Source: Naegleria gruberi | Taxonomy: Eukaryota | Length of the DNA stretch: 64,000 nt | Direction: 5' to 3' (one strand) | Assembly: GCA_000004985.1 (NCBI GenBank) | Contig: GG738880.1 | Shown here: positions 1 to 64,000 of the stretch, piece after piece | Layout of the letters: each line of letters starts with the position of its first letter | How positions within the stretch are numbered: position 1 is the stretch's first letter | Notes under the pieces: model-generated | The model's input: only the letters and a program-made list of their open reading frames with translations | Told to the model about the DNA's origin: nothing | Databases searched by the model: none | Position numbers and translations under genes: made by a program

Positions 1-183
1 GATAATGAAAGATATCACTGTGTTGAAAGATCACATGGTTCTTTCAGTAGAACTGTCTATTTACCACCAAATGCTGATTTTGATAAGGTCAAGGCAGCTT
101 TGGAACATGGTGTTTTGAGAGTTACTATTCCAAAAGTAGTTGAAGAACCAAAGAAAAAGACCAGATCAATTGATATTCAATAA
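1..183 (+). CDS. 3' end (partial) of a second small heat-shock protein (Hsp20/alpha-crystallin) gene copy
   Basis: nt 1-341 are 100% identical to 3165-3505. The translation ...DNERYHCVERSHGSFSRTVYLPPNADFDKVKAALEHGVLRVTIPKVVEEPKKKTRSIDIQ* equals the C-terminus of the intact sHSP at 2870..3337, with stop TAA at 181-183. The copy is cut off by the N gap at 342-391. Confidence 0.7.
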   Translation, partial: DNERYHCVERSHGSFSRTVYLPPNADFDKVKAALEHGVLRVTIPKVVEEPKKKTRSIDIQ

Positions 184-341
184 TTGTTACTATTTTGTAA
201 ATAAATTTTTTGTAAAAATACGACCAATAAATTCTTTAAATTAATCTCTTTATTGTAAATTACGTTTACTTGGACTAGTTGGTGGTCGAACATCAACATC
301 TTCGGCCAAGCTACTGCTTTGAAATAATCCAAATGATTTAC

Positions 342-391
342 NNNNNNNNNNNNNNNNNNNNNNNNNNNNNNNNNNNNNNNNNNNNNNNNNN
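342..391. other. assembly gap (run of 50 N)
   Basis: literal N characters; the sequence on either side is unrelated. Confidence 1.
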
Positions 392-394
392 TTA

Positions 395-1883
395 TTGACT
401 GAAAATTCAAAGGCTTGTGAGGTTTTCACCTCGTTGCGTTCTGACTGTAAGAGGAACCGAGTTGCTCATGATAACAGAGTTGTAAAGAGTGATCCAGCAA
501 GGATTATTGGTTCATCCATTGTGTTGCTCTGCAAGTATGTTGATGAGTATATCAATGTTGCTTATGGAACTTTAAAGTCTCTACCAGTGGCTGGGTGTGA
601 GACTGTTCAGGTTGAAATCAAAGATTGTCTCAAACATCAAAATCTATTCACCGATACCATTATGAATGCAGGATCAATTATCGATTATCCATGGTCGCTA
701 CTGTCCAAGGACAAGACAGAGGAAGGTATTAATATTAATAACCTATTATTAAGTAATCCCCCACCATCTAGAAGAAGTATTACTCCTGTAAACAATCTAT
801 TGGTGTTTAGTACCCCTAATGTAGATAGTACTGCTAATACTTCTCTTGGTTCTTCAGGTGTTGATTTGACTCCCTCTGTTGGTTTGGATAGTGCTCTTAA
901 TTCTTCCTCTTACTTCTTCCTCTGCTACTAGTGCTGCTATTGTTGATTTGAATAGTGTTGCTGAACTACCACCTCCTCCTACTCCTCCTCCTACTATTTC
1001 TGTTGATTTGAATAGTACTGGTGGTACTGTTAATCCTACCTCCTCTGCTGTTAGTGTTGTTGTTGCTACTCCTGTTGTTGGTTTGGGTAGTAGTACTCTT
1101 CCTACTGATTCTTTTGTTGGAAATTTGAACAGTAATACTACTATGGTTGAGTCTACTCCTTTCGTTAGAGGTAATGATAAATCAAACGAGTTGGGTGATC
1201 CTTCAACTACTATTGATGATGGTCCAATTGTTGTTGAAGAGCCTACTTCTTTGAGTAGTGCTCATTTGCATATTGTTACTGCTCTCTTTCAGGGTACTGA
1301 CATCTATGTGCCAACCTCCAGCAAGCCATACTGGGCATTCAGAGCAGTAGAAGCAAAACGATTAATTGATAACAATTTTGCATTAGCCCAACATAATGCC
1401 TACTTGGAAAAACAAGTTAAAGAAGATTCAATCTTTCAAGACAGTATTACCAAACTTGTGGAAGCAAAAAACGCTTCTAGAAAAAACACTTCACCAATAG
1501 TTACAACAGTTGATCTAATGTTTGATGGTATGACTAGAACTGTTTCCCATGAAGAATTCGAAAAGTTCAAAAATAGTAGCAAAATTAATGAAACAATTGA
1601 TCAAGTGATGCAATGGTTTGATTTGGTTGAGGATGATTTGAAATCCAAGAAGAAGGAATTTGATACCTTTCTATTACAGTACAAGGGATGTAAAATGGCA
1701 GATAGTACCATCAGAAATAGAGTTCCCTATGCTAGAAAGAGGGATGCTGCATTGGCATCTTCTTCCACAGGCACTTCCGAACCACCCAAAAAGGCCAGAA
1801 AAAAGTCACCAAACTCTGCCTCTAGTTCTTCTGATGATGGTGGTGATGCACATTCACCTGCAAGTAATGCTCCTCATCAATAG
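395..1883 (+). CDS. hypothetical protein, 5'-truncated by the gap; two overlapping ORFs (395..931 and 879..1883) that appear to be one gene with a frame change near 860-930
   Basis: The same short repeat motif (VDL[NT][SP] ... VGL[DG]S) appears at the end of ORF1 (GVDLTPSVGLDSALNSS) and at the start of ORF2 (VDLNSVAEL..., ISVDLNST..., VVGLGSST). The repeat array therefore continues across the frame break. The C-terminal half is non-repetitive and basic/Ser-rich. No family recognised. Confidence 0.4.
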
Positions 1884-2775
1884 AATCATCTCTTGGGTAC
1901 TCAGAGATCAACAATGGGTGTGATGGTGGCTGTTGTTGTTCAATTTTTTTTATGATTGATTCTCCCACTGAATTGATGGGAGATTTGTCATTAATCCATC
2001 ACCACACCAACAATCATCACGATGATAATAAACATTCAACTTTGTACCAAATTCAACAAGTGCACTTTGCTTTTTTATTATGAATTTCTACACAGTCTTA
2101 CTGTTAAGATCTTGGTCGCTCAAATTTGATGAAAAAACTTTGCAAAAAATTGATTTTTTCATCAATTTTTTTCATCAATTTCATTTTTTCCTTCATTTTT
2201 TCCATTGTTCAGTTTTTCACTCAGTCACGCTACTGAATGCCTCTACTGAAAAAATTAAAATCGCCATTCGGGTTTTTTCATACCAAATTTTAAAGCCATT
2301 TTCTGTTATGTTAAGAGGAAGAGCCATTTAGGTTGATATGAATGAGTGAGGAATTGATTTGGTGGATATGGATTGACTTGAAAATGGTTCTGTTTCGAAT
2401 AATAAACGAATTGAAAAAGAGTAAACTTTATTGAGTGAATGAGAAATATTAAATAGGCAAGGAATGAAGAATCCTTGATCATTTGAATCCTAACACTTGT
2501 TGGACAATTGCATGAATTGATATAGAAACTGATCCATAGTACAATTACCACCTTAATCAAATTAGTGACTCTAGTCTCTAGAATATTTGAATGGCTGGTT
2601 CAAGGCGATGCAATTCCAATGGAAGTTGCGTAAAAAGCACAATCGGAATCGAGATCACAACATGTTGGAAACCATTTTTGAATGCAAGCTAAATTTGTTT
2701 GTATTGTAAACGGAATTACAAAATTTTAATTTTAAAATTTCCAAAAAAGTTTCCTCGGAATTTGAGATACAGGAC

Positions 2776-2782
2776 TATAAAT
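2776..2782 (+). promoter_or_regulatory. TATA-like element (TATAAAT) about 90 nt upstream of the sHSP ATG
   Basis: caggacTATAAATtcaatcac at the expected distance upstream of the ATG at 2870. No convincing nGAAnnTTCn heat-shock element array was found. Confidence 0.3.
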
Positions 2783-2869
2783 TCAATCACAACACTCTAA
2801 TCCTTATTTTACACAACAAAAAAAACAAATAATACACAATCACTACTGCAAAACAAGCAACAACTGAAA

Positions 2870-3337
2870 ATGAGCTCCAACAATCATCACAATAATAAGC
2901 AATTGGCCAGACAACACAGAACCAATAATTGGGTTGATACTTTCTTTGATGATCCATTCTTGAGAGCATTTGATAGATTTGATGATAGATTAGTTCCTGA
3001 ATTTAAACCAACCACTGATGTTTCTGAAACTGCAAATGAAGTTAAAATTGTTTGTAATGTTCCTGGTATGACAAAGGATGATTTAAAGATTGATATTGAT
3101 GAAGAGCATAGAACCATGACTGTCAGTGGTCATGTTGAAAAGGAAAAGAAGGAAGATAATGAAAGATATCACTGTGTTGAAAGATCACATGGTTCTTTCA
3201 GTAGAACTGTCTATTTACCACCAAATGCTGATTTTGATAAGGTCAAGGCAGCTTTGGAACATGGTGTTTTGAGAGTTACTATTCCAAAAGTAGTTGAAGA
3301 ACCAAAGAAAAAGACCAGATCAATTGATATTCAATAA
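2870..3337 (+). CDS. small heat-shock protein, Hsp20/alpha-crystallin domain family (155 aa)
   Basis: Alpha-crystallin-domain features: ...FDDPFLRAFDRFDD..., EVKIVCNVPGMTKDDLKIDIDEEHRTMTVSGH, RSHGSFSRTVYLPPNADFDKVKAALEHGVLRVTIPK. Intact ORF with an upstream TATA-like element. Confidence 0.9.
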   Translation: MSSNNHHNNKQLARQHRTNNWVDTFFDDPFLRAFDRFDDRLVPEFKPTTDVSETANEVKIVCNVPGMTKDDLKIDIDEEHRTMTVSGHVEKEKKEDNERYHCVERSHGSFSRTVYLPPNADFDKVKAALEHGVLRVTIPKVVEEPKKKTRSIDIQ

Positions 3338-3403
3338 TTGTTACTATTTTGTAAATAAATTTTTTGTAAAAATACGACCAATAAATTCTTTAAATTAATC
3401 TCT

Positions 3404-5650
3404 TTATTGTAAATTACGTTTACTTGGACTAGTTGGTGGTCGAACATCAACATCTTCGGCCAAGCTACTGCTTTGAAATAATCCAAATGATTTACGAAGA
3501 GAAAAACCAGAACTTGACATTGAACGAGCAGTTCTTGTGTGAATTTGACTCGGTGAGTGAAGTGGATTCGAGTAGAAATCGTCAAAATTGCGTTTTGATT
3601 TGTTACCTGTTGGAGAGCAAACTCTGAAATGTTGAGGAAACTTTTCAAAGTAATCAGTCTCATTACACAACAAATCAAAAGTAGATGAGGGAGTGGTTGG
3701 TGGGTTTGTCGTGTTAGAATTCTTAGAAGGAGAAGCTGGTGTGGAGTGTGGAGAATTAGGTAAAGGATGCAGAGATACTAATCCAGTTGAAATTAAATTG
3801 AAAATAATCTTTTGGAACGTATCCTTCTCTCCTCTAACACCAAGAATGTGAATGGAGGAAGTGCTTGTAGAACTTTGGTTGGCAGAATCAAGAGATTGAA
3901 CAGGCATCTCTTTGGCTTCTTTTTTACAATGCTTAGCGAGTGCAAAAGCAGCATAGAAAATTGGAGGTCTATTCTTGGTATCGGCAGAATTCAAAACTTT
4001 GAGAGAGGTTGGTGTGTTTGGAATGAGGTTCTGAATTTGAATTATTGGAGTGTTAAATGAGGGAGATGAGGGCGGTGATTTAATTAGAATAGAATTGTAT
4101 GAATCTCCATTCCTTGGTTGTTTGATAGTGATTGGAATGGAAGTAGTGGTTGTGGCACATGAAATTGAAGTCAGAGGAGAAGGAGGAGAGGTAATCTTGT
4201 TTTGTTCTTTTTGAGGAATGGCATTTGAGCACATTAATATAATTGTTTCTACAACATTGATTGAACCTTGTTTGCATGCCAAGTGTAAAGGGGTGAGACC
4301 AGTATTGTCTTTCATCATTAATTGCTCCATATAAAATTCTGTATCAAACATGAGAGCAATCAATCTGAAAAAGTCTGCACAATCATGGACTGCAGCAATA
4401 TGAAGAGTGGTTCTCTTCATTGAGTCAATTGGGGCATGATTACTACCAGATGAGTTTTGAGATGAAATCTCTGCCATCAGCAAGTACATCAAGCATACTT
4501 GCTTTTCAGCTGGTGTTTTGGATACTGTTGATCGATATTCCTTGATGGCTAACATGAGTGGTGTCAAACCATTTTCTTCCTTTGCTTGAATAAGAACTTT
4601 TCCATGAGCACTCAATCTTAATTCCATATTGGAAGTGTCTCCAGTTAATATTGAACTAGTTTCTTGCTCTGGTGACATTGATGTACAGCACATATCTTGC
4701 AAACATTCTCTGTACATTAATTCATCCAAATCATGATCTGATTCATCAACTTCTTCTGTTTTTGACTTTTTCTTATTTCTCTCTTTGATTAATTCATTTC
4801 TTTCCAGGAGTAAAAGTTTCATTCCTTCAATATCATAGTTGGAAGCAGCTAAATGCAGTAAACTTCTGGAATTTGTCGACTTCTTCGTCCGTATTGAATT
4901 AGTTGGCAATATTCCCAACAAGAACCTCACAACCTCAAGTCTACCATTTTGCATTGCTAATAAGAGAGGAGTATTTCCAAAGATATCCCTACTATCCAAG
5001 CTCTCTTTTGCTTGGGAGAAGAGTAAATTGACAACTAAAACATTACCACTAGCAGCTGCATAATGGAATGGTGTGGCCAGAGAAGCATCTACACAATATT
5101 TGTCTACATCACTCCTCAGCAGTAGCTCCCTCGTAATGCAAATGTGTCCATAAGCACATGCCTTATGTAGAGCAGTTGCCCTCCTCTCATCTCTCACATT
5201 GATATCGAAAAAGTTGAAATCCTTGTTGTTGAAATCTTGTTCATGACTATTCCCAAGTTTTTTATCGAGAACATCTATTAATTGTTTGAATAATAGCAAA
5301 TCTCCATTAGTACACGAATATAAGAAGAGGTGTTTCCATTCATAACCACTCAATTCGGAATACTCATTCTCTTGTGGTTTTCTTGTTTTTTGTTTTTTAG
5401 GTTGCTGATTCTGGTTTGATGTTGTTGTTTCATCAGTGTTAGTATTAGTGGTGATTGAAGTAGTTATTATTGTTGAATTTGCTGTATTTGATGAAGTGGA
5501 AACGTCCACAGTTTCGTCTAGATTTGTTTCGTCTGATGAGGCATTGAATACATTATTTTCTTCATAAAGTAAAAGTGAAGGAGATGTATTAGACATTGTT
5601 ACCCCACTACTACTGAGTACTATTGTTGAAATGGACAAGTCTGACAACAT
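3404..5650 (-). CDS. ankyrin-repeat protein (748 aa) with Asn/Ser/Thr-rich low-complexity tails
   Basis: Several ANK-repeat signatures: ATALHKACAYGHICITRELL, TPFHYAAASGNVLVVNLLF, GNTPLLLAMQNGRLEVVRFLL, LTPLMLAIKEY, TTLHIAAVHDCADFFRLI, LTPLHLACKQGSINVVETII. Confidence 0.85.
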   Translation of the reverse strand: MLSDLSISTIVLSSSGVTMSNTSPSLLLYEENNVFNASSDETNLDETVDVSTSSNTANSTIITTSITTNTNTDETTTSNQNQQPKKQKTRKPQENEYSELSGYEWKHLFLYSCTNGDLLLFKQLIDVLDKKLGNSHEQDFNNKDFNFFDINVRDERRATALHKACAYGHICITRELLLRSDVDKYCVDASLATPFHYAAASGNVLVVNLLFSQAKESLDSRDIFGNTPLLLAMQNGRLEVVRFLLGILPTNSIRTKKSTNSRSLLHLAASNYDIEGMKLLLLERNELIKERNKKKSKTEEVDESDHDLDELMYRECLQDMCCTSMSPEQETSSILTGDTSNMELRLSAHGKVLIQAKEENGLTPLMLAIKEYRSTVSKTPAEKQVCLMYLLMAEISSQNSSGSNHAPIDSMKRTTLHIAAVHDCADFFRLIALMFDTEFYMEQLMMKDNTGLTPLHLACKQGSINVVETIILMCSNAIPQKEQNKITSPPSPLTSISCATTTTSIPITIKQPRNGDSYNSILIKSPPSSPSFNTPIIQIQNLIPNTPTSLKVLNSADTKNRPPIFYAAFALAKHCKKEAKEMPVQSLDSANQSSTSTSSIHILGVRGEKDTFQKIIFNLISTGLVSLHPLPNSPHSTPASPSKNSNTTNPPTTPSSTFDLLCNETDYFEKFPQHFRVCSPTGNKSKRNFDDFYSNPLHSPSQIHTRTARSMSSSGFSLRKSFGLFQSSSLAEDVDVRPPTSPSKRNLQ

Positions 5651-6454
5651 ATTGACTGAGACAATTGGCAGGCTTGTTTAATGTTTTATAAAACGGCAGC
5701 AGGGTGAATGCAATGTAATTTCTTTTTTGTTGGGCAAACGTTCTGTTTTGAGCAGAGCCGCCAACACGTAACATATTTTTGGCATAGACAAGTGACACAA
5801 AGCTTTTTAGAGAGATTGAGGTGCATTCCTTCCATGTTGATGCTGTGCCAACAATATTGGCGCCTTTTTAATTTACAGAGATGTCATTCAAAGAGGCCAC
5901 AACCCTTCACAAGATGAACAATTGTTTGGTGATTATCTCCTTCCAATAATATATTTTTACAAGTAAAATGACTTACTGTTTAAGACATTCGCATATTTTG
6001 CTAGATATCGACATGTTGATGTATTATTTAGAGTATTAAATGTTATAAATCTGGACTAATGTGTCAACATGCAAAAATTATGAAATGACTTAATTGTTGC
6101 CGGCAGGACGAAAACAGAACCAAAACAGAGCCATTGCCATAATTTCATGTTCATGGACCAATATGTTTCTAGATGGTTCGAGTTTAATAATTGATGTTAT
6201 TCTTAGCATTTGTTAACATTTTACAATTTTGTAACTTGATTCTAACAATGATTTGAATTTGTGTTTAAATCAACTAGCCATGTTCTCCAGTTCACTAGAA
6301 GTGATTAAGAATCTCTTATAGGAATAGTTTATTTTGAACATAATCTTTTAATAAACTAATGTTCAGATAACAGACCAATGAAAGTCATTGACTATGAACT
6401 GGTTATATTGTAAAAGTAATCCATTTTATTGTCTATTTTTCAACACCAAAAAAA

Positions 6455-8044
6455 ATGAACAATTCACTTCTCCAACCCATCTCAAGTGATATTTGGAAAC
6501 ATCAGATATTTCCCTATCATTGTTATGCTGATTATATTTCATTGAAGAGGACATGTAGATTTTTGTATAAATTAATTATGAACAGTTCCGATTCTAAAAG
6601 ATTGGAAGGGTTTTTAAAATTTTGTAGATTGATGCATCGGACTGATCATGATGAATATTTGTTCACTTATTTGGAGCCTATTAATGTGATGCCATTCTCT
6701 TGTAGAACTTCGAATACTCTTCCTGATTATTCTTCGCCAACAACTACTCCTACAACAAGAGTATTTCCTAATTTCTCAACTTATTATTTAAATTGGGAAG
6801 AATTTGAATATTTAATTGCTGTAATTCCTCATCATGAGCTGAGAAGGATATGGGATAAATTTATAGTTAGTCCTGTATTTAGAGGAAGATTGATAATATC
6901 TGAAGTTGACCGAGATGGGATTAGTGAAACAATTGTTAACAAAATATTGTTAAATGCTATTAAACAAGATCCTAGAAAGTTCAACTCAATCTCTAAATGG
7001 ATTTCATGTACTTTACCCAACTTGTTATGTCAAATATCAGACATGCAAGAGCTGATGTTTCAGTTGATTTTAGATGGCGCACCAATAGCATTGCTCTCTG
7101 ATCGACTCAGACACAACAAGGAATTTATAATAGAATTATTGAGGTACTGTAATATACCATTGAATGAATTGGAGGAACAATTTCAGTACGATGTTGATGT
7201 AGTTCTCCAATCAGTCTCCAATGATCCCAATAATTATACATTCTTATCCAATTCAATTAAATCAGAAAGATCAGTGACCATACAAATGATTAATAATGCA
7301 TACAAGATTAAGGACTTTACCAATTCCAATAAGACTTTTGTTAGAATATTCGAAAAATATATACCTATGGTATTTAGAAACGATAGGGAAATTATGGAAC
7401 TTTCACTCAGACAAGATTCCTCCATCATGCCTCTCGTATCGGATGCATTGAAGAATAATAAGGAATTTGTTGTGAATGCATTGAAAATTTCCACCACATG
7501 CTTTCCTCACATTTCCTTAGAATTAAGAAGTGATCCAGAAGTTTGTCTATTAGCACTGAGAAACTCAAATTCCAAAACCATGATCATGACACATATGAAT
7601 TGTCTTCTCCTCTACGACGAAGATTTTATGAGAGAAATAGTATCTATTGATGGCATGTTACTTTCATATGCACCAAGTGCAGAAATCATACAGAATCGAG
7701 ATGTTGTTTTAATTGCAGTAAAACAGAATGGATTCGCCCTCCAACATGCAGATAAATCATTGAGGAATGATGAGGAAATAGTGAGAGAGGCCATTATGCA
7801 GGACGGAGAAACAATCATGTTTGCTTCGGAAAGATTGCGAGACAATTTTGAACTAATGGCTGTAGCAGTAACTAAATCAAAAGTTGCCCTTCTCTATGCA
7901 AGTGAACGCCTCAAATCAGATGAAAATCTAGTTTCAATTTCAGTCTACAGTCACCCCAGTAGTTTAAAATTTGCCTCTGCACAGCTATTACAGAATAGCC
8001 AATTCATAGAGCATTTGATTAGAAATGGTGTGACTAACTATTGA
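6455..8044 (+). CDS. F-box-like N-terminus followed by tandem DUF4116-type repeats (529 aa)
   Basis: N-terminus DIWKHQIFPYHCYADYISLKRTCRFLYKLI is F-box-like. Then about eight ~35-aa repeats, for example DREIMELSLRQDSSIMPLVSDALKNNKEFVVNALK, DVVLIAVKQNGFALQHADKSLRNDEEIVREAIMQDGETIMFASERLRDNFELMAVAV and LLYASERLKSDENLVSISV. These fit the DUF4116 consensus (..a.kqng.aLqyAs.eLknDkefvl.Av..). Confidence 0.6.
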   Translation: MNNSLLQPISSDIWKHQIFPYHCYADYISLKRTCRFLYKLIMNSSDSKRLEGFLKFCRLMHRTDHDEYLFTYLEPINVMPFSCRTSNTLPDYSSPTTTPTTRVFPNFSTYYLNWEEFEYLIAVIPHHELRRIWDKFIVSPVFRGRLIISEVDRDGISETIVNKILLNAIKQDPRKFNSISKWISCTLPNLLCQISDMQELMFQLILDGAPIALLSDRLRHNKEFIIELLRYCNIPLNELEEQFQYDVDVVLQSVSNDPNNYTFLSNSIKSERSVTIQMINNAYKIKDFTNSNKTFVRIFEKYIPMVFRNDREIMELSLRQDSSIMPLVSDALKNNKEFVVNALKISTTCFPHISLELRSDPEVCLLALRNSNSKTMIMTHMNCLLLYDEDFMREIVSIDGMLLSYAPSAEIIQNRDVVLIAVKQNGFALQHADKSLRNDEEIVREAIMQDGETIMFASERLRDNFELMAVAVTKSKVALLYASERLKSDENLVSISVYSHPSSLKFASAQLLQNSQFIEHLIRNGVTNY

Positions 8045-9302
8045 GTGAGACTCACTAGGTATTGCGTTATAGAACTCTATTCATTGCACCAACAACAAAC
8101 ACAACAGTGTGGTTGCATTCTTAGGTTATCCTTCTAATGAGGCGGTGAGTATTCCTCTATCAACTACAGCGAACATCCATGAACAAACTACAGTACCCCT
8201 TAATTACTATTGTATTTCGCAAAAAGGAACGCTTTCAAAAAGTCCATCAATAACAGAGATTTTCCTTTTATTATAATAATACAATGCAGTACGGCAGAGA
8301 TGTTGTCTAAATCGGAGTCAATTTGTGTTTATGGTGTTTGTTGCTGCCAAATGCGTTTTGAGATCATGAAACCTCATTTCAGACAGTGGACGATTTAAGT
8401 GTAGCCACCAGGTAAACAACACTAAAGTTTCTCTTCATGGCAGGTAAGCTTGACCAATTGGTGTAATAGCCTTCGATTTTCAAATTTTTCACTAAGTTCC
8501 TCAATCAACACCAGTTAAAACCCTTATTCAAACCAGCGATGATAGTGCGGAACAATTACATCCATCTTCATTGCCATTTAGAAACGATTCGTGATTGGAT
8601 TGAAGAGAACGAAATGGACAGTAATCAGGTTACATTGCAATAATTTATTGTACGTCTTTGTAGTAACGATAACACATTGATAGATGATCTTATTATTCGG
8701 TGATGATTAATTTGAATGAATAATTGTTGTAACAGATAACAAGTGTTGTTTCCAGTTGCGAAGGTGCCGTGACTATGCCCAAAACAATTCGAATGGAAAG
8801 ATAAAGTTGAATTTTTGACCAAATTTTGGCATTTTATCCGCTCGCATCCTTTTTGATTTGGGATAATTCCACCACCATTCACTTAAGGTCAGAGCACAAA
8901 TGGGTTTATGTTATTAATAAGGCATCACCGAGGACATACTCACAACCTTCTCTCTTCACAACTGCATCTATTGCACTAATCTACAACCAGGTAACAACTA
9001 GGTAACAAACACTAAAAACACTAGTAAACTATGATGAACCACTTTAGAAAAAGGAAACACTACCAACAAAAAATCACAACTAGAAGCAGCCATCAATCTT
9101 TTCGCTACTATCACACTATTTGAAATACAATAGATCCAAATAACCAGGTTACCTCCATCCATTTTCTCAATACTCATTGGTTGTTGTTTGTCCTTACCCC
9201 TCTTTGTTTGAGAAAAAAGAAAATCACCAACACAACCTCCCACCCCTTTGAATGCTTCTTTAATGCATTTAACCACTAATTCATAACATTATCATCATCA
9301 TC

Positions 9303-11333
9303 ATGTCTACATTTGAAAATACATCCAACTCTTCTACTAATATATCTGGTCAGTCAAAGAAGAGTGTATCCTCACCGACATCATCTGCTGATCAATCTCT
9401 TCGTGTTGGTACAACCACAGCAAGTAAATCACAACATGAAGAGTTTGTCCAACATCCACCACATGTACAACAAAGTTATTCTTCAACCACATCTGTAGCA
9501 TCACACCATGAAGCCATGTCTACCAATAATACACATGCATATAAAAGCATGTCTCCTTCCTATGCAAGTCCAGTCCATCATGTTGGTCCTATTGCCACTA
9601 GTACTATTACTACTAACTATCAAAATAGCTCCACAACCGATAGTTCTCAACAAGGAGCAATAAGCAACCATCGTTTATCCAATCATAGAAACTCTCCGCC
9701 AACAAGTGCATCCTTCATTTCCAGAGGCCAAACTTTTGTCCAACAAGAAAATGAATCAAACCACTTTAATAACAACACAACAAAAACATCCAACAACCAA
9801 CACGTTCCTTCTTCATATCCATTGCATCATCAACATTCTAGCATGGTGAATGGTAACAGTGTTGGTGGAAACGGTACTACGACAAATCATTCTAACAACA
9901 ATATGGCAAGCATTCATCACCACGATCAAGACAAGATTGCATATCATTCAAATCAAAGTATGAATAGTACTAATGCATCATACAGTATGAACACTAATTC
10001 ATTTGATAACATGGGTTCGAGATCAATTTCACATTCATCAAATAATGCATCTATACATGATAAAAATCTATTACCTTCTCTTCATATATTGATGGATCCT
10101 CCTACTTCAACCTCACCAAGTAATCCAATTCCACATAGTAATAACTCTCGTGTCTATGCACCTCCTAGCAGTAATCCTAATAATGGTCACATGCGTCAAT
10201 CTTCATCAAATAATTTACAACAATCAAATTATAATATGAATCATCAACCCCCAATCACACCAATTCCTTATTCACAACATGTGAATGATTATCCTCCAAC
10301 TAATCATGTTCCTCCTCCATACATTAACAAGGCTTCACATCACATAGACATGTTTTCAAATCCACCAAATAATAATATCATTAAATCCTCACCATCATCA
10401 TCTAACATGGATACAATGTATGCACCTCGTCCTATCAGGAGTAGGAGTAATACAAGTGGTCCTAATAATGCATCATTTAATTCTCCTCAATCATCCTCTG
10501 TTAATAATCATCATCAAAATACTGACAGTACTGTTTACTCATTTGAACAACCAGCCAAAATTAAAAAGAAGAAAGCCCTTCCTTCTTCTAACGACGATTC
10601 GAATGATGCAGATAAAAAGAATTGGAAAAAGAAGAGATTATTTAGTATTGATGAAGTGACAGATCTTGTTGCATTTGTAAAACAACGTTCCGAGAATCAA
10701 GAATTAACACGTGATGTTAATTATGCTATATTTAAGGAATATGAGAAATTACAAGATGAAAGAAGAAGAGCAAGTGTTTATAGAAAGAAATATGTGCAAT
10801 TATTTGAAAGACATTTGATTTCAAAAGACGGCACAATTGACCCTTCACTCTTCCAAGAATATGATCAAAGAACATCTTCTACTTCTAAATCTAAAGGCTC
10901 ACATCCAGAAGATGCTCAAGAAAAGAGAAAATTCTCTGATGTTGAAGAGGATTCTAGCTCTGAGGGAAGTAATATTGAAGAAGAAAAGAAAACAAAAAAG
11001 CTTAAGAGAGAATACTCTGATGAGGAAGATGAAGAAATAGAGAATGCATCCCCATCTGAGGAAAAGAAAAAGAATATGAATATTTGTGTATCATATAAGG
11101 GAAAGAATTATTTACATTCTATAGAGAAGCAAATTCTCCAAAATTCAGATTCAATCCACAATTATTTCAACCAATTGGCAGTCTCTTCATTGTGTTACAA
11201 CAGCGATACAGAACTCATTAGAAGCGAGTCTATTGAATACTTTGACTATTCATTTGGTGAATTCATTCAAATCAATTCATTTTCCATTACTAGGGTTCTC
11301 AAAAGCAGTCCTGTAAAATTGAGAATAAACTAA
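9303..11333 (+). CDS. hypothetical low-complexity (Asn/Ser/His/Gln-rich) protein with a charged C-terminal region (676 aa)
   Basis: Long uninterrupted ORF. The N-terminal two-thirds is compositionally biased. The C-terminal part (...KKNWKKKRLFSIDEVTDLVAFVKQRSENQELTRDVNYAIFKEYEKLQDERRRASVYRKKYVQLFERHLISKDG...) is not biased, followed by acidic/Lys-rich tails. No family recognised. Confidence 0.6.
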   Translation: MSTFENTSNSSTNISGQSKKSVSSPTSSADQSLRVGTTTASKSQHEEFVQHPPHVQQSYSSTTSVASHHEAMSTNNTHAYKSMSPSYASPVHHVGPIATSTITTNYQNSSTTDSSQQGAISNHRLSNHRNSPPTSASFISRGQTFVQQENESNHFNNNTTKTSNNQHVPSSYPLHHQHSSMVNGNSVGGNGTTTNHSNNNMASIHHHDQDKIAYHSNQSMNSTNASYSMNTNSFDNMGSRSISHSSNNASIHDKNLLPSLHILMDPPTSTSPSNPIPHSNNSRVYAPPSSNPNNGHMRQSSSNNLQQSNYNMNHQPPITPIPYSQHVNDYPPTNHVPPPYINKASHHIDMFSNPPNNNIIKSSPSSSNMDTMYAPRPIRSRSNTSGPNNASFNSPQSSSVNNHHQNTDSTVYSFEQPAKIKKKKALPSSNDDSNDADKKNWKKKRLFSIDEVTDLVAFVKQRSENQELTRDVNYAIFKEYEKLQDERRRASVYRKKYVQLFERHLISKDGTIDPSLFQEYDQRTSSTSKSKGSHPEDAQEKRKFSDVEEDSSSEGSNIEEEKKTKKLKREYSDEEDEEIENASPSEEKKKNMNICVSYKGKNYLHSIEKQILQNSDSIHNYFNQLAVSSLCYNSDTELIRSESIEYFDYSFGEFIQINSFSITRVLKSSPVKLRIN

Positions 11334-11397
11334 AATTGTATCCTAATTTACTTTTTTAGAATATGATGAACAATTTAAAATATTTTCTCTAGTTAGC

Positions 11398-12000
11398 ATG
11401 CGAAAGGTAAATTCGGCAAAACGACATCAAACCAGTCAATTAAAAAAAATGAAACGAATCGTAACCTACGAGCATAACAATTCGAAACTTATTCTCTTCT
11501 TCTTATTATTGGCAGCTATCATCATCTACATCTCTAACTTTGTAAATTGTGATTGTTCATGGAAACTTCTTCCAAGATGCAAAACTCCAAGAAAAACCTA
11601 TCGACCAAAAACCAATGGATGTGGTCCTCAACAACAACTTCTTTCAGGACTATTAAATGTTGTCACTTCTTCAGTTTCTAGAGAATTTGTCGAATGTTGC
11701 AACCAACACGATCGTTGCTATGGACAGTGTGGTGTTTCAAAATCGGATTGTGATAAACAATTCAGAGCGTGTATGATCAACAAGTGTTATCTGGATCTTG
11801 CGTGTCGACTGAAAGCTTTTAGTTTATTCAATGCAGTCAGTCGACCAAATCCTTGGAGTTGTAGAGCTTACATTGGAGGTCAGATTGCCGCCTGTGATTG
11901 TTCATCACAACCAACAACAAACAATCAAACACCACAAGAAGAACAACCAATTTCCTTACCAGAACCTTCTGTTAAATTATATCGACTTAAAATCAATTAA
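11398..12000 (+). CDS. secreted phospholipase A2, group XII-like (start more likely Met at 11449: MKRIVTYEHNNSKLILFFLLLAAIIIYISNFVNC = signal/anchor)
   Basis: CCNQHDRCYGQCGVSKSDCDKQFRACM closely matches the group XIIA sPLA2 active-site block (CCNQHDRCYETCGKSKNDCDEEF, catalytic His-Asp). It lies in a Cys-rich setting after a hydrophobic N-terminus. The group XIIA comparison block is recalled from memory, not searched. Confidence 0.6.
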   Translation: MRKVNSAKRHQTSQLKKMKRIVTYEHNNSKLILFFLLLAAIIIYISNFVNCDCSWKLLPRCKTPRKTYRPKTNGCGPQQQLLSGLLNVVTSSVSREFVECCNQHDRCYGQCGVSKSDCDKQFRACMINKCYLDLACRLKAFSLFNAVSRPNPWSCRAYIGGQIAACDCSSQPTTNNQTPQEEQPISLPEPSVKLYRLKIN

Positions 12001-12365
12001 GACAAGTGAGGCGAAACTAAAAGTTGTACATTCTTGGAAAAATTCTTCCGAAATCTCAACGAGGAATTAATCATTAAGGATATCCGCTCCTCAAGATTCA
12101 TCAGGTCCAAATAATATAATAGGATTGGACTCCTCTCGGTGTACACCGGTGTACTTGAGTGGAATGAGGAAATTTTACTGTTGAAAATTCAGATAATATT
12201 TTGGCCGTATTGAATCTTAATTATAACACGGCCAAATTATTTTATATAAATTTGGGGTTCCACAAATAAGAATATATTAACTTCTATTTCAACACAGTGA
12301 AAAGTTTGTAAATACCATTACAAATATTATCAAGCTGCTTAAGATTAAGGTTTTAAGGAAATGAA

Positions 12366-12485
12366 TGGCTACGGCCATATCACGATGAATGCACCTCATC
12401 CCGTCCGATTTGAGAAGTTAAGCATCGTCGAGCCACATCAGTACTGAGGTTGGAGACAACTTGGGAACCTGTGGTGCTGTAGTCT
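12366..12485 (+). rRNA. 5S ribosomal RNA gene
   Basis: GGCTACGGCCATATCACGATGAATGCACCTCATCCCGTCCGATTTGAGAAGTTAAGCATCGTCGAGCCACATCAGTACTGAGGTTGGAGACAACTTGGGAACCTGTGGTGCTGTAGTCT matches the universal 5S blocks (GCCTACGGCCATAC, CCCGTCCGAT, GAAGTTAAGC, AGTACT, TGGGAA, GGTGCTGTAG). The 5' and 3' ends can pair as helix I. A T5 run follows. Confidence 0.85.
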
Positions 12486-12490
12486 TTTTA
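12486..12490 (+). terminator. Pol III terminator (TTTTT) immediately after the 5S gene
   Basis: gctgtagtcTTTTTac. Confidence 0.5.
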
Positions 12491-12635
12491 CTTTCATTAT
12501 TATAATAGTGCAGATTGTAAACGTAAAGGCGAACTGACTTGGGTTTATTTTTTGACACCTCTACCAGCGCCATGTTTAATAACTGTCATAATACTAAGGA
12601 AAATTTTATGATAAGTAATCGAAAAGAATTGTGAA

Positions 12636-12700
12636 ATCGGGTGTGGTATAGTGGTAGCATTCCAGACTGTCACTCTGGCGACCCGGACCTCCTACTCGAG
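12636..12700 (+). pseudogene. degenerate tRNA-Asp(GTC)-like element: intact 5' half and anticodon arm, no T-arm
   Basis: TCGGGTG TG GTAT AGTGGTAG CAT T CCAGA CTGTCAC TCTGG CGAC CCGGACCTCCTACTCGAG. The acceptor 5' strand, D-arm (A-box TAGTGGTAG) and anticodon stem-loop with GUC are tRNA-Asp-like. No GTTCGANTC B-box or T-stem follows, and no 3' acceptor strand is present. It lies 150 nt downstream of the 5S gene. Confidence 0.4.
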
Positions 12701-13043
12701 TAATAATTTTATATTTTCTAGTTCAATATTTATTATTTTTAGTTCAATTTTCATTTTTTGGTAGTTTAGATATTTTACTTGAATATTGTGTTTTTATTTT
12801 TTTTAAAATTTCTTCTATTTCCATTTTTAGAAGCCTCTGTTTGTACCACATTTTTTTTCACAGAGACAGATAGGTTATAGAAATTATCAAATTTCTAAAT
12901 TTCATCACCATCGACAACATAATATCAGATTAGAATCTTTCATTTTCGAAATGGTGTTTTAGATAAAAAGCCTAAATGCTAGTATAATTAAATCTCAATT
13001 TATTAAATATATATTAACCATTTTCAATGTCTACATTTTTAAT

Positions 13044-14324
13044 CTATTGATTTGGAAGTCTGAAATTCATTCTATCGATGTATAACCACAATTTTCTTGA
13101 ATCAATTTCTAATGGACAAGCATATGGAACATTCCAATCATTGGCAGTTTTACTACCCCATGTATGACTTAATAGTTTGACAGTTGAAGTGTAGAGAGCT
13201 GGATTCATTCTCATCTTTTGTTGCATTGGCAAGTAGTAGAACTCAACCATTGATCCAAACCCTCCACCAATGTTTGAGAATTGAACTTGAGAAACTGAGT
13301 TACCATCGAAACTAATTGGACAGCCAGCGAGAGAGGAATATTTGAATAGCTCATTAAGCAATTGATCGCAGTCTTGATCTGGAACACAGTTTTCAACAAC
13401 TACATATCCGAAACGATGGAAGAAATCAATGTGCTTTTGAGTTAGGAAATGATCATTCTCTTTCAATATTTGACTCAAGATGCTTGAGTTTTCTCCATTT
13501 TCTTCCATAATACTTTCGTATGGTTTCTCATTATAAAGACATTCACCTAATGGGGTCAATGGTACTAAATCATTTTCTGGGTGCAAATACATTTGCTCAA
13601 CTCTAAACTTGGTTCCAAAATCATCTGGATGTTCAAAAGTCTTTCTCTTTTCTCTCAATTTCTCAATTGTGTTTCGGTTGACTGGATCTGTACAACTGTA
13701 AGCATGATAAAACACTGAACGAGGTCTATCCATGTGATTGGCGTCTGAATTTCTGTGAGCCGTTCTGTTATCAAAAAAGATGAAATCTCCCTTCTTGATT
13801 GGAACATATTCTAAAGCATCATGCTCCTTTACAATCTTTCTCATATAGCCCAACATTTCGTCTGCATTCTCCAACTTGGTCAATTCAGAGCTTGGTGAAG
13901 GAGCTTTCCATTCTTGAGGAATTCTCTTAACTTTTCTAACCATTTCAAACAATGGCTCATCTTCCTCTTGATTAAATCTAATGTGATAAGAACTAATCCA
14001 TGGAGATTTAACTCTGAAACCTTTTCCATTTCTAACTTTTTGATCCATGGCAGGAAAATATCTTTCTGCAACGGAGGCAAATCCAGGAATTACTTCCAAA
14101 CCTCCTTCTTTCTTGTTTGGATCAGAATCACCATCTGTTAAACAAACCATAGATTGAAAAGGTCTGAATCTGTCCAATTCTTCATAGGTCATGTCAGATT
14201 TTAATTTTTTCCACAAATTGTAAGGCCAAGAATCCAAATGAAGACCAGTTCCTTTTTGAATAAGGAGGGCTTCTTCTTCTTCTGTGGTTTTTACCTTTTG
14301 TGGTTGTTGATTAGTAGTGCTCAT
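13044..14324 (-). CDS. phytanoyl-CoA dioxygenase (PhyH)-like 2OG-Fe(II) oxygenase family protein (ORF extends to 14375; MSTTNQQ at 14324 is the more likely start)
   Basis: GGLEVIPGF and KGDFIFFDNRTAHRNSDANHMDRPRSVFY resemble PhyH-family blocks (G.LevvPGSH ... GD.v.F...l.H.S..N.S...R.a.y). The C-terminal half (FLTQKHIDFFHRFGYVVVENCVPDQDCDQLLNELF) resembles the N-terminal part of a second PhyH-like domain. Confidence 0.4.
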   Translation of the reverse strand: MSTTNQQPQKVKTTEEEEALLIQKGTGLHLDSWPYNLWKKLKSDMTYEELDRFRPFQSMVCLTDGDSDPNKKEGGLEVIPGFASVAERYFPAMDQKVRNGKGFRVKSPWISSYHIRFNQEEDEPLFEMVRKVKRIPQEWKAPSPSSELTKLENADEMLGYMRKIVKEHDALEYVPIKKGDFIFFDNRTAHRNSDANHMDRPRSVFYHAYSCTDPVNRNTIEKLREKRKTFEHPDDFGTKFRVEQMYLHPENDLVPLTPLGECLYNEKPYESIMEENGENSSILSQILKENDHFLTQKHIDFFHRFGYVVVENCVPDQDCDQLLNELFKYSSLAGCPISFDGNSVSQVQFSNIGGGFGSMVEFYYLPMQQKMRMNPALYTSTVKLLSHTWGSKTANDWNVPYACPLEIDSRKLWLYIDRMNFRLPNQ

Positions 14325-14648
14325 AGTAGTGCAAGTTGATTTTGGGAATTTTTTTTGAATTGCCAAGATTTTCAATCGCGCTGTACTATTTTTTATTTAA
14401 AATCTATTTTTACTTTACAAAATGGACATTGTAAAAATAGTTCGGAATGGAATATTATAATTTTTAATCAATTAGAGAAGTATTAGCATGACGTCAGTTT
14501 TTCAGAGGTGGGTACTTTTCCTTTGTTCAAATTATATGAAAAAATAAAAACCTCATCTTTGAAATGCTCCAATTTTCGACCACCTTAATATTCTTGGCTG
14601 TGTGGAAAATTTGGTGTTTTATTGTAATGGTTTTAGGAATTCGCTCGG

Positions 14649-16649
14649 CTAGAGGATTTCCAGACCAGTTTCATAGGAAATTATGTGCGATTGGGAGAAA
14701 TTTCTCTTTTCAAGATCAGCTAATGCTATTGAAATGCTTAGTGTTATGTTAGCCTCATCAAAATCTGTAAATGTGTTTGAAAAGAGAACAATCTTATCAT
14801 CTTTGTAAATATCCAAATTAATGTGGTCTCTCTCATCGTTGAAACTGAATTCAAAACAGGGAACCAAAGAGGAGAAAGACCGTTTAGAAGCAGGATTTTG
14901 AAGATAAAATATCTCACAAGGTGCATCCATGTTAACAACAAGCTGTTCCTGTTTGACAATGTGAGGAGAGTAAGGAGTTGGTAGTTTGAAAGTTTTGTCA
15001 CTCAATTTGAAAGGTATCAAAGTTTCAGAATTCAAATCCAATTGATCAAAATAATGGAATATTTGCCTATTTTCTTCACGATTGTAGAAACAATAAAGCA
15101 AGCCACGTTTTGGAAATTTTCTACATGAAATAAAACTTGAATACTGAGAAAAATCTAAAAGAGCAACAAGAAACATATTCTCTCCTATCTTACTGAACAC
15201 TTCAAATTGATCTTTTGGAATCATTACTGTTTTCTCCACTTGCTCTTGATTGAATTTTGTGAATTTTTTGTGCATGTCTCTTGTACCTGCAATACCTAAT
15301 AGGAGGTTTTTTTTAGAATTGCAGAATAGGTCCTTATAAGAAGAATATCCATTATTTCCTCTGAATAGCTTTTGAAAATATTTGGCAAACCTATCTTCTT
15401 CGTGCATATCTTCCAAATCTCTCATAAATTTCAAATGTTTTCCAACAAGTAAAAAGTACAAACTCTTCCAGTCGTTTTGGTCATAAAAATAATTAATAAC
15501 TTGTTGATTGATATGCAAAGGTTTGACATATTTTCCTCTTTCTAATATCTGGTCCAATTCTTGAAGAGTGAAAGTAGAATCACAATATTTGAAAATATTT
15601 TCAGCTATGATTGAGTTGTGGGTCAGATTCTTCCAAATCAAATTATTATTCATTATGAAGTGATTCCACTGCTTACAGACTAATCTCATCTGTAAAAGAA
15701 TTTCCTGTGAATCGAAGTGTTCAAGAATAACACTGTGTACTTCACTAGGAATATTAGAAAAGGCAATTGTATCTATCTTTTGGTTGATGCAAATTGACGG
15801 TAATTCTTGATTATATCCATAGAATAATGTCATGTCAACAAGTGGAATCATATCTATGTGACAAAAAACAGTCATTCTCAATTCCTCATCAGCAGCTATT
15901 GCAGCATGCATGATTCCAGATGAAATACATGGGGAATTAATATCTACAGCCTGATTTCCTGAGAGTTCAAGTATTTCTGCAGCCAAATAATCCAATATTG
16001 AACCAATACCTTTGAAATATAAATTCACATCTTGCTCATCTTCTCTAAGTATTGAAGGAGAGTAATCAAAATATTTCAAAACAAAATCTTGCATCTTTTT
16101 TTCATTAATACCAAAGAGTTTCATATTTTCACCACTTTTCAGGGAGGTCAAATTTTTTTGTGTCTCTTTGGCAGCAAAAATTTTCAATTCATTTGGCAAG
16201 TATTTTTCAGTCAATTGGTCAAAATAGTCATGCAGTGAAAATTTACCACTCAGTTTAACCCTCTTTTCTCCGTCATATGAATCATCAGCCTTTTTAGTGG
16301 CCAATTGTTGATCGTCAAGCAATTTAACATCATGTCCAATAAATAATTGATTATTGAAAAATTGTTTAGAAAATTCAACATGTCTGTCAATACAGAATTT
16401 CCTCAACATTTGCACATATTCCTCCTTTCCCAATTTTACCTTGAAAAGTTTGGGAGTATCAATAATAAATGTCCACATCATGATATTTAGAAAGTATTCT
16501 AATTGTCTTGATGCTTCCTTAGTCAAGCTCGTGTCTCGGAAGTACATTATCTCCAATATTTTGTTTAAATCATAAATATTGTTGTGAGAGCGAGAGGATG
16601 ACCATATTTCATCAGAATCGAGTGGAAAGAAATCTATTACTGATGGCAT
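14649..16649 (-). CDS. hypothetical protein with an internal F-box domain (666 aa)
   Basis: Uninterrupted 2 kb ORF. ...PSEVHSVILEHFDSQEILLQMRLVCKQWNHFIMNNNLIWKNL is a canonical F-box. The remainder is unrecognised. Confidence 0.6.
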   Translation of the reverse strand: MPSVIDFFPLDSDEIWSSSRSHNNIYDLNKILEIMYFRDTSLTKEASRQLEYFLNIMMWTFIIDTPKLFKVKLGKEEYVQMLRKFCIDRHVEFSKQFFNNQLFIGHDVKLLDDQQLATKKADDSYDGEKRVKLSGKFSLHDYFDQLTEKYLPNELKIFAAKETQKNLTSLKSGENMKLFGINEKKMQDFVLKYFDYSPSILREDEQDVNLYFKGIGSILDYLAAEILELSGNQAVDINSPCISSGIMHAAIAADEELRMTVFCHIDMIPLVDMTLFYGYNQELPSICINQKIDTIAFSNIPSEVHSVILEHFDSQEILLQMRLVCKQWNHFIMNNNLIWKNLTHNSIIAENIFKYCDSTFTLQELDQILERGKYVKPLHINQQVINYFYDQNDWKSLYFLLVGKHLKFMRDLEDMHEEDRFAKYFQKLFRGNNGYSSYKDLFCNSKKNLLLGIAGTRDMHKKFTKFNQEQVEKTVMIPKDQFEVFSKIGENMFLVALLDFSQYSSFISCRKFPKRGLLYCFYNREENRQIFHYFDQLDLNSETLIPFKLSDKTFKLPTPYSPHIVKQEQLVVNMDAPCEIFYLQNPASKRSFSSLVPCFEFSFNDERDHINLDIYKDDKIVLFSNTFTDFDEANITLSISIALADLEKRNFSQSHIISYETGLEIL

Positions 16650-16943
16650 TTTTTTAGTTTTTAAATATTTTAAATATTTTAATTACAAAATATTGAGTCA
16701 CTCTATCACATAAGTCGACATGCCTTTACAATACAATTGTTTAGTTAGAAATTCCAAAGATGAAGATGATCGGAAATTCAATTAAATCAAGCAAATGATC
16801 GGAATTTATTTGTGCTGAATGCACTAGTAGTTTGTTCGTGCGAGCATAAATAATTGAACGCACGAGCTAGGTTTTCCGAACTATTCTCAAGCAACCAATT
16901 CAGAAAACAATTTAAAATCTCAGTTTATTTAACAGCAAATTTC

Positions 16944-16993
16944 AAACAAAAACAAACAAAACAAAAGCAACAAAACAAAATCAACAAAACAAA
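16944..16993 (+). repeat. (CAAAA/CAAAACAAA)n simple-sequence 5' leader directly upstream of the ATG at 16994
   Basis: caaacaaaaacaaacaaaacaaaagcaacaaaacaaaatcaacaaaacaaaATG. Confidence 0.5.
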
Positions 16994-17962
16994 ATGACTA
17001 GAATTATTGCTGTTACTGGTGCCACAGGTTATATTGCCGGACATATTATCAAAGAATTGCTCGAACATGGACACAATGTCAGAGCAATTGTGAGAGATTT
17101 AACCAACAAGAAAAAGTATGAATATTTGAAACAATTTGTAAAGAATCAAGATGATAAACAGTTGGAATTTGTTGAAGCTAAAGGAAGTTCCATTGAGGAT
17201 TATGCTCCAGTTTTGATTGGAGCTGATGCAGTCATTCACACTGCTACACCATTTGTAGTTACAGCAGAAGATCCTCAACGTGATATTGTTGATCCAGCTA
17301 TTAATTTGACACGAGCTGTCATTCTTGCTTCAATTAAAAGTAAGGTAAAGAGAGTTGTTGTTACTAGCTCAGGTGGTGCATTCCTCAATAACCCAATTCC
17401 AGATAATTATACCTACACTGCTAAAGATTGGAATGAATCATGCTCCTTGACCAATAATCCATACTTTTATTCCAAGACACTTGCTGAGAAGGAAGCTTGG
17501 AAACTCTATGAAGAACACAAGAGTGAATTTGAGTTGGTTGTTGTAAACCCATTGTATGTTTTTGGTCCATTATTGAATGGTGAGCTGAACACCAGTGTTA
17601 AACATGCCTTGGCCTACTTGATGGGATACACTCAAGAGGTTTATCCAATGAGTACTGGATTTGTTGATGTGAGAGATGTTGCCAAGGCACACGTCATTGC
17701 TGTTGAGAATCAACAAGCAGCTGGACAGAGATTATTCTGTTGTGATTCAGTTCATGCAATGGAAGATCTTCCAAAAGAAATTAAGAGACAATATCCTCAA
17801 TACCCAATTGGAGCATTCGAATTCAATACCAAGGCACAATTATTCTCAATCGATGTTGAACCGTTGAAGAAATTTGGACTAACACAATACATTGGATTTG
17901 AACAAATGGTCAAGGATACAATCGAATCACTCATTCATTTTGGCCTTGTTGAGAAGAAATAA
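16994..17962 (+). CDS. NAD(P)-dependent epimerase/dehydratase-family reductase (cinnamoyl-CoA reductase / DFR / GRE2-like), 322 aa
   Basis: N-terminal Rossmann motif IAVTGATGYIAGHIIKELLEHGHNVRAIVRD. It also has ...VIHTATPF..., a YxxxK-type region (YFYSKTLAEKEAW) and ...VVNPLYVFGP..., typical of this extended-SDR subfamily. Confidence 0.8.
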   Translation: MTRIIAVTGATGYIAGHIIKELLEHGHNVRAIVRDLTNKKKYEYLKQFVKNQDDKQLEFVEAKGSSIEDYAPVLIGADAVIHTATPFVVTAEDPQRDIVDPAINLTRAVILASIKSKVKRVVVTSSGGAFLNNPIPDNYTYTAKDWNESCSLTNNPYFYSKTLAEKEAWKLYEEHKSEFELVVVNPLYVFGPLLNGELNTSVKHALAYLMGYTQEVYPMSTGFVDVRDVAKAHVIAVENQQAAGQRLFCCDSVHAMEDLPKEIKRQYPQYPIGAFEFNTKAQLFSIDVEPLKKFGLTQYIGFEQMVKDTIESLIHFGLVEKK

Positions 17963-18102
17963 ATCTATTTCTACAAAAATATCAAACCAATTGATATCGC
18001 CAGAAGATGATAACCAGTAGGTGCAAATTCAAAATCTTCACTTTTCTAAGCGATTTTAAAAAAAATACAACAAATTCTTTTCTTCCGTTGCTACACTAGT
18101 AA

Positions 18103-19410
18103 TTGTTCAATAACAAGATGGATAACAAGGAAAATAATTCATCACTACAAGAAAAGCATCTCTTGGAAAAATCACCAAAAGATATGACTCATGAAGAGTT
18201 GGTTAAAATTGCCACTCTCTATCAAGAGGAAAAGAGAAAATCGGAATCTGGAAACAAGCAAAATAAAAAGAAAAAGAAGAAGAAGGAGCAAGTTATAGAT
18301 TGGAGTACACAGACCTATAGACACATTGCTTTAAAGATTGCCTATCTTGGTTTTAATTATCAAGGATTATCGAAACAGCTTCACACTCCCAACACAATTG
18401 AACATCATCTTTTTGAAGCTTTGAAAACTTTAAAACTTATAGAGCACGAGGATAATTGTGAATTTACTAAATGTGGAAGAACTGATAAGGGTGTCTCTGC
18501 ACTTGGTCAAGTTGTCTCATTCAATTGTAGATATAATCCAAAGAAGAATGACTATGTTAGACTCATCAATAGTTTACTTCCAGACGATATTAGAGTATTA
18601 GCCTGGTGTCCAGTTTCCAAAGATTTTGATGCAAGATTTGGATGCCTCCAAAGAACATACAAATACTATTTCATACGACAAAATTTAAATATTGAAAAGA
18701 TGAAACAAGCTGCTGCTCATTTTGTTGGTGAGCATGATTTTAGAAATTTCTGTAAAATTAATGAAGAGGTAACAAACTTTAGAAGAAGAATTTTGAGTAT
18801 GGAAATTATCAAATCTGATCTATTACATCAGCAACATGGAAATGATGAGTATTTTGAAATTTATGAAATTGTAGTTTGTGGAACATCATTTTTGTGGCAT
18901 CAAGTTAGATGCATGACAGCAATTCTATTCCTTATTGGTGAAGGAAAAGAGGAACCTTCTGTCATTCCAGAATTATTAGATATTGAAAAGTACAAGGCAC
19001 GTCCAGTTTATCATATTGCATCAGAATTTCCACTTGTTTTATATGATTGTGTTTTTGAGGATTTGAAATGGATTCACACCAATGACATGATTTCATCTCA
19101 AGCCGATTTAACAAATCATTTCTATGAAATGTGGAGAAGTAGTTCATTGAAATCGACCATGTACAACATCTTTTATCAAGCTGCAAACAATACTCTAGTG
19201 GATAATAGTAATACATTTGGAAAAGATCTCAATACTAATGTGGATTCGAACACTGAAGATGCAACAAGAAAATATACAACTGTCAAGAAAGCTGTCAAGG
19301 CTATGAAACCAATTCAGAGAGGTCCCAAATATGTCAAGTTATTAGAAAGGCCAAGAGCCTTCTCTTTAGAGGAGTGTGTTGAAAGTTCCAAGAAGAAAAG
19401 AAAACAGTAG
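18103..19410 (+). CDS. tRNA pseudouridine synthase, TruA family (Pus3/Deg1-like), 435 aa
   Basis: YRHIALKIAYLGFNYQGLSKQ..., catalytic block CGRTDKGVSALGQVVSF (TruA RTDKGVHA motif with the catalytic Asp), ...RVLAWCPVSKDFDARF, ...FVGEHDFRNFCK..., LWHQVRCM. There is an N-terminal Lys-rich extension. Confidence 0.85.
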   Translation: MFNNKMDNKENNSSLQEKHLLEKSPKDMTHEELVKIATLYQEEKRKSESGNKQNKKKKKKKEQVIDWSTQTYRHIALKIAYLGFNYQGLSKQLHTPNTIEHHLFEALKTLKLIEHEDNCEFTKCGRTDKGVSALGQVVSFNCRYNPKKNDYVRLINSLLPDDIRVLAWCPVSKDFDARFGCLQRTYKYYFIRQNLNIEKMKQAAAHFVGEHDFRNFCKINEEVTNFRRRILSMEIIKSDLLHQQHGNDEYFEIYEIVVCGTSFLWHQVRCMTAILFLIGEGKEEPSVIPELLDIEKYKARPVYHIASEFPLVLYDCVFEDLKWIHTNDMISSQADLTNHFYEMWRSSSLKSTMYNIFYQAANNTLVDNSNTFGKDLNTNVDSNTEDATRKYTTVKKAVKAMKPIQRGPKYVKLLERPRAFSLEECVESSKKKRKQ

Positions 19411-20356
19411 AACAATATTGGAAGAAGAACAATATTGGAAGAAGAATGTTTAATAAACAATTAACATTTTTAGTCATGTTGGATGTTGCAAAACACATTG
19501 TAAAGTCTATTCATTCTTCATTTGTTACTCCTTAGATAATACACCGATCTACATTAAAGATGTCTTTCCTTAATTGATGATTTTAAAGATCTATTTTTTT
19601 TCTATTTCGTTTGGTGAAAACCAAAACACATTGAAATAGAAAGGTCACAAAAATTGAAGCAAACAAGGAAATCATTCAAAACGCAGCGAGATATTTGTTG
19701 TAAAAGTGGCCTTAATAAAGCACAAAAACCATTTTCTCCTGCAACCACAGAAAACCCTCAAAATCAATAAATTCATAGACAAAGTTGTAAGGTAAAGGTC
19801 ACCTCAAAGTGGTTTCTGAAATGGGCCTTTGAGAGAGCGAGTGAGCTGAGAGGGTTGCAAATTTTGACGCTCACACTAAGCAGCATGCATTTCCCTTTCA
19901 ACACTGAGCCACACGACGCACTCCAAAACTCCTTCAGGTAATGATTCCAAGACGGTAAAAGTGGAAACTCACACTCAAAAAAAAACCCTCTTCCACACTC
20001 ATAGTCAAAGAAAAGTGTCTTTGAGTGGAATAATTATCATAATCATTAACACATTATTCTGTCGTACTACTCCTTTCGAAACTAGTTTAACGAGGTTTCA
20101 ACATTAATTCAGCCACCTTCTCAATTATTTCTCCTCATCGTGCATACCACCTTCGAGGTTGATATTTTTGTGCCAACCCTCATTTTCCCTTGCCAAACGG
20201 ATCACCACTCCTACCTGTACTGAGTTTGGAGCAGTCATTATAATCTAAATCACACTCTTTAAAAAAATTGTTGCTACATCACAACTTTAGTTTGGAGAAG
20301 ATATTGAACAACAACAGTCCAAGAAGAACATCATCATCGAGTAACAAATATTTGTA

Positions 20357-21517
20357 ATGCCGAAGGAATCAAAGAAGAAGAAGAATAATACTAAAATTGA
20401 AATCACTCACGAGATGATGGTAAGTAAACGAAATTCACATCCGTCGTCAACTTTATCATAATGTAAAGAAACCATACTTTTACTGTCCTCAAACTCTTGC
20501 TGCAAGATTATTGGGAGTCAGCATTAGCACATTGAAGAGAAGATTTTATGATCTCCATATTGGAAGGTAAGTTTTCCATACTGGAATCAGCCCAGTTCAA
20601 TTATTGTTATTACTATTATATTGTAACACGTCATTTATATTTTTCATAATAACCAACATGTTTGTAAAAACTAACACGGTTTCTGAAATATTTCACAATC
20701 CAATACAATTCTGTTACTTGATCGTTAACAATATAGATGGCCATATCAATGCATCTCTTTAAGTGAAAGAAAGAAGAGTATCTACTTTCTTATGAATGAA
20801 ACTGAACCTGAGGATGAAAAGGAAATTGATGAAAAGACAATGCATCACCTCAGACATGCATTCAAAGATGCTAGTAAGCCACTTCTCTCAATGAATGTTA
20901 ATCAAACCACTCAATTCCACTTTTGCTCATTCGTTGCTCAAGAAGAAGAAAATGCCAACTCTGACCATTCCAATTCCTTCCAAGAATCCAATGGAAAGGC
21001 CTTCACTGCACAAGGTCAAGCTCCACATCTTGGTGGTGGCAATGGAAAGAAGATTGTTATGCGTGAGATGGAACTTGGTAAAAAGGAAATGATACAACGT
21101 TCCAAGTCATCTCATTCATTGAGTTCTCTTTCTGGAGATAACCATCCACCCTACCACCCTTACAACTCCCCTGCTTTGACCGCTTTTCCATTGAAAAAGT
21201 CTTGTGCGGTCAGTGATAATGCTTCCAATATGTTGACTAATACCTATACTACTCAACCTCATGGTATTAGTGCATTATCATCTAACATTAAGACTTTTTC
21301 ACCTACCTCACCACACGGTGTTTGGCAGAGTTGCAATACTATGAGTTTGTCAGTTAACTATCCTTCACAATGTTACGTTTCACAACACTCACCATTGAGT
21401 TGTGGAACAACAAACTCTTCCTCTCCAAATTCTCCTCCAGCAATAATGTTTGGAATGGGTCACGAAAATCATGTCATTTTGCCTGAGATTCGTATTCAAG
21501 ACACCATTCAACATTAA
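20357..21517 (+). CDS. RWP-RK domain protein, 3 exons (20357..20419, 20469..20566, 20737..21517)
   Basis: Exon 1 ATG..GAGATGATG|GTAAGT. A 49-nt intron ends ..gtaaAG. Exon 2 encodes KPYFYCPQTLAARLLGVSISTLKRRFYDLHIGR, which is the RWP-RK core (compare the paralog at 24482). Its donor is AG|GTAAGT. A 170-nt intron ends ..aatatAG. Exon 3 begins in phase (R)WPYQCISL... and runs in frame into ORF 20792..21517. Confidence 0.7.
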
Positions 21518-21781
21518 GCTGTGTTGGTGACAAATTACATCATTGAATTCAATTGCATTCAATGATGAGCATTTATATATACCTCAAACTCTGTGTATTC
21601 CAGTTGGAGAGGACGAAAACCTAGCTGTAATTTATTGCTATCAATTACAGAATGTTGACAGTTCAACTCCATGAGAACCTTCTCTTTAGCTGTGGAATAC
21701 AATCAGTGTAAACAACAACAAAACAATCCTAATAAATTATTTATTCACTTAAAAAGATCTTTTGAATGGTTTTATAAGATT

Positions 21782-21850
21782 CGGTTTTTATTGAGCGACT
21801 ACAGCTATTTACTGTAAAGATTTAGGTGGGTACGGCGACATAAAATCCCC
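21782..21850 (+). repeat. copy A of a ~70-nt conserved noncoding element (candidate small ncRNA or cis-element)
   Basis: cGGTTTTTATTGAGCGACTACAGcTATTTACTGTAAAGATTTaGGTGGGTAcggCGACataAAAatcccc. It is nearly identical over ~45 nt to copy B at 23459. Confidence 0.4.
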
Positions 21851-23458
21851 ATTTTATTGCTCGAGATCTAAGGAATGATCTTAAAAGTGTTTTCAGGTAA
21901 TTAGCGAATTCATTTTCATTAAAAGGATATGGGTGATCGATCTCCTTCACCAATCTTACTGCATAGGGAATAAACATTCAGGTTGAGCAAGAATCTTAAA
22001 ACCATACGATGCAATTATTTTTTGTGATTGTGAAATTCTATTGGTGATGGTTCACATTATCTGAAAGTGATTCTGCACTGCTTTTCAAATCCACTTCTCG
22101 TTTGAATTAAATACTGTCATCAATTATCGCTCATTGTCTACACTTGGAGGAACATATGACAACTCAATGAAGAATTTTTGTAATTCAGACATATTGAAGA
22201 ATTGAGAAAATGTTTTTTAAATCCATGACCATCTCTTTCTAAGGGAAAATGTAAAGCAGTCAGTCCAAAAGAATTTGTTAAAATTGTGTGGAATCTTAAT
22301 ATTGATTTTCAATCCACTGTAGAGCTTTTAATTCTGAAATATGTTAATTGACCATAAACGCGCATCATTCGCCAACCTGTCAACAATCATGCCATAAATC
22401 CTTAATTAAACGCTGCTAAACATTCCAGTTGCATTAATCCAATAATTGTAAAGGAAGAGGCTTTGTTTCGAATGCTAATTTCTTCAGTTGATTCCCAAAG
22501 GTTTCGATGGTGATGGAATTTTTTTGAGTTTTCTATTGAAAAGATGAAACAATTATTTGCTTCGACACTCCTCAGAATAAGCAAACTCAAATAAAACAAT
22601 GTGGTCAGAGGTTTGGATTTCTATTGATTAAACAAATAGAAATTAACCCAAAAAAGAGCAACTCCCGTTCGATCCCAAAACTAAAAAGATTCTTGTCATA
22701 AATGGTCAGGATTTCAACCGATCTAGATTTTGTTAGATATCAAATCAAATATTACATCCTGCCGCTATCCAGGCAAGAATTCATATGTTAACCCAATGTT
22801 AATGGTACTTAACTCTTTTCAAATCAATTAAGAAACAGATCTAAGATTTCTTCCGCTTCCATAGAACTAGGAAATTGTTTACCAAATACTCAACAAAAGA
22901 AAGCAACTCCACACCATCTAGAGGAAGAACATCCTCAAATTCTAGCTGTCATCATTTGTCTAATTTTGAGAATGGTAATCCAATAGAAAAATAATATCTA
23001 ATTTTTAGGAACAAGATAACGGATTGGAAGTGTAGCATGTTGGTGATGACTCTTTTCTCATTGAGTGGGCTGTGCTTAATTGAAACATCAGAAATTCAGT
23101 TGTAGTTACTGAATTGCAAAGTTGAAGATTCACATCATCGATCCTTCTCTCCACAACAAGAGGAGAAGAACCAAGTCAATTTTTGCTAAAATGTTCATTT
23201 CCTTGAAAATGATGTTGTTGCTTGTGTTTAAAACTCATTGTATTCTACAGCTCATTGAGAAGGTTCTTTTTGTGAGGATGATAATTGCCTCCGTAATCAA
23301 GAGTCAATAGTAACTTTACACTACAGGAAGATAACCAGCACCCAGGTAGTGAGAATAGTGAGAAAATGAGAGTTGTGTGTAAAGGCTCATTCAAAAGCCT
23401 CATGAATGGTCCAGAAATGATATCGTAGTTGAATATTAGGATGCTCCAAGGTCAAGAT

Positions 23459-23536
23459 ACGGTTTTTATTGAGCGACTACAGTTATTTACTGTAAAGATT
23501 TGTGGTGGGTATTATGCGACGCAAAAAAATCACCGT
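23459..23536 (+). repeat. copy B of the same ~70-nt element
   Basis: acGGTTTTTATTGAGCGACTACAGtTATTTACTGTAAAGATTTgtGGTGGGTAttatgCGACgcAAAAaaatcaccgt. The 5' ACGGTTTTT can pair with the 3' AAAAAAA..CCGT, closing the element with a terminal stem. Confidence 0.4.
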
Positions 23537-24481
23537 CTCAGTTCAGTCATCATCCAATCCTGGACAAAACATTCGAGTCAACTCGTTGCCAAAAATGCAT
23601 TGACTTTCTTTGTGAGTTATAGACAGTCATCCTTCACTATTTTGCATTCCTTCCTTGGTTCTAATGTTGAATTACAACGAAACGCAGAGTAATCATTAGC
23701 CAAAGATTTGTATCGAATCCTTTAAAGATTTCTTCAGTTCCACTTGCTGTTTTCGAAAAATTTGACGCTCAACCCCATCTAAGCCATTAAAAAATCAGAT
23801 TATGCCTTCGTTTAAATACCATTTATGGATGGCGAACAAATAAAAAACCAGAATCTCAGTTTGCAACCCAGAAATTTCTAACAATATCGTTGTATTCTTC
23901 GTTGATGGATTATGTTGTTGATTAGCTGCATCTAATCATCAAGAGATATGAAATAATAAATAGAAAGACTTGCTCCTTACAAGGTTTGTAGATTTCAGTT
24001 AATTTACATTTTACCTCGTATCATATACCAATGTTTGACCTTCATACAGCAAAAATATCAAAACCCACGCTACAAAAAACAGAGATTGCAATAAAGCATC
24101 TGGAGTAATTCCAAATGTGTAAAATCCTTCGCCCTCTAGTGACCATATTTAGATAGAATCAGCGAAAATTTTTGGTCGTGCCTATTCCACATAAATTCTG
24201 GCCCACACAGAAAAACAGCAACATGAAGCATAAATGAAAATCCGTACAGATGCATTATAAAACCCTCTCCGAACCATTGGCTCACTCTTCTCACTTTAAA
24301 AAAACAAAACAACAATAACAACTATCACTGACCACAGTAATACTACTATTACGTGTCATTTCAAAGATACTTTAAACCACCGCAATTATTTCACTCTCTC
24401 ACGTGTAAGCCAACTAAGTAACCTTCCAAACACAAGAAAAATCAAAAAGTTACCAACCTACTACTGCTAATACCCAACACA

Positions 24482-25315
24482 ATGATCAGTCAACATACCT
24501 CATTAAATTATTCATCGAGTAATACTAATACATGTATTCCATCACATTATAGCAGACCACTTTCACCTCCAACTAATACATCACTTCCTTCGATACATTC
24601 CCTGAAAGAATTTTCTCATCAACCACAATACTCTCAGAGTTGTCCAGTTAGAACAGCAACCCATACTAATTCACAATATCCTCACCACTACTATCCTTTG
24701 ACCCATCACCATACTAATATTGATCAACAATATGCCTATGCCCCTGTAAATAATACTACCAATCTTTACCATAATAACAGTAATAGTAGTCATTCAGATG
24801 CTCTGTCGAGTGAAGACAGCAACACATCTAATCAGCATGTAAATAGAACTTCTCCTTCCCCAATTAAAGTTAAGAATAACAAGTCAGATAACAAACAAAA
24901 AGTGAAATCTCCAAATACTACTAATGCTCCTAATACTACTAATGGTATCAAAAAGAAGAGAAAGACTAAAAAGAATAAGATTATCATTGCAACTTCTGAA
25001 TTGGTTAGATGCATGACTTTACCACAAACAGTAGCTGCTAAAAAACTGAAAGTTTCTCTCAGTACTTTGAAGAGACGTTTCTATGAATTGAGTGTTGGAA
25101 GATGGCCATCAATTGCTCCAACAAATGAACCTGGATCTTCCTCAAAGACTGAAGAAGACATGTATGTGGAAAGTACAGATGCTACACCAGAACAAAAACT
25201 TTCACTTTCATTCATTATGAATAAGAAAGAATGTCCAGAATCGAGTGTAATTGATAATCTTTCAATGGTCATTCTGAAAGTTGCCTTTACTTTAAACACA
25301 AACGAAGAAAAATAA
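24482..25315 (+). CDS. RWP-RK domain protein, single exon (277 aa), paralog of 20357..21517
   Basis: Low-complexity N-terminus, a basic stretch KKKRKTKKNK, then ATSELVRCMTLPQTVAAKKLKVSLSTLKRRFYELSVGRWPSIAP, which is the RWP-RK motif. Confidence 0.8.
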   Translation: MISQHTSLNYSSSNTNTCIPSHYSRPLSPPTNTSLPSIHSLKEFSHQPQYSQSCPVRTATHTNSQYPHHYYPLTHHHTNIDQQYAYAPVNNTTNLYHNNSNSSHSDALSSEDSNTSNQHVNRTSPSPIKVKNNKSDNKQKVKSPNTTNAPNTTNGIKKKRKTKKNKIIIATSELVRCMTLPQTVAAKKLKVSLSTLKRRFYELSVGRWPSIAPTNEPGSSSKTEEDMYVESTDATPEQKLSLSFIMNKKECPESSVIDNLSMVILKVAFTLNTNEEK

Positions 25316-25783
25316 ATTAATTGTACATTGTAAAAATCAACTTTAACTGTTTCTACATTGAAAATCTCTTTGGATAATGAAATATTCAAATATTCAAATA
25401 TTCAAAATTATTCGTTTCGTTAATATTCTCAATTTATTGCACAAAACGCTATTCAAAAATATTCAGAATCTTTTTGCGTTAAAAAAATTTTGGATACCTA
25501 TCATCAGAATCACACAAGACTATCACGCACCAAGAAATTTTTTTATTCTTGCTGCCCTCTCCTCTTTCCTTCAGAAGGACGACACAACAAGCTATTACCA
25601 CAAAGAACACCCGATTATACAAAACACATTTATTTGTTGAATAGTAGTACTTGTTCTCTCTTACATTTCCCACCTAAAAAGATCTTTTGATCTAATTCCA
25701 TACCCTATTTTCATCGTCATCATTGCTCCTTCTCCTTTTTAAAATTCCATAACAATTCCCTGTAGAAATAACTTCTTGCTACA

Positions 25784-28666
25784 ATGAATAAGAGAAAATT
25801 TGATGAAGAGGAAGTTCCTCAACAGGAAGACCCTCTTAATTTTGTAGCGTTAGACTCCACTCTTAATCCTGCACAATTCCCAACAACAACAATAACAACA
25901 ACAGAAAATTTAATTTCCACCAATACAAGTAACTTAACTTCCCATCCAACCGACTCTTCCAATCCTCATCCCAACTCTGATCAACTAACACCTAAAAAGA
26001 GAAAAATTAATAGTATTTCTCCTAGTGATTTAAATCACATTCACACATTCACTCCAGACTCTACAACATTGGATTTTAGAATTATGAATTTAAAATCAGC
26101 TTCCAGTTCTGCACCAGAGGATGAAGGTATTCATGATCCGAATATACCTGAAATAACATCTTCAGTAATGAATGACGATAGCATCTTTTTTGATAATGAA
26201 TTAGATGAAAGTCTTTACCTTTCTTCAGCATTTTCTTCCACAGAACGTGAAGAAATAAGAATGCAAACAAAGAAATTTATTGAAATTCAAAAATTGAATG
26301 AACAACAATATGTTCAACATGCTGTTAAATATGTAAGAAGTATTTCTGAAGTCAACAGAATTATCAATGTTGGAGAATGGTTCGGTACAGAAGAGCTAGA
26401 AGAATCCTTTGTTCAGGGCATTACACCCTCCCAAAGTCAAGAAAATTTCAAAATTCCACAAGTCTCCTTGATGAATGCAACAAATCCAAAAGCTCAAATT
26501 TCTTCAATAACCACTCCAGAAATTGTCTTTCTACCAAAGGTATTCTCCTCTTTGATAAAACCTCACCAGTTAGAAGGAATTAGATTTTGTTGGAGTCATA
26601 TCATCCTTCCTCCAAATGATACCCTTAGAGGATGTATCCTTGGTCACTCCAATGGCCTAGGAAAAACATTAACAGTTATTGCTTTTTCCTATCTCTTCCT
26701 CAAGTATAATAAGGGTAAGAAGATTTTAATCATTTGTCCTCGTTCTGTTATTCAAAACTGGGAAAGAGAAATTTCTTCATGGTTACATTCACTAAGATTG
26801 GAATACATTCCATGTTATGTACTTGACCATGGTAAAGACTCTAGAGTTAGTAGGTTAGAAAAACTTCAAGAATGGGATTCAAAAGGAGGCATTCTCTTGA
26901 TGTGTTTCACTTCATTTTCAAGATGGACCGAAACACAATATTCCAACATTGATTCCAAAAGCTGTCAAAATAGATTTGATTTCGAAAAGAAGATTTCTGA
27001 CTATTTAAGAGGATGTGATCTAGCAATTGTAGATGAAGGGCATAGATTGAAGAATCCAAGCTCATCAATCAGCAAAGCTCTTTATTGCAATATTCAAACA
27101 AGAAATCGTATTGTTTTGACAGGAGTTCCACCTCAATTTGATCTTATGGAATACTATACCATTTTAGATTGGATTAGACCTGGCTATTGGTCCTTGAACG
27201 AATTCAAACACTTGTTCATTGATCCTATGAATAATCACTCAATTGAATCCATCAAACAAAGATATTATGTACTCAAACACGAATTGAGCTATTTTGTCCA
27301 CCGAAAAGATCAATCAGTACTTAAATCCTATCTTCCACCAAAAAGAGAATATGTTATTCAATTCCATCCTCATGATATCCAAGTATCACTTTATAATAAC
27401 TTTATACAATCTAGAGACGGAGATGAAAAGTGTATATACTATGTTACTTGCATGCTTCAAAAGATCCTAAACCATCCTGATTGGGTAGTTGATTATTGCC
27501 AAGCTAATAATCCAAAAGACTCCAACACTTCATCTATCAAATTATTCTCAGATGAAAGATTGGACTTGGAGGGAAGCAAATCCTCACATGCTGACTTGAA
27601 CTCCTATTCATTAAACACTGAGATTTCTGATGAAGATATGAGTGTTGCTCCATCAATCAGTAACACCATGTTTAACATGCTAGAAAAAGCTGAAAAGTAC
27701 AAGGATAGTTCAGAGAATATAGAATGGGCTAGCCCTGTTCATTCCAGAAGTTACATTATGAATGCCATCGATCATTCTCCAAAAATGCTTTGCTTGATTA
27801 GAATGATAGAGCAATGTTTCTTATCCAATGAAAAGATCCTAGTTTTTAGTCAATATCAAGAAACTCTAGATATTATTGAGAGAATAATTAATAATGTTAA
27901 TATCACTACAGGTTTACCATTAGAAGACGAACATCAACCACTTAAAAGAAAGCTCAAAAGAAATTTGGATTATTATAGATTGGATGAATCAATGTCAGTT
28001 TCACTTGGGCAAAGTGTTGTAGACTCATTCAACTCATCCAATGATGCACCTTTATTATTGATCAGTACAAAAGTTGGTTCCTTAGGTATTGACTTGTCTA
28101 CTAGTCAAAAGATTGTCTTGTATGATGTTTGTTGGGATTCCTCTTGGGATAATCAAGCAGTATTTAGATCTTTCAGATATGGTCAAACAAAACCAGTTTC
28201 CATCTATAGATTTGTCATGTATAATACTATTGAAAGCAAAATATTTGAAAAATTGTGTACTAAAACCTCTCCATTTAAGAATCTAAGCGAGGATAAAAAG
28301 GATTTCCTCAACAAGGATGACTTTGTTCCTTACACAAAACCTCCTTCCGAAAATGTAACCATTTCAAAAACTGACCAATTACTTTCTAATGTTTTGAACA
28401 GTGATATTAGAATTTTGAAATACCTTCGATCAATCTTTGATTATGAAAGTCTTTATATTGAAGCTATAGATGACATGACATCAAACGAACAAACAAATTA
28501 TAAGAGTCGGTATGAATTGGACTTTTCTAACTATACCACCAAAGATAGGAATAGAAACAATTCTACAAGCGAGGAAGGTGACGAAAGCGAAGAAAGTGAA
28601 CAGTATGAAGATGAAACAAGTTCAGATTCAGAACAATTCGAAAGTGAAGAAGAAGAAATTGAATAA
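25784..28666 (+). CDS. SNF2-family DNA-dependent ATPase, ATRX/ARIP4(RAD54L2)-like subfamily (960 aa)
   Basis: SNF2_N motifs LIKPHQLEGIRFCW, GCILGHSNGLGKTLTVIAF (motif I), DEGHRLKNPSS (DEGH box), LTGVPPQFDLMEYYTILDWIRPGY. Helicase-C block LISTKVGSLGIDLSTSQKIVLYDVCWDSSWDNQAVFRSFRYGQTKPVSIYRFVMYNTIESKIFEK, with an acidic C-terminal tail. Confidence 0.85.
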   Translation: MNKRKFDEEEVPQQEDPLNFVALDSTLNPAQFPTTTITTTENLISTNTSNLTSHPTDSSNPHPNSDQLTPKKRKINSISPSDLNHIHTFTPDSTTLDFRIMNLKSASSSAPEDEGIHDPNIPEITSSVMNDDSIFFDNELDESLYLSSAFSSTEREEIRMQTKKFIEIQKLNEQQYVQHAVKYVRSISEVNRIINVGEWFGTEELEESFVQGITPSQSQENFKIPQVSLMNATNPKAQISSITTPEIVFLPKVFSSLIKPHQLEGIRFCWSHIILPPNDTLRGCILGHSNGLGKTLTVIAFSYLFLKYNKGKKILIICPRSVIQNWEREISSWLHSLRLEYIPCYVLDHGKDSRVSRLEKLQEWDSKGGILLMCFTSFSRWTETQYSNIDSKSCQNRFDFEKKISDYLRGCDLAIVDEGHRLKNPSSSISKALYCNIQTRNRIVLTGVPPQFDLMEYYTILDWIRPGYWSLNEFKHLFIDPMNNHSIESIKQRYYVLKHELSYFVHRKDQSVLKSYLPPKREYVIQFHPHDIQVSLYNNFIQSRDGDEKCIYYVTCMLQKILNHPDWVVDYCQANNPKDSNTSSIKLFSDERLDLEGSKSSHADLNSYSLNTEISDEDMSVAPSISNTMFNMLEKAEKYKDSSENIEWASPVHSRSYIMNAIDHSPKMLCLIRMIEQCFLSNEKILVFSQYQETLDIIERIINNVNITTGLPLEDEHQPLKRKLKRNLDYYRLDESMSVSLGQSVVDSFNSSNDAPLLLISTKVGSLGIDLSTSQKIVLYDVCWDSSWDNQAVFRSFRYGQTKPVSIYRFVMYNTIESKIFEKLCTKTSPFKNLSEDKKDFLNKDDFVPYTKPPSENVTISKTDQLLSNVLNSDIRILKYLRSIFDYESLYIEAIDDMTSNEQTNYKSRYELDFSNYTTKDRNRNNSTSEEGDESEESEQYEDETSSDSEQFESEEEEIE

Positions 28667-28677
28667 AATTTTAATCA

Positions 28678-29166
28678 CTAGTTTGTTCTTCTCAATATTT
28701 CCAGTTCTTCTAATAATCGTCTGTTTGTATCCTCTAGTTGTTGTTCGCCTTTTTCCAAATTACTAATATAATTTGCAATTTCCTTTTGTCTAACAATCAG
28801 ATCATGTTCTGCAGCCTTATGTGAGGCACTAATTAATTGAAGTTCTTCTTTTAAATTACAATTTTCATTTTGAAGCCTTCCATGTATTTCAAGTAAGGAA
28901 TGAAAATTAGTTTCATCCATTCCTTGATTCAAAGAATTCATCCCAGAATCTAGGCTTTTTGATCCCAGATTATCTATTAGGAAAGGTTGTATTGATGATT
29001 CATGTTCGGTTTTGTTGGATAATGTTGTTTGTGTACTGAATGATGAGTTTGTATTATTATTTACATGGGATTGCTGTTCGGAATATTGTTGTTGATGTAG
29101 ATCAATTACTATAAGGCTTGAATTACTACTACTAAGGGAGTTTATTTGATGATGTTGCGAGGTCAT
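28678..29166 (-). CDS. small hypothetical protein with a C-terminal coiled coil (162 aa)
   Basis: Ser/Asn/Gln-rich N-terminus. The C-terminal part (LLEIHGRLQNENCNLKEELQLISASHKAAEHDLIVRQKEIANYISNLEKGEQQLEDTNRRLLEELEILRR) has clear heptad character. Stop codons are 12 nt apart and convergent with the SNF2 gene. Confidence 0.45.
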   Translation of the reverse strand: MTSQHHQINSLSSSNSSLIVIDLHQQQYSEQQSHVNNNTNSSFSTQTTLSNKTEHESSIQPFLIDNLGSKSLDSGMNSLNQGMDETNFHSLLEIHGRLQNENCNLKEELQLISASHKAAEHDLIVRQKEIANYISNLEKGEQQLEDTNRRLLEELEILRRTN

Positions 29167-29540
29167 AGGTGGATGTATTTACAAGTTGTTTATTGTTGTG
29201 TGTTGTTGGGTTATTTTTTTGACTGCCACACACAGTGTGTTGAATGTTTGTCTTTACAATAGACAGAAAAAAAAATCACAATGTTCATTCACTTAGACCT
29301 AGCATTGACTCACCTCTGAGAGTTTAGTTATTGTGGTTGTATTCATGGCAACCACACCTTGGTTCCGTTTGTTGATTATTTACAAGTAGTGTACATTTGT
29401 GCTGGGGCACAGTTAGTAGTTCGGTAGCAAAACTCTATATGGTACATTTACATCAGGATAATGAAGAGGAGGATTACTGATTCTCAGTACATACTATTAA
29501 TATTTACATCTCTGTAACAGGAGGATAGAAGGAGGAGGGA

Positions 29541-31031
29541 TTAGAAGGTAAAATCCAAAAAGAAGGACAAATCCGAGTCAGGTTTCAAATCAGATGAAGA
29601 GTATTCTGCAGAGTATTGTGGATCAAATCTCCTTGATTCAACAATAGTCTTGTATGCAAAGTCATTATCATCGTTCCATAAATCCTCAAGATAGGATTGT
29701 CTCATCTTTTGAAGTTGTTCACTCGAGTAGTAAATTGGCTGAGAATTTTGAGAAGTAGATGATTTGCCAGAGCAATGACTGCATACCGTACTTCCAGGAG
29801 CATGGTGATAAATACAATTATTGGCTGAGACTGAAGGTTGTGGGATTGTAGTAGTTGGATAAAAGTCATATTCGTCAAAGTTAGTATAGCTAATGGAAGG
29901 GTCAGACAAGACATATTCATTATCCATGTCAGAGTCTAGGTTGAAGGTAGGTTGAGTTAGTTGTGGGTATGTATTGGTGGATGAAGATAGAGCAGAAGAT
30001 GAAGATGATTGAACTTTTGGTTCACTACTGGTTGAAGCGCTTGTCATTTTACGCTTCTTAATTTCTGGTTGAGGAGAGGTAGTTTCTTCTTCATCATCCT
30101 CTTCTTCCTCAGATTGTTCATCTTCGTATTCATCTTCATCTTCTTGAGAAGGTTTGTACTCATCATCTTCCTCATAATCATAACTACTATCTCTACTAGC
30201 CTTCTTTCTCTTTCTATTAACCTTGGAAGATGACTTGATTGATTTTGAGTCTTCTTCATCATCATCTTCACCTGTAGGAATGGAGGCAGAAGCAAGTATG
30301 TCACTTTCATCACCTGAAATTTCTCTGTCACCTGTAACAATACGAGTTGTCTTGATATCAAGAAGTTTGTTACTATTACTGAAACGTAATTGAATCGTAA
30401 TGGATTGAATACCATCAGACGAAGATTTAGAGTTTGACTTTTTTCTCTTTGGACATGGTGGTAAGGTGATTTCACAAACTCCTCCACTTTTTTTGGCTTT
30501 ATCCTTACACTTTTCTACAACTCTTCTCAAAGTTGAATTCCAGTGGTTCTTGATAGCATTAGCAGTTCTTCCATTGAGTACTTTGGCAATTTGAGCCCAT
30601 TTGTTACCATGTTTTTCATGATACTCTATGATAATTCTGTCTTCTTCAGGAGTCCACCAATCTTTCTTTACAGATGGATCTAAATGGTTATACCATCTCT
30701 CTCTGCATTGTTTACCAATTCTACCAGGGAGTTCTTGAGCAATTTGTGACCATTTCTTTGCTCCAAACTTTTCTACAAGCTTTCTGAGATGATCGTCTTC
30801 TTCATCTGTCCATCCTCCTCTGATATTCTTGGTCTCCTTGTTCTTTTGTTTGGAACCCTTCTTTTTTGGAGTCTTTTTCTTCTTGGATGATTTATCACTT
30901 GAAGAAGTACTAGAATCAGTTTGATATTCTTCTTCAAAGTTTGTATATTCCTCTCCTCCACTTACATCCTCTTGAGGAGAGATGGGATTGCTGAGCTCAG
31001 CAGACATTGTATAATCTAGTAAGTGTGACAA
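29541..31031 (-). CDS. R2R3-type Myb DNA-binding transcription factor (496 aa)
   Basis: Two Myb/SANT repeats: [47 protein letters not shown] and [49 protein letters not shown], with regularly spaced Trp. The flanking regions are acidic/Ser-rich. Confidence 0.85.
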
Positions 31032-31361
31032 GTTAGTGATAATACTATAGTACTATTTGTTGTTGTTGTTGTTGGTCTATGTACAATAAGGCACTGATAA
31101 GATGTTTTTTGCAAAGCCGGCAAAATTCACCGTTAAAAATATTCAAGAGATAACAAAGGGCAAAACTACGACGGTAGCGTTTGAGGTTTTTTTTTGATGA
31201 TTTTTTTAAAAAATAAAATTTAATTTTGGAGCCATTTTTTCATTCGCTGGTTGCCTATTTTTAATTTTCCGAGTAATCTGATTGGTGGGAAAACTGTAAA
31301 CCAATCGTCATGCTAGCTATTTTTGAGTGCACCCAAAGGAAGAACATTCTAAAGGGAGCAC

Positions 31362-31405
31362 ACACCATTCTCTCTCGTATTGATTATCAATAACGAGAAT
31401 GGTGA
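31362..31405. promoter_or_regulatory. ~44-bp imperfect palindrome in the divergent Myb / nucleotidyltransferase intergenic region
   Basis: CACCATTCTCtctcGTATTGAT t ATCAATAACGAGAATGGTG. The arms are near-perfect reverse complements (CACCATTCTC...GAGAATGGTG) around a central ATTGAT.ATCAAT core. It lies about 330 bp upstream of the Myb ATG. Confidence 0.35.
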
Positions 31406-32540
31406 ATTACTTTTTGTTATTTACTGGTTTGTTGTTGAATTATTATATTGTTGGGTTCAACCTGAACGTTGAACTTGCAAACTAACTTTCAACCTCCAAT
31501 AATCTGTTTCGGTTGACAGTCTAATTAATTGAAACTATTTGCTGATGGTTATCAATTATTGATGATGGAATAGGACAGTTATATCCGAACATGTAGGAGA
31601 AGCAGTTGCTATAGGTGGAGTTTAATCCTTGATCTTGCAAGATGTCAGTTAACAAGAATCATCACTGTGGCTGAAATATTCATTGGAAGAAACGAATCAT
31701 TCAACAATTAACAAGGTCATGAAGTGGTTGTATGACAAGATCTTTTCCAACAAGACCATCTTCAAAGCAGCTGGCTAGTTGCAGTAATTGTTAATAATAA
31801 ATTAATTATCTAATCAATTCGTGTTGTATAGCAAGCTATCATATTGCGGATTCACCAACAAATCTACCTCACCTCCCAACTACCAAACAACTACACAGAA
31901 CAAAGCAGGAACACGACAGGAGCAGTCATAGAAAAAGTAAACGACATCCTCATTTTCGTAATAACTATTGTCTACCTATGAAATTTTCATTTTAGGTTTT
32001 GAATTTTTTTTGTGCTTTGTTTTTATTTCCACTGAAAACAGCATCACTATGCATTGAATGAGCAGGCAACAAACGTTTTGCGAACCAACCAACATTTTCG
32101 CTTACTACTCCAATCTCAACGCATTTCGATAATGAGAGGATGATGAAGTTTACTTGGTGCATGGTTGATAATTCTTCAATTGCGTTGATGATGGCAATTG
32201 ATAAAGTGCATCATTTTGGATAATTTACGTTTTAAAGCTCTACACGTTTTATTACAATTATTCAAGTGTGAGGGAGTTAATCATCCTCAATCAAATTGTT
32301 ACGAATTAAATTACTAAAATTATTGGAATGTTGTTTATTTGCTTGACTTTGTCAGAAGAGTCTTTCACAGCATACAGGGCATGGTTTCTTCTTTAAGGAC
32401 GTCCACAACACTTTTAACTAATGTTGTGCTGTAAAGTTGATGCAAAACTAAGATGAACATCAATAATGTTTCCACAAGAAGAATATTGCATTGAACCATT
32501 CTATTATTAACTCATCGATTCCTATTACAATAAGGATAAC

Positions 32541-33761
32541 TTGAAAAAAATGTCAACAACAATCCAATCATCATATGATGATTCAAGGAGTAATAGCTCT
32601 CCTTCCAGTAATATTGGACCGGAAGCAGTTTCAGATCAACAATTGAAGGAGGAAATTTTAAAACAAATTAAATTATTGGAGGAGGAACATCAAATTACCA
32701 TTCTCCTTGTTACAGATGTCGGAAGTAGAGCCTACAATTGGGAAAATCCAACAAAGAGTGATTACGATTTAAATTTTATTTATACGAGACATTGGAAGTA
32801 TTACATGACAATTCAAAATAAGCCACAAACATTAAAGAAGGAAACGTTCATAGATTTGGAGAGTGATTATCTCATTAAAAGAACAAAGAGTTCACACAAT
32901 TTTTATCATGATTGCAAGGAAGGAGAATTAACAAATCAAAAACTTAGAGTAGAGTGCAATTTTGTAGGATTTGATATCAAGTATGCAGCAGATTTCTTTT
33001 TCAAATCGAATAGAGCTATTGTATTTCTCCTTATGTCCCCTTGCGTATATTACGTTCATCCAAAGGCTCATTCTTTATTTTTTGATAAGTGGATTCCAAT
33101 GTGCCACACTCACGTTCAAAGAAGACATCACTTGCAAGAAATGATTCACATTGCTAGATACAACATTAATAGATATATCCTAGGAAGAAGAACTGTCAGA
33201 GTGAAATCATATCTCTACATTTTACATCACTTGTTCTATGTTTTATATTTGTTCAAGAGAAAGGATGAAGATTCTTTCAAGAAGAGGCTTCCACCTTTGG
33301 AATTTAAGTATTTATTCGAGGATTTAAAGGGAGACTTTATTTCTCCAAAATTGGCTGGACTTGTTGAGTTTTTAATGAAATTGAAAGTGAGCGGAGATAA
33401 TTTTTGTAAAATAGTCATTCCACCAGAGGAAGTTAAACCTGTGGAGATTAAAGAAAGTAAACCAACAGACAACACAGAAAATTCTGAGGAGGTTCCTGCT
33501 AAAAAGAAATCAAAGAAACAAATCAAAAAGGAAATTAGAGCTCAAGCCGATGAAAACCTCAAAAGTTTGGAAGATGATGGTTCTAAGAATGATATTCACG
33601 TTGGGCACAGCTTGGAAATTGAATTATTTACCATTTATTGGTATCGTAAAATGAATTATTGGATTTATCACATGGAAAAGGATTACATGGACGGAAATGA
33701 TGTTGATAAATTATTATTGGAAGCAATTGATTTGTATGAAGGGCCAGAGTTTAGCATTTGA
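32541..33761 (+). CDS. Pol-beta-superfamily nucleotidyltransferase, RlaP-like (predicted nucleotidyltransferase, COG3541/PF10127-type), 406 aa
   Basis: ITILLVTDVGSRAYNWENPTKSDYDLNFIY contains the hG[GS]...[DE]h[DE]h NTase signature (GS-R-A-Y ... S-D-Y-D-L). This matches the bacterial RlaP block (l.GSraYG.....SDyDlrGvf), recalled from memory. A helical region and a Lys-rich C-terminal tail follow. Confidence 0.5.
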   Translation: MKKMSTTIQSSYDDSRSNSSPSSNIGPEAVSDQQLKEEILKQIKLLEEEHQITILLVTDVGSRAYNWENPTKSDYDLNFIYTRHWKYYMTIQNKPQTLKKETFIDLESDYLIKRTKSSHNFYHDCKEGELTNQKLRVECNFVGFDIKYAADFFFKSNRAIVFLLMSPCVYYVHPKAHSLFFDKWIPMCHTHVQRRHHLQEMIHIARYNINRYILGRRTVRVKSYLYILHHLFYVLYLFKRKDEDSFKKRLPPLEFKYLFEDLKGDFISPKLAGLVEFLMKLKVSGDNFCKIVIPPEEVKPVEIKESKPTDNTENSEEVPAKKKSKKQIKKEIRAQADENLKSLEDDGSKNDIHVGHSLEIELFTIYWYRKMNYWIYHMEKDYMDGNDVDKLLLEAIDLYEGPEFSI

Positions 33762-33763
33762 GA

Positions 33764-35152
33764 TTACATAAAAGCATTTTTGATCTTCTTTTTCTGCTCA
33801 TTGGCCATCTTTTTCTTCCTTTTCTCATTGAGTTTTTCCTCTAATTCTATTCTTCTTTGCTTTTCCTCTTCCGTTTCAACATATTCAGATCTTTGACTTG
33901 TTGTTGGAATAGAACTTGATAGTTCAACTACATTAGTTGGTTGATTATCACTCACATTAGGCATTTGGGATGAATTATTTTCCTCATTAACTTCTTCTGG
34001 AATGAGTCCAGCATCATCTCCACCTAAACGTGAATCATTTCCTTGAGAATTAATACCCCCTCCAAAGGAATGTTGTGATTGCTCTCGTGTATCTGCAATC
34101 TTTTGTTTCTTACTTGTTTTTGGTGGTGAGAAGAGATGATTCATATATTTGGTATATAATTGTTGGAGGAGAGGATTCTTATTAGATTCGGTAGAATCAG
34201 TCTTAGAATTTGTGAATGAAATATCACACATGCCTAGAGAATCACTGACGAGCAGGATCTTATCCAATTGATCCAAAATGTCAGAATTTTGAGTGGAATT
34301 ATTAGCTCCACTATACATTTGTCTGAAATTAATAAGTTCTTGCTCCTTTTTCAAAAGAAGGGATTTCATTTGATCAATTTGTTGATTTTGAGTTTGAACA
34401 ATTCCAAGTAGAGGTCTAATAACATGATTCAATATAAATAAATTTTCCTTATTGTAAAATCTAATATTATTCAATTCGCTCTTTTGACTATTTTCATCTT
34501 GGTCTTGTTTTCTCTTTTTTGGATTTTCTTCCTCATCCTGAATAAGAATATAGGAATGATCAATTTCCTCCTGATCCTCTCCTCCCTTAGAAATATTAGG
34601 ATCAATACTATCACAATGAATTTCCCAATAGAAAGGTAAACTTATTTGTACTTGTGTTGGTAAAAGAGCTCTGATAGTAACTACCAATTTGGTTCTCTTC
34701 TTTTTCAGAGTGCTTGCATGAACGCTCTGAATAGAATCCATCAACATGTCCATCGCTGTTTCCTCTTCACAATTTTTCTCACCTCTCACTTCAATCTTTG
34801 GTTGATTCTTCTCCTGTATCGAATCCAAATCATAATGAATTAAAAACTGTTCAATTTGTTGGACCAAAGATTCAGCAGACATATTCAACCCCTTACAATA
34901 CTTGTTACTATCACTTTCAATTTCTTCCTTTTCATATCGTTTCTTCCAAACACATTTCATATTGGAAATATAAAGTACAAATCCATTCGTGATGGTTTTA
35001 AATTTTACAAAGAATGATTCACCCAACGGATCGACCGACACTGGAAGACGAATCCAATTAATATTCATGATTAATTTTTCATCGGAATCTTGAATTATTT
35101 TTTCAAAAGATTCCGAAAATTTCAAAGAACTTCCCAAGCTTTGTGATGACAT
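33764..35152 (-). CDS. XRCC4-superfamily-like protein (head domain + coiled-coil stalk + low-complexity tail), possible XRCC4/XLF-type NHEJ factor (462 aa)
   Basis: N-terminus ...GESFFVKFKTITNGFVLYISNMKCVWKKRYEKEEIESDSNKY... resembles the XRCC4 head ([26 protein letters not shown]; XRCC4 comparison recalled from memory). This is followed by ...LVQQIEQFLIHYDL..., then a long coiled coil (NQQIDQMKSLLLKKEQELINFRQ) and an acidic/Ser-rich tail ending in a KR-rich motif. Confidence 0.35.
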   Translation of the reverse strand: MSSQSLGSSLKFSESFEKIIQDSDEKLIMNINWIRLPVSVDPLGESFFVKFKTITNGFVLYISNMKCVWKKRYEKEEIESDSNKYCKGLNMSAESLVQQIEQFLIHYDLDSIQEKNQPKIEVRGEKNCEEETAMDMLMDSIQSVHASTLKKKRTKLVVTIRALLPTQVQISLPFYWEIHCDSIDPNISKGGEDQEEIDHSYILIQDEEENPKKRKQDQDENSQKSELNNIRFYNKENLFILNHVIRPLLGIVQTQNQQIDQMKSLLLKKEQELINFRQMYSGANNSTQNSDILDQLDKILLVSDSLGMCDISFTNSKTDSTESNKNPLLQQLYTKYMNHLFSPPKTSKKQKIADTREQSQHSFGGGINSQGNDSRLGGDDAGLIPEEVNEENNSSQMPNVSDNQPTNVVELSSSIPTTSQRSEYVETEEEKQRRIELEEKLNEKRKKKMANEQKKKIKNAFM

Positions 35153-35246
35153 TTTTTTTAACGTTTTTTTAAATAAATGAAAAATATTATTTGTATTAAA
35201 GAATTTAAATATATTTAATATTATTATTTACAATATTTTACAATTT

Positions 35247-35763
35247 TTATTTACTAGCCAAATCTTTCAGGGACATGAATTCCTTGAATTGATCATAGGT
35301 AATTCCACTATCTAAATCAATTCCGGCCTTTGAAAGTAAATTATTAATATTAATTTCGCTCATACTCTCATCACCCATCAATTTTAAAATCTTAATTTGA
35401 TAATTTACAATTTCCATTACAAAAAATTCAAAAACTTACTTCTTTCAATTCTTTCCTGTCAATTGTGCCACTTGAATCCTTGTCAAAAGTTTTGAAAAAT
35501 ACCTTTAATTCATCCTCACTTGATTGCTGACTCCAAACTTTGACAAATTCCTTAAAATCAATCTTTCCATCTTTGTTAGTATCAACCAAATTGAACATTT
35601 CTTCCAATTCTTCATTGGTTGGAGCACAACCATTCAATTGAAACATTACTTGAGAAAGTTCCTTCTTGCAAATACTTCCATTTCCATCAAGATCGAATAG
35701 ACAAAATGCTTCTTTCAATTCTGAGAGTTCATCCTTGGAGATTGTATCAGTTTCTGATGTCAT
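35247..35763 (-). CDS. calmodulin-like four-EF-hand Ca2+-binding protein, 2 exons (35440..35763 and 35247..35390; 49-nt intron)
   Basis: EF loops DLDGNGSICKKEL, DTNKDGKIDFKEF, DKDSSGTIDRKELKE. Exon 1 ends GAA|GTAAGT and the intron ends ..aattAAG. Exon 2 continues ILKLMGDESMSEININNLLSKAGIDLDSGITYDQFKEFMSLKDLASK* and supplies the fourth (degenerate) EF hand. Confidence 0.75.
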
Positions 35764-36044
35764 TTTCTTAGAGTTTTATTTAGAGAGAGGTAAAGTGAGG
35801 TTGTTGTTTTTTTTCGAGTTTTCTTTGAAGGTTGTTTGATGGATTAAGAGACAACAGGAATTGAAAATGTCAAAAGGTTTCAACCGACTTGTTGTTTCAG
35901 AAATTTGTCGTAAATTCAATAAATTGATGGGTCTTCAGATCTTTTCATATTCTAGAGATCGATTTCTAGTATCGCTGTCTTCAATGATCGAATCTTAGAA
36001 AGTTGTCGTTGATATTCGAAAGTCGGATGATATGTTAGAGATGT

Positions 36045-37535
36045 TTATTGTTTAGAATTGATGCTCTTCAAAACTGCCTTCTCATAATTCTTCAAGAAAT
36101 CTTTGAATTCATTTCTAAAATCTTTCAAAACCTTATTCTCAGCCATGGAGTTACCGCTCCTTGGGGAGTTTCTATTCGATTCTTTGGAAATGGTGAGTTG
36201 ATATCTTTCAAAGGCAGGTATTAAATTCTCGCTAACTTCCTTTTGGATTTCATCAAATAAAGTGAGAGGAACTACTTGAGCTTCATTCTGAGCTTGTTCT
36301 TTGATGAAATTTTCAACTTTCGCATAACCTTTAGTCTTGACATAATTAGGAGAACCTCTTGGATTCAGATACTTCTCATATAAATGAATCATTAAGGAAT
36401 CAATCTTCCTATTTGAAGCAATACTTGTTGTTGTATTGATTGAGTAGGCATCACTTGATTCAGAAACAGTATCTTGTTCAACGATGGACGAATCTTCTGA
36501 ATAATCTTTCAATTCTTCCAAGAAATTTCTCATCGTTTGAATTTCTTGCTTTTCAGGACTCTTGAAATCTTGAATGTCTTCCAACAGGAAAATACGATTC
36601 AAATCATTACTCGAATCTCCATAATTTTGTAAACTAATCCACTGTTTCAACAAGGATCTCTGTACAACCGAACTCATCACATTTTGCAACTGTAACCTTT
36701 TTGCCTTCATGAGTTTCTTCCTTGAAACTCTTTCCATTCTCAAAACACTGACAAAAATTGCAACACCAATTGGCAATGAAATTACCAAACAAATTAAAAC
36801 TACAATTAAATAAGTAGTTGAATTGGATGCAATCAATTCATGTTGAGTATTACTGATATTTCTAATCTGTTCAACAAATAAAAAGTAATCATTTAGGAAG
36901 GAGGATTGACCAGAAAAATGTTCAGGTTTCATAAATAATTTGACACCTTCAGAATAATTACCTGCCAAGGTTTGTTTTAGAATGGCATCTTGAAGTGGGA
37001 ATAAATAGAGAGTACTTGCATCCTTACTTGAGTTTGGGAAAACTTTCTCAGCACTTTCAGGTAATAATTTAAAGAGCTCATTAAACGAATCAATCATTTC
37101 ATTTCTTGATCGATTGAACAATGAATATTTTGACAGATCTTTGGAGAGAACCACCAAATTCACTGCACTACTCATCTTGTTATACTGGAAAGCACTATCA
37201 CCAAATATTTTCAAAGTTCTAAATACGGGAAAACTTGTTTTGGCAAAAGTATAAATTGTAATAATTGCAATAATTACAACGCCAATGATTGCTGTGCTTA
37301 TTCCCAACAGTGAAACCAATCTCATGAAGTTTAATTCAACAATCTTTTGAAAACATGGTAATTTAAAACGAGCAGTGTTTGATTTGGCAGTTTCACTCTT
37401 CTTTGAGCTTTTAACTTTGGAACTTGAGGTAATTGACTTGATGGATTTCTTTGGAGAATTAATACAAGTCGAAATTGGTGGATTAATTCTTTCAGAGGAT
37501 GCATTGATAACTTGTACTTGGTTACCAGCAACCAT
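36045..37535 (-). CDS. two-pass membrane protein with glycosylated loop and C-terminal RGS-like domain (496 aa)
   Basis: TM1 LVSLLGISTAIIGVVIIAIITIYTF, a ~190-aa loop with several NxS/T sites, TM2 YLIVVLICLVISLPIGVAIFVSVL followed by RMERVSRKK. The C-terminal ...IHLYEKYLNPRGSPNYVKTKGYAKVENFIKE...LTLFDEIQKEVSENLIPAFERYQ resembles the second half of an RGS box. It is a paralog of 37957..39545. Confidence 0.5.
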   Translation of the reverse strand: MVAGNQVQVINASSERINPPISTCINSPKKSIKSITSSSKVKSSKKSETAKSNTARFKLPCFQKIVELNFMRLVSLLGISTAIIGVVIIAIITIYTFAKTSFPVFRTLKIFGDSAFQYNKMSSAVNLVVLSKDLSKYSLFNRSRNEMIDSFNELFKLLPESAEKVFPNSSKDASTLYLFPLQDAILKQTLAGNYSEGVKLFMKPEHFSGQSSFLNDYFLFVEQIRNISNTQHELIASNSTTYLIVVLICLVISLPIGVAIFVSVLRMERVSRKKLMKAKRLQLQNVMSSVVQRSLLKQWISLQNYGDSSNDLNRIFLLEDIQDFKSPEKQEIQTMRNFLEELKDYSEDSSIVEQDTVSESSDAYSINTTTSIASNRKIDSLMIHLYEKYLNPRGSPNYVKTKGYAKVENFIKEQAQNEAQVVPLTLFDEIQKEVSENLIPAFERYQLTISKESNRNSPRSGNSMAENKVLKDFRNEFKDFLKNYEKAVLKSINSKQ

Positions 37536-37956
37536 TGTTTCACTTTTTTTTATTCTTTGAAAGTTAATTGAAAGTAAACAAAACCATCAAGTCCAAAAAC
37601 ACCCACCATCAAACATCAATGATACTTGTTGACATTGGATTCTTTTTTGGTCAATTATTCCATTAATAAAGATATCTTTATCGAGATAACATTTTCAAAC
37701 TCAAACTCATCGTTAGTCAATGTAGTTTATTTACATGTTGTCTAATAAAGTCCTCTGTCTTTTAATGTTAGTTTCCTTCTCTTTGAAATATTGGCTAAAT
37801 TATGTTATGGGCACTACGTTTACGTTTTTCTTGATGGAATGAACTAAATTGGTTGCTTATAATTGGGTGTTTGTTTTTCGAACTTGCGTATGAAGCGATT
37901 TAAGTCTCTTTTTATTCGAAATGGGTAAATTGTTTAGTCAATTACAACAATAAAAA

Positions 37957-39545
37957 ATGCAAGCAACATCTCCCACATCACCAAACACCACAACAGAGGA
38001 AGATTTTGAAGATAATGACAGTATTGTTGCTGAGGATGAAGAGAATGATAAGCAGATGAGAAATGTGGTATCGTATGGAGTGGGAGAAACTCAAGTTTCG
38101 TTTACTCAAAATCCACTTTCAGATACCTTTTCGTATTATGAGCCAGGAGAACACGCCAATACGAAACAAGGGAGTGAAAATGTGTGTCGTGGTGCTGTCA
38201 TTCGTTCATGGTTTCAGAAATTAAGAGAAAAGGATCTCATCATTCCATCCATGACTACCATTACACTTTTACTAATTATGGCATGTTTGATTGTAATAGT
38301 GGTTGCAGTTACAGCTCCATTCAAGGACATTACTACAGTGAACGTGGTTGATATTATGAGCTATCGTTCATCATTGTTGGCTGCTCATGTATCCATGAAA
38401 GGTTTTACTATCCAGTTTATTCCTATTTCCTCTACTATTTCATGAGATCATTTATGGAAGGGAGTTTACAAAATATGACGACGTTGCTGCCTCCAGAGTT
38501 TAAGCATGAATACTTGTATTATACGAATAATTATACGAATGCTTTCAAACAACCAACTGTTAAAGTGTGGGATAATGTGCTTATTGGTCCTACAATGTAT
38601 CCGTTCCCATTCACTATTGGAAATGAAACTGTAACATATTACTTGGTAGACAATCAAAAAATGGGACAAGCTCAACAAGTTTATTCTAGTGCAAACTATT
38701 CCACAATGCTATCTTCCTATGAGACATCGTTCTTCAATTATGTTGGAAATATCACAAGTTATTGTGAGAACATTTCAATCTCTACCAAAAACTATTACAT
38801 TGTAACAATATCAATGGTGGCATTCTGTTTGTTCATTGTCATCCCAACCATGATGTTAACTTTATTCTTTATTCTGAAGAAGGATAGAAAGAATGCAATT
38901 CAATTGAATCAAACAAGTGAAAATCTATTGAAAGAAACCATGTCTGATATGGCAACTCGACAGGCTTTCAAAATATTTTGTAACGAGAGAGGTTTTGGTG
39001 CTCACATCAATGCCATTGAGAAGATTATGTCATTTAAGGAACATTGTGAACAATCTCAGGAAATGCAAACGAAATTGATTGAAATTACTTCAGATTATGT
39101 CAATAAGGTTAATGCCATGCATGATCAAAACCATTTCAATCACAAAGGAGACAAAGTTAACTTTAAGATTGATGATAAAAAGACAAGAGCTATTTTCAAT
39201 ATTTCATGTGAAGCCGAAAAGAAAATCAAACATAAGGAATACATGAAATCGAGTTTAATTTTTGACATTTTGGAAGAAACTCAAGATGTAGCTAGCTCCA
39301 AAGTAACAAGTGAATTATTCTATGCCTATGATTGTTACAACAATAGAGAGAAAATGTTTCAAGATATTGACATTCTTCCCTCAATGATTATGGACAAACT
39401 GGAACATGAACTAAGTGATGCACTCATCAATACCCATTTAGATTTCAAGGCATCACTCAAAAACAATACCATGCTTTCAAATTCTGAACCACATCACACA
39501 GAAATCGATAGAGAAGAATTTGAGTTGGAGCTAGTCAATGTCTAA
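37957..39545 (+). CDS. paralogous two-pass membrane protein with C-terminal RGS-like domain; ORFs 37957..38445 and 38442..39545 are probably one gene broken by a -1 frame change or an unresolved very short intron
   Basis: ORF1 supplies the acidic N-terminus plus TM1 (TITLLLIMACLIVIVVAVTA). ORF2 supplies the N-glycosylated loop, TM2 (IVTISMVAFCLFIVIPTMMLTLFFIL, KKDRK) and ...LLKETMSDMATRQAFKIFCNERGFGAHINAIEKIMSFKEH...SSLIFDILEETQDVASSKVTSELFYAYD, which is RGS-box-like. The architecture matches 36045..37535 across both ORFs. Confidence 0.5.
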
Positions 39546-39617
39546 GCAAGCTGTTACCTGCGCGGACAATTTAATTAAGGGACAGTATAATTTGTAATCA
39601 AAAGGAATTGAGGAACT

Positions 39618-41594
39618 GTGACACTGTATAAAAATCCTTATTTCAACAAATTGCGCATGATTTTTCAAAAACACAAAAAAATGATTTCAAGCAATAACTC
39701 AATGTATTCAGAGCCTCAAAGGATGGCGATTGAATCACCTAATAAATTGTCGATCAAGATACAAGACGATGGATGTGGGATTGTATTCTTTTCAAAGGAG
39801 AAAGATGATCGGGTTGAGGTAAAGTTTCATAGAACTATTAGGCTTCCCGAAGATGATAAGAGCTATCCACTTCCCTCATCGATGGGATTATTTGCCATTG
39901 AGAAGGTTGATGATTATTTAGAGACGGTTCCTGAGGATTTCAAAAAGCATGGAGGTGTTTTTATATGTATACAACAGAGAGAGGCATTGAGAATGGAATT
40001 TGTCAATACAAATATTCATTTCCCTCATGCTTTGAAGATTGCTTCGGGAAAGATCAATGTATTGAGTGGAGAGGAATGGGATGAAAGGATTATAGAACGC
40101 CCAGTTCAAGATTATATTGTTTCACCAATGCAGAAGAGATTGGATGGAATTAATTGTGGTGGATTCAGAAAAGTGAAACAATTTGTGGCCATGCCTTTAG
40201 GAAAGGGTTACACTCTTGAAGGGCAATTAAGTACGAATGAAGAGGAATCAATTGGAGGTATCCAGATTATCTGTTTCAACTCTGACAGTAAGAAACGAGA
40301 GGAAAAGTTTGGACAAATTATTCCAACAAAACCAACCACTCCCAAAAAACCAATTCCAACAAATAAGGTGGTTCCACCAACTTCATCTGTTTCCAAACAA
40401 CCTCCAATGGTTAAAAGTTTGTCTGTAAAACAAAAGAAATCAACACAACCCACACCAAGTCCGAGATCTACTGGTCCATATTTATCGTCACCTTCTTCTC
40501 AAAGAAGATCAGCGTCTTCCAATGAGAAGAGTGGACCAGAAGAGATGGGAATTGCTCCTGGTGGCTCAATGAAACAGACCCTAGTAGCAGATCCATATAC
40601 TCCTCAATTCTGGGATGAACAAAGTAAAGCAAGAATCTTTGTTCATTTGGTGAATACAAAGATGTATACTCAAATCACTGGTAAGAGACCAACTGTTTCA
40701 CCAATAAGCAAGGAGACATACTTAAAACTCAATTATCCATGGTATGAACATTATGTTGAAGAGTCTGGGACCATTCCATCAAGTGAAATATTATCAGATA
40801 TCAATACAGTTAAAGAGACTGATGTCTCTCTATATGGAAAATCAAAAGACTCAACCACCTCAATAACTGTTGGAAAAATCATCAAGAAGACCACTTCAAT
40901 AGAAAAGGCTGATTTTATTCCTCCACCATTGCAAACAAAATCACATGCGTTTCGTGATATTTTGCCAAGAGAAATAGTGTTTCACATTGCTACCTTCCTG
41001 ACAGTTCCTCCTCTTAATAGATTGGCTAGATGTGACAGATATTTACTCGATTTGTTCTTTAATTTAACAGTTCCAAAAGTGTACTTAATTCAAAAAAGAA
41101 AACAAGAATTCAAGCAACAAGGGATTGAGACTGCAATAGTGTCGATGAAGGATATCTTTAAGGAAGATGAAGACTCACTTGTGCAAAAACTTGTCTGGAA
41201 ACCAATGGTATTATTCTACTTCCCAAGCTATCAAGAATCGTTAAATATCAAAAACTGGATGCATGTATTGAGGAGAAGAGTAACACATCTCATGAAAAAG
41301 TGCCCAACAGCTCTCCCTCTCACCAAACAAATGTCAACAGATGCATTCAAAGTTGATATGCCAACAAAGGATAGGAGGTTCATTGAGAATTGTGAGTGGG
41401 AGTATGAATGCCCTCTCAAGACAACTGACCTTAAAGAGGCTAGTACAGGTGTAAGGTATTGTCATGTTTGTAAAGAGAAGGTCTATGAAGTATTCACCAA
41501 AGAGGACTTTAAATCTCACATCTCACAAGATCACTGTGTCATGGTTACAACAGCTCCACAAAGACGAATCATGGGAAAAATAAGAATACAATAA
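39618..41594 (+). CDS. hypothetical protein with Pro/Ser/Thr-rich linker, F-box-like motif and C-terminal Cys/His cluster (658 aa)
   Basis: Long ORF. The N-terminal ~230 aa form an unrecognised globular region (VEVKFHRTIRLPEDDKSYPLPSSMGLFAI...GGVFICIQQREALRMEF). A PTKPTTPKKPIPT linker follows. ILPREIVFHIATFLTVPPLNRLARCDRYLLDLF is F-box-like. The end is ...YCHVCKEKVYEVFTKEDFKSHISQDHC. Confidence 0.55.
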   Translation: MTLYKNPYFNKLRMIFQKHKKMISSNNSMYSEPQRMAIESPNKLSIKIQDDGCGIVFFSKEKDDRVEVKFHRTIRLPEDDKSYPLPSSMGLFAIEKVDDYLETVPEDFKKHGGVFICIQQREALRMEFVNTNIHFPHALKIASGKINVLSGEEWDERIIERPVQDYIVSPMQKRLDGINCGGFRKVKQFVAMPLGKGYTLEGQLSTNEEESIGGIQIICFNSDSKKREEKFGQIIPTKPTTPKKPIPTNKVVPPTSSVSKQPPMVKSLSVKQKKSTQPTPSPRSTGPYLSSPSSQRRSASSNEKSGPEEMGIAPGGSMKQTLVADPYTPQFWDEQSKARIFVHLVNTKMYTQITGKRPTVSPISKETYLKLNYPWYEHYVEESGTIPSSEILSDINTVKETDVSLYGKSKDSTTSITVGKIIKKTTSIEKADFIPPPLQTKSHAFRDILPREIVFHIATFLTVPPLNRLARCDRYLLDLFFNLTVPKVYLIQKRKQEFKQQGIETAIVSMKDIFKEDEDSLVQKLVWKPMVLFYFPSYQESLNIKNWMHVLRRRVTHLMKKCPTALPLTKQMSTDAFKVDMPTKDRRFIENCEWEYECPLKTTDLKEASTGVRYCHVCKEKVYEVFTKEDFKSHISQDHCVMVTTAPQRRIMGKIRIQ

Positions 41595-41829
41595 TACTCG
41601 AAGTTCCCTCTTTCAGTCTTTAAAACACCAAGATCTGTTCTCCAATATTTATTGATAAAAATCGCTGCTTAGTAAACATTGATTCATGTGGAATACTTGA
41701 TCGATTCCTCATTCCTTTGTTGAGTGTGTTCAATGATGGAACACCACAATTCATTGATCTTGTCTAAATGGTTCTTTTTCTGGTTAAAACGGTATGTAAA
41801 GTTTGTCTGTTTATTAAGTAATTGCCATC

Positions 41830-44800
41830 CTAAACAATATATGCATCATCTTGCCAGGCCATTATATTTGTTTGTTTGGCCATTGACGTGAACATTTCCT
41901 TATTTTTTCTATAATTCTTAAAAGAACTAGTGGAAATGAATCGATAGAAAGTATCATTCATGTTAATCATGATTTGTTGAGAGAGCGAATCAAAACAAGT
42001 GATGATTCTTGCTTTGAGGATTCGTTCTTCCTCTTCATTTAGACCATCCAATTGTTTGTGAAGCTCGTTTCCAAATAGAAGTGCATTGAATTGATTTTCT
42101 GGCGAGGTTGGCTCGTTGACTGGTGAAAATAATGCTTGATTACACGAAAGTAAGGCACTTCTTTTGGAGGATACATAAAAATGTAATTCTGTAAATAGAT
42201 TTTTGGTAAGGGATGGGACATTCACCTCATAGATCGATCCAGAGCATATAAAGTTCTCATTTATCCTGTCCATAAACATTGGAAGCAAAGATAAATTATC
42301 ACCCATGACAATTGACTTGTTTTGGATTAATTCCAAAAACAAGTAAAGATTTTCCAATGAAAATTCCTTCTTTGAATATTCTTCAAACAACTCAAATCCT
42401 GATTGATCTTGCAGAGTTTCAATTAATTCAGTTTGTTCAAATAATTCATCACTTGTTGCAATTGACCTCTTTTTGGTTTTAAATCTGAGCAATATTACCA
42501 AAGCAAATCCACCGAATATAAACACATAAATTGCAGAGTAGATAGTTTCGAAAATACACTGCAAAACTAGAAAATATTGAGCAGTGTCATCCTGTGAATC
42601 TTTGAATTCATGGCTCAGAATTCCACTCATCATTTGAATAAGGCAAGCTAAAAAGCAAACTAAAAAGAGAATCATTTCCATTCTGAAATATAGAGGATTA
42701 TCCAGTTGAAGTATTCTAAATAGAACATTCTTTCTTTCGAATGATAAAGATGGTCTATCAGTATTCATTTCGTCTTGTTTCCTTTCACTCAATTGAACTA
42801 CTCGAGAACTGTTTCTAATATTTGATTTTTCCTTCCTTCTTATAGAAGAAATAATATCAATCAAGATGGTGATGGAAATTGTGATAGAGCAGATGATTAT
42901 AATACCAGCATAGGTCATTGAAGTTATTCGAATGTAATCTTCAGGTAAAATCAAGTCTAATCGAACAAGTATTACCAATAACGACCAAATAATTACATTC
43001 ACCAACAGGCAAACTACAACTAGAAAGTTAAATAGAATTGGTGATGTAATTAATTTCAACATTCTAATGATATTTCTATTCGAATCATTCGTTTTTAGTT
43101 TCAATTCTTCATACAGAGCTTTCATAAATTGAAATCTAATAACCTGAATTAGATATGCAAATATTGCAGTGATATTCAAAGAATTCACAATAACCATGCA
43201 TACATTTCCAATAATATTCACACCCATCAAACTATTCGAAGGATCACTAATTTCATACACAAACAATCCCTCTTGTAAAATGGAAAGTACACTTTCGAAT
43301 AAAATAGCAATCATTCCCACAAATGGTGTAATCATTCTACTCTGCACTGGTTGCTGTTTTCTAAATATTCCTAGAAGAAACAACAATATAATTGAAACTA
43401 AACTGAAAATTACGTTAATTCCCATCTGAACATATTGAACTGACAAGACGAATGTTTGATCTATTGGAGCTTTAAACTTCATATTTGGTTTCGGTGGGTT
43501 TCCCTCGGAATATTCTGTAGAGGTCAAGTTTCTTCTTTCGTATTGGAGAAAAGTTGAGAATTTTGTTGTGTGTGAACATGAACATTGAGCTATTCCAGTA
43601 ATGTTATCGTAATAATCGAGGGAGCAGCCGTGTCCAGACCATTTCATTGAAATTTCGTCCCAGAATAGGCATGAGATGGCAAATTGTTCAACTATGGTCG
43701 TTGTCGTGTTAACAATAGTTTCGGTTTCATTATTGGAAACTGTTTCATTAATTTGAGATTCGGATAAAACTACTCGAGGATCTAATGTTAAATTTCCTCT
43801 GGAAACATCGTTAATAACAAACTGTAGAGTTATTGGATTCATTAAATCAACTTTACAACTTCAGCATTTTGAAAATATTTCAATTCTTGAATGAAAGATG
43901 ACATTTGATTTTGCATTGAAAAATTATCATTTCTGATGTTTCTTTCATATGTTATTAGTGATAGTCCAAGATTAGTTCCAAATCCACCATATTTTCCAGC
44001 AATTTCTCTCAAATCCAATTGAATGTTTCCTCCATTAGTTTCTAATAGAAATTTAGTAGAGTTTTGAGCTAAATTTTGCAAGCTTCTTGCGCCCCTAGTT
44101 AACACAAAGGAAGAAAAGGTAGTATTCAGTCCAGAGGTTGAAAATTTAGTATAGGGAAGATTAGTGACATCACTGTCAGTGCTCAAAACTTTAGGAATTT
44201 CTGATTTCAACATTAATTTCGTAAATGACAAGATTAAATTTTCAGTTTTCCGCATTTCATCATCAACTAACATCATTCCTTTTTGAGAAATAGTTATTGA
44301 GCTAGAAGATGAACCAAAAATATTTGCCAACAAACTACTTGCTGTCAATTTCGCATCTTGTGTCAAACTAGATTTCACATATCCGTACGAATCTATTTCT
44401 TTCTGATATAAATCCAAAGTATTATACAAAAAACTATTCACACTATTCGAAAGCTGATTCAAAACCTTCTTATCCTTCATTATTGAAGATTCGGATGAAA
44501 TTGAATTCAAAACTTTCAATGAAGAATCAGCATTTGTAATATCAATATTGAGATTATTAATTAAATTCAATATTAGATTGGTGTTATTCGTATTCGATAG
44601 AGCTGACTGATCAAAAAGAAGGACGTGTTTCGAATAATCGCTTAGGTATTCCAATTCTTTTGAAAGAGGATTGACCTGAGCTGTGGCCACTCTCAAGGAT
44701 TGTTCGAATCCTTCTGAATCTTTTACAAAGATTACAATATCAATGGGTGAGGTTGACCATGAATTTCTAGAAAGTGATTTGAATAGATAGGGAAGAGGAA

Positions 44801-47759
44801 GCTTTGAAACTGGTTCTGTTGAATATTCTGTTACTCTAATTAAGGAAGATGTTGATGGAATGCCATTGGTGGACTTGTCTTGATATTTGTTGTAAAATCC
44901 GAAAGCATACGAAAGTGGTCGAAGGTTTAAATTATTCACAATCCATTCAGGTGAAGAAACAAAGAATGAATCCACCACAGCCATTCCCTCTTTTGGACTC
45001 AATTCAATTCTATTAAAATAATCTTCTGGATAAATTGCAGGTTTTGTAATGATAATTGAAATTCTCGATTTTTCAAAGGATTGAAATGAATATCTTATTG
45101 AGAGAATTGTAACACTAATTTGAAATACAAACTCTGATCCGTCATCAAATGCATCCAAATTCATATTTGGGAATGGATTTGAAATATTCATTTGTAATAT
45201 TGGGTTGAGTTGAATAGTGGAATCGTCTCTATATCTCTGAGCTAGTATTGGTCCACTATTTTCAAGTATTCGAATTGGGGTTTTGAAATCTGATGAATTG
45301 AATACAGTTATAGTTGATTGGTAGTTCAATTGACAAGTAGTGTTATCTAATGAGAATCCAACACAATCGTTCAATAGAAAGTCAACTCCTTCAGGATAAT
45401 TAAACGAAACTCTGTTAATTAGAATGGAAATATCTAAATTCTTGGTAAATGCCATAGTGGAAGACAACTTGTAAGTTTGCACATTTGTAATTAGCACATC
45501 TTGAGGCTGAATTAGTTTCTTTGGTATGAACAATACAGTAGAAAGAGTATTCAAAAGAATATCTTGTGAATATCTCTCACTAAGCACTCCCCGAATCAAA
45601 AATTCATAATAATATTCTCTTTTTAGAGAAGAAACATCCAAACTAAACTCTTGACTCTCCACAATCCATGCATTTTCATAAGAATTGTACATGTAATCGG
45701 TACAATTAGAACACCAAACTCTATACGAAACTAAACCTGATTGAATACTGCTCCCAATCTTGAATGAAATCAACCCTTCACTCCCATTGACATTCGATCC
45801 ATTCAATGCTATTTCTAAATTAGCTGCAACTCTTGAACTATCAACATATGAATCACATAAACTTCCATAAAAGGTTCCATTCTCAGTCTTTTTACATTCA
45901 CAAGTATCGATATTGGAACAAACTCCATTTCCTGAACAAGCATTCGAATCTGTATTTGCAATTCCCCAACAAGAATATAATTCACAACTGTCTCCGTAAT
46001 ATCCATCCTGACAGGAACATTTCAATTCTTTGGTGCAGGTTCCTCTCTTCATACATTGAGGAATGATAGAGTTGGGTTGGCATTTGTAAGAGTTACACTG
46101 CTCTCCTGAATATCCAGTGAGGCATTCACAATGATCTGGACCTGTGCATTGTCCGAAACCAGAACAAACTAAACTATCGTTTGAGAATTTTCCATAACAT
46201 TGAAAGAGATCACATTGAGTCCCAACTCTTCCACTCTCTTCAGCACATAGACAATTGTTAGGCGCTACACAAGATCCAAATCCTGAACAAACTTTTTCAT
46301 TATTGTAAGGAATTTCATAACAATCAAAATTTTCACAAGTCGTTCCATAATAGCCCAATTGACAAGAACAATTTCCAGGTGAAATGCAACTTCCCCTTCC
46401 TGAGCATATGAGAGATTTACCTGTATCCAACAACAATACAGAAACTCCTCCACATTCATAATCATTACAAGTCACTCCAGAGAAACCCTCAAAACAAGAG
46501 CAGTTTCCTCCAACTTGACAATCTCCATTTCCAGAGCAAACTATTAGTGAGCTTGCCTTAATTCCATAACATTGACTTTCGTATTGACAGGCATCTCCAT
46601 AGAAACCATTTTTACATGAGCATTGATTCAGTCCAGTACATTTTCCATTCCCATAACAAACATTTGAATCATTACTCGGCACCCCATAACAATTCATAAA
46701 ACCACTGATGGTCATTAGATAACCATATGGTATGGTGGAACTGAGTGTTGGTCCACCACCAGCAAACAATAAGGAATTTCCCATATTAAGCACTGATATT
46801 CCATACGCAGAGTAAGGTGAGTTGAATGAAGTAACATTCTCCCAAATTGACATGTTATTAAGGTTAGCTCTAAGCATACTCCTTCCTAAAGATCCAGAAA
46901 AGATGTAGGCATAATTCGCAGAAATGAAAGAAGCACTTCCAAAAACTGAATTGGGTAGTGAAATGGGTGAAAGTTTCCAAACAGAATTTGATGATGCATT
47001 ACTTGTCGTGAGAGAATCCAATTGATCAAATGAAGTGTAATAGATTGTCTTGTAATAGTTTAGTAAATCACTTCCTCCTCCAACAATGTAAATCATTCTT
47101 CCTACGCTAAAGACACTAGCTGCAAATATGGCATTTGGAAATGTCCCAACTCTTTGCCAAATTGTTGGGGAGCTCAAGTTGGCCATATACACAGCTTTAG
47201 AATATTCTGAATTGAATGAACCTCCTATTAGAAAGAGGTTCTTCTCTGTTCTAAAGAAAACTGGCATTGTGCAAGAATAGGGAAGCTCCTCATCCAATAC
47301 TGAAAACGACTGCAAATCAGACAGTTTTGCTCGCATTATCTTTGATGTTCCACCTCCAAATATATAAGCATAATCAATTCCATTCAAGTTCAAAACTTGA
47401 AATGCATAGCCATAGGCCTTTTGAGGTAACTTTCCAATCACTGAGAATGGCCCCACAGTGTCAAGCGTAATTTGGGAGTAATTTGAATAACCTCCATTGA
47501 TCAGCTGGCTTGTAATTTTGCTCGAAATTGAAACGTTTGATGATTGAATATTGTCAAGAGGATTGTTTCCATCAAAACCTCCGAATGAATAAAGTTTCAT
47601 TGAGGATGAATCGAAGAAGAGAGTCGAATAGGAACCAGAAGCTTGGGGAAATACATTGAGTTGTGGGGAGAGGGTGAAGGGTTCTTCCTCGATTCCCATT
47701 AAAAAATTGTTGGATAGCTGAATGAGAGTTATAAAGATGAAGAGAAATAATCGAAGCAT
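41830..47759 (-). CDS. adhesion-GPCR-like receptor with C-terminal RGS domain: signal peptide, Kelch-type beta-propeller, ~10 tenascin-type EGF repeats, long extracellular stalk, GPS motif, 7TM, RGS. Proposed join(43857..47759, 41830..43821) with a 35-nt intron 43822..43856.
   Basis: Upstream ORF: hydrophobic MLRLFLFIFITLIQL; Kelch-like blades (LYSFGGFDGNNPL, YAYIFGGG, LFLIGGSFN, MIYIVGGGSD, SLLFAGGGP); repeats of CxGxGxCxxxxxCxCxxGFxGxxC. Downstream ORF: GPS motif CLFWDEISMKWSGHGCSLDYYDNITGIAQCSCSHTTKFSTF, 7 predicted TM helices, and the RGS box SGFELFEEYSKKEFSLENLYLFLEL...DTFYRFISTSSFKNY. The ORFs are in different frames and overlap as TAATG. A GTAAAG...TACAG intron removes the stop and joins ...NAEV|FVIND in phase. 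Confidence 0.65.
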
Positions 47760-47929
47760 TTTAAATTGATGAAGATGTCTGTTGAAAGTCCAGTAAACTA
47801 GTATTTGTGAAGTGTACCACTATGTGGAGATAGACTTGTCAACGGAGGTCAGAAAACTAAAAAGGAGGTGGACCAAGAAGAGTCGGCAGTAGAAAACCCA
47901 CCTCAGCATAATTTTCTGTAGCAAAAAGT

Positions 47930-48002
47930 TATACCCTGTGGGACTCGAACCCACAACCCCCGGCTCCGTAGGCCGATGCTCTTCCAATTGAGCCAAGGGT
48001 AC
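47930..48002 (-). tRNA. tRNA-Arg (anticodon ACG)
   Basis: Reverse complement: GTACCCT TG GCTC AATTGGAA GAGC A TCGGC CTACGGA GCCGG GGGTT GTGGG TTCGAGT CCCAC AGGGTAT A. All four stems pair, and the D-loop, T-loop (TTCGAGT) and anticodon loop are canonical. Confidence 0.85.
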
Positions 48003-48118
48003 TTACATTAATATAAAGCAAAATCCCATTATACACATTCAGCCTTAATGGGTTTTGTAAGGAGATTATTTTCTTAATGCAATCTAATTGGTTTTTAATT
48101 GATAAACGAAAGATGCGT

Positions 48119-49246
48119 TTATTCTTCTGTTTTGTGAACTTTACAAGAATGTAAGTGAACAACCAATCTGTCAGGTTCGAATTTTCTATTGCAATTTGGG
48201 CATTGAGCCATCGAAGCAATATAGATGGTTCTTGCTTCTGTGTTGTAACTCTTGTAAGATTCTGCTGTATCGTCGGAACCAGGAATTGGTAACACTGGTG
48301 GTTCGGGAACATCCTTCAGTAAATCTTCAGGAAGACCAGAGTGAGCCCAATATGACTTTCTCTTCTCTATACATTCTGGAATGTGGATTGGGAGTGATCT
48401 TGTTCCATATTCTTGACCACAACAGTAACAGAAGAGCATCTTCTTTGTCAAGTGTTTGTTCCAATTCTTTTGAATTGTTTTAGCTGCTTGTTGTTCCTCC
48501 CAAGTGTGCCCATCTTTATCCTTGCATGTGGTTAAATGCTTCGTTAGGCGATCACATTCAAAACCTCTGTCACAAATTGGACAATGGACCAAACTGTATT
48601 TAGAGAATAATTCTTGAGCTTCTTCATTATATGTGTCAACTTCTTGTTGAGTGCCATTTTCAGAATCAGGTATTGGAGCTGATGGAGGGCTTGGAAGAGA
48701 TTTTGGAACCAATCCTTTTGGCAAGTTGGCCTTGTAATCGTTCAGTCTTTGTTCTGGACAATCGTTCAAGTGAATTGGTAGAGAGGTTGGTCCAAACTTT
48801 TGTCCACAAGTGTAACAAATTAACATTCTTGAAACTGTCTTCTTCTTGGCCGCATGTTCCTTATACTTCTTTTGAATGACAGAAGCAGCCTTATGTTCAT
48901 CATCACCATATTCTACATTTTCAAAGTTTTCCTCCTCTTCTGGGTCCTTCAATTTAGGTGGTTCTGGGCTTTCATTTGGTATTACTGGTTTGTGTTCCTC
49001 TTCCTTTTGTTTGACTTTCTTCGGAGGAATGGCATGTTCCTTCTCCTCATGACCACCTTCCTGTCTCTCCTCCTTAGGATGTGGTTTTTCAACTTTGTGA
49101 GACCCAGTTGATTCATTATGTGTTGGTGGAGGAGGAGCATGGTCTTCTTCCTTTTGTTTCTTTGCTACTTGAATGCTTTTTTCAGTAGACTCCACTGGCT
49201 TTTGTTGTTCTTCAACGTTTTTGGCACTAGAAGCTCCACAACCCAT
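48119..49246 (-). CDS. zinc-finger C2HC-type (ZC2HC1/FAM164-like) protein with three C2HC fingers and an N-terminal myristoylation-type MGCGAS start (ORF extends to 49342)
   Basis: Three repeats of L.C..CG..FG..SLPIH...C and a matching CP.C.R.F...RL..HL..C pattern: CYTCGQKFGPTSLPIHLNDCPEQ, CPICDRGFECDRLTKHLTTCK, CYCCGQEYGTRSLPIHIPECIEK, CPNCNRKFEPDRLVVHLHSCK. The probable start MGCGASSAKN follows a Lys/Glu-rich region. Confidence 0.7.
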   Translation of the reverse strand: MGCGASSAKNVEEQQKPVESTEKSIQVAKKQKEEDHAPPPPTHNESTGSHKVEKPHPKEERQEGGHEEKEHAIPPKKVKQKEEEHKPVIPNESPEPPKLKDPEEEENFENVEYGDDEHKAASVIQKKYKEHAAKKKTVSRMLICYTCGQKFGPTSLPIHLNDCPEQRLNDYKANLPKGLVPKSLPSPPSAPIPDSENGTQQEVDTYNEEAQELFSKYSLVHCPICDRGFECDRLTKHLTTCKDKDGHTWEEQQAAKTIQKNWNKHLTKKMLFCYCCGQEYGTRSLPIHIPECIEKRKSYWAHSGLPEDLLKDVPEPPVLPIPGSDDTAESYKSYNTEARTIYIASMAQCPNCNRKFEPDRLVVHLHSCKVHKTEE

Positions 49247-49566
49247 CTTTTCCGATTTTTTTCTGCTAATGGTTTTGTGGCAGTGTTTGTTGTAGTTGTT
49301 TGGTATAACAGCTGTTTTTTTTAAACTTTTATAAAACATCAAAACGATTTTTCTTAAACCGTCGAATTGTAGTTAGTTTGGGAGGGAAAAAAAGTTCCTT
49401 AGTAAATTCAAAGGAGCATTGATAAACTTTGTTACAAAAAGTATTCTTTGAAAATTTACGAACATTAAATTAACCCACAGCTTTAATATTAATTTTAAAT
49501 TGTTATAGACCAGAAGAATGTGTCATCAACACGCAATCAAACTGTAATCAAAATCAACATAAAAAA

Positions 49567-50049
49567 ATGATGAAACAACAACTCGGAATATTTTTACTGG
49601 CCACTTGCCTGATGATCTTGTTATTATCCAGCCAAGTATTTTCATTATCGGAAAAAGTAAATAGACAACAATTAGAGAAGGAATTTGCAGCAGCATTTGA
49701 AAAGAATGAACGTCATATGAGAGAGAACAAAATTCACAAAATGGAAAAATCGGAAAGATTCATCTCAACTCCTACAAATCATTTTGTTATAAAAACAAAA
49801 ACAGATTCAACAGAAGCCGATGATTTGATTAAGAGAATTGCTGAAGAATTTTCTCTTGTTCAAGTTCGTAAAATTCCAGGACCTAATTTCACAGCTCACA
49901 TTTTAAGAAAGACTCTCCAATCATCAGATAACGAACGATCTGTCAGAGCTGCTCTTGACACCCAAGCTATGAGTAACATTGTAAAGAAATATTCAACACA
50001 AATTTTGGATTTCTACAATGAAAAGAAGAATAACTATTCTAAACGTTAA
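49567..50049 (+). CDS. small secreted protein with possible peptidase-inhibitor-I9 (subtilisin-propeptide)-like fold (160 aa)
   Basis: N-terminal signal peptide MMKQQLGIFLLATCLMILLLSSQVFS. NHFVIKTKTDSTEADDLIKRIAEEFSLVQVRKIPGPNFTAHILRK has the spacing (YIV.k....a........v.......gF.a.l) of I9 domains. Weak. Confidence 0.35.
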   Translation: MMKQQLGIFLLATCLMILLLSSQVFSLSEKVNRQQLEKEFAAAFEKNERHMRENKIHKMEKSERFISTPTNHFVIKTKTDSTEADDLIKRIAEEFSLVQVRKIPGPNFTAHILRKTLQSSDNERSVRAALDTQAMSNIVKKYSTQILDFYNEKKNNYSKR

Positions 50050-50196
50050 TTTATATGTCACCTCCCAATATTCAATACTCGGTAATGTGAGCACCACTAT
50101 TAAGGATGATTAACCTTGTTGAAATTGTATTCTATTTCAGATAATGCTGAGATAATGATCTGTATATACTCTCCAAATAAACCATAAATTATCAAT

Positions 50197-51378
50197 TTAG
50201 AAATTTGAAATTCTCTTCTTTCTCTTGAAATAGACAAATGTACCAATAATCCACAAACATAAACTGTACCAAGTGGCCATATAAGCAACGTGAGTAGCAG
50301 GTGTAATGTAGAATTTCATGTAATCATCAGGAATTGCGAGCATTGGATACTTGGTTGGTTGAGCCTCTGAAGCTTTGAGAGAGTGTTCACTTGTTTCCTT
50401 TTCATCATAGACAAAGTTTGGAATGTGATGGAATTGATCCAAGAGAAGTGGAATATATGACATTTCATAATATTTGGCAATTGAGAATAGATCCATGGCA
50501 ATGAATTTGTTTGTTTTTCCATCATAGCTCTCAGAGATACCAGCTCCAAGATATTCTCCAGGTCTGATAATTGCTGTGATTTTCTCAGTATTAGTTGGAT
50601 CAGTCATCTTCTTTTCAAAGTCTTGCGGTTCCGGATTTCCATGATGGTAGACAGTCTTTGGAACCCAACCTCTATTCACCATTACAACTTCACTGTTAAA
50701 TTATTAGCTCAATTATTCCTTAATTAAAACCTACCCATCCTTCAAAACAAATGGTGTCAAAATAAAGTATCCCATCTCTCCCATTGTAGTTGGAAGATCC
50801 AATCTCTTGGTGAGAGGACTCTTTCTCAAACCCACCACAATTTCCTTACTATAATCAAAATAACCTTCCAATGTTACAATTCTATGTACATATTCATCCT
50901 TTGCAGGATTAATTGGATCATAATTTTCCTCTGTTTTTTCATGCAATGATGGTGAAGATTCTGGTTCCTCCACAGGAGATGTCTTTAACATTTCAGAGCC
51001 ATTGTATGGAATTGGGTCTTGAGCAAGAGTGACTTCTCTCAATATAATTTGATCCTTCTTCCACAAGTATCTTCTTGTTTGCCAAATTCCCAAACAAAAT
51101 GTAGTAATTGCAGGAATGCCAAAGAAGAGGAATTGAGTAAAACTGATGAATGGTTCCTTCTTTTCACCTCCATTATTATTAGAGTATTCATCCTTGTTTG
51201 ATTCCCTTCTCTTGTCCTCTTCTTCTTTTCTTTCCTTTCTTCTCTCCTCTGCTCTGTCCACTAATCTAATGGTAGCATAGTCAGCTGATTTGAATCCAAT
51301 ATTGAAAAGTCCGATATTGTTTGTCCTCTTATTGTTCAGAAGTACGGATGGTACTCTAGTGAGGCTCCTTCTCATCAT
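50197..51378 (-). CDS. SURF1: SURF1 (cytochrome c oxidase assembly factor), 2 exons: 50735..51378 and 50197..50692, 42-nt intron
   Basis: Exon 1 has TM1 FLFFGIPAITTFCLGIWQTRRYLWKK and ...GYFILTPFVLKDG|GTAGGT. The intron ends ..ttaaCAG. Exon 2 begins (G)EVVMVNRGWVPK and ends ...YITPATHVAYMATWYSLCLWIIGTFVYFKRK (TM2). These match the conserved SURF1 blocks (TPF...ILVNRGFVPRK...TWY), recalled from memory. Confidence 0.8.
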
Positions 51379-51451
51379 TGTTTTGAATTTTTTGATGATT
51401 TAATAATTATTTAAAATTCAATTATTTTCTACTTTTAGACCTAAAAATTGA

Positions 51452-52516
51452 TTGCACTTGCACAATAACAACATGTTGCGTAATATTCTTCAATCTACTT
51501 CTTCTGCTTGTTTAAAGAAGAGCAAATTTATTTCCTCATCATCTTCATTGATTTTTACTCACAACAACAATAATAGACAATTCCACAGCAATCACACCAG
51601 TAGAGTTGAACATCCAAAAATCAAGCCAATCGATTCAGTGGGTTTTTACAACTTTTCCAGAGATTTTGCAATTGCTAGTGCCAAGGCTTCCCGATTAATT
51701 GATTTAATCTTTGCTGTTAGGAATGAAAAGAATGATATCAAGAAGGAAGAAGGTTTGAAAGCCTACTCACAAATGATGCTCGGCCTCTACATGTTCAATA
51801 TGCTCACCATGAAGGAGGAGAACATTCCAGCATTGAGTAAAGCCATCTCCCTCTTTGAACAACTTCAAACCATACCAAGTGGCTCTGAGGAAAACTTTAA
51901 ATTGAGAGAAGAGATGGGCATTGAATTTGCCAAATCCTTCTCCTCCAATGATCCAACACTCGAGAGTTTAAAGAAGGTTTCTGTGGATGAACGTGGTAAT
52001 ATCGTGAGACAGGGTTCCTTCTTGATTGCCTATCCATTCCTGAGGAGTTTATTACTCGAGAGGGATTTCATTGGTGAGGCAGAGAAGAGTGAAGGTAGAG
52101 TGAGTTTGGAAGATTTTGTTATTAATTTGCCATCTGCTGGAGCTGGAGAGAATACTTTGAATGAAGCAATTAGTCAATCGGCAAAGAAGATTGAAAGAAT
52201 TTCACAATACTTTGTACCAGAATTATTCGAAAAGGCAAAGGTTGCCAGTTCTTCACACAATCACTTGTTGGATCCATCGATGAGAGATGCCATCTATCAT
52301 TACAATTATTCACTTCTTACTGTATTATATCAGAGACAAATTCTCTATCAAATGGCAAGATTGAAGAAGAAGGATTTGGCATCAATGAGCAAGGAAGATA
52401 TTCAACAATTAGTTGAGAAGGCTTCTTCAGCAGAATTTGCCATGTCCATTGCTGGAAATCCTAACGATAAGCTTGTTATGGCTGCTATTACAGATTTGCA
52501 TATTCACGCTGTATAA
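51452..52516 (+). CDS. hypothetical protein (354 aa), head-to-head with SURF1 (74 bp between start codons)
   Basis: Uninterrupted ORF with typical codon usage. The N-terminus is Ser/Asn-rich and basic (possible organellar presequence). No recognised domain. Confidence 0.5.
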   Translation: MHLHNNNMLRNILQSTSSACLKKSKFISSSSSLIFTHNNNNRQFHSNHTSRVEHPKIKPIDSVGFYNFSRDFAIASAKASRLIDLIFAVRNEKNDIKKEEGLKAYSQMMLGLYMFNMLTMKEENIPALSKAISLFEQLQTIPSGSEENFKLREEMGIEFAKSFSSNDPTLESLKKVSVDERGNIVRQGSFLIAYPFLRSLLLERDFIGEAEKSEGRVSLEDFVINLPSAGAGENTLNEAISQSAKKIERISQYFVPELFEKAKVASSSHNHLLDPSMRDAIYHYNYSLLTVLYQRQILYQMARLKKKDLASMSKEDIQQLVEKASSAEFAMSIAGNPNDKLVMAAITDLHIHAV

Positions 52517-52632
52517 AGTTTGTTTGTTCAAGGATATTGTGATGAAGAAGATTGATGTTGCATGGTATTATCCAAGTTTTGAATTTTTATTTAGGATGTC
52601 AATAATCAATAATATTTCATCACAACAATAAA

Positions 52633-55600
52633 ATGTCATCACAAGAGTTGTTGGAGATTGACAATCATAGTACGGAACATTCAAATGTTAACACTTCCAT
52701 CACTTCTCATCATCACGAATATCTTCACTATGGAGATTTCATTTCACTCTTCACTGAATCGAGTGGTGGAAGTATTGGATTTCTCAGTGTGGATGGAATT
52801 AATATTAATTGTAATAATATTCAAGGGTTTGTTTCTCTTTCAAAACTTAATAATTTTAATAATTTAATTAAATTGATAATCAATACATTAATCATTGGTT
52901 GCCAACATTAACGTTATTTAAACAAAATTAAAAAATGTTCGGAAAACAATTATTGGATCGCGATTGATATCTTATGTTTATTAATAATAATAATTGAATG
53001 ATGAATTGATAATGATAATAGGAATGTAAAACAAATTCGTTGTGGTCTTTCAGAGGCTGTGTCCTTGACTGGACATGAATCAAATCAACAACAAGCCTCT
53101 CACAATCAACAACAAACAACTACTTCCGACTCAAAGACAAAGCAAATTCCTCCCACCTATATGATCTCTAACTTTCAACAATGTGTTTTTCAAGTTTGTT
53201 ATCCGAAGAGTTATTCTGCCTTGAAAAAGTACAAACAACATTTGGATGAATTGGAAATCAAGGCTAGTGGTAATAGTGCAAAGAAGAGTCAAGACAATTC
53301 TGACAATGATTCGAAGAAGGTTATTCATCATGAGAGCAATGAAGTTGCTCAATTAAAGGAACGAATGGAACGTGAGATTCAACAAAATGAATTGGAAGCT
53401 CTGAGAAATTATGGAAAACCTGTTACATATGGCTCATCAATTCAATTACTTCATGTACAAACTCAAAGCTTTTTGACTGTTGCGAGAGAGTCTGCAGAAA
53501 TGCAGAAGGATTGTCTCAGATTATCATTGGATGATGTTGGATCGAAGTATTCACATTTTTCTCTACTTCCATATTTCAATTATCGTAGAGATGGAGAAAT
53601 TGTGAAACTTTCTGACAAGATTAGAATTTGGAATAGAAAATCTGCACAATATGTACAATTTTCATACTATAGATATAGTAATGCTGTAGAATCAGGCTTG
53701 AAGAATGCTCAAAGTATTGGTTCAAACGTTAATGAGATGGATAAATCATCTTACACACAATTAGCTAAAGAAGCTGTAAAGAATAATGCCAACCTTAAAA
53801 AATTCACATACGACAATAGAAGAGAAGTTAACATGTCAGCATCGAGTGCATTCTCACATTGGAATTTGAGAGTATTTTCACCTTGTAAAGATTCCCCTAC
53901 AGAAAGTAACAAATTCCTCAAAGCAGGTGATATAATAAGAATTTATCACAAAGAATTTGATGGTTTTTTAACTGTCAATGAAAAGACTGGAAGAGTCAAG
54001 CTGAAAAAGTCATTTATCAATCCTCTTATTGGAAGCTCAGCAAATGGAGAGGCATCTTTTTCAAATTCAGGTTTAAGTTCAATGAAGGGATCAGGTATGA
54101 AGTCATTCTCATCCAAATCAAGTCTGGTCTCTGGTCAATACTCTAGTTCGTTCAATCTGGCAGATTCCTTCTCATTGAGCAGTAAGAGTAGCCTGTCACT
54201 GGTTGACTCTTCTGAGAATACTCTTTCTGGTGTTATACAGGATGACTTTGATGTAACTTGTCATACATTGTGGCAAGTAGAAATGTTGGACTCAACCAAA
54301 GGAGGAGAGTTGAGGAAGAATTTCGTTTATAGGTTGAGACATGTCAGTACAGGAAACTATCTCATAGCAAGAATGGCCACTGATGATGAAGAGAAAAAAG
54401 AAAGAGATGCAGAAGATGCTGAAATTTCTGAATTCTCTCACAGTTCTTTCTACATTTCATCTGAATCAAGCTCTAGTTCTATTCAATTGCATAATACAAC
54501 AAGCCCACTTTCTAAAACACCAATCAAAACCAAGAAGGAGAATAATCTTAGCTTGTTCGTAGAACCACAAGATAATTGTACAAACCCTCTCAATATGTTG
54601 TTTAACTTGCAAGATTCCATGCTTTCTACAGATCACTCTGAGTTTTTCTTGAATGGGCAATTCAGACTCAGACATTATCTAACTAATACTTGGTTGCATT
54701 CAGTTAATTCGCAGAAAGCTTTTTCTAAATCATCTGAAAGAGCCTCTCTCAAATCTCATTACTCACCAGTATGTACCACTCAAGGCATGAGAGAGGAGGA
54801 TGTATTGACTTGTGTGTTGGTTTCCAGACCAGAAAGTGAAGACTTGTTCACAGTGCAAAGTTACATCCCAATTCTCAAATACTTTACTCAAAAACTTAAT
54901 GATGGATCTGTAAATAGGAGTGACATCAAGTTGTACATTGACGTAATTTCTAGTTGTATAAGATTTTGTACTAGCAGTTCTGAAATGGATCCCCTCCTGA
55001 GAAGTGGTATTCCAATCAAAAAAAACCAAAAATTAATGAGAGAAAAGGGTGTCATTACTATTGTTATGGATATTTTGATGGCACTTATTTCTAAGAATTA
55101 TGTAAAATTGGAAGAGTTATCAACAATTCAAGAAAGGAGTGACAAGATTGACTTTTTTGATGTAATTCAGTATTCATACAGATTCATTAGACAAGTTGTA
55201 CTTACAAACGAATCAAATGGTTTATTTATGGCACAGTACATTAACTTTATTCAGACCAACATTGAACATAGTATTAGTGCATCTGAGGCTCTTTTGCAAA
55301 TTTTATCCAACAATTTTTCCTTGTTGAATAAGATTACAGAGGACCAAATTGACTTTTTCATCAAATTATTATTCACAAACCCTACTAGTTCTAGTTCATT
55401 GAAGCAACATACAGAAAGATATGGAGGTTCTCTTAAGAAAGCTGTCTACTTATCCTTCTTGACCAGTCTAATCATATGTGAAGGAAAAACTGTCGTGAAA
55501 AACCAAAAGTATATTAGTAACCTGCTCTTCTCAACATTCAAGGAGCAAATGTTGAAGGTATTTGTAATACCAAGAATTAGAAAATCAGATGATAAGGTGA

Positions 55601-58600
55601 TTATCGATGTGAATCGTGTAGAGTATGAATTGGTCAATTTTTCAAAGTCTGCCACCAATATCGATCATATTACTTATTCAAAAAATAATTTTGAACTAAT
55701 GGTCTTCTTCCAAGAGCAAATCAAACTCTTTGCTGCCATGTGTACCGGAAGTAATGAAGCTACCGAAATGACAAGAGCAGCCATTATTCAGCTATTTACT
55801 TTTGAAATTGTGTACAAGTGTGTTGCAGAGTCGGCACTTACTCCAGCCTTGAGAACTTCTTTTGTCCATCTGCTTATGCACTGTTTCGTAGACACTGAAA
55901 AGAACGAAAAGAGAACATTTATTGAATTGACTCGTAAACTTGAATCCCTATCTGGAAAGAGTGTTCACGAATATACATCCCGTGAGCTTGGTGAGGTCAA
56001 GCAATTTCTAGAAGTTTTCTTCAGAGAGAATACCTCATTAGATATTGGATACGAGAAGAGAGATGTCAATAATTTTATTCTTTCCCTTGCTCAGTTGTGT
56101 GCAGGAATGATTGAATTTGGTATTTTCAATTTGAAAGACTTTGAAGAGACAGATCTCCTTGTTTCATTATTTAACATTCTCAGATCAGACAACGACACCA
56201 AAAATGGCTTACCATTACGTGATGAAGAAAGGTTCAAGCAATCAGAAGAAAACGTAACTGTAACTCAAATCAAGATTGAAATTGCCAAGATATTTCACAT
56301 GTTGCTAGACTTGCTGTTAGATAAGAGAATTACGAAATTCCTTCAATTCTTTTGGATGAAATACAAAATTGATGATATCAAGATTGTAATAGAGGAAGAA
56401 TCTGACTCATTGCTTGGTGTGACCTCCAATGACAAACAACAAGCACAATTGCTAAATTTACGTAAAAAGGAATTGGATAGAATATTCCAAGAAATGGACA
56501 CAAAGGAAAATCAGGTTTTGAAAGATATTTTCGAGAATACTACCCTTCCTTTCAAGATTATGTCAGAGTTTTCACTTAAAATTATCAACTTGACCTCCTA
56601 TGAGAATCAAGAACTATCCACAATATGTCTTCGTTTATTGATCAGAAGATACAGAGCAGCTGACGAGCTTGCAGAAGCTCTACCAAAAGTTGAATTGATT
56701 GTCTCAAGAGAAATGGCTCGTTCCTATGACCATTTGAGAAAACAGACTGCCGACTTGAGAAGTATTTTTGGTTATGGTAGAAGTAATTTCCTAGGTGCTC
56801 GTCACATCAGTGAATACGAAGTTAAAAAAGCTATGAAAGCCCTTGGAGAAGTTATTAGTGATATCAAAACTAATGGAAAGAGAAGTCAAAGAATTATTCG
56901 TAATCTCAATTTATTTGAACTCGTTTTGTCTGTTTTGAGGAAGGAGTGGATGGTTCCAACTGATATTCAAGAAAATTGCCTGACCATTTTAACAGAGTTT
57001 GTTAGAGGTAATCCAGACAATCAGAAACTTCTCTTCCCTTACATTGAATTTTTCATGAGACTGATCACAGAGAACAAGAAGCTTAGCAAGTATATTGTTC
57101 TATTGATGTGTGAAATTGTTAAGAATAATAGAACATTGTGCAGTATTTTGGAAGAAAAATTAATAGAGCAATACTTTGATTTGATTGCTGAACAGAGAAG
57201 TGCCTTCATGTTGCTTTTCTTAAGAACCATTTTGGCAACTCATAATAATACACCAATCAAAAGAAACCAATCCCTCATTACCAAATATATGGTTGAGAGA
57301 AAGAAAGATGTTTGTGTTCTATTCAAAGACGAAGAAGGTATGAGAGAACGTAACAATAGAATTACCAAGGAAGAACACAAAACAGAACCAGATGGTATTC
57401 TCAATTATCACATTGCACTATTGCACTTGATGGCTACTGCTGCTGATGGCAAGAATAGAGAAAGTGAGTTGCGTTTACAAACATTGTTTTCTTTTGAAGA
57501 GTTGTTGGAACAAGTTGTTTCTCCTTTCACATTGGCCATGATTAGAAATCCTCTCATCAAGATTATCAATGAAGTCTATATCAATGTGGAAAAGGCAACT
57601 GATGACCACCAGGAAAAGAAAACCGCCAATGTACATCATCCTTTGATGTATAAAATGTTTTCAAAGATGATTAGAGAGTTGGAATTTGTGGAGATGCTTC
57701 AAACTCTAGATGTGAATGCAATTGTAGGGTCAGAAGGAGCTACCAACTCACCTTCTCCCTCTGGTACTGGTGCTTCTCTATCTGCTAGCAGTGCTACTAA
57801 ATTATCGAATGCTAGTGTCAGACCTTCAATGAACCTTACCAATCAAGCACTGATTAGACAGAGTAGAGCTATAACCAATAGAAATTCATCCATTGCACCT
57901 AAAATGCAAGTAACTGAAGAGGATTTGGAAAAATTCCATGTTGACAATTACTATATATTCGAAGTTATGATTCCAGTTGTTCAGAATTATTTCCACTTGC
58001 ATTTCCCTCCTCCTAATCTGTTAAAGGAACAACTCGATGTTGCAGAAGATTTATTGCTGAAACTCATTGATTTACACAAATTCACGGCAAATACTGACCA
58101 AAGAGAACAAATTTACAAGTGTATTACTGCCATGTGGAAGAAGAGTATGTCTTCAGAGTCACAATTAGCCATTACCAAGTTCGTAACAAACAAGAACACA
58201 AAGGCAAAGATGACAAGATCCAGATTTGAAGTATCTTCTACAGTAGAAACTGATGAGTACATTCACAAGAGCTATACAAAGTATTTGCAAAAAAGAATTA
58301 TTAACAAGGTGGAAGAATTTTCGCACTTTAATAGGATTGGTGCTCTCTTTGAAAAGTATAACGGATTTGTGAAGGTACTTGTTAGAGCCCTCAGAAAGAT
58401 TAATACACCTCTATTGAATTACAGTCCATCCCTTCTTGAAGTGGGACTTTTGAGTATGGAAATTCTCAAAGATATTGTCAGATCTCAGAATAAGAGAGCT
58501 AAAGAGGTGAAACAAAAGGGAGAGAACGATGTTCCAGAAATTGAAAATTTGAACTATGTGGAAAATAAGCTTCCAGTAATGATCATTGAATTGATGACAT

Positions 58601-61302
58601 CATTTAATCCTGCTATTGTTAGATCTGCCATAGATCTTGGTATCTTGATTTTGAACCGTGGTGATAAGGCAATACAGGATGAGTTTTATAGAATATTGAC
58701 AGAAACTGACTCGTCCTACTTCTTTGAATCATTGAGAGATAGAATCCGTCTTGGTAAGACAGAAATCAAGGAGAGAAAGAATTACCTCAAGAAGAAAAGG
58801 GATAAAGACTATGCCTTGTTCAAACAACGTCAAAGACAAGAAGTTGCCAAGGTTCGTGCTAAGGATGAAAATGATTCCTCCCGACCAATGGAAGAGGAAG
58901 AAGAAAGAGATTTACAAGAGGACTTTGTTGAAATGGGACATATTGAATTACTTTTCGAGTTTTTGAGACTTTTATGTGAAGGACACAATGTTGAAATGCA
59001 AACACTTCTCTTAAATCAACCAGTTAATACTCTGAACGTGAATGTTGTTACAGAAACAATTGAATATATGATTGCTCTAGAGAAAAAGATTGATTTTGAT
59101 AACGTTCAAATTGCTATTCAAGGTTTCAAGACCTTGACAGAATTCATTCAAGGCCCAGCTCTTGTCATCCAACAAGCTATTGGTACTTCTCCGAGATTCT
59201 ACGCCAGACTGGTCAATGAAATCATGTCTAAAACATATGAAGATGGAAACTTGCTAAAACAACAAGAACTTGGATTGAAGAGGGAAGTTTTACTTACTCT
59301 CAATGCTCTTCTAGAAGGAATGAACAATAGTGTATTTGATTTTATGAGACATTCCCTGAACTTTGATGAATTGGAGCATTTCCTTTTGTTCTCTGCCAGA
59401 TTTTTGCATTCTCTAGAAACCAAACATGAGAACTCTGATGCAAAGGACGAATACAATGAAATCAAGCAAAGGTTGAGAAGAGATTTTGATCATCACTTCC
59501 TTCATGAAGCCACACGTGACAAGGCTAATCCAGTTATTGCAGAAGATTACATTGCAGTCTATATGCCAATGATCAAGAATTTATTGAAAGAGACTGGTAA
59601 TTTTGCCTTTTTCTTGCTTAACATTTTCAGAGATGGTGAAAGAGAAAATTTGAGAAATATTTCAAGAAGTGCCTTTATTTCTGTAGAGGAAGAAAACAAA
59701 CTTTTAAGGATTACCAACATGTTGGATAATCATTCTCAATTAGTTTCAGTATTTTCCGAATCGACAGCAAGTATTGAAGTGTTGCGTGATAACAAGATTG
59801 AGAAGATTTACTTTTCCAAACCAACCATATGCAACAATTTGATGGACAAGGCAAGAAGTAATTATGTAAACTCTCTGGATGTCATGGCACCTGAAGAGAA
59901 AGTTCGTACTCTTTACAACCATACCTTCAGTATTTTCCAAGTTGAAATGGAGCATTATGAATTGATGAAGAAAAAGTCCACCATCAAGGATAAATTAGAA
60001 GATCTAGTTGGTATAGCCAACAAACACACAGAAGAAGTGACAGAGTTTGTGCCTACAATGGCTCAACTGAGAAATAAGTACAAGAGGAAAAAGAAACTCT
60101 CCATTGGAACTAGTTCTAAAAACAGGGACCAAACAGCAAGTTGGGAATTTATTGCTCACTGGTGGGACAGAATTCGTTTATTATCTTTTATATTTTGTGT
60201 GGTTCTTAACATTTTCGTTTTAGGATTTTTGAAGAGACTCTACTCAGCAAACACAGTAGATGACATTCCAGTACCTGGAGATTTGGATTTTGATATTACG
60301 TTGGCATCAAAATATCCTACAACAAGAAATTTGGCTGGTGATATTATTATAACTATTCTGGGAGCCATTCAATTGATAACAACAGCATCATTGGCCATTA
60401 TTTACGCAAAAGTTTTTATTACTCTTGAAGTGAAGAAGAGATTCAAACTCAAAAAGAGAGAGAAATGGGAAAATATTCCAAGAAATAGAGAATTCTATTG
60501 GAAATTTATCTTTTACGCACTTCAAGATTTACAAATGTGGTTCTTTGTACTGTACTTTGTTCTCAGTGTATTAGGATTATTGATATCTCCAATAGTTTAC
60601 AGTATTCAATTGTTCGAAATTGTTTTCAGATTTAAGAGTTTGAATGACGTGTTGAGGGCTGTCATTTCCAATGGAAAAAAGCTCTTTTTTGCAGGCATGT
60701 TACTTGGAATAACCATGTTCTTGTTTGGATTGCTATTCTTCTCATGGTTCTCTAATGATTTCACACTTGAATCTAATGGAACAAAAACATGTGAAAGTGT
60801 GTTGGAATGTTTTGTGACAATGTTTGACTATGGTTTCAGAAGTGAGTCATCATGGGAAAATATGTATCCACACAATCCAACTGTTGGAAGGGCCATCCTA
60901 GACTTGGCATTTAACATGATTGTAATCGTGTACCTTTCTAACGTTGTGTTCGGTACAATTCTAGATTCTTTCCAAGAATTGAGAGCAGCAAGAGAGGAAC
61001 GTAAGAATGAAATTAGAGAAAAGTGCTTTATATGCGCTCTGGAAAAGAGTAAATTTGATACAAAAGCCAATGAAGGAATTACCTTTGAAAAGCACATTAA
61101 GGAAGAGCATTACTTGTGGAATTATGTCTACTTTTTAATTTACTTGTACGAGAAACCTGAAACTGAATATACAGGTGTTGAAAGTTATATTTTCGAAAAG
61201 TGTGAGGAGAATGATGATGTAACAAGCTTCTTCCCAATATTTAGGTCTAAAACAATTGAGGAAAGCGAACAAACAAAGGTTTCATTAGGAGGATCGGATT
61301 AA
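52633..61302 (+). CDS. inositol 1,4,5-trisphosphate receptor-like Ca2+ release channel (IplA-like): a short first exon (52633..~52826) plus a large exon to 61302; intron boundaries unresolved
   Basis: Exon 1 LHYGDFISLFTESSGGSIGFLSVDG matches the IP3R N-terminus ([27 protein letters not shown]). Main ORF: FQQCVFQVCYPKSYSALKK (compare FRDCLFKLCPMNRYSAQK); an MIR-like region; C-terminal multi-TM channel region; and CFICALEKSKFDTKANEGITFEKHIKEEHYLWNYVYFLIYL, which is the IP3R C-terminal tail signature. IP3R comparison sequences are recalled from memory. Confidence 0.8.
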
Positions 61303-62245
61303 CTCAAAGGCATTGTTTCCTTTTTCCATCTAAACTTAGTAAAATAATCTCACATTGATGCTTGACACATTCCACAAAGTTGGAATTTACTTTTTTTGAC
61401 TCAAAGGAAACCTTTAGCACATTGTATTGAATATTTAAAACAATTACACAAACAAAGCTAGCGGTTATTAATTCTCCCTATTGTGAATGCAAATATTGAG
61501 TGTGAAAAACAGCTGTGCATGCTGACCATTGTCACACTCTCAAATAAAGGAGGCACTCCAAAGTGAGACGGCATCACATAAATATACTTGACCTCTTCAT
61601 AATACTACATGAATTTGTGCCAAGATGTCTTCCATCAGATCTAATGCTGAAGAACGCTCAGTACAAATCCTCCAAATATTTACAACAAATATTGTAAGGG
61701 AATGCCTTGCCTTTGAAAAAAACGAATCCACTTACTGTCTGTGAGGAATCTTCTTTTCAAACACTCACTGCATTTCTAGTGTTGGACAAACAGTAAAAAA
61801 AGTGCACCATTATTGAGTGTTTGCTTCTAGTCAATTGTGACGCTCGCTTGTCCAAAAGAACAAGGTAAAAAACAGATAAACCACTCCAACACTTAATTTC
61901 TTTCCTCTATCTTTATACTAGAAAGAATTGTTATCTAATTCTCAACAATTTATTTTTCCTCCCCTTTTGGAATAGACTTGTCCAAATTGACCGATCACAT
62001 CGCCCAAAGCTCCTTCATTGGTAAATTCACACAAGTATTATTCGAAAAACAAAAGGCAAACAGTTCATCATTAGCAGCGCTCCAACATCATTTCATCCAA
62101 CACAACACATTTCTTCAACTGTTTTGCATCTTATATATATATACCACAACATCCCTATCCGAAATCTTTAATCCATCTAAAAAACTAATCCAACACAAAC
62201 ACATATATTTAACTGTTTTGAAGGGAAATTGGTTAATTTCACAAC

Positions 62246-64000
62246 ATGTTATTTTGCAGTTCGAGATTTTCTGTAGGAAGCAACAGTTCATCTTCATCAA
62301 ATTCTTCATCATCATCGGGGAATTCTAATAACAATCAACAACAACAACATTCTGGTGGAGGAAATTCAAAAAGTGATGAAGAGTTTGATCCTGCACTGAA
62401 TGGTGGACCTATCAGAATGATTAGGAGAAATCAACAGTTGATGATGGCAAATGCTCAAATTTCCCAAAATAGTAATATCAGAAATAATGATTCGAATAGT
62501 AGTAGTAATGGAGGGGATGACAGTTGTGTTGGGAAGATATCATTGAGTAGTGATGCTAGTATTGAAAATATGATGATTAATGGTGGATATTTATTGAGGA
62601 GTTTGACAAGAGACATTTGGTATTTAATTTTCTCATTCATGTCAACACAGTGGTTCTTTTTGAATGGAAGATTAGTTTGTAAGGAATGGTATAAGTTGAT
62701 AAGGAAAAGAGGGGTTTATTCTCCAAAATTGGTTTATTACATTTCGAGAAGAGATGTAAAGAAGGAATTGAAAAGATGTGAACAATTTGTTAATTTGTGT
62801 CGAGAAGGGTATTTCAAACAAGTTGTTCAATTGACTATACATTCAGATTGTTTACTTGAGAATGGAGGTTTATTAAGGTTGTTATTTGGAGTTTCGAATA
62901 ATAATTCGAAAGAACGAATAATGAAAGGTTGCTGCACCAAACACATGAACGATGAAGAAGAAAGCAACAACCAAAACATCAATACTAATGCCCTCACCTC
63001 ACCTAGAACCTTACACAGTCCACGTGAAAACGATTCCACCACTAACGAAACTCTATTCGGCCTAAATCGAATTTGTAAAAATTGTGAAAAAATTCTTTAC
63101 AAACAAATTTCATGGGTCAACCTACTAAAAACCAACATTCCAACCTTTAATTACTTCCCCAAATTAACTTCCCTGAATCTGAGCTATGAGTTTCCAATAA
63201 CCAAGTCAATTATAACGAGTCCTTTCATTTCCTCTCTAACTGAACTTAATCTTGGAAGTGGACATGTTGTCACAGATGATGACATTAAGGAAATTGTAAA
63301 CACTCCTCGATTATCTAAGCTGAAGAGTCTAAGTTTGTATCATAATCAAATAACTGAGCATGGAGCTTTTGAAATTTCGAATAGTTTTAACATGTCTAAT
63401 TTAACAAGTTTAGAATTGGGATTGAATAGAATTGGAATGAATGGTTTCTTACATTTGGTGAATAGTTCAATTTTGAAGAATTTAACTCATCTCGATGTGA
63501 ATAGAAATGAGGTGAATTTCAATTCAATTCAGGAAATTAATGTGAAAGAATCGAATTTGAAAACATTGATATTGTTAAAGAATGAATTGGGTGTGAACGG
63601 ATCCATTTCCTTTTTAAATCATGGCAACTTTCCTCAATTAACTCATCTGAACCTTTCGAATACGAATATTGGTCTAGAGGGAATTCAGAATATTTGCAAA
63701 TGTTCATATTTAATTAATTTAACAATTCTTGAAGCTGGAAATAATGATATAGGAGATGAGGGAATTAAGGCAATCTGTACGAGTCCTTATCTTGTCAATC
63801 TCAAGCAATTAGATCTGATTAATAATAGAATTGGTCCTAAAGGTGCCTATTCGATAGCTACCTGTCTTTCGAATTTAACACATCTTGATCTCAGTAATTT
63901 CGGTAATGAAAATCTCAATCAAATTGGAAATGAAGGAGCATTCTCAATTGCTAACAGTCCAAATATGGTCAACCTTACAAAGTTATGCTTGAGAAGGAAT
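62246..64000 (+). CDS. F-box / leucine-rich-repeat (RNI-like LRR) protein, 3'-partial (runs off the window)
   Basis: Frame +2 is open from the ATG at 62246 to the window end. F-box LTRDIWYLIFSFMSTQWFFLNGRLVCKEWYKLI. Then repeated L..L.L..N.IG..G...I units (LTSLELGLNRIGMNGFLHL, LTHLNLSNTNIGLEGIQNI, LTILEAGNNDIGDEGIKAI, LKQLDLINNRIGPKGAYSIA). This ORF is missing from the supplied track because it has no stop inside the window. Confidence 0.7.
   Translation, partial: MLFCSSRFSVGSNSSSSSNSSSSSGNSNNNQQQQHSGGGNSKSDEEFDPALNGGPIRMIRRNQQLMMANAQISQNSNIRNNDSNSSSNGGDDSCVGKISLSSDASIENMMINGGYLLRSLTRDIWYLIFSFMSTQWFFLNGRLVCKEWYKLIRKRGVYSPKLVYYISRRDVKKELKRCEQFVNLCREGYFKQVVQLTIHSDCLLENGGLLRLLFGVSNNNSKERIMKGCCTKHMNDEEESNNQNINTNALTSPRTLHSPRENDSTTNETLFGLNRICKNCEKILYKQISWVNLLKTNIPTFNYFPKLTSLNLSYEFPITKSIITSPFISSLTELNLGSGHVVTDDDIKEIVNTPRLSKLKSLSLYHNQITEHGAFEISNSFNMSNLTSLELGLNRIGMNGFLHLVNSSILKNLTHLDVNRNEVNFNSIQEINVKESNLKTLILLKNELGVNGSISFLNHGNFPQLTHLNLSNTNIGLEGIQNICKCSYLINLTILEAGNNDIGDEGIKAICTSPYLVNLKQLDLINNRIGPKGAYSIATCLSNLTHLDLSNFGNENLNQIGNEGAFSIANSPNMVNLTKLCLRRN

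Follow-up and report, generated by a model that had tools for sequence, protein, structure and literature searches.

A full-length and most likely functional 5S rRNA gene shares one intergenic spacer with a tRNA-Asp-like element that lacks a T arm in a 64-kb stretch of Naegleria DNA (the window, by which we mean the whole stretch analyzed). The explanation that we favor, at a probability of roughly 0.8, is that a working dispersed 5S gene lies beside a tRNA-Asp gene that was killed by a local lesion of its T arm and that the adjacency of the two is incidental. This reading removes a false lead, in that the locus would hold an ordinary Naegleria 5S gene and a single broken tRNA-Asp, not a SINE family or a Pol III hub, and the annotation of the locus should list a 5S gene and a tRNA pseudogene.

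The locus and its 5S rRNA gene

The window is assigned to the nuclear DNA of a Naegleria species because the proteins encoded on either side of the spacer match Naegleria best, because its GC content is ∼34%, and because its open reading frames (ORFs) are long, uninterrupted, and intron-poor. About 27% of the window falls outside long ORFs. By Pfam analysis, every ORF of at least 250 aa resembles an ordinary cellular gene, with domains that include ankyrin, DUF4116, F-box, epimerase, pseudouridine synthase, and SNF2, as well as Myb, XLF, EGF/Kelch, and those of an IP3/ryanodine-receptor-like channel. The 22 ORFs of the window that were searched (21 of at least 250 aa and a 200-aa phospholipase A2-like one) contained no reverse transcriptase, integrase, or transposase domain.

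Several of these genes were recorded in passing. The IP3/ryanodine-receptor-like channel is encoded by an uninterrupted ORF of 2747 aa at 53059-61302 (+) with RIH, MIR, Ins145_P3_rec, RIH_assoc, and Ion_trans domains, and a 529-aa protein encoded at 6455-8044 (+) carries seven DUF4116 repeats (Pfam, 8.5e-56). The longest stretch of the window that is free of ATG-initiated ORFs of at least 150 aa (21518-24481, 2964 nt) may contain small or intron-containing genes, and just ahead of it, at 21453-21584, is a weak H/ACA snoRNA-like match (SNORA15, 25.7 bits versus a GA of 47).

The spacer that holds the 5S gene and the tRNA-like element (12001-13043) is 1043 nt long, has a GC content of 32%, and is bounded by two convergent ORFs. 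The features of this locus are as follows.

11398-12000 (+): upstream flank, group XII secretory phospholipase A2-like protein (PLA2G12-family), 200 aa (Pfam PF06951, 2.4e-12)
12367-12485 (+): full-length 5S rRNA gene, 119 nt (Rfam RF00001, 105.4 bits versus a gathering score of 38)
12485-12489 (+): T5 run, the predicted Pol III terminator of the 5S gene (read from the sequence)
12637-12700 (+): tRNA-Asp(GUC)-derived element without a T arm, most likely a pseudogene (Rfam RF00005, 24.4 bits versus a gathering score of 29)
12644-12654 (+): intact A box, TGGTATAGTGG (sequence)
12662-12678 (+): anticodon arm, CCAGA-CTGTCAC-TCTGG, with a perfect 5-bp stem (Rfam alignment and sequence)
12679-12692 (+): apparent lesion, the 14-nt connector CGACCCGGACCTCC (Rfam alignment and sequence)
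12693-12700 (+): 3' acceptor strand TACTCGA plus the discriminator G, G73 (sequence pairing)
13044-14324 (-): downstream flank, convergent PhyH/Gig2-like dioxygenase (Pfam PF07350 and PF05721)

The original prediction, which placed a well-formed 5S gene with a T5 terminator between a secreted PLA2 gene and an oxygenase gene, was therefore borne out, both by the score of the 5S gene (105.4 bits versus 38) and by the Pfam assignments of the two flanks. The PLA2-like protein is 100% identical to the ENA protein P0019, and the dioxygenase is 99% identical to P0001, a protein from the ENA metagenome ERZ929261. More distant homologues of the dioxygenase are found in N. fowleri and N. lovaniensis (66% identity in each), in N. 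gruberi (60%), and in Willaertia magna (∼50%). Synteny around the homologues that were examined (L001, L004, and L006) is not kept: the N. fowleri (L001) and N. lovaniensis (L004) loci have different neighbors and gene order and contain neither a 5S gene nor a tRNA, and beside a 71%-identical ENA homologue (L006) an unrelated neighbor begins 32 nt past the stop codon.

The Rfam match of the 5S gene extends over the full length of the covariance model (positions 1-120 of 120, E = 4.4e-22), and in the cmscan alignment all helices of the three-way junction are present with zero non-canonical pairs flagged. By eye, AGTTAAGC in the internal control region matches the box A consensus quoted in PMC3369914, and the box C region, GAGGTTGGAGACAACTTG, is two positions off the consensus quoted in the same paper. 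The gene is identical to its counterpart in an ENA contig (L021) across all 91 nt covered, and 118 of its 119 nucleotides are identical to those of the 5S gene in a JGI contig (L011) whose flanks are unrelated, the similarity between L011 and the window ending 2-3 nt beyond the gene. From its sequence, this 5S gene is most likely functional, in which case Pol III would transcribe it from the internal control region and terminate at the T5 run.

Two RNA genes in the window reach the Rfam gathering threshold, the 5S gene at 12367-12485 (+) and a tRNA at 47930-48002 (-), so this is the sole 5S gene within 64 kb. The N. gruberi genome contains 279 putative 5S genes that lie off the rDNA unit (PMC3369914), and these are distributed among more than 90 scaffolds, with typical spacings of kilobases to hundreds of kilobases (PMC3369914, Table S1). 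When JGI metagenome contigs were scanned with a 24-mer taken from the 5S gene of the window, 14 loci were found, each with a single 5S gene and with flanks that are mutually unrelated. Given the 279 dispersed copies in N. gruberi and these 14 metagenomic loci in unrelated flanks, a solitary 5S gene is ordinary, and Naegleria 5S genes as a rule lie among protein-coding genes. The earlier description of the gene as isolated thus holds in that it is solitary in 64 kb, but not in the suggestion that this is unusual, since Naegleria 5S genes are dispersed genome-wide.

The gene in the window resembles the dispersed copies of N. gruberi (PMC3369914) in being a solitary Pol III gene of ∼119 nt, located off the rDNA unit and between protein-coding genes, in ending at a run of T, and in having a gene sequence that is common to the copies and flanks that are not. 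We see no substantial difference between them, and the gene in the window would be one more copy. Dispersed 5S genes in the same arrangement are also found in S. pombe and Yarrowia lipolytica (PMC2566860).

An assembly from a related strain provides a view of the same locus. The ENA contig L021 (ERZ929261 k127_118581) corresponds to positions 8954-12457 of the window, is 97.6% identical to it, and ends inside the 5S gene, a break that we attribute to a short-read assembly meeting a dispersed repeat. A second ENA contig, L005, corresponds to positions 14554-12924, so the ERZ929261 contigs leave 12457-12924 uncovered, and look-ups of small ORFs that span this gap in the related strain gave no match. 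With a divergence of ∼2.4% between the strains, 64 nt would also be too few to reveal constraint on the tRNA-like element. Since the related strain, at 97.6% identity, has a 5S gene at the same locus, we regard the gene as a stable resident of the spacer at 12001-13043 and as one among many dispersed copies. More generally, short-read assemblies fragment at dispersed 5S copies, and L021 is an example. The length of the L021 alignment (3524 versus 3497) implies indels, perhaps within the low-complexity protein encoded at 9303-11333.

Other contigs with 5S genes also attracted our attention. A group of JGI VFQM/VFQO contigs (L007-L010, L012-L016, L018, and L019) comes from an AT-rich eukaryote (33-40% GC) with solitary 5S genes; the full-length copies are identical to the 5S gene of the window at 89-93 of 119 positions, and each copy has unrelated flanks. 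The contig L020 (LLBY010927159.1, 51% GC) has a 5S gene with the same 24-mer in GC-rich flanks, and ∼190 nt downstream of it is AACGCTAAAAAAGTAACAGTTTCTGTACTTTATTGGTA, which we take to resemble a spliced-leader sequence of euglenozoan/kinetoplastid type. A linkage of 5S and SL RNA in L020 is possible.

A tRNA-Asp-like element without a T arm

The tRNA-like element begins 151 nt past the end of the 5S gene, on the same strand, with a T5 run and then a T6 run between the two. Its GC content is 58%, versus 32% for the spacer. In the RF00005 alignment, the element covers model positions 1-48 and 66-71, with 8 unaligned bases in place of 17 T-arm positions. The Rfam tRNA model thus recognizes it as tRNA-derived, as had been anticipated, but at 24.4 bits the match stays under the gathering score of 29.

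The 5' half of the element is that of a tRNA-Asp. The 5' strand of the acceptor stem is TCGGGTG (12637-12643), positions 8-9 are TG, and the A box, TGGTATAGTGG, fits the A-box consensus TRGYNNARNGG. The D arm has the stem GTAT/GCAT, with one A-C mismatch, and the D loop AGTGGTA; position 26 is T. The anticodon GTC is found at 12669-12671, in the 7-nt loop CTGTCAC with U33. Past the anticodon arm, the 14-nt connector stands in place of the 21-22 nt expected for a variable loop plus a 17-nt T arm, and no B box or T-loop motif (GGTTCGANTCC-type) occurs anywhere in 12300-13400. After the connector, TACTCGA pairs with 12637-12643 at all seven positions, by five Watson-Crick and two G-U pairs, with a probability of 0.008-0.017 under the null (random window positions at a plausible offset). 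The original prediction had described a complete tRNA-Asp 5' half and GUC anticodon arm followed by neither a B box nor a T arm; all of this was seen, but the element is not a bare half, as the 3' strand of its acceptor stem is present.

A sensitive Rfam scan found no second tRNA match at E ≤ 10 in 12480-12900, and a sensitive scan of the whole window identified the element as its sole sub-threshold tRNA match. Standard ARAGORN did not call the element, even when thresholds were lowered to 80%. The metazoan-mitochondrial mode of the same program called an mtRNA-Asp(gtc) with a TV-loop at 12635-12702, a call that carries little weight because this mode made 19 calls in the window. The three-arm fold of the element has a free energy of -5.9 kcal/mol versus -18.3 kcal/mol for a competing hairpin, which is the minimum free energy (MFE) structure and has an MFE z-score of 0.2; this thermodynamic test is weak either way, since real tRNAs often misfold in silico. 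Downstream of the element are only T4 runs, at +7 and +14, versus the T5 runs found within 3 nt of the 5S gene and of the tRNA-Arg gene of the window.

That tRNA-Arg gene, at 47930-48002 (-), is a canonical tRNA-Arg(ACG) (62.8 bits, named by ARAGORN) with a T5 run 3 nt past its end. As the sole intact tRNA of the window, it serves as an in-genome reference for Pol III terminators.

These data bear on the possibility that a part of the spacer with a higher GC content resembles a tRNA by chance alone. A chance origin would account for a score under the Rfam gathering threshold (E = 1.1 over 4227 families in the whole-window scan), for the MFE z-score of 0.2, and for the 19 calls that the permissive ARAGORN mode made in the window. 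When the tRNA model alone is considered, however, only ∼2.6e-4 matches of this kind are expected per 64 kb. The 29-mer GGTATAGTGGTAGCATTCCAGACTGTCAC, which runs from the D arm through the anticodon arm, is present in a single copy in the window, and its expectation in shuffled sequences is 0. A chance match would also have to bring together, in the correct register, an A box, an anticodon stem paired at 5 of 5 positions, a loop with U33 and GUC, and an acceptor stem paired at 7 of 7. A chance resemblance is unlikely, and we give it the lowest probability of the explanations considered.

Origin of the element and of its proximity to the 5S gene

Based on its sequence features, the element at 12637-12700 is most likely a tRNA-Asp pseudogene. 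Because the acceptor stem closes at 7 of 7 positions (P ∼ 0.01), we infer that the element descends from a complete nuclear tRNA-Asp(GUC) gene. Its T arm would then have been deleted or scrambled by a local event that cost a net ∼7-8 nt between the 5' strand of the T stem and the 3' acceptor strand. Such a lesion would have destroyed the B box and left TFIIIC with no anchoring site, and an RNA without a T arm would be expected to escape normal processing or use. It is on these two grounds, the lack of a B box for TFIIIC and of a T arm for processing or use, that we class the element as a putative pseudogene. Read-through from the 5S gene into the element appears unlikely, as the 5S terminator and the further T6 run stand between them.

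The damage looks local, caused by one indel or replacement and not by diffuse decay, since positions 1-48 contain a single stem mismatch, with an intact A box and a perfect anticodon arm, and the acceptor stem closes. The earlier suggestion that the element did not arise by simple point decay agrees with the state of positions 1-48 and with a GC content of 58% in a spacer of 32% GC. We regard the lesion as probably recent, because the rest of the element is nearly undamaged and still stands out in GC content from the spacer (58 versus 32%), but the high GC content and the kept stems could alternatively reflect selection on the element, not youth. As in other tRNA pseudogenes, the isoacceptor is recognizable, an internal promoter box is lost, the score is below threshold, and there is a single copy in the window; the difference is that this element is damaged in its T arm alone, and its A box and three remaining stems are essentially intact. 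A split, permuted, or intron-containing tRNA was considered and rejected, as neither a T-loop motif nor a convincing 3'-acceptor candidate was present in 12300-13400, an interval that extends ∼340 nt upstream and ∼700 nt downstream of the element.

The original prediction had likened the tRNA-like segment to the heads of tRNA-derived SINEs or to recombination relics and had seen in the cluster a hint of a former Pol III hub or of a target site for tRNA-directed retroelements. In this type of explanation, the segment is a SINE head or a retroposed copy of a tRNA, and the spot is one at which Pol III-directed retroelements insert. It would explain why 48 nt at the 5' end are intact, A box included, and the 3' part diverges, why the element is followed by AT-rich DNA that contains a 21-nt tandem duplication, and why a mere 151 nt separate two Pol III-type elements. 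The B box that is required for transcription from a SINE head is absent, however, and the matching 3' acceptor strand, which a SINE head does not need, points to a once-complete gene. No poly(A) or A-rich tail, target-site duplication, or flanking direct repeat was found around the element, and the ORFs of the window encode no reverse transcriptase or integrase domain.

Copy number also argues against a SINE. The element occurs once in 64 kb, and the contigs of the viral, JGI-metagenome, and prokaryote-genome collections contained 0 matches to TAGTGGTANNNNNCCAGACTGTCACTCTGG, which is a weak negative because these collections are poor in Naegleria DNA. The same limit applies to TCGGGTGTGGTATAGTGGTA, for which there were 0 matches in genome contigs, a collection equally described as poor in Naegleria DNA and thus again a weak negative. 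Based on the single copy in the window, the missing B box, the retained 3' acceptor strand, and the lack of matches in the collections searched, the proposal of a SINE head was not upheld.

The 5S genes elsewhere provided a view of whether such pairs recur. No tRNA match was found, even at E ≤ 10, in 15 other 5S-bearing loci that together span ∼42 kb, and there is no recurrent pairing of a 5S gene with a tRNA-like element among them. These 15 loci, together with the lack of reverse transcriptase, integrase, and transposase domains in the ORFs searched, lend no support to the idea of a Pol III hub or retroelement target, and we consider the SINE and target-site explanation as a whole improbable.

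Another explanation is that the element is an expressed nuclear RNA without a T arm, either as an unusual tRNA-Asp, as a regulatory tRNA mimic, or as an element that provides the 5S gene with a Pol III promoter or a boundary. In favor of a functional RNA are the preservation of the stems other than that of the T arm, the closing of the acceptor stem with G73, the GC-rich island (58%) within a 32% GC spacer, and the acceptance of the element as a TV-loop tRNA-Asp by the mitochondrial mode of ARAGORN. The element also has GUC, C38, and G10-U25, which are identity elements of yeast tRNA-Asp. N. gruberi was reported to have no detectable TFIIIA (PMC3369914), and in such a lineage the element could act as a landing pad for Pol III factors beside a 5S gene.

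Against a functional RNA, there is no B box for TFIIIC, and the three-arm fold is 12 kcal/mol worse than the competing hairpin. We know of no cytosolic translation system that uses tRNAs without a T arm. A role in serving the 5S gene is countered by the position of the element downstream of that gene and past the T5 and T6 runs, where it can be neither a leader nor a read-through partner, and by the other 5S copies, including the 118/119-identical one in L011, that are without such a companion. Although we hold an expressed RNA to be very improbable, an element that proved to be expressed or conserved would be a nuclear tRNA-like RNA without a T arm and, hence, interesting.

The pseudogene explanation requires no functional coupling between the two genes, as their adjacency could follow from the scarcity of non-coding room for small genes in a compact genome. 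With ∼280 copies of the 5S gene and spacers of ∼1 kb, ∼2-3% of the non-coding DNA is 5S-containing spacer. If hundreds of tRNA genes and pseudogenes are distributed over such a genome, we estimate, roughly, that several spacers per genome would be occupied by both a 5S gene and a tRNA sequence by chance.

Comparison with known tRNA-related systems

One parallel is the dicistronic tRNA-5S genes of Yarrowia lipolytica (Acker et al. 2008, PMC2566860), a species whose 5S genes are also scattered and in which a 5S gene and a tRNA-type element are likewise close neighbors that share a strand. The Yarrowia tRNA is intact, precedes the 5S gene on its 5' side without an intervening terminator, and drives a fused transcript (PMC2566860). 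In the window, the tRNA-like element is 3' of the 5S gene, 151 nt away, has lost its B box, and is separated from the 5S gene by the T5 and T6 runs; in addition, the pairing is unseen at the 15 other 5S loci. A dicistronic gene of the Yarrowia type was rejected on the basis of the reversed order, the terminators between the genes, and the defective tRNA-like partner.

The element shares with the T-arm-less (TV-replacement-loop) mitochondrial tRNAs of nematodes and other metazoans the combination of acceptor, D, and anticodon arms with an unpaired connector. Typical TV loops are shorter than the 14-nt connector of the element. Unlike these mitochondrial tRNAs, the element is nuclear, is GC-rich (58%), and lies among Naegleria nuclear genes, and it has the 5' part of a cytosolic eukaryotic tRNA-Asp. 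Its location in a nuclear gene block led us to reject a mitochondrial-type T-arm-less tRNA.

The snRNA genes of trypanosomatids use the A and B boxes of upstream tRNAs or tRNA-like sequences (PMC10781861), and these promoter elements, like tRNA-derived SINEs, resemble the situation in the window in that a tRNA-related sequence that is not a tRNA gene lies beside another Pol III gene. The SINEs have A and B boxes and are multi-copy, whereas the element is without a B box and is present in a single copy in the window. The trypanosomatid companions lie upstream of the snRNA genes, whereas this element is downstream of the 5S gene and, again, has no B box. In trypanosomatids, the tRNA-like companions are oriented divergently to the snRNA genes. 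A companion promoter in this style was rejected, since the interval from the 5S gene to the element is too short for a divergent gene, and a B box is absent.

Two minor observations concern the DNA beyond the element. Directly downstream of it, at 12708-12749 (+), is the 21-nt tandem duplication TTTATATTTTCTAGTTCAATA / TTTATTATTTTTAGTTCAATT, which is AT-rich; each copy contains TTCAAT, a faint resemblance to a T loop that carries no significance in DNA so rich in AT. The 3' end of the 5S gene with its terminator (TGGTGCTGTAGTCTTTTTACTT, 12472-12493) has a 73%-identical echo of 22 nt at 12759-12780, 287 nt downstream, which is probably a product of chance in AT-rich sequence.

Follow-up and report, generated by a model that had tools for sequence, protein, structure and literature searches.

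The window, that is, the whole 64,000-nt stretch of DNA analyzed here, comes from Naegleria gruberi (Heterolobosea, Discoba; G+C 34%), and a dictyostelid origin is excluded. Two RWP-RK genes lie in tandem within it, separated by a long noncoding spacer in which two short sequences, designated X and Y, each occur twice. The features of the locus are as follows.

20357..21517, plus strand: RWP-RK gene 1 (NAEGRDRAFT_80436), with exons at 20357-20419, 20469-20566 and 20737-21517
21518..24481, no strand: noncoding spacer from RWP-RK gene 1 to gene 2, 2,964 nt
21674..21714, plus strand: copy 1 of repeat Y, 61 nt upstream of X1
21776..21850, plus strand: copy 1 of repeat X (X1), a 48-nt core (21776-21823) and then a diverged 3' part
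23225..23267, minus strand: copy 2 of repeat Y, inverted, 186 nt upstream of X2
23454..23534, plus strand: copy 2 of repeat X (X2), a 48-nt core (23454-23501) and then a diverged 3' part
24482..25315, plus strand: RWP-RK gene 2, intronless, 277 aa (Pfam RWP-RK, E = 8.1e-9)

The flanking genes had been predicted to be RWP-RK paralogs, and Pfam confirmed the domain in both. The splice model of gene 1 yields a 313-aa protein (Pfam RWP-RK, E = 1.5e-10) that matches N. gruberi protein P0059 at 100% identity, and both of its introns have GTAAGT donors. Gene 2 has orthologues at 58-68% identity in loci L004 and L005. The two proteins were found to be 38% identical across 89 aa. Elsewhere in the window, a 5S rRNA and a tRNA were the sole Rfam matches when the whole window was searched at gathering thresholds.

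The description of the spacer as long and lacking a convincing open reading frame was upheld by several measures. Its ORFs are all at most 87 aa long. At 2,907 nt, it forms the largest stretch of the window without open frames of at least 110 codons, the runner-up measuring 1,458 nt, and by hexamer coding score all of its frames but one rank beneath the 5th percentile of true genes. A search of its 49 open frames against 5.8 billion proteins returned no match at E <= 1, and the spacer ORFs had no match in Pfam. Translated comparison with the orthologous spacers (tblastx) gave no match, and ARAGORN detected no tRNA in the spacer.

The RWP-RK tandem pair and a long spacer were also found to be kept in Naegleria lovaniensis (1,952 nt) and Naegleria fowleri (2,495 nt). 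In all three species this spacer is the largest local intergenic gap, and the outer neighbours of the pair vary among species. N. gruberi has the longest of the three spacers, by 0.5-1 kb. Between N. lovaniensis and N. fowleri, the spacers have in common only short collinear blocks of 74-88% identity, a pattern that would typically be expected of regulatory DNA, while k-mers common to all three spacers are no more frequent than chance. X and Y were absent from the N. lovaniensis and N. fowleri spacers in searches with blastn-short, blastn and nhmmer --max. As far as these sequence comparisons reach, X and Y are specific to the N. gruberi lineage relative to the other two species. A structured element of ~100 nt was observed downstream of RWP-RK gene 1 in N. 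lovaniensis and N. fowleri. Its covariance model (R1) had no match in N. gruberi. X does show a local match of 19/25 to the N. lovaniensis copy of that element (p ~0.015) and none to the N. fowleri copy; the match falls on positions that are not conserved with N. fowleri and is therefore probably due to chance, and homology between X and the element was rejected.

A repeat occurring twice in the same orientation about 1.68 kb apart had been proposed for the spacer, and this proposal proved correct. The cores of X1 and X2 are identical at 46/48 positions, in direct orientation and 1,678 nt apart, and blastn against the whole window aligned 58 nt of the copies at 93% identity (E = 2e-17). The string GG...ATTT quoted earlier was found at 21783 and 23461 with 0 mismatches, and shuffles of the window gave 0 such matches. 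The location given in the original prediction was right to within 1-2 nt, and the core quoted there is 41 nt long, not 45. Similarity runs on 3' of the core for ~30 nt with two indels (GGTGGGTA..GCGAC..AAAATC[C/A]CC), an extension that only 2/300 shuffles equalled or bettered, so that the units are 75-81 nt long. Beyond these sharp limits, no significant similarity between the two places was detected in the 300 nt upstream or the 300 nt downstream of the copies.

The copies differ at 2/48 columns of the core and at 4/26 columns of the 3' part, which also holds the two indels. Divergence is roughly uniform along the unit (Fisher p = 0.18 for core against 3' part with substitutions alone, 0.046 with indels included). 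The difference in constraint between the two parts is only marginal and was therefore not taken as a sign of selection. Given the roughly uniform divergence, one moderately young duplication of ~80 nt suffices to explain X. No third copy of X was found in the 64-kb window. A first scan of metagenomes for X gave 0 matches, and a second gave 2 matches, both to one unrelated contig family (44% G+C) and limited to a 20-mer; of two viral scans, one gave 0 matches and the other 5 chance 17-mer matches. X contains the hairpin palindrome TACAG-N5-7-CTGTA. This palindrome is absent from the rest of the window and from the orthologous loci, so that no separate evidence points to reuse of a binding site. 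Protein coding was rejected for X, as the copies lie in different plus-strand frames and one frame is stopped. A minus-strand ORF that abuts X1 was likewise rejected as a gene, since it has no counterpart at X2.

In a comparison against the whole window, the inverted Y copies align over 43 nt at 84% identity (E = 7e-4), and nhmmer recovered just these two copies in the 64-kb window. The two places have unrelated sequence between Y and X, so a single simple duplication does not account for the layout. Y is flipped and its distance to X differs (61 against 186 nt), which fits DNA-level modules or a complex rearrangement, not a fixed unit of promoter plus gene.

On balance, the direct ~80-nt repeat X and the inverted 43-nt repeat Y probably represent patches of spacer DNA that underwent local duplication within the N. 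gruberi lineage, and not genes for RNA or protein. The copies may have arisen by patchy or template-switching duplication; alternatively, a larger duplication followed by rearrangement could have produced them. Patches of the MMBIR/FoSTeS type are similar in that they are short segments with sharp edges, here with a source 1.5-1.7 kb away and in both direct and inverted orientation. They differ from the present case in that X and Y are not adjacent, with 61 and 186 nt of unrelated sequence between them. Under local duplication, the duplicates may be neutral or may have been kept by selection; the neutral version is slightly preferred, and both are held tentatively.

The spacer itself would most plausibly be a control region of the RWP-RK genes. 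Its position is one that a cis-regulatory module would occupy: it is noncoding, lies between transcription-factor genes and is retained in three species. If X and Y have a function, they would act as DNA, as redundant sites that tolerate either orientation and to which regulators of the RWP-RK genes may bind. The original prediction had offered a shared enhancer of the two genes as its fallback; the retained pair and spacer and the flipped Y agree with this suggestion, and the role itself is one that we infer. Redundant (shadow) cis-regulatory modules close to developmental transcription-factor genes offer a parallel, with duplicated noncoding blocks, a long retained gap between transcription-factor genes and one block flipped. 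The X and Y blocks, however, are not conserved between Naegleria species.

Could X instead act at the RNA level, as part of a transcript? This appears unlikely. X might be a noncoding leader exon that ends at a splice donor (the core, then G/GTGGGTA), serving as an alternative first exon of RWP-RK gene 2 or as part of a long noncoding RNA, or it might be a sense-strand UTR element common to both RWP-RK mRNAs. In the stretch between gene 1 and X1, an AATAAA occurs at 21731-21736, ~40 nt upstream of X1. Both copies have the orientation of the two RWP-RK genes, their homology starts abruptly at the 5' end, as at a transcription start, and an invariant GGTGGGTA lies 1-2 nt 3' of the core in each. 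However, the putative donor GTGGGT is unlike the GTAAGT of both gene 1 introns, and the introns implied by a leader exon would be 0.9-2.6 kb long. TATA-like A/T-rich strings lie ~25-30 nt upstream of each X, but such strings are common at 34% G+C. A 20-mer that lies 10 nt upstream of X1 is found again 93 nt before the start codon of SNF2; this match is marginal and does not appear in the blastn list at E <= 0.05. Neither N. lovaniensis nor N. fowleri showed anything comparable to an X leader exon.

It is similarly improbable that X and Y represent transposon fragments, from an element (MITE-like or otherwise non-autonomous) with further copies elsewhere in the N. gruberi genome, two partial copies of which would have landed in the spacer. 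MITEs and other non-autonomous DNA transposons are bounded by terminal inverted repeats, flanked by a target-site duplication and dispersed in many copies. The recurrence of two unrelated short blocks together, with Y inverted, would suit such an origin, as would the sharp edges of X, the lineage specificity of both blocks and the additional 0.5-1 kb of the N. gruberi spacer. A 1.6-kb unit could also be drawn in which the plus-strand Y at 21674 and the minus-strand Y at 23267 form the imperfect 43-nt terminal inverted repeats. Yet X2 lies outside this putative unit, the Y ends carry no target-site duplication, and no third copy of X or Y exists within the 64 kb. The spacer frames have no transposase-like or other protein homology, and the metagenome and viral collections held no true matches to X.

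The original prediction compared the repeat with small Pol II/III RNAs that have a closed stem, such as the dictyostelid Class I RNAs. On this reading, X1 and X2 would be paralogous genes for a small structured RNA, noncoding and 70-80 nt long, whose ends pair in a terminal stem. We regard this as very unlikely. The 5' region of X is well conserved, a hairpin of 5-6 bp (TACAG..CTGTA) is kept in both copies, and complementarity of the ends was likewise found in both. In X1, a stem joining the 5' and 3' ends is favoured over shuffled sequence: 7.5 end-to-end pairs are expected, a value that 0.3% of shuffles attain. The closing stem is not favoured in X2, however (0.98 expected pairs, attained by 33% of shuffles), and RNAalifold recovered only an invariant hairpin of 5-7 bp on both strands, without the terminal stem. 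The predicted terminal stem thus held as complementarity in both copies, and as a favoured closing stem in X1 only. The paired positions are invariant and thus show no covariation, and with its 5' strand unchanged the closing stem leaves no room for compensatory change. Folding energies were equally unremarkable, with z-scores of -0.15 and -0.60 on the plus strand and -1.2 and -1.6 on the minus strand; no MFE z-score of X was significant on either strand in any of several frames.

Signals of expression and family membership also argue against a small structured RNA. A Pol III small RNA gene has a terminator of at least 4 T just after the RNA. X1 is followed by a T4 run (21852-21855), but X2 has no run of at least 4 T for ~60 nt downstream, and no Pol III terminator is common to the copies. 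The sole upstream block common to both is Y, yet it is flipped and at a different distance. No match of X to Rfam was found at E <= 10; a cmscan of 21500-24500 against all Rfam 15 families at the same threshold gave only a chance cis-regulatory match elsewhere in the spacer, and Rfam snoRNA families had no match in the N. gruberi spacer. A snoRNA is recognized by C/D boxes (RUGAUGA, CUGA) or by a hairpin and an ACA box 3 nt from the end. Inspection of either strand of both copies revealed neither C/D nor H/ACA boxes, and A/B boxes were likewise not seen. Nor is X conserved in the other two Naegleria species, N. lovaniensis and N. fowleri.

Class I RNAs (Rfam RF01414) are known from Dictyostelia only and were not found by the authors outside that group (PMC7919456). 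Their genes carry a DUSE ([AT]CCCA[CT]AA) ~60 nt upstream, and all members have a short stem of the 5' and 3' ends with compensatory changes and a conserved 11-nt motif beside the 5' half of the stem (PMC7919456). The median length is ~60 nt, and each dictyostelid genome has 18-39 expressed genes (PMC7919456). X is similar in being short and A/T-rich, in beginning with AAG and containing CUGU, and in that the two ends of X1 can pair in a short stem. It differs in its host, which belongs to Discoba and not Amoebozoa, in its length of 75-81 nt, in having two copies found and a stem not present in both, and in lacking a match to RF01414 and a DUSE. The UACAGC of X may resemble the 11-nt motif, and it lies ~15 nt from the putative stem. 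The DUSE has six matches in the window, against 9.1 expected by chance; the nearest is >5 kb from the spacer, and the upstream DUSE-like motif that the comparison called for occurs nowhere in the spacer. With no Rfam match, no DUSE, poor folds, an unshared stem, no common T-run and a Naegleria host, the Class I-like assignment is unsupported.

It seems far-fetched that X serves as the 5' exon in a leader-type RNA, with the conserved 48-nt block running up to a GU donor (G/GUGGGUA) and being spliced onto other transcripts, in cis as an alternative first exon or, more radically, in trans as a spliced-leader-like RNA. Heterolobosea are the sister lineage of the trans-splicing Euglenozoa, and we know of no report of trans-splicing in Naegleria. 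A spliced-leader RNA consists of a mini-exon followed by a GU donor, has an Sm-binding U-run in its intron part and is encoded by many tandem gene copies. X resembles the spliced-leader RNA genes of Euglenozoa in its conserved 5' block, directly followed by a conserved octamer that starts with GU (GGTGGGTA), and its ACAG-U-rich-CUGUA hairpin may resemble the kinetoplastid and diplonemid mini-exon. Unlike those genes, it has an Sm-like U-run after X1 only, two copies that are not in tandem and no Rfam match. Finally, X was rejected as a relic of the RWP-RK gene duplication: the genes had already duplicated before the genus arose, their products share 38% identity against ~90% for X, and X is absent from N. 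lovaniensis and N. fowleri.

As such, the X/Y repeat matters little: it is species-specific, low in copy number and without sign of an encoded RNA or protein. Its context is of more use. Ancient RWP-RK paralogues are still found in tandem, with the largest local gap between them, across three deeply diverged Naegleria species. To our knowledge, gene regulation in Naegleria is almost unstudied and its regulatory architecture essentially undescribed. Since the pair and its large gap are retained in three species, the spacer is a reasonable place to seek regulatory DNA, and within it X and Y are defined candidates for regulatory tests.

The two RWP-RK genes of the window stand in tandem and are separated by a spacer of 2,964 nt (21518-24481).

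20357-20419, 20469-20566 and 20737-21517, exons of RWP-RK gene 1, Pfam RWP-RK domain in the spliced form
24482-25315, RWP-RK gene 2, Pfam RWP-RK domain

The gene 1 protein matches NAEGRDRAFT_80436 of Naegleria gruberi at 100% identity and shares just 38% identity over 89 aa with the gene 2 protein. The SNF2 gene adjoining gene 2 downstream encodes a product with 57% identity to an N. fowleri protein and 47% to an N. lovaniensis protein. The original prediction described the spacer as long and noncoding, and ORF, hexamer and protein searches bore this out. The spacer has no ORF longer than 87 aa and forms the longest stretch of the window without open frames of at least 110 codons (2,907 nt; the next is 1,458 nt). 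In the hexamer test all its frames but one score lower than the 5th percentile of chunks from real coding sequence, and a search of its 49 open frames of at least 30 codons against 5.8 billion sequences, N. gruberi proteins among them, gave no protein match at E <= 1. The exception, an open frame of 47 codons (21531-21671, +; hexamer score 0.385), comes straight after the gene 1 stop codon and is the only spacer frame within the range of real genes; no protein homologue of it was found. A 30-nt near-perfect palindrome with an 11-bp stem (CATCATTGAATTCAATTGCATTCAATGATG, 21538-21567) starts 21 nt past the same stop codon, and the fold z-score of the 83 nt around it was not significant. An exact 19-nt match between 22534-22552 and the region of a pseudouridine-synthase gene (18690-18708; E = 0.009) is probably due to chance.

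The spacer contains two direct copies of a repeat, X.

21776-21850, +, X1, a 48-nt core (21776-21823) followed by a 3' extension
23454-23534, +, X2, a 48-nt core (23454-23501) followed by a 3' extension

The repeat is real. Two same-orientation copies about 1.68 kb apart had been predicted, and a repeat scan placed the cores, AAGAT[T/A]CGGTTTTTATTGAGCGACTACAG[C/T]TATTTACTGTAAAGATTT, 1,678 nt apart in the same orientation with 46/48 identical positions. The core quoted in that prediction does match, at 21783 and 23461, though it is 41 nt long rather than 45; allowing 3 mismatches, this string has no third match in the 64-kb window, and a shuffled window gives none. A blastn search against the window aligns the copies over 58 nt at 93% identity (E = 2e-17). 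The likeness continues 3' of the core with two indels, through GGTGGGTA, GCGAC and AAAATC[C/A]CC, at a score matched by only 2/300 shuffles. Similarity was not significant in the 300 nt upstream (18/300 shuffles reach the score) or downstream (115/300), and the limits of X were set accordingly; the 5' edge of the homology is abrupt. The copies differ at 2/48 columns in the core and at 4/26, plus two indel events, in the 3' part (Fisher p = 0.18 for substitutions, 0.046 with indels). Divergence is thus roughly uniform, with no clear unevenness, and gives no evidence of selection. The palindrome TACAG-N5-7-CTGTA of X and its paired GCGAC have no other occurrence in the window or the orthologous loci.

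A second repeat, Y, lies upstream of both X copies, with its own copies inverted relative to each other.

21674-21714, +, Y copy 1
23225-23267, -, Y copy 2

The Y copies share 84% identity over 43 nt (E = 7e-4 against the whole window), and nhmmer found no copy beyond these two. They stand 61 nt from X1 and 186 nt from X2, in opposite orientations, and the stretches that separate Y from X at the two places are unrelated. The Y regions have positive fold z-scores and no RNA structure. A perfect GAAnnTTC inverted dimer lies inside Y. GAAnnTTC is the unit of heat-shock-factor sites, and the dimer is no more than a hint of such a link. A 20-mer, CAC[T/C]TAAAAAGATCTTTTGA, with an internal 12-nt perfect palindrome, occurs 10 nt upstream of X1 (21746-21765) and 93 nt upstream of the start codon of SNF2 (25671-25690). 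It has no third occurrence in the window with 3 mismatches allowed, and the pairwise match is statistically marginal. At the window's start, 1-341 is 100% identical to 3155-3495 over 341 nt and runs directly into an N run, which looks like an assembly-gap artefact and not a biological repeat.

The arrangement of the gene pair is shared across the genus. In N. lovaniensis (locus L004) and N. fowleri (locus L005) alike, a gene 2 orthologue stands in tandem behind the gene 1 orthologue, across spacers of 1,952 and 2,495 nt that are by far the largest intergenic gaps of their loci (other gaps, 131-1,019 nt). The pair's outer neighbours are not the same as in N. gruberi, and the pair with its spacer is therefore a retained unit. 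SNF2 adjoins gene 2 in N. gruberi and in N. lovaniensis lies about 20 kb from the pair on the same contig, on the opposite strand (PYSW02000028.1; loci L001 and L004); the neighbourhood was thus rearranged while the pair stayed together. Acrasis kona (locus L013) has a single RWP-RK homologue with short intergenic gaps around it. The gene duplication is older than the genus Naegleria. Searches of L004 and L005 with blastn-short, blastn and nhmmer --max detected neither X nor Y. The three spacers share 8-10-mers no more than by chance and gave no tblastx signal; five short collinear blocks, 74-88% identical, are common to those of N. lovaniensis and N. fowleri.

The simplest account, and on balance the probable one, is set at the DNA level: short patches would have been duplicated locally in the N. 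gruberi lineage, X directly and Y inverted, inside a genus-retained spacer whose most plausible role is that of a control region for two transcription-factor genes. Within this account, neutral duplicates are a tentative possibility, and regulatory modules kept by selection a slightly more doubtful one. The two are not separable here: a patchy layout with Y flipped suits both template switching and orientation-tolerant regulatory modules. X is not left over from the ancient duplication of the RWP-RK genes, its copies being too similar (about 90%) and too lineage-specific for that. Nor do the two copies share a reading frame for a protein.

Improbable by comparison is that X acts at the transcript level or as a leader exon that ends at GGTGGGTA. 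Transposon fragments are just as unlikely an explanation of X and Y; pattern scans of metagenomes and viruses found nothing, or matches confined to the queried 17-20-mer in unrelated sequence.

Least probable of all are small structured RNA genes. The original prediction likened X to the closed-stem Class I RNAs (RF01414 in Rfam), with a terminal stem in both copies. The 5'-GGUUUUU/A-rich-CC closing stem does dominate the X1 ensemble (7.5 end-to-end pairs expected, a value that 0.3% of shuffles reach), and its putative 5' strand is invariant between copies (n = 2). It is not dominant in X2 (0.98 pairs, equalled by 33% of shuffles), whose 3' CACC forms local pairs with GGUGG. A T4 run directly follows X1 and none follows X2. 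MFE z-scores are -0.15 and -0.60 on the + strand and -1.17 and -1.59 on the - strand, and neither strand has snoRNA boxes. RNAalifold retained the invariant TACAG..CTGTA hairpin alone on either strand. Nothing assigns X to an Rfam family, and at E <= 10 the spacer gave no relevant family and one chance cis-regulatory match away from X. The Class I-like promoter motif [AT]CCCA[CT]AA, also looked for, is absent from the spacer. The published description confines Class I RNAs to Dictyostelia (PMC7919456), whereas the host of X belongs to Heterolobosea, within Discoba. The RNA interpretation is thus unsupported, with nothing positive in favour of an RNA gene. Two RNA genes do occur elsewhere in the window, the first in a 1-kb ORF-free gap amid protein-coding genes.

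12367-12485, +, lone, complete 5S rRNA gene (105 bits)
47930-48002, -, tRNA-Arg(ACG) gene

A better RNA candidate than X lies outside the window, in the two related species.

L004:11783-11878, +, ~100-nt closed structure of N. lovaniensis
L005:11830-11936, +, ~100-nt closed structure of N. fowleri

It lies about 70-80 nt past the stop codon of the gene 1 orthologue and could be either an element of the 3' UTR or a small RNA. A U-run at its 3' end pairs with the 5' AAGAAAG, and the structure comprises a GUAGGG/CCCUAC stem, a distal hairpin and an invariant unpaired CUGCACUAGAGG(U/A)AUGAAC. Pairing in the distal hairpin is kept despite different sequence and length, and 5/25 pairs are changed on both sides between the species (+ strand z-scores, -2.2 and -4.2). 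No Rfam family matches it, and a covariance model of the structure found no N. gruberi counterpart.

To conclude, the repeat X is real and, as an object, ordinary: a local repeat of low copy number that may be a duplicated cis-regulatory module. It is a fresh instance of a familiar kind of object.

Follow-up and report, generated by a model that had tools for sequence, protein, structure and literature searches.

The locus at positions 32541 to 33761 of a 64,000-nucleotide stretch of Naegleria gruberi contig GG738880.1 (the window) raised the question of how a nucleotidyltransferase (NTase) of bacterial type came to be encoded in a eukaryotic genome, and what it might do there. The open reading frame (ORF) was uninterrupted on the + strand. 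Position 32541 was only the TTG start called by the program, and the first ATG, at 32550, gave 403 codons followed by a TGA stop at 33759-33761. The resulting protein aligned over its full length with orthologs from Naegleria and Willaertia, and ORF 32550-33761 is a genuine N. gruberi gene. Protein database searches returned no identical or near-identical record for the window protein while its neighbours matched N. gruberi accessions exactly, and the gene appears to be absent from the N. gruberi reference annotation. One annotation of N. fowleri carried a truncated model of the ortholog. As a consequence of these gaps in annotation, proteome-based surveys under-count the gene.

An earlier note, made from the DNA letters alone, had proposed an RlaP/COG3541-like NTase on the basis of a GS...DxD signature, and profile searches bore this out. 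Pfam PF10127 (RlaP) matched residues 36-283 with E=6e-22 (79 bits against a gathering cut-off of 23 bits), PHROG 14344 ('nucleotidyltransferase') matched at 1.8e-21, and a profile of the clade described below was aligned by hhalign to canonical RlaPs over essentially the whole length (probability 100%, E=3e-51). PF10127 was the sole family retrieved in the Pfam search at E up to 1, which gave no match to PAP/TUTase or Mab21; the identity as a typical eukaryotic NTase, considered in the earlier note as the competing assignment, was dropped accordingly. With such enzymes (PAP/TUTase, Mab21/cGAS, OAS), only the catalytic core of the pol-beta superfamily was held in common. NCBIfam contained no meaningful match to the window protein, and sequence searches of the PDB with this protein or with a 133-sequence profile yielded no homolog, PfRlaP being evidently absent from the copy searched. 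Judged by sequence, the window protein belongs to the RlaP (PF10127) family of pol-beta NTases. It was nonetheless divergent, with a Pfam RlaP score of 79 bits versus 150-229 bits in the canonical members tested, and 18-28% identity to canonical RlaPs.

The AF2 model (pLDDT 86, pTM 0.82) displayed the NTase domain, the helical domain and the C-terminal helices in the order expected for RlaP (Table 1), and matched predicted phage family members with target-normalised TM of 0.85-0.86. The crystal structure of PfRlaP comprises an NTase domain, a helical domain and a C-terminal helix packing onto the NTase domain (PMC12776372). In the model of the window protein, the NTase domain was made of one helix (residues 25-47) and five strands (50-56, 72-79, 94-104, 131-142 and 166-169), with the motif block LLVTDVGSRAYNWENPTKSDYDLNFIY covering residues 52-78 (nt 32703-32783), while the first insertion was predicted as a helix (105-115) leading into a less confidently modelled loop. 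A helical substrate-binding domain, left as a point to verify, was predicted by AF2 at residues about 171-289. The low-complexity insert included a segment with pLDDT <50 (residues 300-312) and a basic patch, K318-K327 (nt 33501-33530), in which K322, K323 and K326 were invariant in four heterolobosean orthologs. This patch, which could act as a nuclear localisation signal, had been taken for a Lys-rich tail, but it is internal, since it is followed by about 58 conserved residues at the C-terminus, which belong to the fold. The C-terminal region aligned with the canonical RlaP C-terminus by hhalign, and its helices (355-373 and 382-396) were modelled with pLDDT of about 97.

Table 1. Features of the RlaP-type gene and its predicted protein, in window coordinates
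Feature	Position	Strand	Evidence
RlaP-derived nucleotidyltransferase CDS, complete, single exon	32550..33761	+	ORF call, ATG reading, Pfam RlaP
N-terminal Ser/Asp-rich region, residues 1-24, predicted disordered	32550..32621	+	AF2 pLDDT 37-47; varies among orthologs
pol-beta-type NTase domain, residues about 25-170	32622..33059	+	AF2 pLDDT >90; Pfam match from residue 36
G58-S59-R60, hG[GS] NTase motif	32721..32729	+	Invariant in clade and canonical RlaPs
S70-D71-Y72-D73, metal-binding DxD motif	32757..32768	+	Alignment columns invariant, 133 sequences
Lineage-specific insertion, residues about 105-130, between catalytic-hairpin strands	32862..32939	+	Not in canonical RlaPs
E135-C136-N137, N137 in third catalytic Asp column	32952..32960	+	Column counts; MAFFT and hhalign
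Alpha-helical substrate-binding-type domain, residues about 171-289, with conserved K219-x-Y221-L-Y223 and K279	33060..33416	+	
Low-complexity insert, residues about 290-345, Naegleria/Willaertia-specific	33417..33584	+	Missing from remaining clade members and bacteria
C-terminal helices, residues 346-403, with clade-invariant E358 and D386	33585..33758	+	AF2; conservation

Active-site residues were counted by column over 133 aligned sequences, 11 from the clade of the window protein and 122 canonical. The GSR motif was found in 11/11 clade members and was nearly universal in canonical sequences (G 121/122, S 120/122, R 121/122). The third catalytic Asp, which in the family forms an 'hDh' just ahead of a G-W-D block, was conserved in canonical sequences (D 116, E 5, G 1; n=122) and was Asn in 11/11 clade members (N137 here), with identical register by MAFFT and by hhalign. 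The third acidic residue looked for downstream of the DxD motif is thus not acidic at the family position. E135, which lies two positions upstream in the same strand, was present in 11/11 clade members and variable in the other sequences; from strand periodicity, it may stand in for the third Asp.

The clade retained G58, S59, R60, S70, D71, D73, N154, K219, Y221, Y223 and K279, while other near-invariant residues of the family (about 10) were exchanged, among them E56D, R75N/H, K145Y/N/H, E159F/H, W160, H197, Y198 and R226H. The residues named here probably line the active-site cleft. Clade members were 26-55% identical to the window protein and still had 32 invariant columns, with E135, N137, H227, W64 and Q89 as clade-specific ones, a pattern that indicates a remodelled site kept by purifying selection and not one in decay. 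The clade is a distinct subfamily, named here 'ExN', in which the GS motif, the DxD motif and the predicted two-domain fold are kept and the third Asp is changed to Asn. Because one of the three catalytic acidic residues is replaced, its chemistry may differ from that of the bacterial enzymes, and an RlaP-type enzymatic activity of the window protein is plausible, though not assured.

Compared with the bacterial RlaPs of P. fluorescens and P. aeruginosa, homology extended over essentially the whole length, with the same predicted domain order, and GS, R60, SDxD, N154, KxYxY and K279 were kept. The window protein differed from them by N137, by the invariant E135, by the exchanges listed above and by its two insertions (residues about 105-130 and 290-345). 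Its gene, unlike theirs, is a monocistronic eukaryotic one with no ligase neighbour found in the window, and its activity is predicted only. Phage RlaP-type NTases were also compared (the T4 NrdC.11 clade, jumbo phage BcepSaruman, and proteins from Ackermannviridae and Klebsiella phage Eowyn); they are about 260-280 residues long versus 403 codons here. The best labelled match was the nucleotidyltransferase of Burkholderia phage BcepSaruman (P0020; 27% identity, E=3e-14), which, unlike the window protein, has the canonical third Asp. Among jumbo phages, the distribution of RlaP-type proteins mirrors that of RNA ligases (PMC7824862).

The gene is resident and vertically inherited within the Naegleria lineage. 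Flanking ORFs were identical to N. gruberi EFC42301-03 and EFC42376-77, the base composition of the gene (GC 0.33, GC3 0.31) equalled that of neighbouring genes, and the region was collinear with N. lovaniensis, where gene order was conserved. In addition, the N. lovaniensis ortholog carried a 185-nt GT..AG spliceosomal intron that interrupts the GSR motif within its Arg codon. Contamination was ruled out on these four grounds, and a pseudogene by the intact ORF and the conserved orthologs. The description of a single exon with native-looking codon usage, domesticated rather than contaminant, hence stood.

Orthologs were found in N. lovaniensis, N. fowleri, Willaertia and Pharyngomonas. An exhaustive search of 1.84 billion representatives returned 1472 matches at E up to 1e-3, including six with E <1e-30. 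Two of the six were from Naegleria and Willaertia; among the other four, P0005, P0006 and P0007 were on contigs with eukaryotic-looking neighbour genes, P0004 being the fourth. Eukaryotic matches, recognised by name or context, came from Naegleria, Willaertia, Pharyngomonas, the EukProt entry P0011 and a few uncultured-eukaryote contigs. These few matches agree with the claim that the family is bacterial and phage and sparse in eukaryotes, as do published figures of >10,000 members, overwhelmingly bacterial and phage with few eukaryotic ones (PMC12776372). Orthologs throughout eukaryotes would have spoken against horizontal transfer; they were confined to Heterolobosea and a few uncultured eukaryotes. 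A word-indexed protein search recovered Naegleria and Willaertia proteins only, even with a 13-sequence profile, the IMG/VR scan found no relative, and the metagenome scan gave two further ExN members and three canonical bacterial proteins in uninformative context.

Heterolobosean orthologs and uncultured-eukaryote sequences formed one clade (NJ bootstrap 188/200). Its nesting in an overwhelmingly bacterial and phage family supports an old horizontal acquisition from bacterial or phage RlaPs, in line with the origin first suggested for the gene. Since Naegleria, Willaertia and Pharyngomonas all have the gene, its acquisition would predate the divergence of known Heterolobosea. Gene order beyond the RlaP gene showed nothing common to the uncultured-eukaryote contigs and the Naegleria/Willaertia loci. 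The clade member P0008 lay on a low-GC contig next to a gene resembling GspF/PilC, so that transfer could have run either way. Willaertia magna also had a paralog (P0024, ABK040_010408), another heterolobosean PF10127 protein in eukaryotic genomic context. Unlike ExN members, P0024 kept the canonical E-x-GSR, R75 and third Asp, and fell within the ExN clade in 0/200 bootstraps, which makes it a lineage or an acquisition of its own.

RlaP stands for RNA-ligase-associating pol-beta, a name reportedly given by Burroughs and Aravind in 2016 (in NAR). In Willaertia magna, an RtcB of the bacterial 'release factor H-coupled' type was encoded about 1 kb (one gene) upstream of the ortholog. An unannotated NHL-repeat ORF separated the two, and RtcB and RlaP as immediate neighbours was dropped as a description of this locus. 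Orthologs of this RtcB were found in all three Naegleria species. The linkage was a single case, absent at the Naegleria gene locus and at the Acrasis RtcB locus, which had no RlaP. Pfam scans in the window covered 21 of its 22 ORFs measuring 230 aa or more (all but the 2747-aa ORF at 53059-61302) together with two smaller ORFs and detected no ligase domain, and tblastx of the Willaertia RtcB against the window found nothing. Operon logic holds weakly in eukaryotes. The N. gruberi proteome contains 15 putative RNA ligases, two RtcB among them (PMC4408790), and the Pseudomonas RlaPs (PfRlaP and PaRlaP) add one or two NMPs to the 3'-OH of RNA, with damaged-tRNA mimics preferred (PMC12776372).

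Taken at a probability of roughly 55%, the gene encodes a functional, vertically inherited and horizontally acquired RlaP of the ExN type that adds nucleotides to broken RNA 3' ends. In this enzyme, D71, D73 and probably E135 would hold an NTP-metal complex, and the 3'-OH of broken RNA, for example of tRNA or rRNA fragments, would be extended by one or a few nucleotides. This would restore the end ahead of sealing by one of the many RNA ligases of Naegleria; nucleotide or substrate specificity has probably changed relative to bacterial RlaPs. The RtcB encoded close to the Willaertia ortholog speaks for this reading. Several points count against it: the third Asp and other probable cleft residues are exchanged, no RNA-repair gene was linked to the gene among the ORFs scanned in the window, the linkage to RtcB is a single case, and the closest solved structures were adenylyltransferases that act on proteins or small molecules rather than RNA polymerases. 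A more detailed version, possible but doubtful, would make ExN a eukaryote-adapted RlaP offshoot in which the third carboxylate moved from D137 to E135, Arg75, expected to sit beside it, was removed and the cleft was relined. With a new nucleotide or RNA-end specificity, it would act as partner of the release-factor-H-type RtcB, itself of bacterial descent, in a cytosolic or nuclear repair pathway of free-living amoeboflagellates that gives nucleotides back to ribotoxin-damaged tRNA or rRNA.

The altered catalytic column could alternatively mean that ExN proteins have lost catalysis through the Asp to Asn change and bind nucleotides or RNA ends as sensors, scaffolds or regulators. N137 in all 11 members, the many further exchanges at near-invariant positions and the reduced Pfam score all fit such a pseudoenzyme, but every clade member keeps GS, R60 and the two DxD aspartates, which decayed NTases usually lose. 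The clade-invariant E135 is predicted to share a strand face with N137, so that three carboxylates would still be available, and some structural neighbours such as AadA have Glu as third carboxylate or catalytic base; loss of activity is thus rated unlikely. The wholesale exchange of cleft residues would equally suit an active NTase with another acceptor or product, for instance by AMPylating a protein, adenylylating a small molecule or making a nucleotide or oligonucleotide signal. Two-domain adenylyltransferases (the DrrA/SidM AMPylation domain, GlnE, ANT(3'')(9)/AAD(9), LinB and KNTase) do act on proteins or antibiotics, yet they matched at fold level only, with 6-13% identity and no sequence-profile match. 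The same two-domain architecture is moreover described for the RNA-modifying PfRlaP (PMC12776372), and the only sequence-family members with known biochemistry use RNA 3'-OH as acceptor. The PADLOC defence models did not match the window protein, and what may speak specifically for nucleotide-signal synthesis is limited to a distant fold match to HalB. A non-RNA acceptor or product is accordingly considered rather improbable.

The horizontal origin was weighed against descent from an early-eukaryote RlaP lost almost everywhere, bacterial or viral contamination, and a decaying pseudogene. In their favour, the clade has a long stem, no close bacterial donor was found, and the nearest canonical representatives, most of them metagenome proteins, scored only about 80 bits by BLASTP; the position of P0008 beside a gene of GspF/PilC type points the same way. 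Contamination and pseudogene conflict with the genomic evidence given above, and early-eukaryote descent would need losses in nearly all lineages of a gene whose >10,000 relatives are mostly bacterial and phage (PMC12776372). Together, these explanations appear very improbable, and horizontal acquisition is retained as the preferred origin.

RlaP activity was first reported in a December 2025 preprint for two Pseudomonas enzymes, in which eukaryotic members are a few nodes of a similarity network (PMC12776372). The change of the third Asp to Asn in all 11 clade members is new here. The gene shows that selection has maintained an RlaP derivative in a whole eukaryotic lineage from before the split of Naegleria, Willaertia and Pharyngomonas, and that the active site of this derivative is systematically altered. 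If inactive, ExN would be a new pseudo-NTase. If active, it would offer a natural experiment on how a catalytic carboxylate can be relocated in a pol-beta NTase, and an end-restoring step would join the unusually rich RNA-repair repertoire of Naegleria, with its 15 RNA ligases.

The uninterrupted open reading frame at window 32541-33761 (+) began at a TTG chosen by the ORF tool; as read from the sequence, the first ATG lies at 32550 in A-rich surroundings and opens 403 codons closed by a TGA stop. The product matched PF10127 (RlaP; 'RNA repair pathway DNA polymerase beta family' in Pfam) at E=6e-22, with 79 bits for a cut-off of 23 bits and no other credible Pfam match, PAP/TUTase and Mab21-type families included. 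PHROG 14344 ('nucleotidyltransferase') agreed (1.8e-21), and NCBIfam and PADLOC profiles gave no match. The GS...DxD nucleotidyltransferase (NTase) signature and the RlaP identity proposed in the earlier note were thus borne out far above chance, and by homology the window protein is a member of PF10127. Since one catalytic feature of the family fails ('three strictly conserved aspartic acids'), the protein was filed in an RlaP-derived subfamily, here called ExN, apart from canonical RlaP.

The non-canonical active site is the main new finding, and column counts in a 133-sequence PF10127 alignment, aligned blocks and an independent profile-profile alignment all concurred on it. The third catalytic carboxylate of the family forms an 'h-D-h' directly ahead of a G-W-D block. 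Its column held Asp in 116, Glu in five and Gly in one of the 122 canonical sequences, and Asn in all 11 ExN members, so the check for a third acidic residue downstream returned N137 instead of the family Asp. The register of N137 is secure, because no gaps interrupt the alignment at the G140-x-D142 anchor, three residues further on. E135, two residues upstream of N137, is an invariant Glu in the ExN clade, in a column that is variable among canonical members. Beta-strand periodicity and the h-E-h-N-h pattern suggest that E135 and N137 share a strand face, with E135 as a putative third carboxylate. If the DxD and E135/N137 strands pair antiparallel, R75 would be a cross-strand neighbour of E135, and its loss would fit. 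Three bacterial RlaPs have His at the R75 column yet retain the Asp, so the two changes can arise separately. Other residues nearly invariant among canonical sequences were also replaced across the ExN clade (table below), while G58, S59, R60, S70, D71, D73, Y78, Y85, N154, K219, Y221 and Y223 were kept in 11/11 members, K279 in 10/11 and G140 in 9/11.

Location of the features of the RlaP gene, its product and related loci, with residue replacements in the ExN clade
Feature	Location	Strand	Remark
Flanking ORF EFC42301			RWP-RK
Flanking ORF EFC42302	25784	+	SNF2 helicase
Flanking ORF EFC42303	37957	+	
Flanking ORF EFC42376	33764-35152	-	convergent neighbour of RlaP gene
Flanking ORF EFC42377			
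Block LLVTDVGSRAYNWENPTKSDYDLNFIY	residues 52-78	+	window protein
G58-S59-R60	nt 32721-32729	+	within LLVTDVGSRAYNWENPTKSDYDLNFIY
S70-D71-Y72-D73	nt 32757-32768	+	within LLVTDVGSRAYNWENPTKSDYDLNFIY
Disordered N-terminus	residues 1-24		AlphaFold2
NTase domain	helix 25-47; strands 50-56, 72-79, 94-104, 131-142, 166-169		AlphaFold2
Helical domain	residues 171-289		AlphaFold2
Low-confidence insert	about residues 290-345		AlphaFold2
C-terminal helices	355-373, 382-396		AlphaFold2, well predicted
E56			canonical 119/122; ExN D
W62			canonical 114/122; ExN mostly Y (9/11)
R75			canonical 120/122; ExN H/N/S
K145			canonical 120/122; ExN Y/N/H/S
E159			canonical 115/122; ExN H/F, E retained 1/11
W160			canonical 114/122; ExN M/A/L
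H197			canonical 109/122; ExN S/E/Q
Y198			canonical 113/122; ExN M/L
R226			canonical 115/122; ExN mostly H (9/11)
W. magna RtcB	L002 7446-9020	+	bacterial 'release factor H-coupled' type
W. magna NHL-repeat ORF	L002 9025-9978	-	unannotated, between RtcB and RlaP; Pfam NHL 2.4e-14
W. magna RlaP ortholog	L002 10001-11155	+	

The AlphaFold2 model built with the 133-sequence alignment was confident (pLDDT 86.1, pTM 0.82), and the helical domain that the earlier note had proposed to look for was predicted. The 'Lys-rich tail' turned out not to be a tail but an internal basic patch (K318-K327) with the C-terminal helices beyond it. This patch lies inside an insert specific to Naegleria and Willaertia, has K322, K323 and K326 invariant in four heterolobosean orthologs, and might direct nuclear localisation or bind RNA.

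The RlaP gene is native to N. gruberi, as shown by its GC (0.33) and GC3 (0.31), which are those of neighbouring genes, by collinearity of N. lovaniensis with the window (SNF2 helicase, Myb gene, RlaP, XLF-like gene, EF-hand gene), by a 185-nt GT..AG intron in the N. lovaniensis ortholog (contig L001, 10157-10341) interrupting the GSR motif within its Arg codon, and by neighbours with eukaryotic domains (the other Pfam-scanned ORFs encoded ankyrin, F-box, epimerase, tRNA pseudouridine synthase, Myb and GPS/RGS domains, all ordinary for eukaryotes, or none that Pfam recognised). The five flanking ORFs were identical to N. gruberi proteins of one 416-kb scaffold. The native-looking codon usage and the domesticated status claimed earlier were therefore upheld; contamination is excluded by the identical flanks, native composition, conserved order and ortholog intron, and a pseudogene by the intact 403-codon ORF and the conserved orthologs. 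The consecutive accessions EFC42302 and EFC42303 pass over the gene, an exact-sequence look-up found no exact database entry for its ORF, and its best match was N. lovaniensis at just 50% identity in a database that holds N. gruberi proteins; the reference annotation of N. gruberi thus seems to lack the gene.

In Pfam, the convergent neighbour EFC42376 ('predicted protein') scored E=4.4e-8 against the N-terminal domain of XLF/Cernunnos and matched XRCC4 and XLF coiled-coil profiles more weakly, so it is a candidate factor for NHEJ. The stop codons of EFC42376 and the RlaP gene are 2 bp apart, and their 3' UTRs must therefore overlap. A tRNA-Arg(ACG) gene (47930-48002, -) and a TruA/Pus1-type tRNA pseudouridine synthase ORF (18103-19410, +; Pfam 4.2e-35) had no evident link to the RlaP gene.

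Searched exhaustively by HMMER with a four-sequence profile, 1.84 billion representatives gave 1472 matches at E up to 1e-3, only six of them below 1e-30. Orthologs from N. lovaniensis, N. fowleri and Willaertia magna shared 47-55% identity; beyond these genera the nearest sequences were from Pharyngomonas kirbyi (EukProt transcriptome), the database proteins P0004 and P0008 (the latter treated below), and metagenome proteins on contigs with clearly eukaryotic genes (CDC20-like WD40, BTB, split Ras gene, F-box, V-ATPase A, PRP39-type HAT repeats). The ExN clade was recovered in 188/200 neighbour-joining (NJ) bootstraps (253-column trimmed alignment), with Pharyngomonas basal within it. Canonical sequences were mostly 250-290 residues long, and the sole named one among those nearby was a jumbo phage BcepSaruman protein. 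PF10127 has >10,000 members, overwhelmingly bacterial; phages supply many (T4 NrdC.11 among them), and eukaryotes and archaea hold 'a small number' (PMC12776372), in line with the claim of a bacterial/phage-type family sparse in eukaryotes. Together, the ExN clade, the contexts of the relatives and the composition of the family support horizontal acquisition long ago, with vertical inheritance in Heterolobosea since then; the transfer claimed earlier stands as an old one, donor lineage aside, and non-HGT or artefact readings of the gene are highly improbable.

P0008 (264 aa; L009 3706-4500 on a Logan SRR22387979 contig, 27% GC), an ExN-type RlaP without the eukaryotic inserts, was nested in the clade without support and adjoins a GspF/PilC-like T2SSF gene and a TPR protein. 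The contig of P0008 may belong to a bacterium, perhaps a symbiont of amoebae; if so, protists and bacteria may have exchanged genes within the ExN clade, in either direction. A second W. magna paralog (P0024, 369 aa; L006 8001-9110, JBEGDK010000041.1) retains, unlike ExN members, the canonical catalytic Asp and groups outside the clade, and is therefore probably a separate acquisition. The N. fowleri gene model FDP41_007012 (P0153, 219 aa) is a truncated, partly mis-spliced form of the 477-aa ortholog (P0002). Bacterial-looking RlaPs at L012 2446-3381, L013 801-1460 and L015 7998-8261, with the canonical third Asp, share His at the residue-75 column with most ExN members and could be nearer to the donor lineage. 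Fold matches included longer proteins with an RlaP-like fold from amoeba-infecting giant viruses (Yasminevirus, 596 aa; Terrestrivirus, 515 aa; Klosneuvirus KNV1), possible vectors for transfer into amoebae, as well as baculovirus HE65 proteins.

The sole characterised family members, from P. fluorescens and P. aeruginosa, add 1-2 NMPs to RNA 3'-OH ends, favour the broken end of a cleaved-tRNA mimic and are proposed to replace ribotoxin-removed nucleotides ahead of ligation (PMC12776372), a restoration also predicted for phage RlaPs (PMC7824862). The N. gruberi proteome holds 15 putative RNA ligases, two of them RtcB (PMC4408790). The W. magna ortholog lies ~1 kb downstream of an RtcB gene (L002, JBEGDK010000031.1), whose product shared 43-47% identity with bacterial RtcB proteins of the 'release factor H-coupled' kind and was only distantly similar to human/archaeal RtcB (E about 1e-20 to 1e-25), with orthologs in N. 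gruberi, N. fowleri, N. lovaniensis and Acrasis. By a rough estimate, chance alone would place a gene no more than two genes away from one of ~17 ligase genes, in a ~15,000-gene genome, with a probability of a few in a thousand per species. The linkage is suggestive but weak, because an opposite-strand NHL ORF intervenes, N. lovaniensis and N. gruberi carry RtcB and RlaP on separate contigs, and no RlaP was found at the Acrasis RtcB locus. RtcBs of this type occurred in several eukaryotes (three Naegleria species, Willaertia, Acrasis, Capsaspora, Nuclearia, a rotifer; P0156-P0160, P0171, P0172, P0227), the heterolobosean ones with an N-terminal extension of 86-173 residues without Pfam match.

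The most likely function (probability about 0.55) is RNA repair, in which the window protein would add nucleotides to RNA 3' ends with altered specificity. The replacements, the retained residues and 32 columns invariant in the ExN clade, despite members just 26-55% identical to the window protein, indicate an active site remodelled under selection and not decaying; that the protein is a pseudoenzyme is unlikely. An active NTase with a different acceptor or product, for which its fold neighbours speak (protein or antibiotic adenylyltransferases and HalB), was given slightly less weight still than a pseudoenzyme.

The observation of the earlier note and its core interpretation hold. Eukaryotic PF10127 proteins could already be seen in databases, where the N. 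lovaniensis entry bears the automatic name 'Nucleotidyltransferase', and were touched on in passing by a 2025 preprint (PMC12776372); the searchable literature yielded no description of the heterolobosean clade, of its non-canonical active site or of the gene in N. gruberi, the founding 2016 paper being outside that scope. With no operon-like context and a predicted function, the RlaP gene represents an old and well-supported horizontal acquisition, in which the active site has been rearranged in an unusual way.

Follow-up and report, generated by a model that had tools for sequence, protein, structure and literature searches.

A conserved pair of two-transmembrane proteins with degenerate RGS-like domains beside a 7TM-RGS receptor gene in Naegleria gruberi

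RGS-homology domains without classical GAP function are known from Axin, SNX13, SNX14 and SNX25, from RhoGEFs (rgRGS) and from GRKs (RH). The 7TM-RGS receptor-GAPs, such as AtRGS1 and 7TM RGS1-4 of N. fowleri (PMC9283941), carry a membrane sensing module and a C-terminal cytosolic RGS domain, likewise found in the proteins described here, and their hosts have self-activating G-alpha subunits. GPS and EGF ectodomains occur in many of the 28 7TM-RGS proteins of N. fowleri, and for three of the 28 the GAP activity of the RGS domain has been measured (PMC9283941). The Naegleria G-protein toolkit is among the largest known, that of N. gruberi containing 229 RGS proteins together with about 44 G-alpha subunits (PMC3971589, PMC8584482). 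Since some Naegleria G-alpha subunits self-activate, the chief input may come from receptors regulating GAPs and not exchange factors (PMC9283941). RGS proteins with a TM anchor have already been noted as a general category, and the N. gruberi repertoire has 229 RGS members (PMC3971589). Here, we analyse a window of 64,000 nucleotides from N. gruberi (contig GG738880.1 of assembly GCA_000004985.1) with two neighbouring genes for two-transmembrane (2-TM) RGS-like proteins, named gene 1 and gene 2, and a third gene that is a straightforward 7TM-RGS member. The literature searched held no description of the bundle ectodomain, the canonical/A/B split or the A/B gene pairing reported below.

Structure and membrane layout of genes 1 and 2

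Gene 1 is identical (100%) to N. gruberi NAEGRDRAFT_69761 (UniProt D2VLF5; P0001), and its orthologues are FDP41_010370 in N. fowleri and C9374_008930 in N. lovaniensis (features in Table 1). Gene 2 (37957..39545, plus) consists of two ORFs in different frames, 37957..38445 and 38442..39545. A sequence-only reading of this DNA had reported a cluster of three RGS-type membrane protein genes; these genes do exist, but gene 2 and the receptor gene are each read in two frames, and an unrelated gene (39618..41594, plus) sits between them. The head-to-head arrangement of genes 1 and 2 was confirmed, and the 421-bp gap is presumed to be a bidirectional promoter.

Both proteins have a common layout of cytosolic tail, TM1, glycosylatable loop (about 150-165 aa), TM2 and helical tail. 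In gene 2, the strong hydrophobic segments TM1 and TM2 correspond to residues 102-120 of the first ORF and 126-144 of the second. NxS/T sequons cluster between the two TMs, with 5 in the loop of gene 1 and 6 in that of gene 2, eight K/R are found within 20 residues C-terminal to TM2 of gene 1, and P255 in this TM2 is invariant in 73 family sequences. The AF2 model of gene 1, computed with 73 sequences as input, has a mean pLDDT of 83.3; it covers gene 1 only, and gene 2 would share the fold by its membership of the family. The proposed two-pass arrangement thus stands as to the two strong hydrophobic segments of each protein, the sequons in the loop and the basic stretch in gene 1, while the loops are ~150 and ~160 aa long and not ~190 aa.

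Table 1. Coordinates of the features of the three genes within the window.
Feature	Position	Strand	Remarks
Gene 1, clade A 2-TM RGS-like protein	36045..37535	minus	intact ORF, 496 aa
Gene 1 cytosolic RGS-fold domain, ~residues 283-455	36171..36689	minus	disordered insert at ~348-365
Gene 1 TM2, residues 244-262, contains Pro255	36750..36806	minus	hydropathy 3.12
Gene 1 extracytoplasmic four-helix-bundle loop, residues 95-243, 5 NxS/T sequons	36807..37253	minus	
Gene 1 TM1, residues 76-94	37254..37310	minus	hydropathy 2.77 over 19 aa; helix in AF2 model
Intergenic region, gene 1/gene 2	37536..37956	.	421 bp, divergent
Gene 2 5' part: cytosolic tail, TM1 (38260..38316), loop start	37957..38406	plus	ORF 37957..38445
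Gene 2 frameshift site, GGTTTTAC	38401..38408	plus	1 base missing relative to continuous frame
Gene 2 3' part, clade B: loop, TM2 (38817..38873), RGS-like domain (38874..39479)	38403..39545	plus	
Receptor 3' ORF: GPS (43555..43674), seven hydrophobic segments (42517..43452), RGS (41887..42429)	41830..43842	minus	
Receptor 5' ORF: signal peptide, Kelch propeller (46755..47597), EGF repeats (45840..46661), long pre-GPS region	43842..47759	minus	

RGS-fold tails and their G-alpha contact residues

Neither gene 1 nor gene 2 at full length matched the Pfam RGS family (PF00615, gathering cut-off 23.9 bits), nor did the isolated tail of gene 2; gene 1 minus its insert reached 22.9 bits (E 1.2e-4), below that cut-off, and of the N. 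fowleri orthologues one scored 8.8 bits and the other nothing. A tail-only HMM was built from 65 other family members, with the clades of gene 1 and gene 2 excluded. Scores were 65.7 bits for gene 1, 117.9 bits for gene 2 (115.6 in the window scan) and 40.1 bits for the receptor, with shuffles at 6 bits or less (10 bits or less for the tail and loop HMMs together). Over the 64-kb window this HMM matched exactly three ORFs, those of genes 1 and 2 and the receptor. The RGS-like box predicted for both 2-TM genes is therefore recovered by the family HMM but not by a standard Pfam call. Pfam RGS matches were obtained for 44/73 family members (best E 7.8e-12), RGS chains made up 11 of 23 weak matches, aligned in register, in a PDB profile search, and the domain has the all-helical RGS fold. 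These sequence comparisons show, by way of intermediate relatives, that the tails of genes 1 and 2 are homologous to genuine RGS domains, and standard Pfam scans under-count RGS-fold genes in Naegleria genomes.

Contact residues were defined as S85, E87, N88, N128, D163 and R167 of RGS4, whose sequence was checked against 1agr_E; the alignment to RGS4 is at 14-16% identity, with the N128 region gapped in genes 1 and 2. At these six G-alpha contact positions gene 1 has DNR-PR and gene 2 FAH-ND, so that 1/6 (R167) and 0/6 are kept, respectively. The receptor has SENNDR (6/6, five of them securely aligned, the N128 column being weakly aligned). Of the other 65 tails aligned from the family, each from a representative at 50% identity, 25 keep 6/6, nine keep 5/6 and 28 keep two or fewer. 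Despite the near-total loss of contact residues in clades A and B, their RGS-fold domain is conserved between orthologues like their other domains, with identities of 43-53% in the RGS halves versus 8-36% in tails and inserts. From this low-identity alignment, we infer that genes 1 and 2 have probably lost GAP function.

Both 2-TM proteins might instead be ordinary ligand-regulated GAPs, whose RGS domains still bind the transition state of G-alpha and speed up hydrolysis through lineage-specific contacts fitted to divergent Naegleria G-alpha subunits. Atypical G-alpha subunits are numerous in Naegleria (PMC8584482, PMC9283941), and this explanation would account for the conservation of the RGS domain between orthologues and for R167 in gene 1, in a family whose canonical members keep all contact residues. 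However, replacements affect five to six of the six contact positions, those equivalent to N88 and N128 among them, and since paralogues in the same genomes retain SENNDR, Naegleria G-alpha evidently still uses the canonical interface. Moreover, a switch-1 G-to-S mutation abolishes the GAP activity of N. fowleri 7TM-RGS (PMC9283941). We consider ordinary GAP activity of the pair unlikely. Of the earlier proposal of "ligand- or sensor-coupled GAPs", the sensor design is plausible from the bundle, while the GAP part is unsupported at 1/6 and 0/6 contacts.

Family, A/B pairing and the frame of gene 2

A HMMER search over 1.84 billion representatives returned 74 full-length relatives, of which all named ones belong to Naegleria or Willaertia. 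The 2-TM RGS family has thus been found so far only in these heterolobosean amoebae and on environmental contigs. Its members run from a cytosolic N-tail through TM1, a four-helix bundle of ~150 aa on the extracytoplasmic side and TM2 to a cytosolic RGS-fold domain, in which there is a variable insert. They fall into three groups, a large canonical one with all six contact residues and clades A and B with nearly none (NJ bootstrap 94 for the canonical group, 93 for A and 98 for B). D2VQY2 (EFC40792), annotated in N. gruberi as "RGS and transmembrane domain-containing protein", is a canonical member. Gene 1 groups with D2VFX8 (bootstrap 97) and gene 2 with D2VFX9 (bootstrap 99). The two genes are 23% identical and homologous over their full length, and their proposed similarity held in pairwise alignment (Smith-Waterman z = 7) and with a loop HMM (75 and 22 bits).

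An A gene and a B gene are neighbours at five loci checked in DNA, namely this window, N. fowleri (L001), N. lovaniensis (L002) and two environmental contigs, L003 (P0018 and P0066) and L005 (P0067 and P0058). The environmental pairs are head-to-head too, with a spacing of about 0.3-0.6 kb. Pairs are divergent in N. gruberi, L003 and L005 and convergent in N. fowleri and N. lovaniensis; since the orientation varies, a shared promoter is not required. Consecutive UniProt accessions on the same scaffold suggest D2VFX8 with D2VFX9 and D2VH57 with D2VH58 as further pairs, a procedure calibrated on genes 1 and 2, which are D2VLF5 and D2VLF7. An ambiguous B-like gene, P0026, stands without another family member on L004, a contig of 6.5 kb. 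Genes 1 and 2 were already adjacent before N. gruberi, N. fowleri and N. lovaniensis diverged, and A/B adjacency recurs in three non-orthologous DNA-checked pairs. As the A tree and the B tree are congruent, the pair was duplicated as a unit; it is ancient and was copied as such, with no recent local expansion.

The two ORFs of gene 2 both match its N. fowleri orthologue FDP41_010371 (750 aa, single exon), the 5' part aligning with residues 190-293 (E 6e-17) and the 3' part at 38% identity (E 4e-88). In tblastn, the frame-1 alignment stops at 38406 and the frame-3 alignment begins at 38403, so that the switch lies within a T-run, and no GTAAGT-type donor was found near it. Because a single-exon orthologue spans both ORFs and the switch falls in the T-run, gene 2 is one gene with a 1-nt frameshift and no intron. 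The public N. gruberi model (NAEGRDRAFT_50525, UniProt D2VLF7) holds only 356 aa of the second ORF, without TM1, and the N. lovaniensis orthologue is read in four frame segments. The frameshift and the multi-frame orthologue could reflect decay rather than function.

Gene 2 would then be a pseudogene in N. gruberi NEG-M, without joint function, and its adjacency to gene 1 a relic of an old tandem duplication. The frameshift at 38403..38406 that splits gene 2, the truncated 356-aa model lacking TM1 and the four segments in N. lovaniensis all fit this view. Nevertheless, the ORFs are otherwise open over 1.6 kb, the identity of 35-38% to the intact N. fowleri gene is conservation of a domain-like kind, and the loss of a single T within such a run may just as well be a mistake of the assembly. 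Relic adjacency also does not predict recurrent A/B neighbourhood in three non-orthologous pairs or congruent trees, and we rate the pseudogene explanation as rather improbable.

Loop domain, third gene and proposed mechanism

The region between TM1 and TM2 is an antiparallel four-helix bundle. A loop-only HMM built without the clades of genes 1 and 2 gave 75.3 bits for gene 1 and 22.0 bits for gene 2 (E 7e-9). The best structural matches of the bundle were full-length sensor domains, likewise located between two TMs, and Foldseek returned nothing at E <=0.001. With genes 1 and 2, Pfam gave no 4HB_MCP or TarH match up to E = 1, and the 12 Pfam families that the 73 members matched with E up to 0.01 include neither; a PDB profile search at E up to 10 gave no chemoreceptor or kinase sensor chain. 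As the modelled loop is a four-helix bundle like the ligand-binding domains of bacterial chemoreceptors, a sensor-coupled design of genes 1 and 2 seems plausible.

The proteins could also be endomembrane scaffolds and not sensors. The loop would then serve as a spacer in the lumen, and the RGS-like domain would bind proteins or lipids, in the manner of the two-TM proteins SNX13, SNX14 and SNX25. However, SNX proteins are known to have only a short TM hairpin, with no folded 150-aa domain between the TMs. PXA, PX and PXC domains were absent from genes 1 and 2 and from the family members scanned, and the bundle is matched best by full-length sensor domains that lie between two TMs exactly as in genes 1 and 2. 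Scaffolding of this kind has a small probability in our judgement.

The third gene (41830..47759, minus) is split into two frames at 43842, and joining its ORFs needs a frame change, for which there is a candidate 35-nt intron, GTAAAG..CTACAG, at 43822..43856; the two ORFs would form one gene. Pfam scores were 25.5 bits for GPS (cut-off 22.5), 1.7e-25 for EGF_2 and 25.0 bits for RGS at full length or 29.2 bits for the isolated tail, passing the cut-off of 23.9, while Kelch, at 2.9e-7, was under its cut-off. With a GPS, seven TM, a C-terminal RGS and, given the presumed continuity of the ORFs, an EGF ectodomain, it is an ordinary GPS-containing adhesion-type Naegleria 7TM-RGS of known class. 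Pairwise alignment of the receptor with gene 1 or gene 2 gave no significant or specific similarity, and at the N. fowleri and N. lovaniensis loci the receptor is missing, genes 1 and 2 alone being in common. At 229 RGS genes per 41 Mb (PMC3971589), we calculate that any one locus would have such a gene within 10 kb by chance in roughly 10% of cases, and the receptor is probably near genes 1 and 2 by chance. A recent lineage-specific tandem expansion, as had been suggested, or a functional three-gene RGS module with the receptor is highly improbable: the three RGS-type ORFs, with no others in the window, do lie within 12 kb and the 2-TM tail HMM gives 40 bits for the tail of the receptor, but this reading is largely refuted by synteny, genes 1 and 2 belong to separate old clades that recur as neighbours in distant environmental relatives, and the receptor differs from both in architecture (GPS and 7TM).

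We think it reasonably probable that, within the family described above, the A and B proteins act jointly through degenerate RGS domains that are not GAPs, with the receptor a coincidental neighbour. The two proteins would work together most likely as a hetero-oligomer assembled via the bundle and the TM helices, on the model of the dimerisation of bacterial chemoreceptors and sensor kinases; such a heteromer is suggested by gene adjacency and congruent trees. The outer bundle would sense a ligand or surface cue, and the degenerate RGS domains may bind or scaffold a partner, either G-alpha in a non-canonical mode or another protein, as in the RGS-homology domains of Axin, SNX and RhoGEF proteins. 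Canonical 2-TM members are probably sensor-coupled GAPs analogous to 7TM-RGS proteins. In a bolder and doubtful version, A and B would be obligate heterodimers at the cell surface, a receptor type undescribed in eukaryotes, with a bacterial-chemoreceptor-like two-TM four-helix-bundle sensor whose paired pseudo-RGS output captures or releases G-alpha or another effector with no boost to GTP hydrolysis, alongside canonical members that are true sensor-GAPs.

A two-TM receptor with a chemoreceptor-like bundle and RGS output would extend the "receptor-GAP" idea past 7TM-RGS proteins, and its design offers a simple soluble ectodomain and an assayable tail. The conserved A/B pairs with degenerate RGS domains point to subunit-type specialisation. 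The truncated public model of gene 2, and probably that of the receptor, need correction.

Compared with the four-helix-bundle domains of bacterial chemoreceptors and sensor kinases (Tar, Tsr, Vc1313, MCP2201, PcaY, HK9), the loop has a similar bundle fold, but there is no detectable sequence similarity, the host is eukaryotic and the output is RGS instead of HAMP plus a kinase-control module; the likeness may be convergent. Unlike 7TM-RGS proteins, genes 1 and 2 have two TM, a four-helix-bundle ectodomain and an RGS domain without canonical G-alpha contacts. With Axin, SNX13/14/25, rgRGS and GRK RH proteins they have no accessory domains in common, and their degeneration is independent, having occurred within a family of otherwise canonical members.

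Gene layout and the reading frame of gene 2

Genes 1 and 2 lie head-to-head with a spacer of 421 bp in a window with a GC content of 31-39%. The product of gene 1 is 100% identical to the N. gruberi 'predicted protein' NAEGRDRAFT_69761 / D2VLF5, carried on a 416-kb scaffold. Hydropathy analysis gave two strong transmembrane (TM) segments in gene 1, at residues 76-94 and 244-262, and one in each of the two ORFs of gene 2. N-glycosylation sequons are grouped between the two TM segments, and TM2 is followed by a basic stretch, as a sequence-only reading of the region had described; the loop between the TMs is, however, ~150-160 aa long and not 190 aa. In orientation, this loop would be extracytoplasmic.

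Features of the window, with ORFs taken from the ORF map
Feature	Position	Strand	Remarks
EF-hand gene intron	35391..35439	minus	49 nt, GTAAGT..AG
EF-hand (calmodulin-like) gene, ORF	35428..35763	minus	second exon, ending ...KDLASK, lies beyond the intron
Gene 1	36045..37535	minus	496 aa
Gene 2, first ORF	37957..38445	plus	frame differs from second ORF
Gene 2, second ORF	38442..39545	plus	frame differs from first ORF
Intervening ORF	39618..41594	plus	658 aa; unrelated to the RGS genes; Pro/Ser/Thr-rich linker and C-terminal Cys/His-rich region
Receptor, 3' ORF	41830..43842	minus	GPS-7TM-RGS; abuts 5' ORF
Receptor, candidate intron	43822..43856		35 nt, GTAAAG..CTACAG, at ORF junction
Receptor, 5' ORF	43842..47759	minus	ectodomain; abuts 3' ORF
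tRNA-Arg(ACG)	47930..48002	minus	directly upstream of receptor gene start

The public model of gene 2 (P0003, D2VLF7) is limited to 356 aa from the second ORF. Its N. fowleri orthologue FDP41_010371, a protein of 750 aa annotated as a single exon, aligned with both the first ORF (35% identity, E 6e-17) and the second (38% identity, E 4e-88). In tblastn, the frame-1 alignment stops at 38406 and the frame-3 alignment begins at 38403, so that the frame switch falls within GGTTTTAC. An intron at this junction was rejected, since no consensus splice donor was found at the frame switch among the candidate introns listed there and the orthologue alignment is unbroken across the site; a genuine N. gruberi intron close by carries GTAAGT. 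Judged from these alignments, gene 2 is one gene with a frameshift. The orthologue alignment, the frame switch and the lack of a splice donor indicate that the assembly is one base short of an intact frame; the base was lost either through an error in the assembly or by mutation, which would then be very recent. In N. lovaniensis, the gene 2 orthologue (L002 12223..14064, minus strand) is unbroken at the site of the N. gruberi frameshift; it consists of four frame segments, for which the annotation has two short genes (of 288 and 170 aa), and introns, assembly indels or decay could account for the breaks.

The receptor is split as well. Its 5' ORF encodes a signal peptide, Kelch repeats and EGF repeats, and its 3' ORF a GPS motif, seven hydrophobic segments and an RGS domain just over the Pfam threshold. 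The two meet in different frames with a TAATG overlap at 43842, and they might be joined either by the candidate intron or by a 1-nt frameshift. Thus, two of the three genes here have broken frames in the assembly. As the intron of the EF-hand gene shows, canonical introns can be very short in N. gruberi. No significant Pfam match was obtained with the intervening ORF (weak zf-C2H2_12, E 0.08).

RGS homology and predicted folds of the 2-TM proteins

At full length, genes 1 and 2 had no RGS match in Pfam. Without its insert, the cytosolic RGS-like tail of gene 1 reached 22.9 bits versus a Pfam cut-off of 23.9, and the gene 2 tail alone had no Pfam RGS match. Apart from the query proteins, word-indexed protein searches returned nothing but the gene 1 orthologue of N. 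fowleri, and an HMM made from this orthologue and gene 1 did not pick up gene 2. When 1.84 billion representatives were searched in full with HMMER, 74 relatives emerged, most of them spanning most of the profile, and 44 of the 73 scanned match Pfam RGS (best E 7.8e-12). An HMM of the cytosolic tail was made from 65 relatives, with the clades of genes 1 and 2 excluded; its scores were 65.7 bits for gene 1, 117.9 bits for gene 2 and 40.1 bits for the receptor (top score ≤6.4 in 300 shuffles per sequence), and no other ORF in the whole window scored. The RGS nature of both tails, read from the sequence beforehand, is therefore borne out by this profile together with the gene 1 model described below, where Pfam on its own made no RGS call. 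Compared directly, the tails of the two 2-TM proteins were only weakly similar (Smith-Waterman, z 2.5), and their homology became evident only through family profiles. A loop-only HMM built from 59 other family members gave 75.3 bits for gene 1 and 22.0 bits (E 7e-9) for gene 2; the ectodomain is therefore common to the whole family.

In a first AF2 run with three sequences, the gene 1 tail had a pLDDT below 50, so the fold search from this model was informative for the loop only; the loop is modelled as a helical bundle. Foldseek against the PDB gave no significant match and no RGS chains, phmmer with the gene 1 tail gave a single spurious PDB match, and the full-family profile found nothing in the PDB at E ≤ 0.01; among the weak PDB matches of the family profile, RGS chains aligned in register predominate. 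Comparison of the gene 1 model from AF2 with 73 sequences gave RGS22 (13.1), RGS3 (12.1, over 113 residues at 2.2 A), RGS4 (11.9), SNX13 (11.1), RGS7 (10.6), SNX25 and Axin (10.0 each) and RhoGEF rgRGS (9.0-9.6), a list that establishes the RGS fold of gene 1 at the level of a predicted structure. For gene 2, the same fold would follow from strong family homology.

On the cytosolic side, within 30 residues before TM1 (about residues 40-69 of gene 1 in the family alignment), 32 of 65 family members carry a Cys-Cys dipeptide (consensus TCCG), possibly a palmitoylation site; at this place, genes 1 and 2 carry only one Cys. A short beta-hairpin is seen at residues 55-68 in the AF2 model of gene 1.

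Paired clades and loss of G-alpha contact residues

Named relatives come only from N. gruberi (at least 12 genes), N. fowleri, N. lovaniensis and Willaertia magna, the remainder being on environmental contigs. A neighbour-joining tree separated clade A (gene 1), clade B (gene 2) and a large canonical group (bootstrap 93, 98 and 94), and placed gene 1 with D2VFX8 (97) and gene 2 with D2VFX9 (99). A and B genes are neighbours at the DNA level in five loci: head-to-head in this window and on two environmental contigs (P0018 with P0066 on L003, P0067 with P0058 on L005; A member first), and tail-to-tail in N. fowleri (FDP41_010370 and FDP41_010371) and N. lovaniensis. From this difference (L001 10001..14529 of N. 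fowleri compared with 36045..39545 here) it follows that the pair was rearranged yet is still adjacent. Two further N. gruberi pairs, D2VFX8/D2VFX9 and D2VH57/D2VH58, are suggested by consecutive accessions on the same scaffold, a basis calibrated on genes 1 and 2 (D2VLF5 and D2VLF7). These data indicate that A and B are an old pair, copied as a unit, and their proteins may hetero-oligomerise.

The ambiguous B-like P0026 is the only family member on its short JGI metagenome contig (L004), where it adjoins a gene with Arrestin_N and Arrestin_C domains (1062..4848); arrestin is another component of G-protein-receptor signalling. In N. fowleri, the canonical members FDP41_008207 and FDP41_008208 (P0024 and P0082) have adjacent locus tags, share one 90%-identity cluster and look like a recent tandem duplicate; P0083 (1236 aa), in the same cluster but from another annotation, is possibly a fusion of the two.

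Tails were aligned to RGS4, whose sequence was verified against 1agr_E, at the six positions given as G-alpha contacts in the RGS4-Gi-alpha-1 structure literature (S85, E87, N88, N128, D163 and R167). RGS4 reads SENNDR, as does the receptor, with its N128 column weakly aligned, versus DNR-PR in gene 1 and FAH-ND in gene 2; the orthologues of both genes retain none of the six. Among 65 other family tails, one per 50%-identity representative, all six were present in 25, five in nine and at most two in 28. The proposal that genes 1 and 2 encode ligand- or sensor-coupled GAPs is thus not supported as regards GAP activity. Between orthologues, identity in the RGS halves (43-53%) is at or above that of the loop (39-41%) and far above that of the tails and inserts (8-36%), so the domain is constrained despite the loss of contact residues. 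This constraint is probably not for classical GAP contacts, and the tails may have a non-GAP role; a sensing function of both proteins is plausible.

The receptor and comparison with known RGS proteins

Pairwise comparison of the receptor with gene 1 and with gene 2 gave no significant similarity. TruB and NMD3/TsaD genes flank the A/B pair of N. fowleri and N. lovaniensis, which has no 7TM-RGS gene in its vicinity, and the N. fowleri locus has nothing in common with the 64-kb window except genes 1 and 2. The lineage-specific tandem expansion that had been proposed, taken as a recent event involving all three genes, is not supported by these observations. From the 229 Pfam RGS proteins in the 41 Mb of N. 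gruberi (PMC3971589, PMC8296547), we calculate a chance of ~10% of finding an RGS gene within ~10 kb of a given locus.

In the searchable literature, we found no account of the bundle ectodomain, the degenerate A and B clades or the A/B pairing. TM-anchored RGS proteins are a category already known (PMC3971589), and one canonical family member is already annotated as 'RGS and transmembrane domain-containing protein'. The receptor fits the GPS/EGF 7TM-RGS class of N. fowleri, which has 28 members, GAP activity having been demonstrated for the RGS domains of three (PMC9283941).
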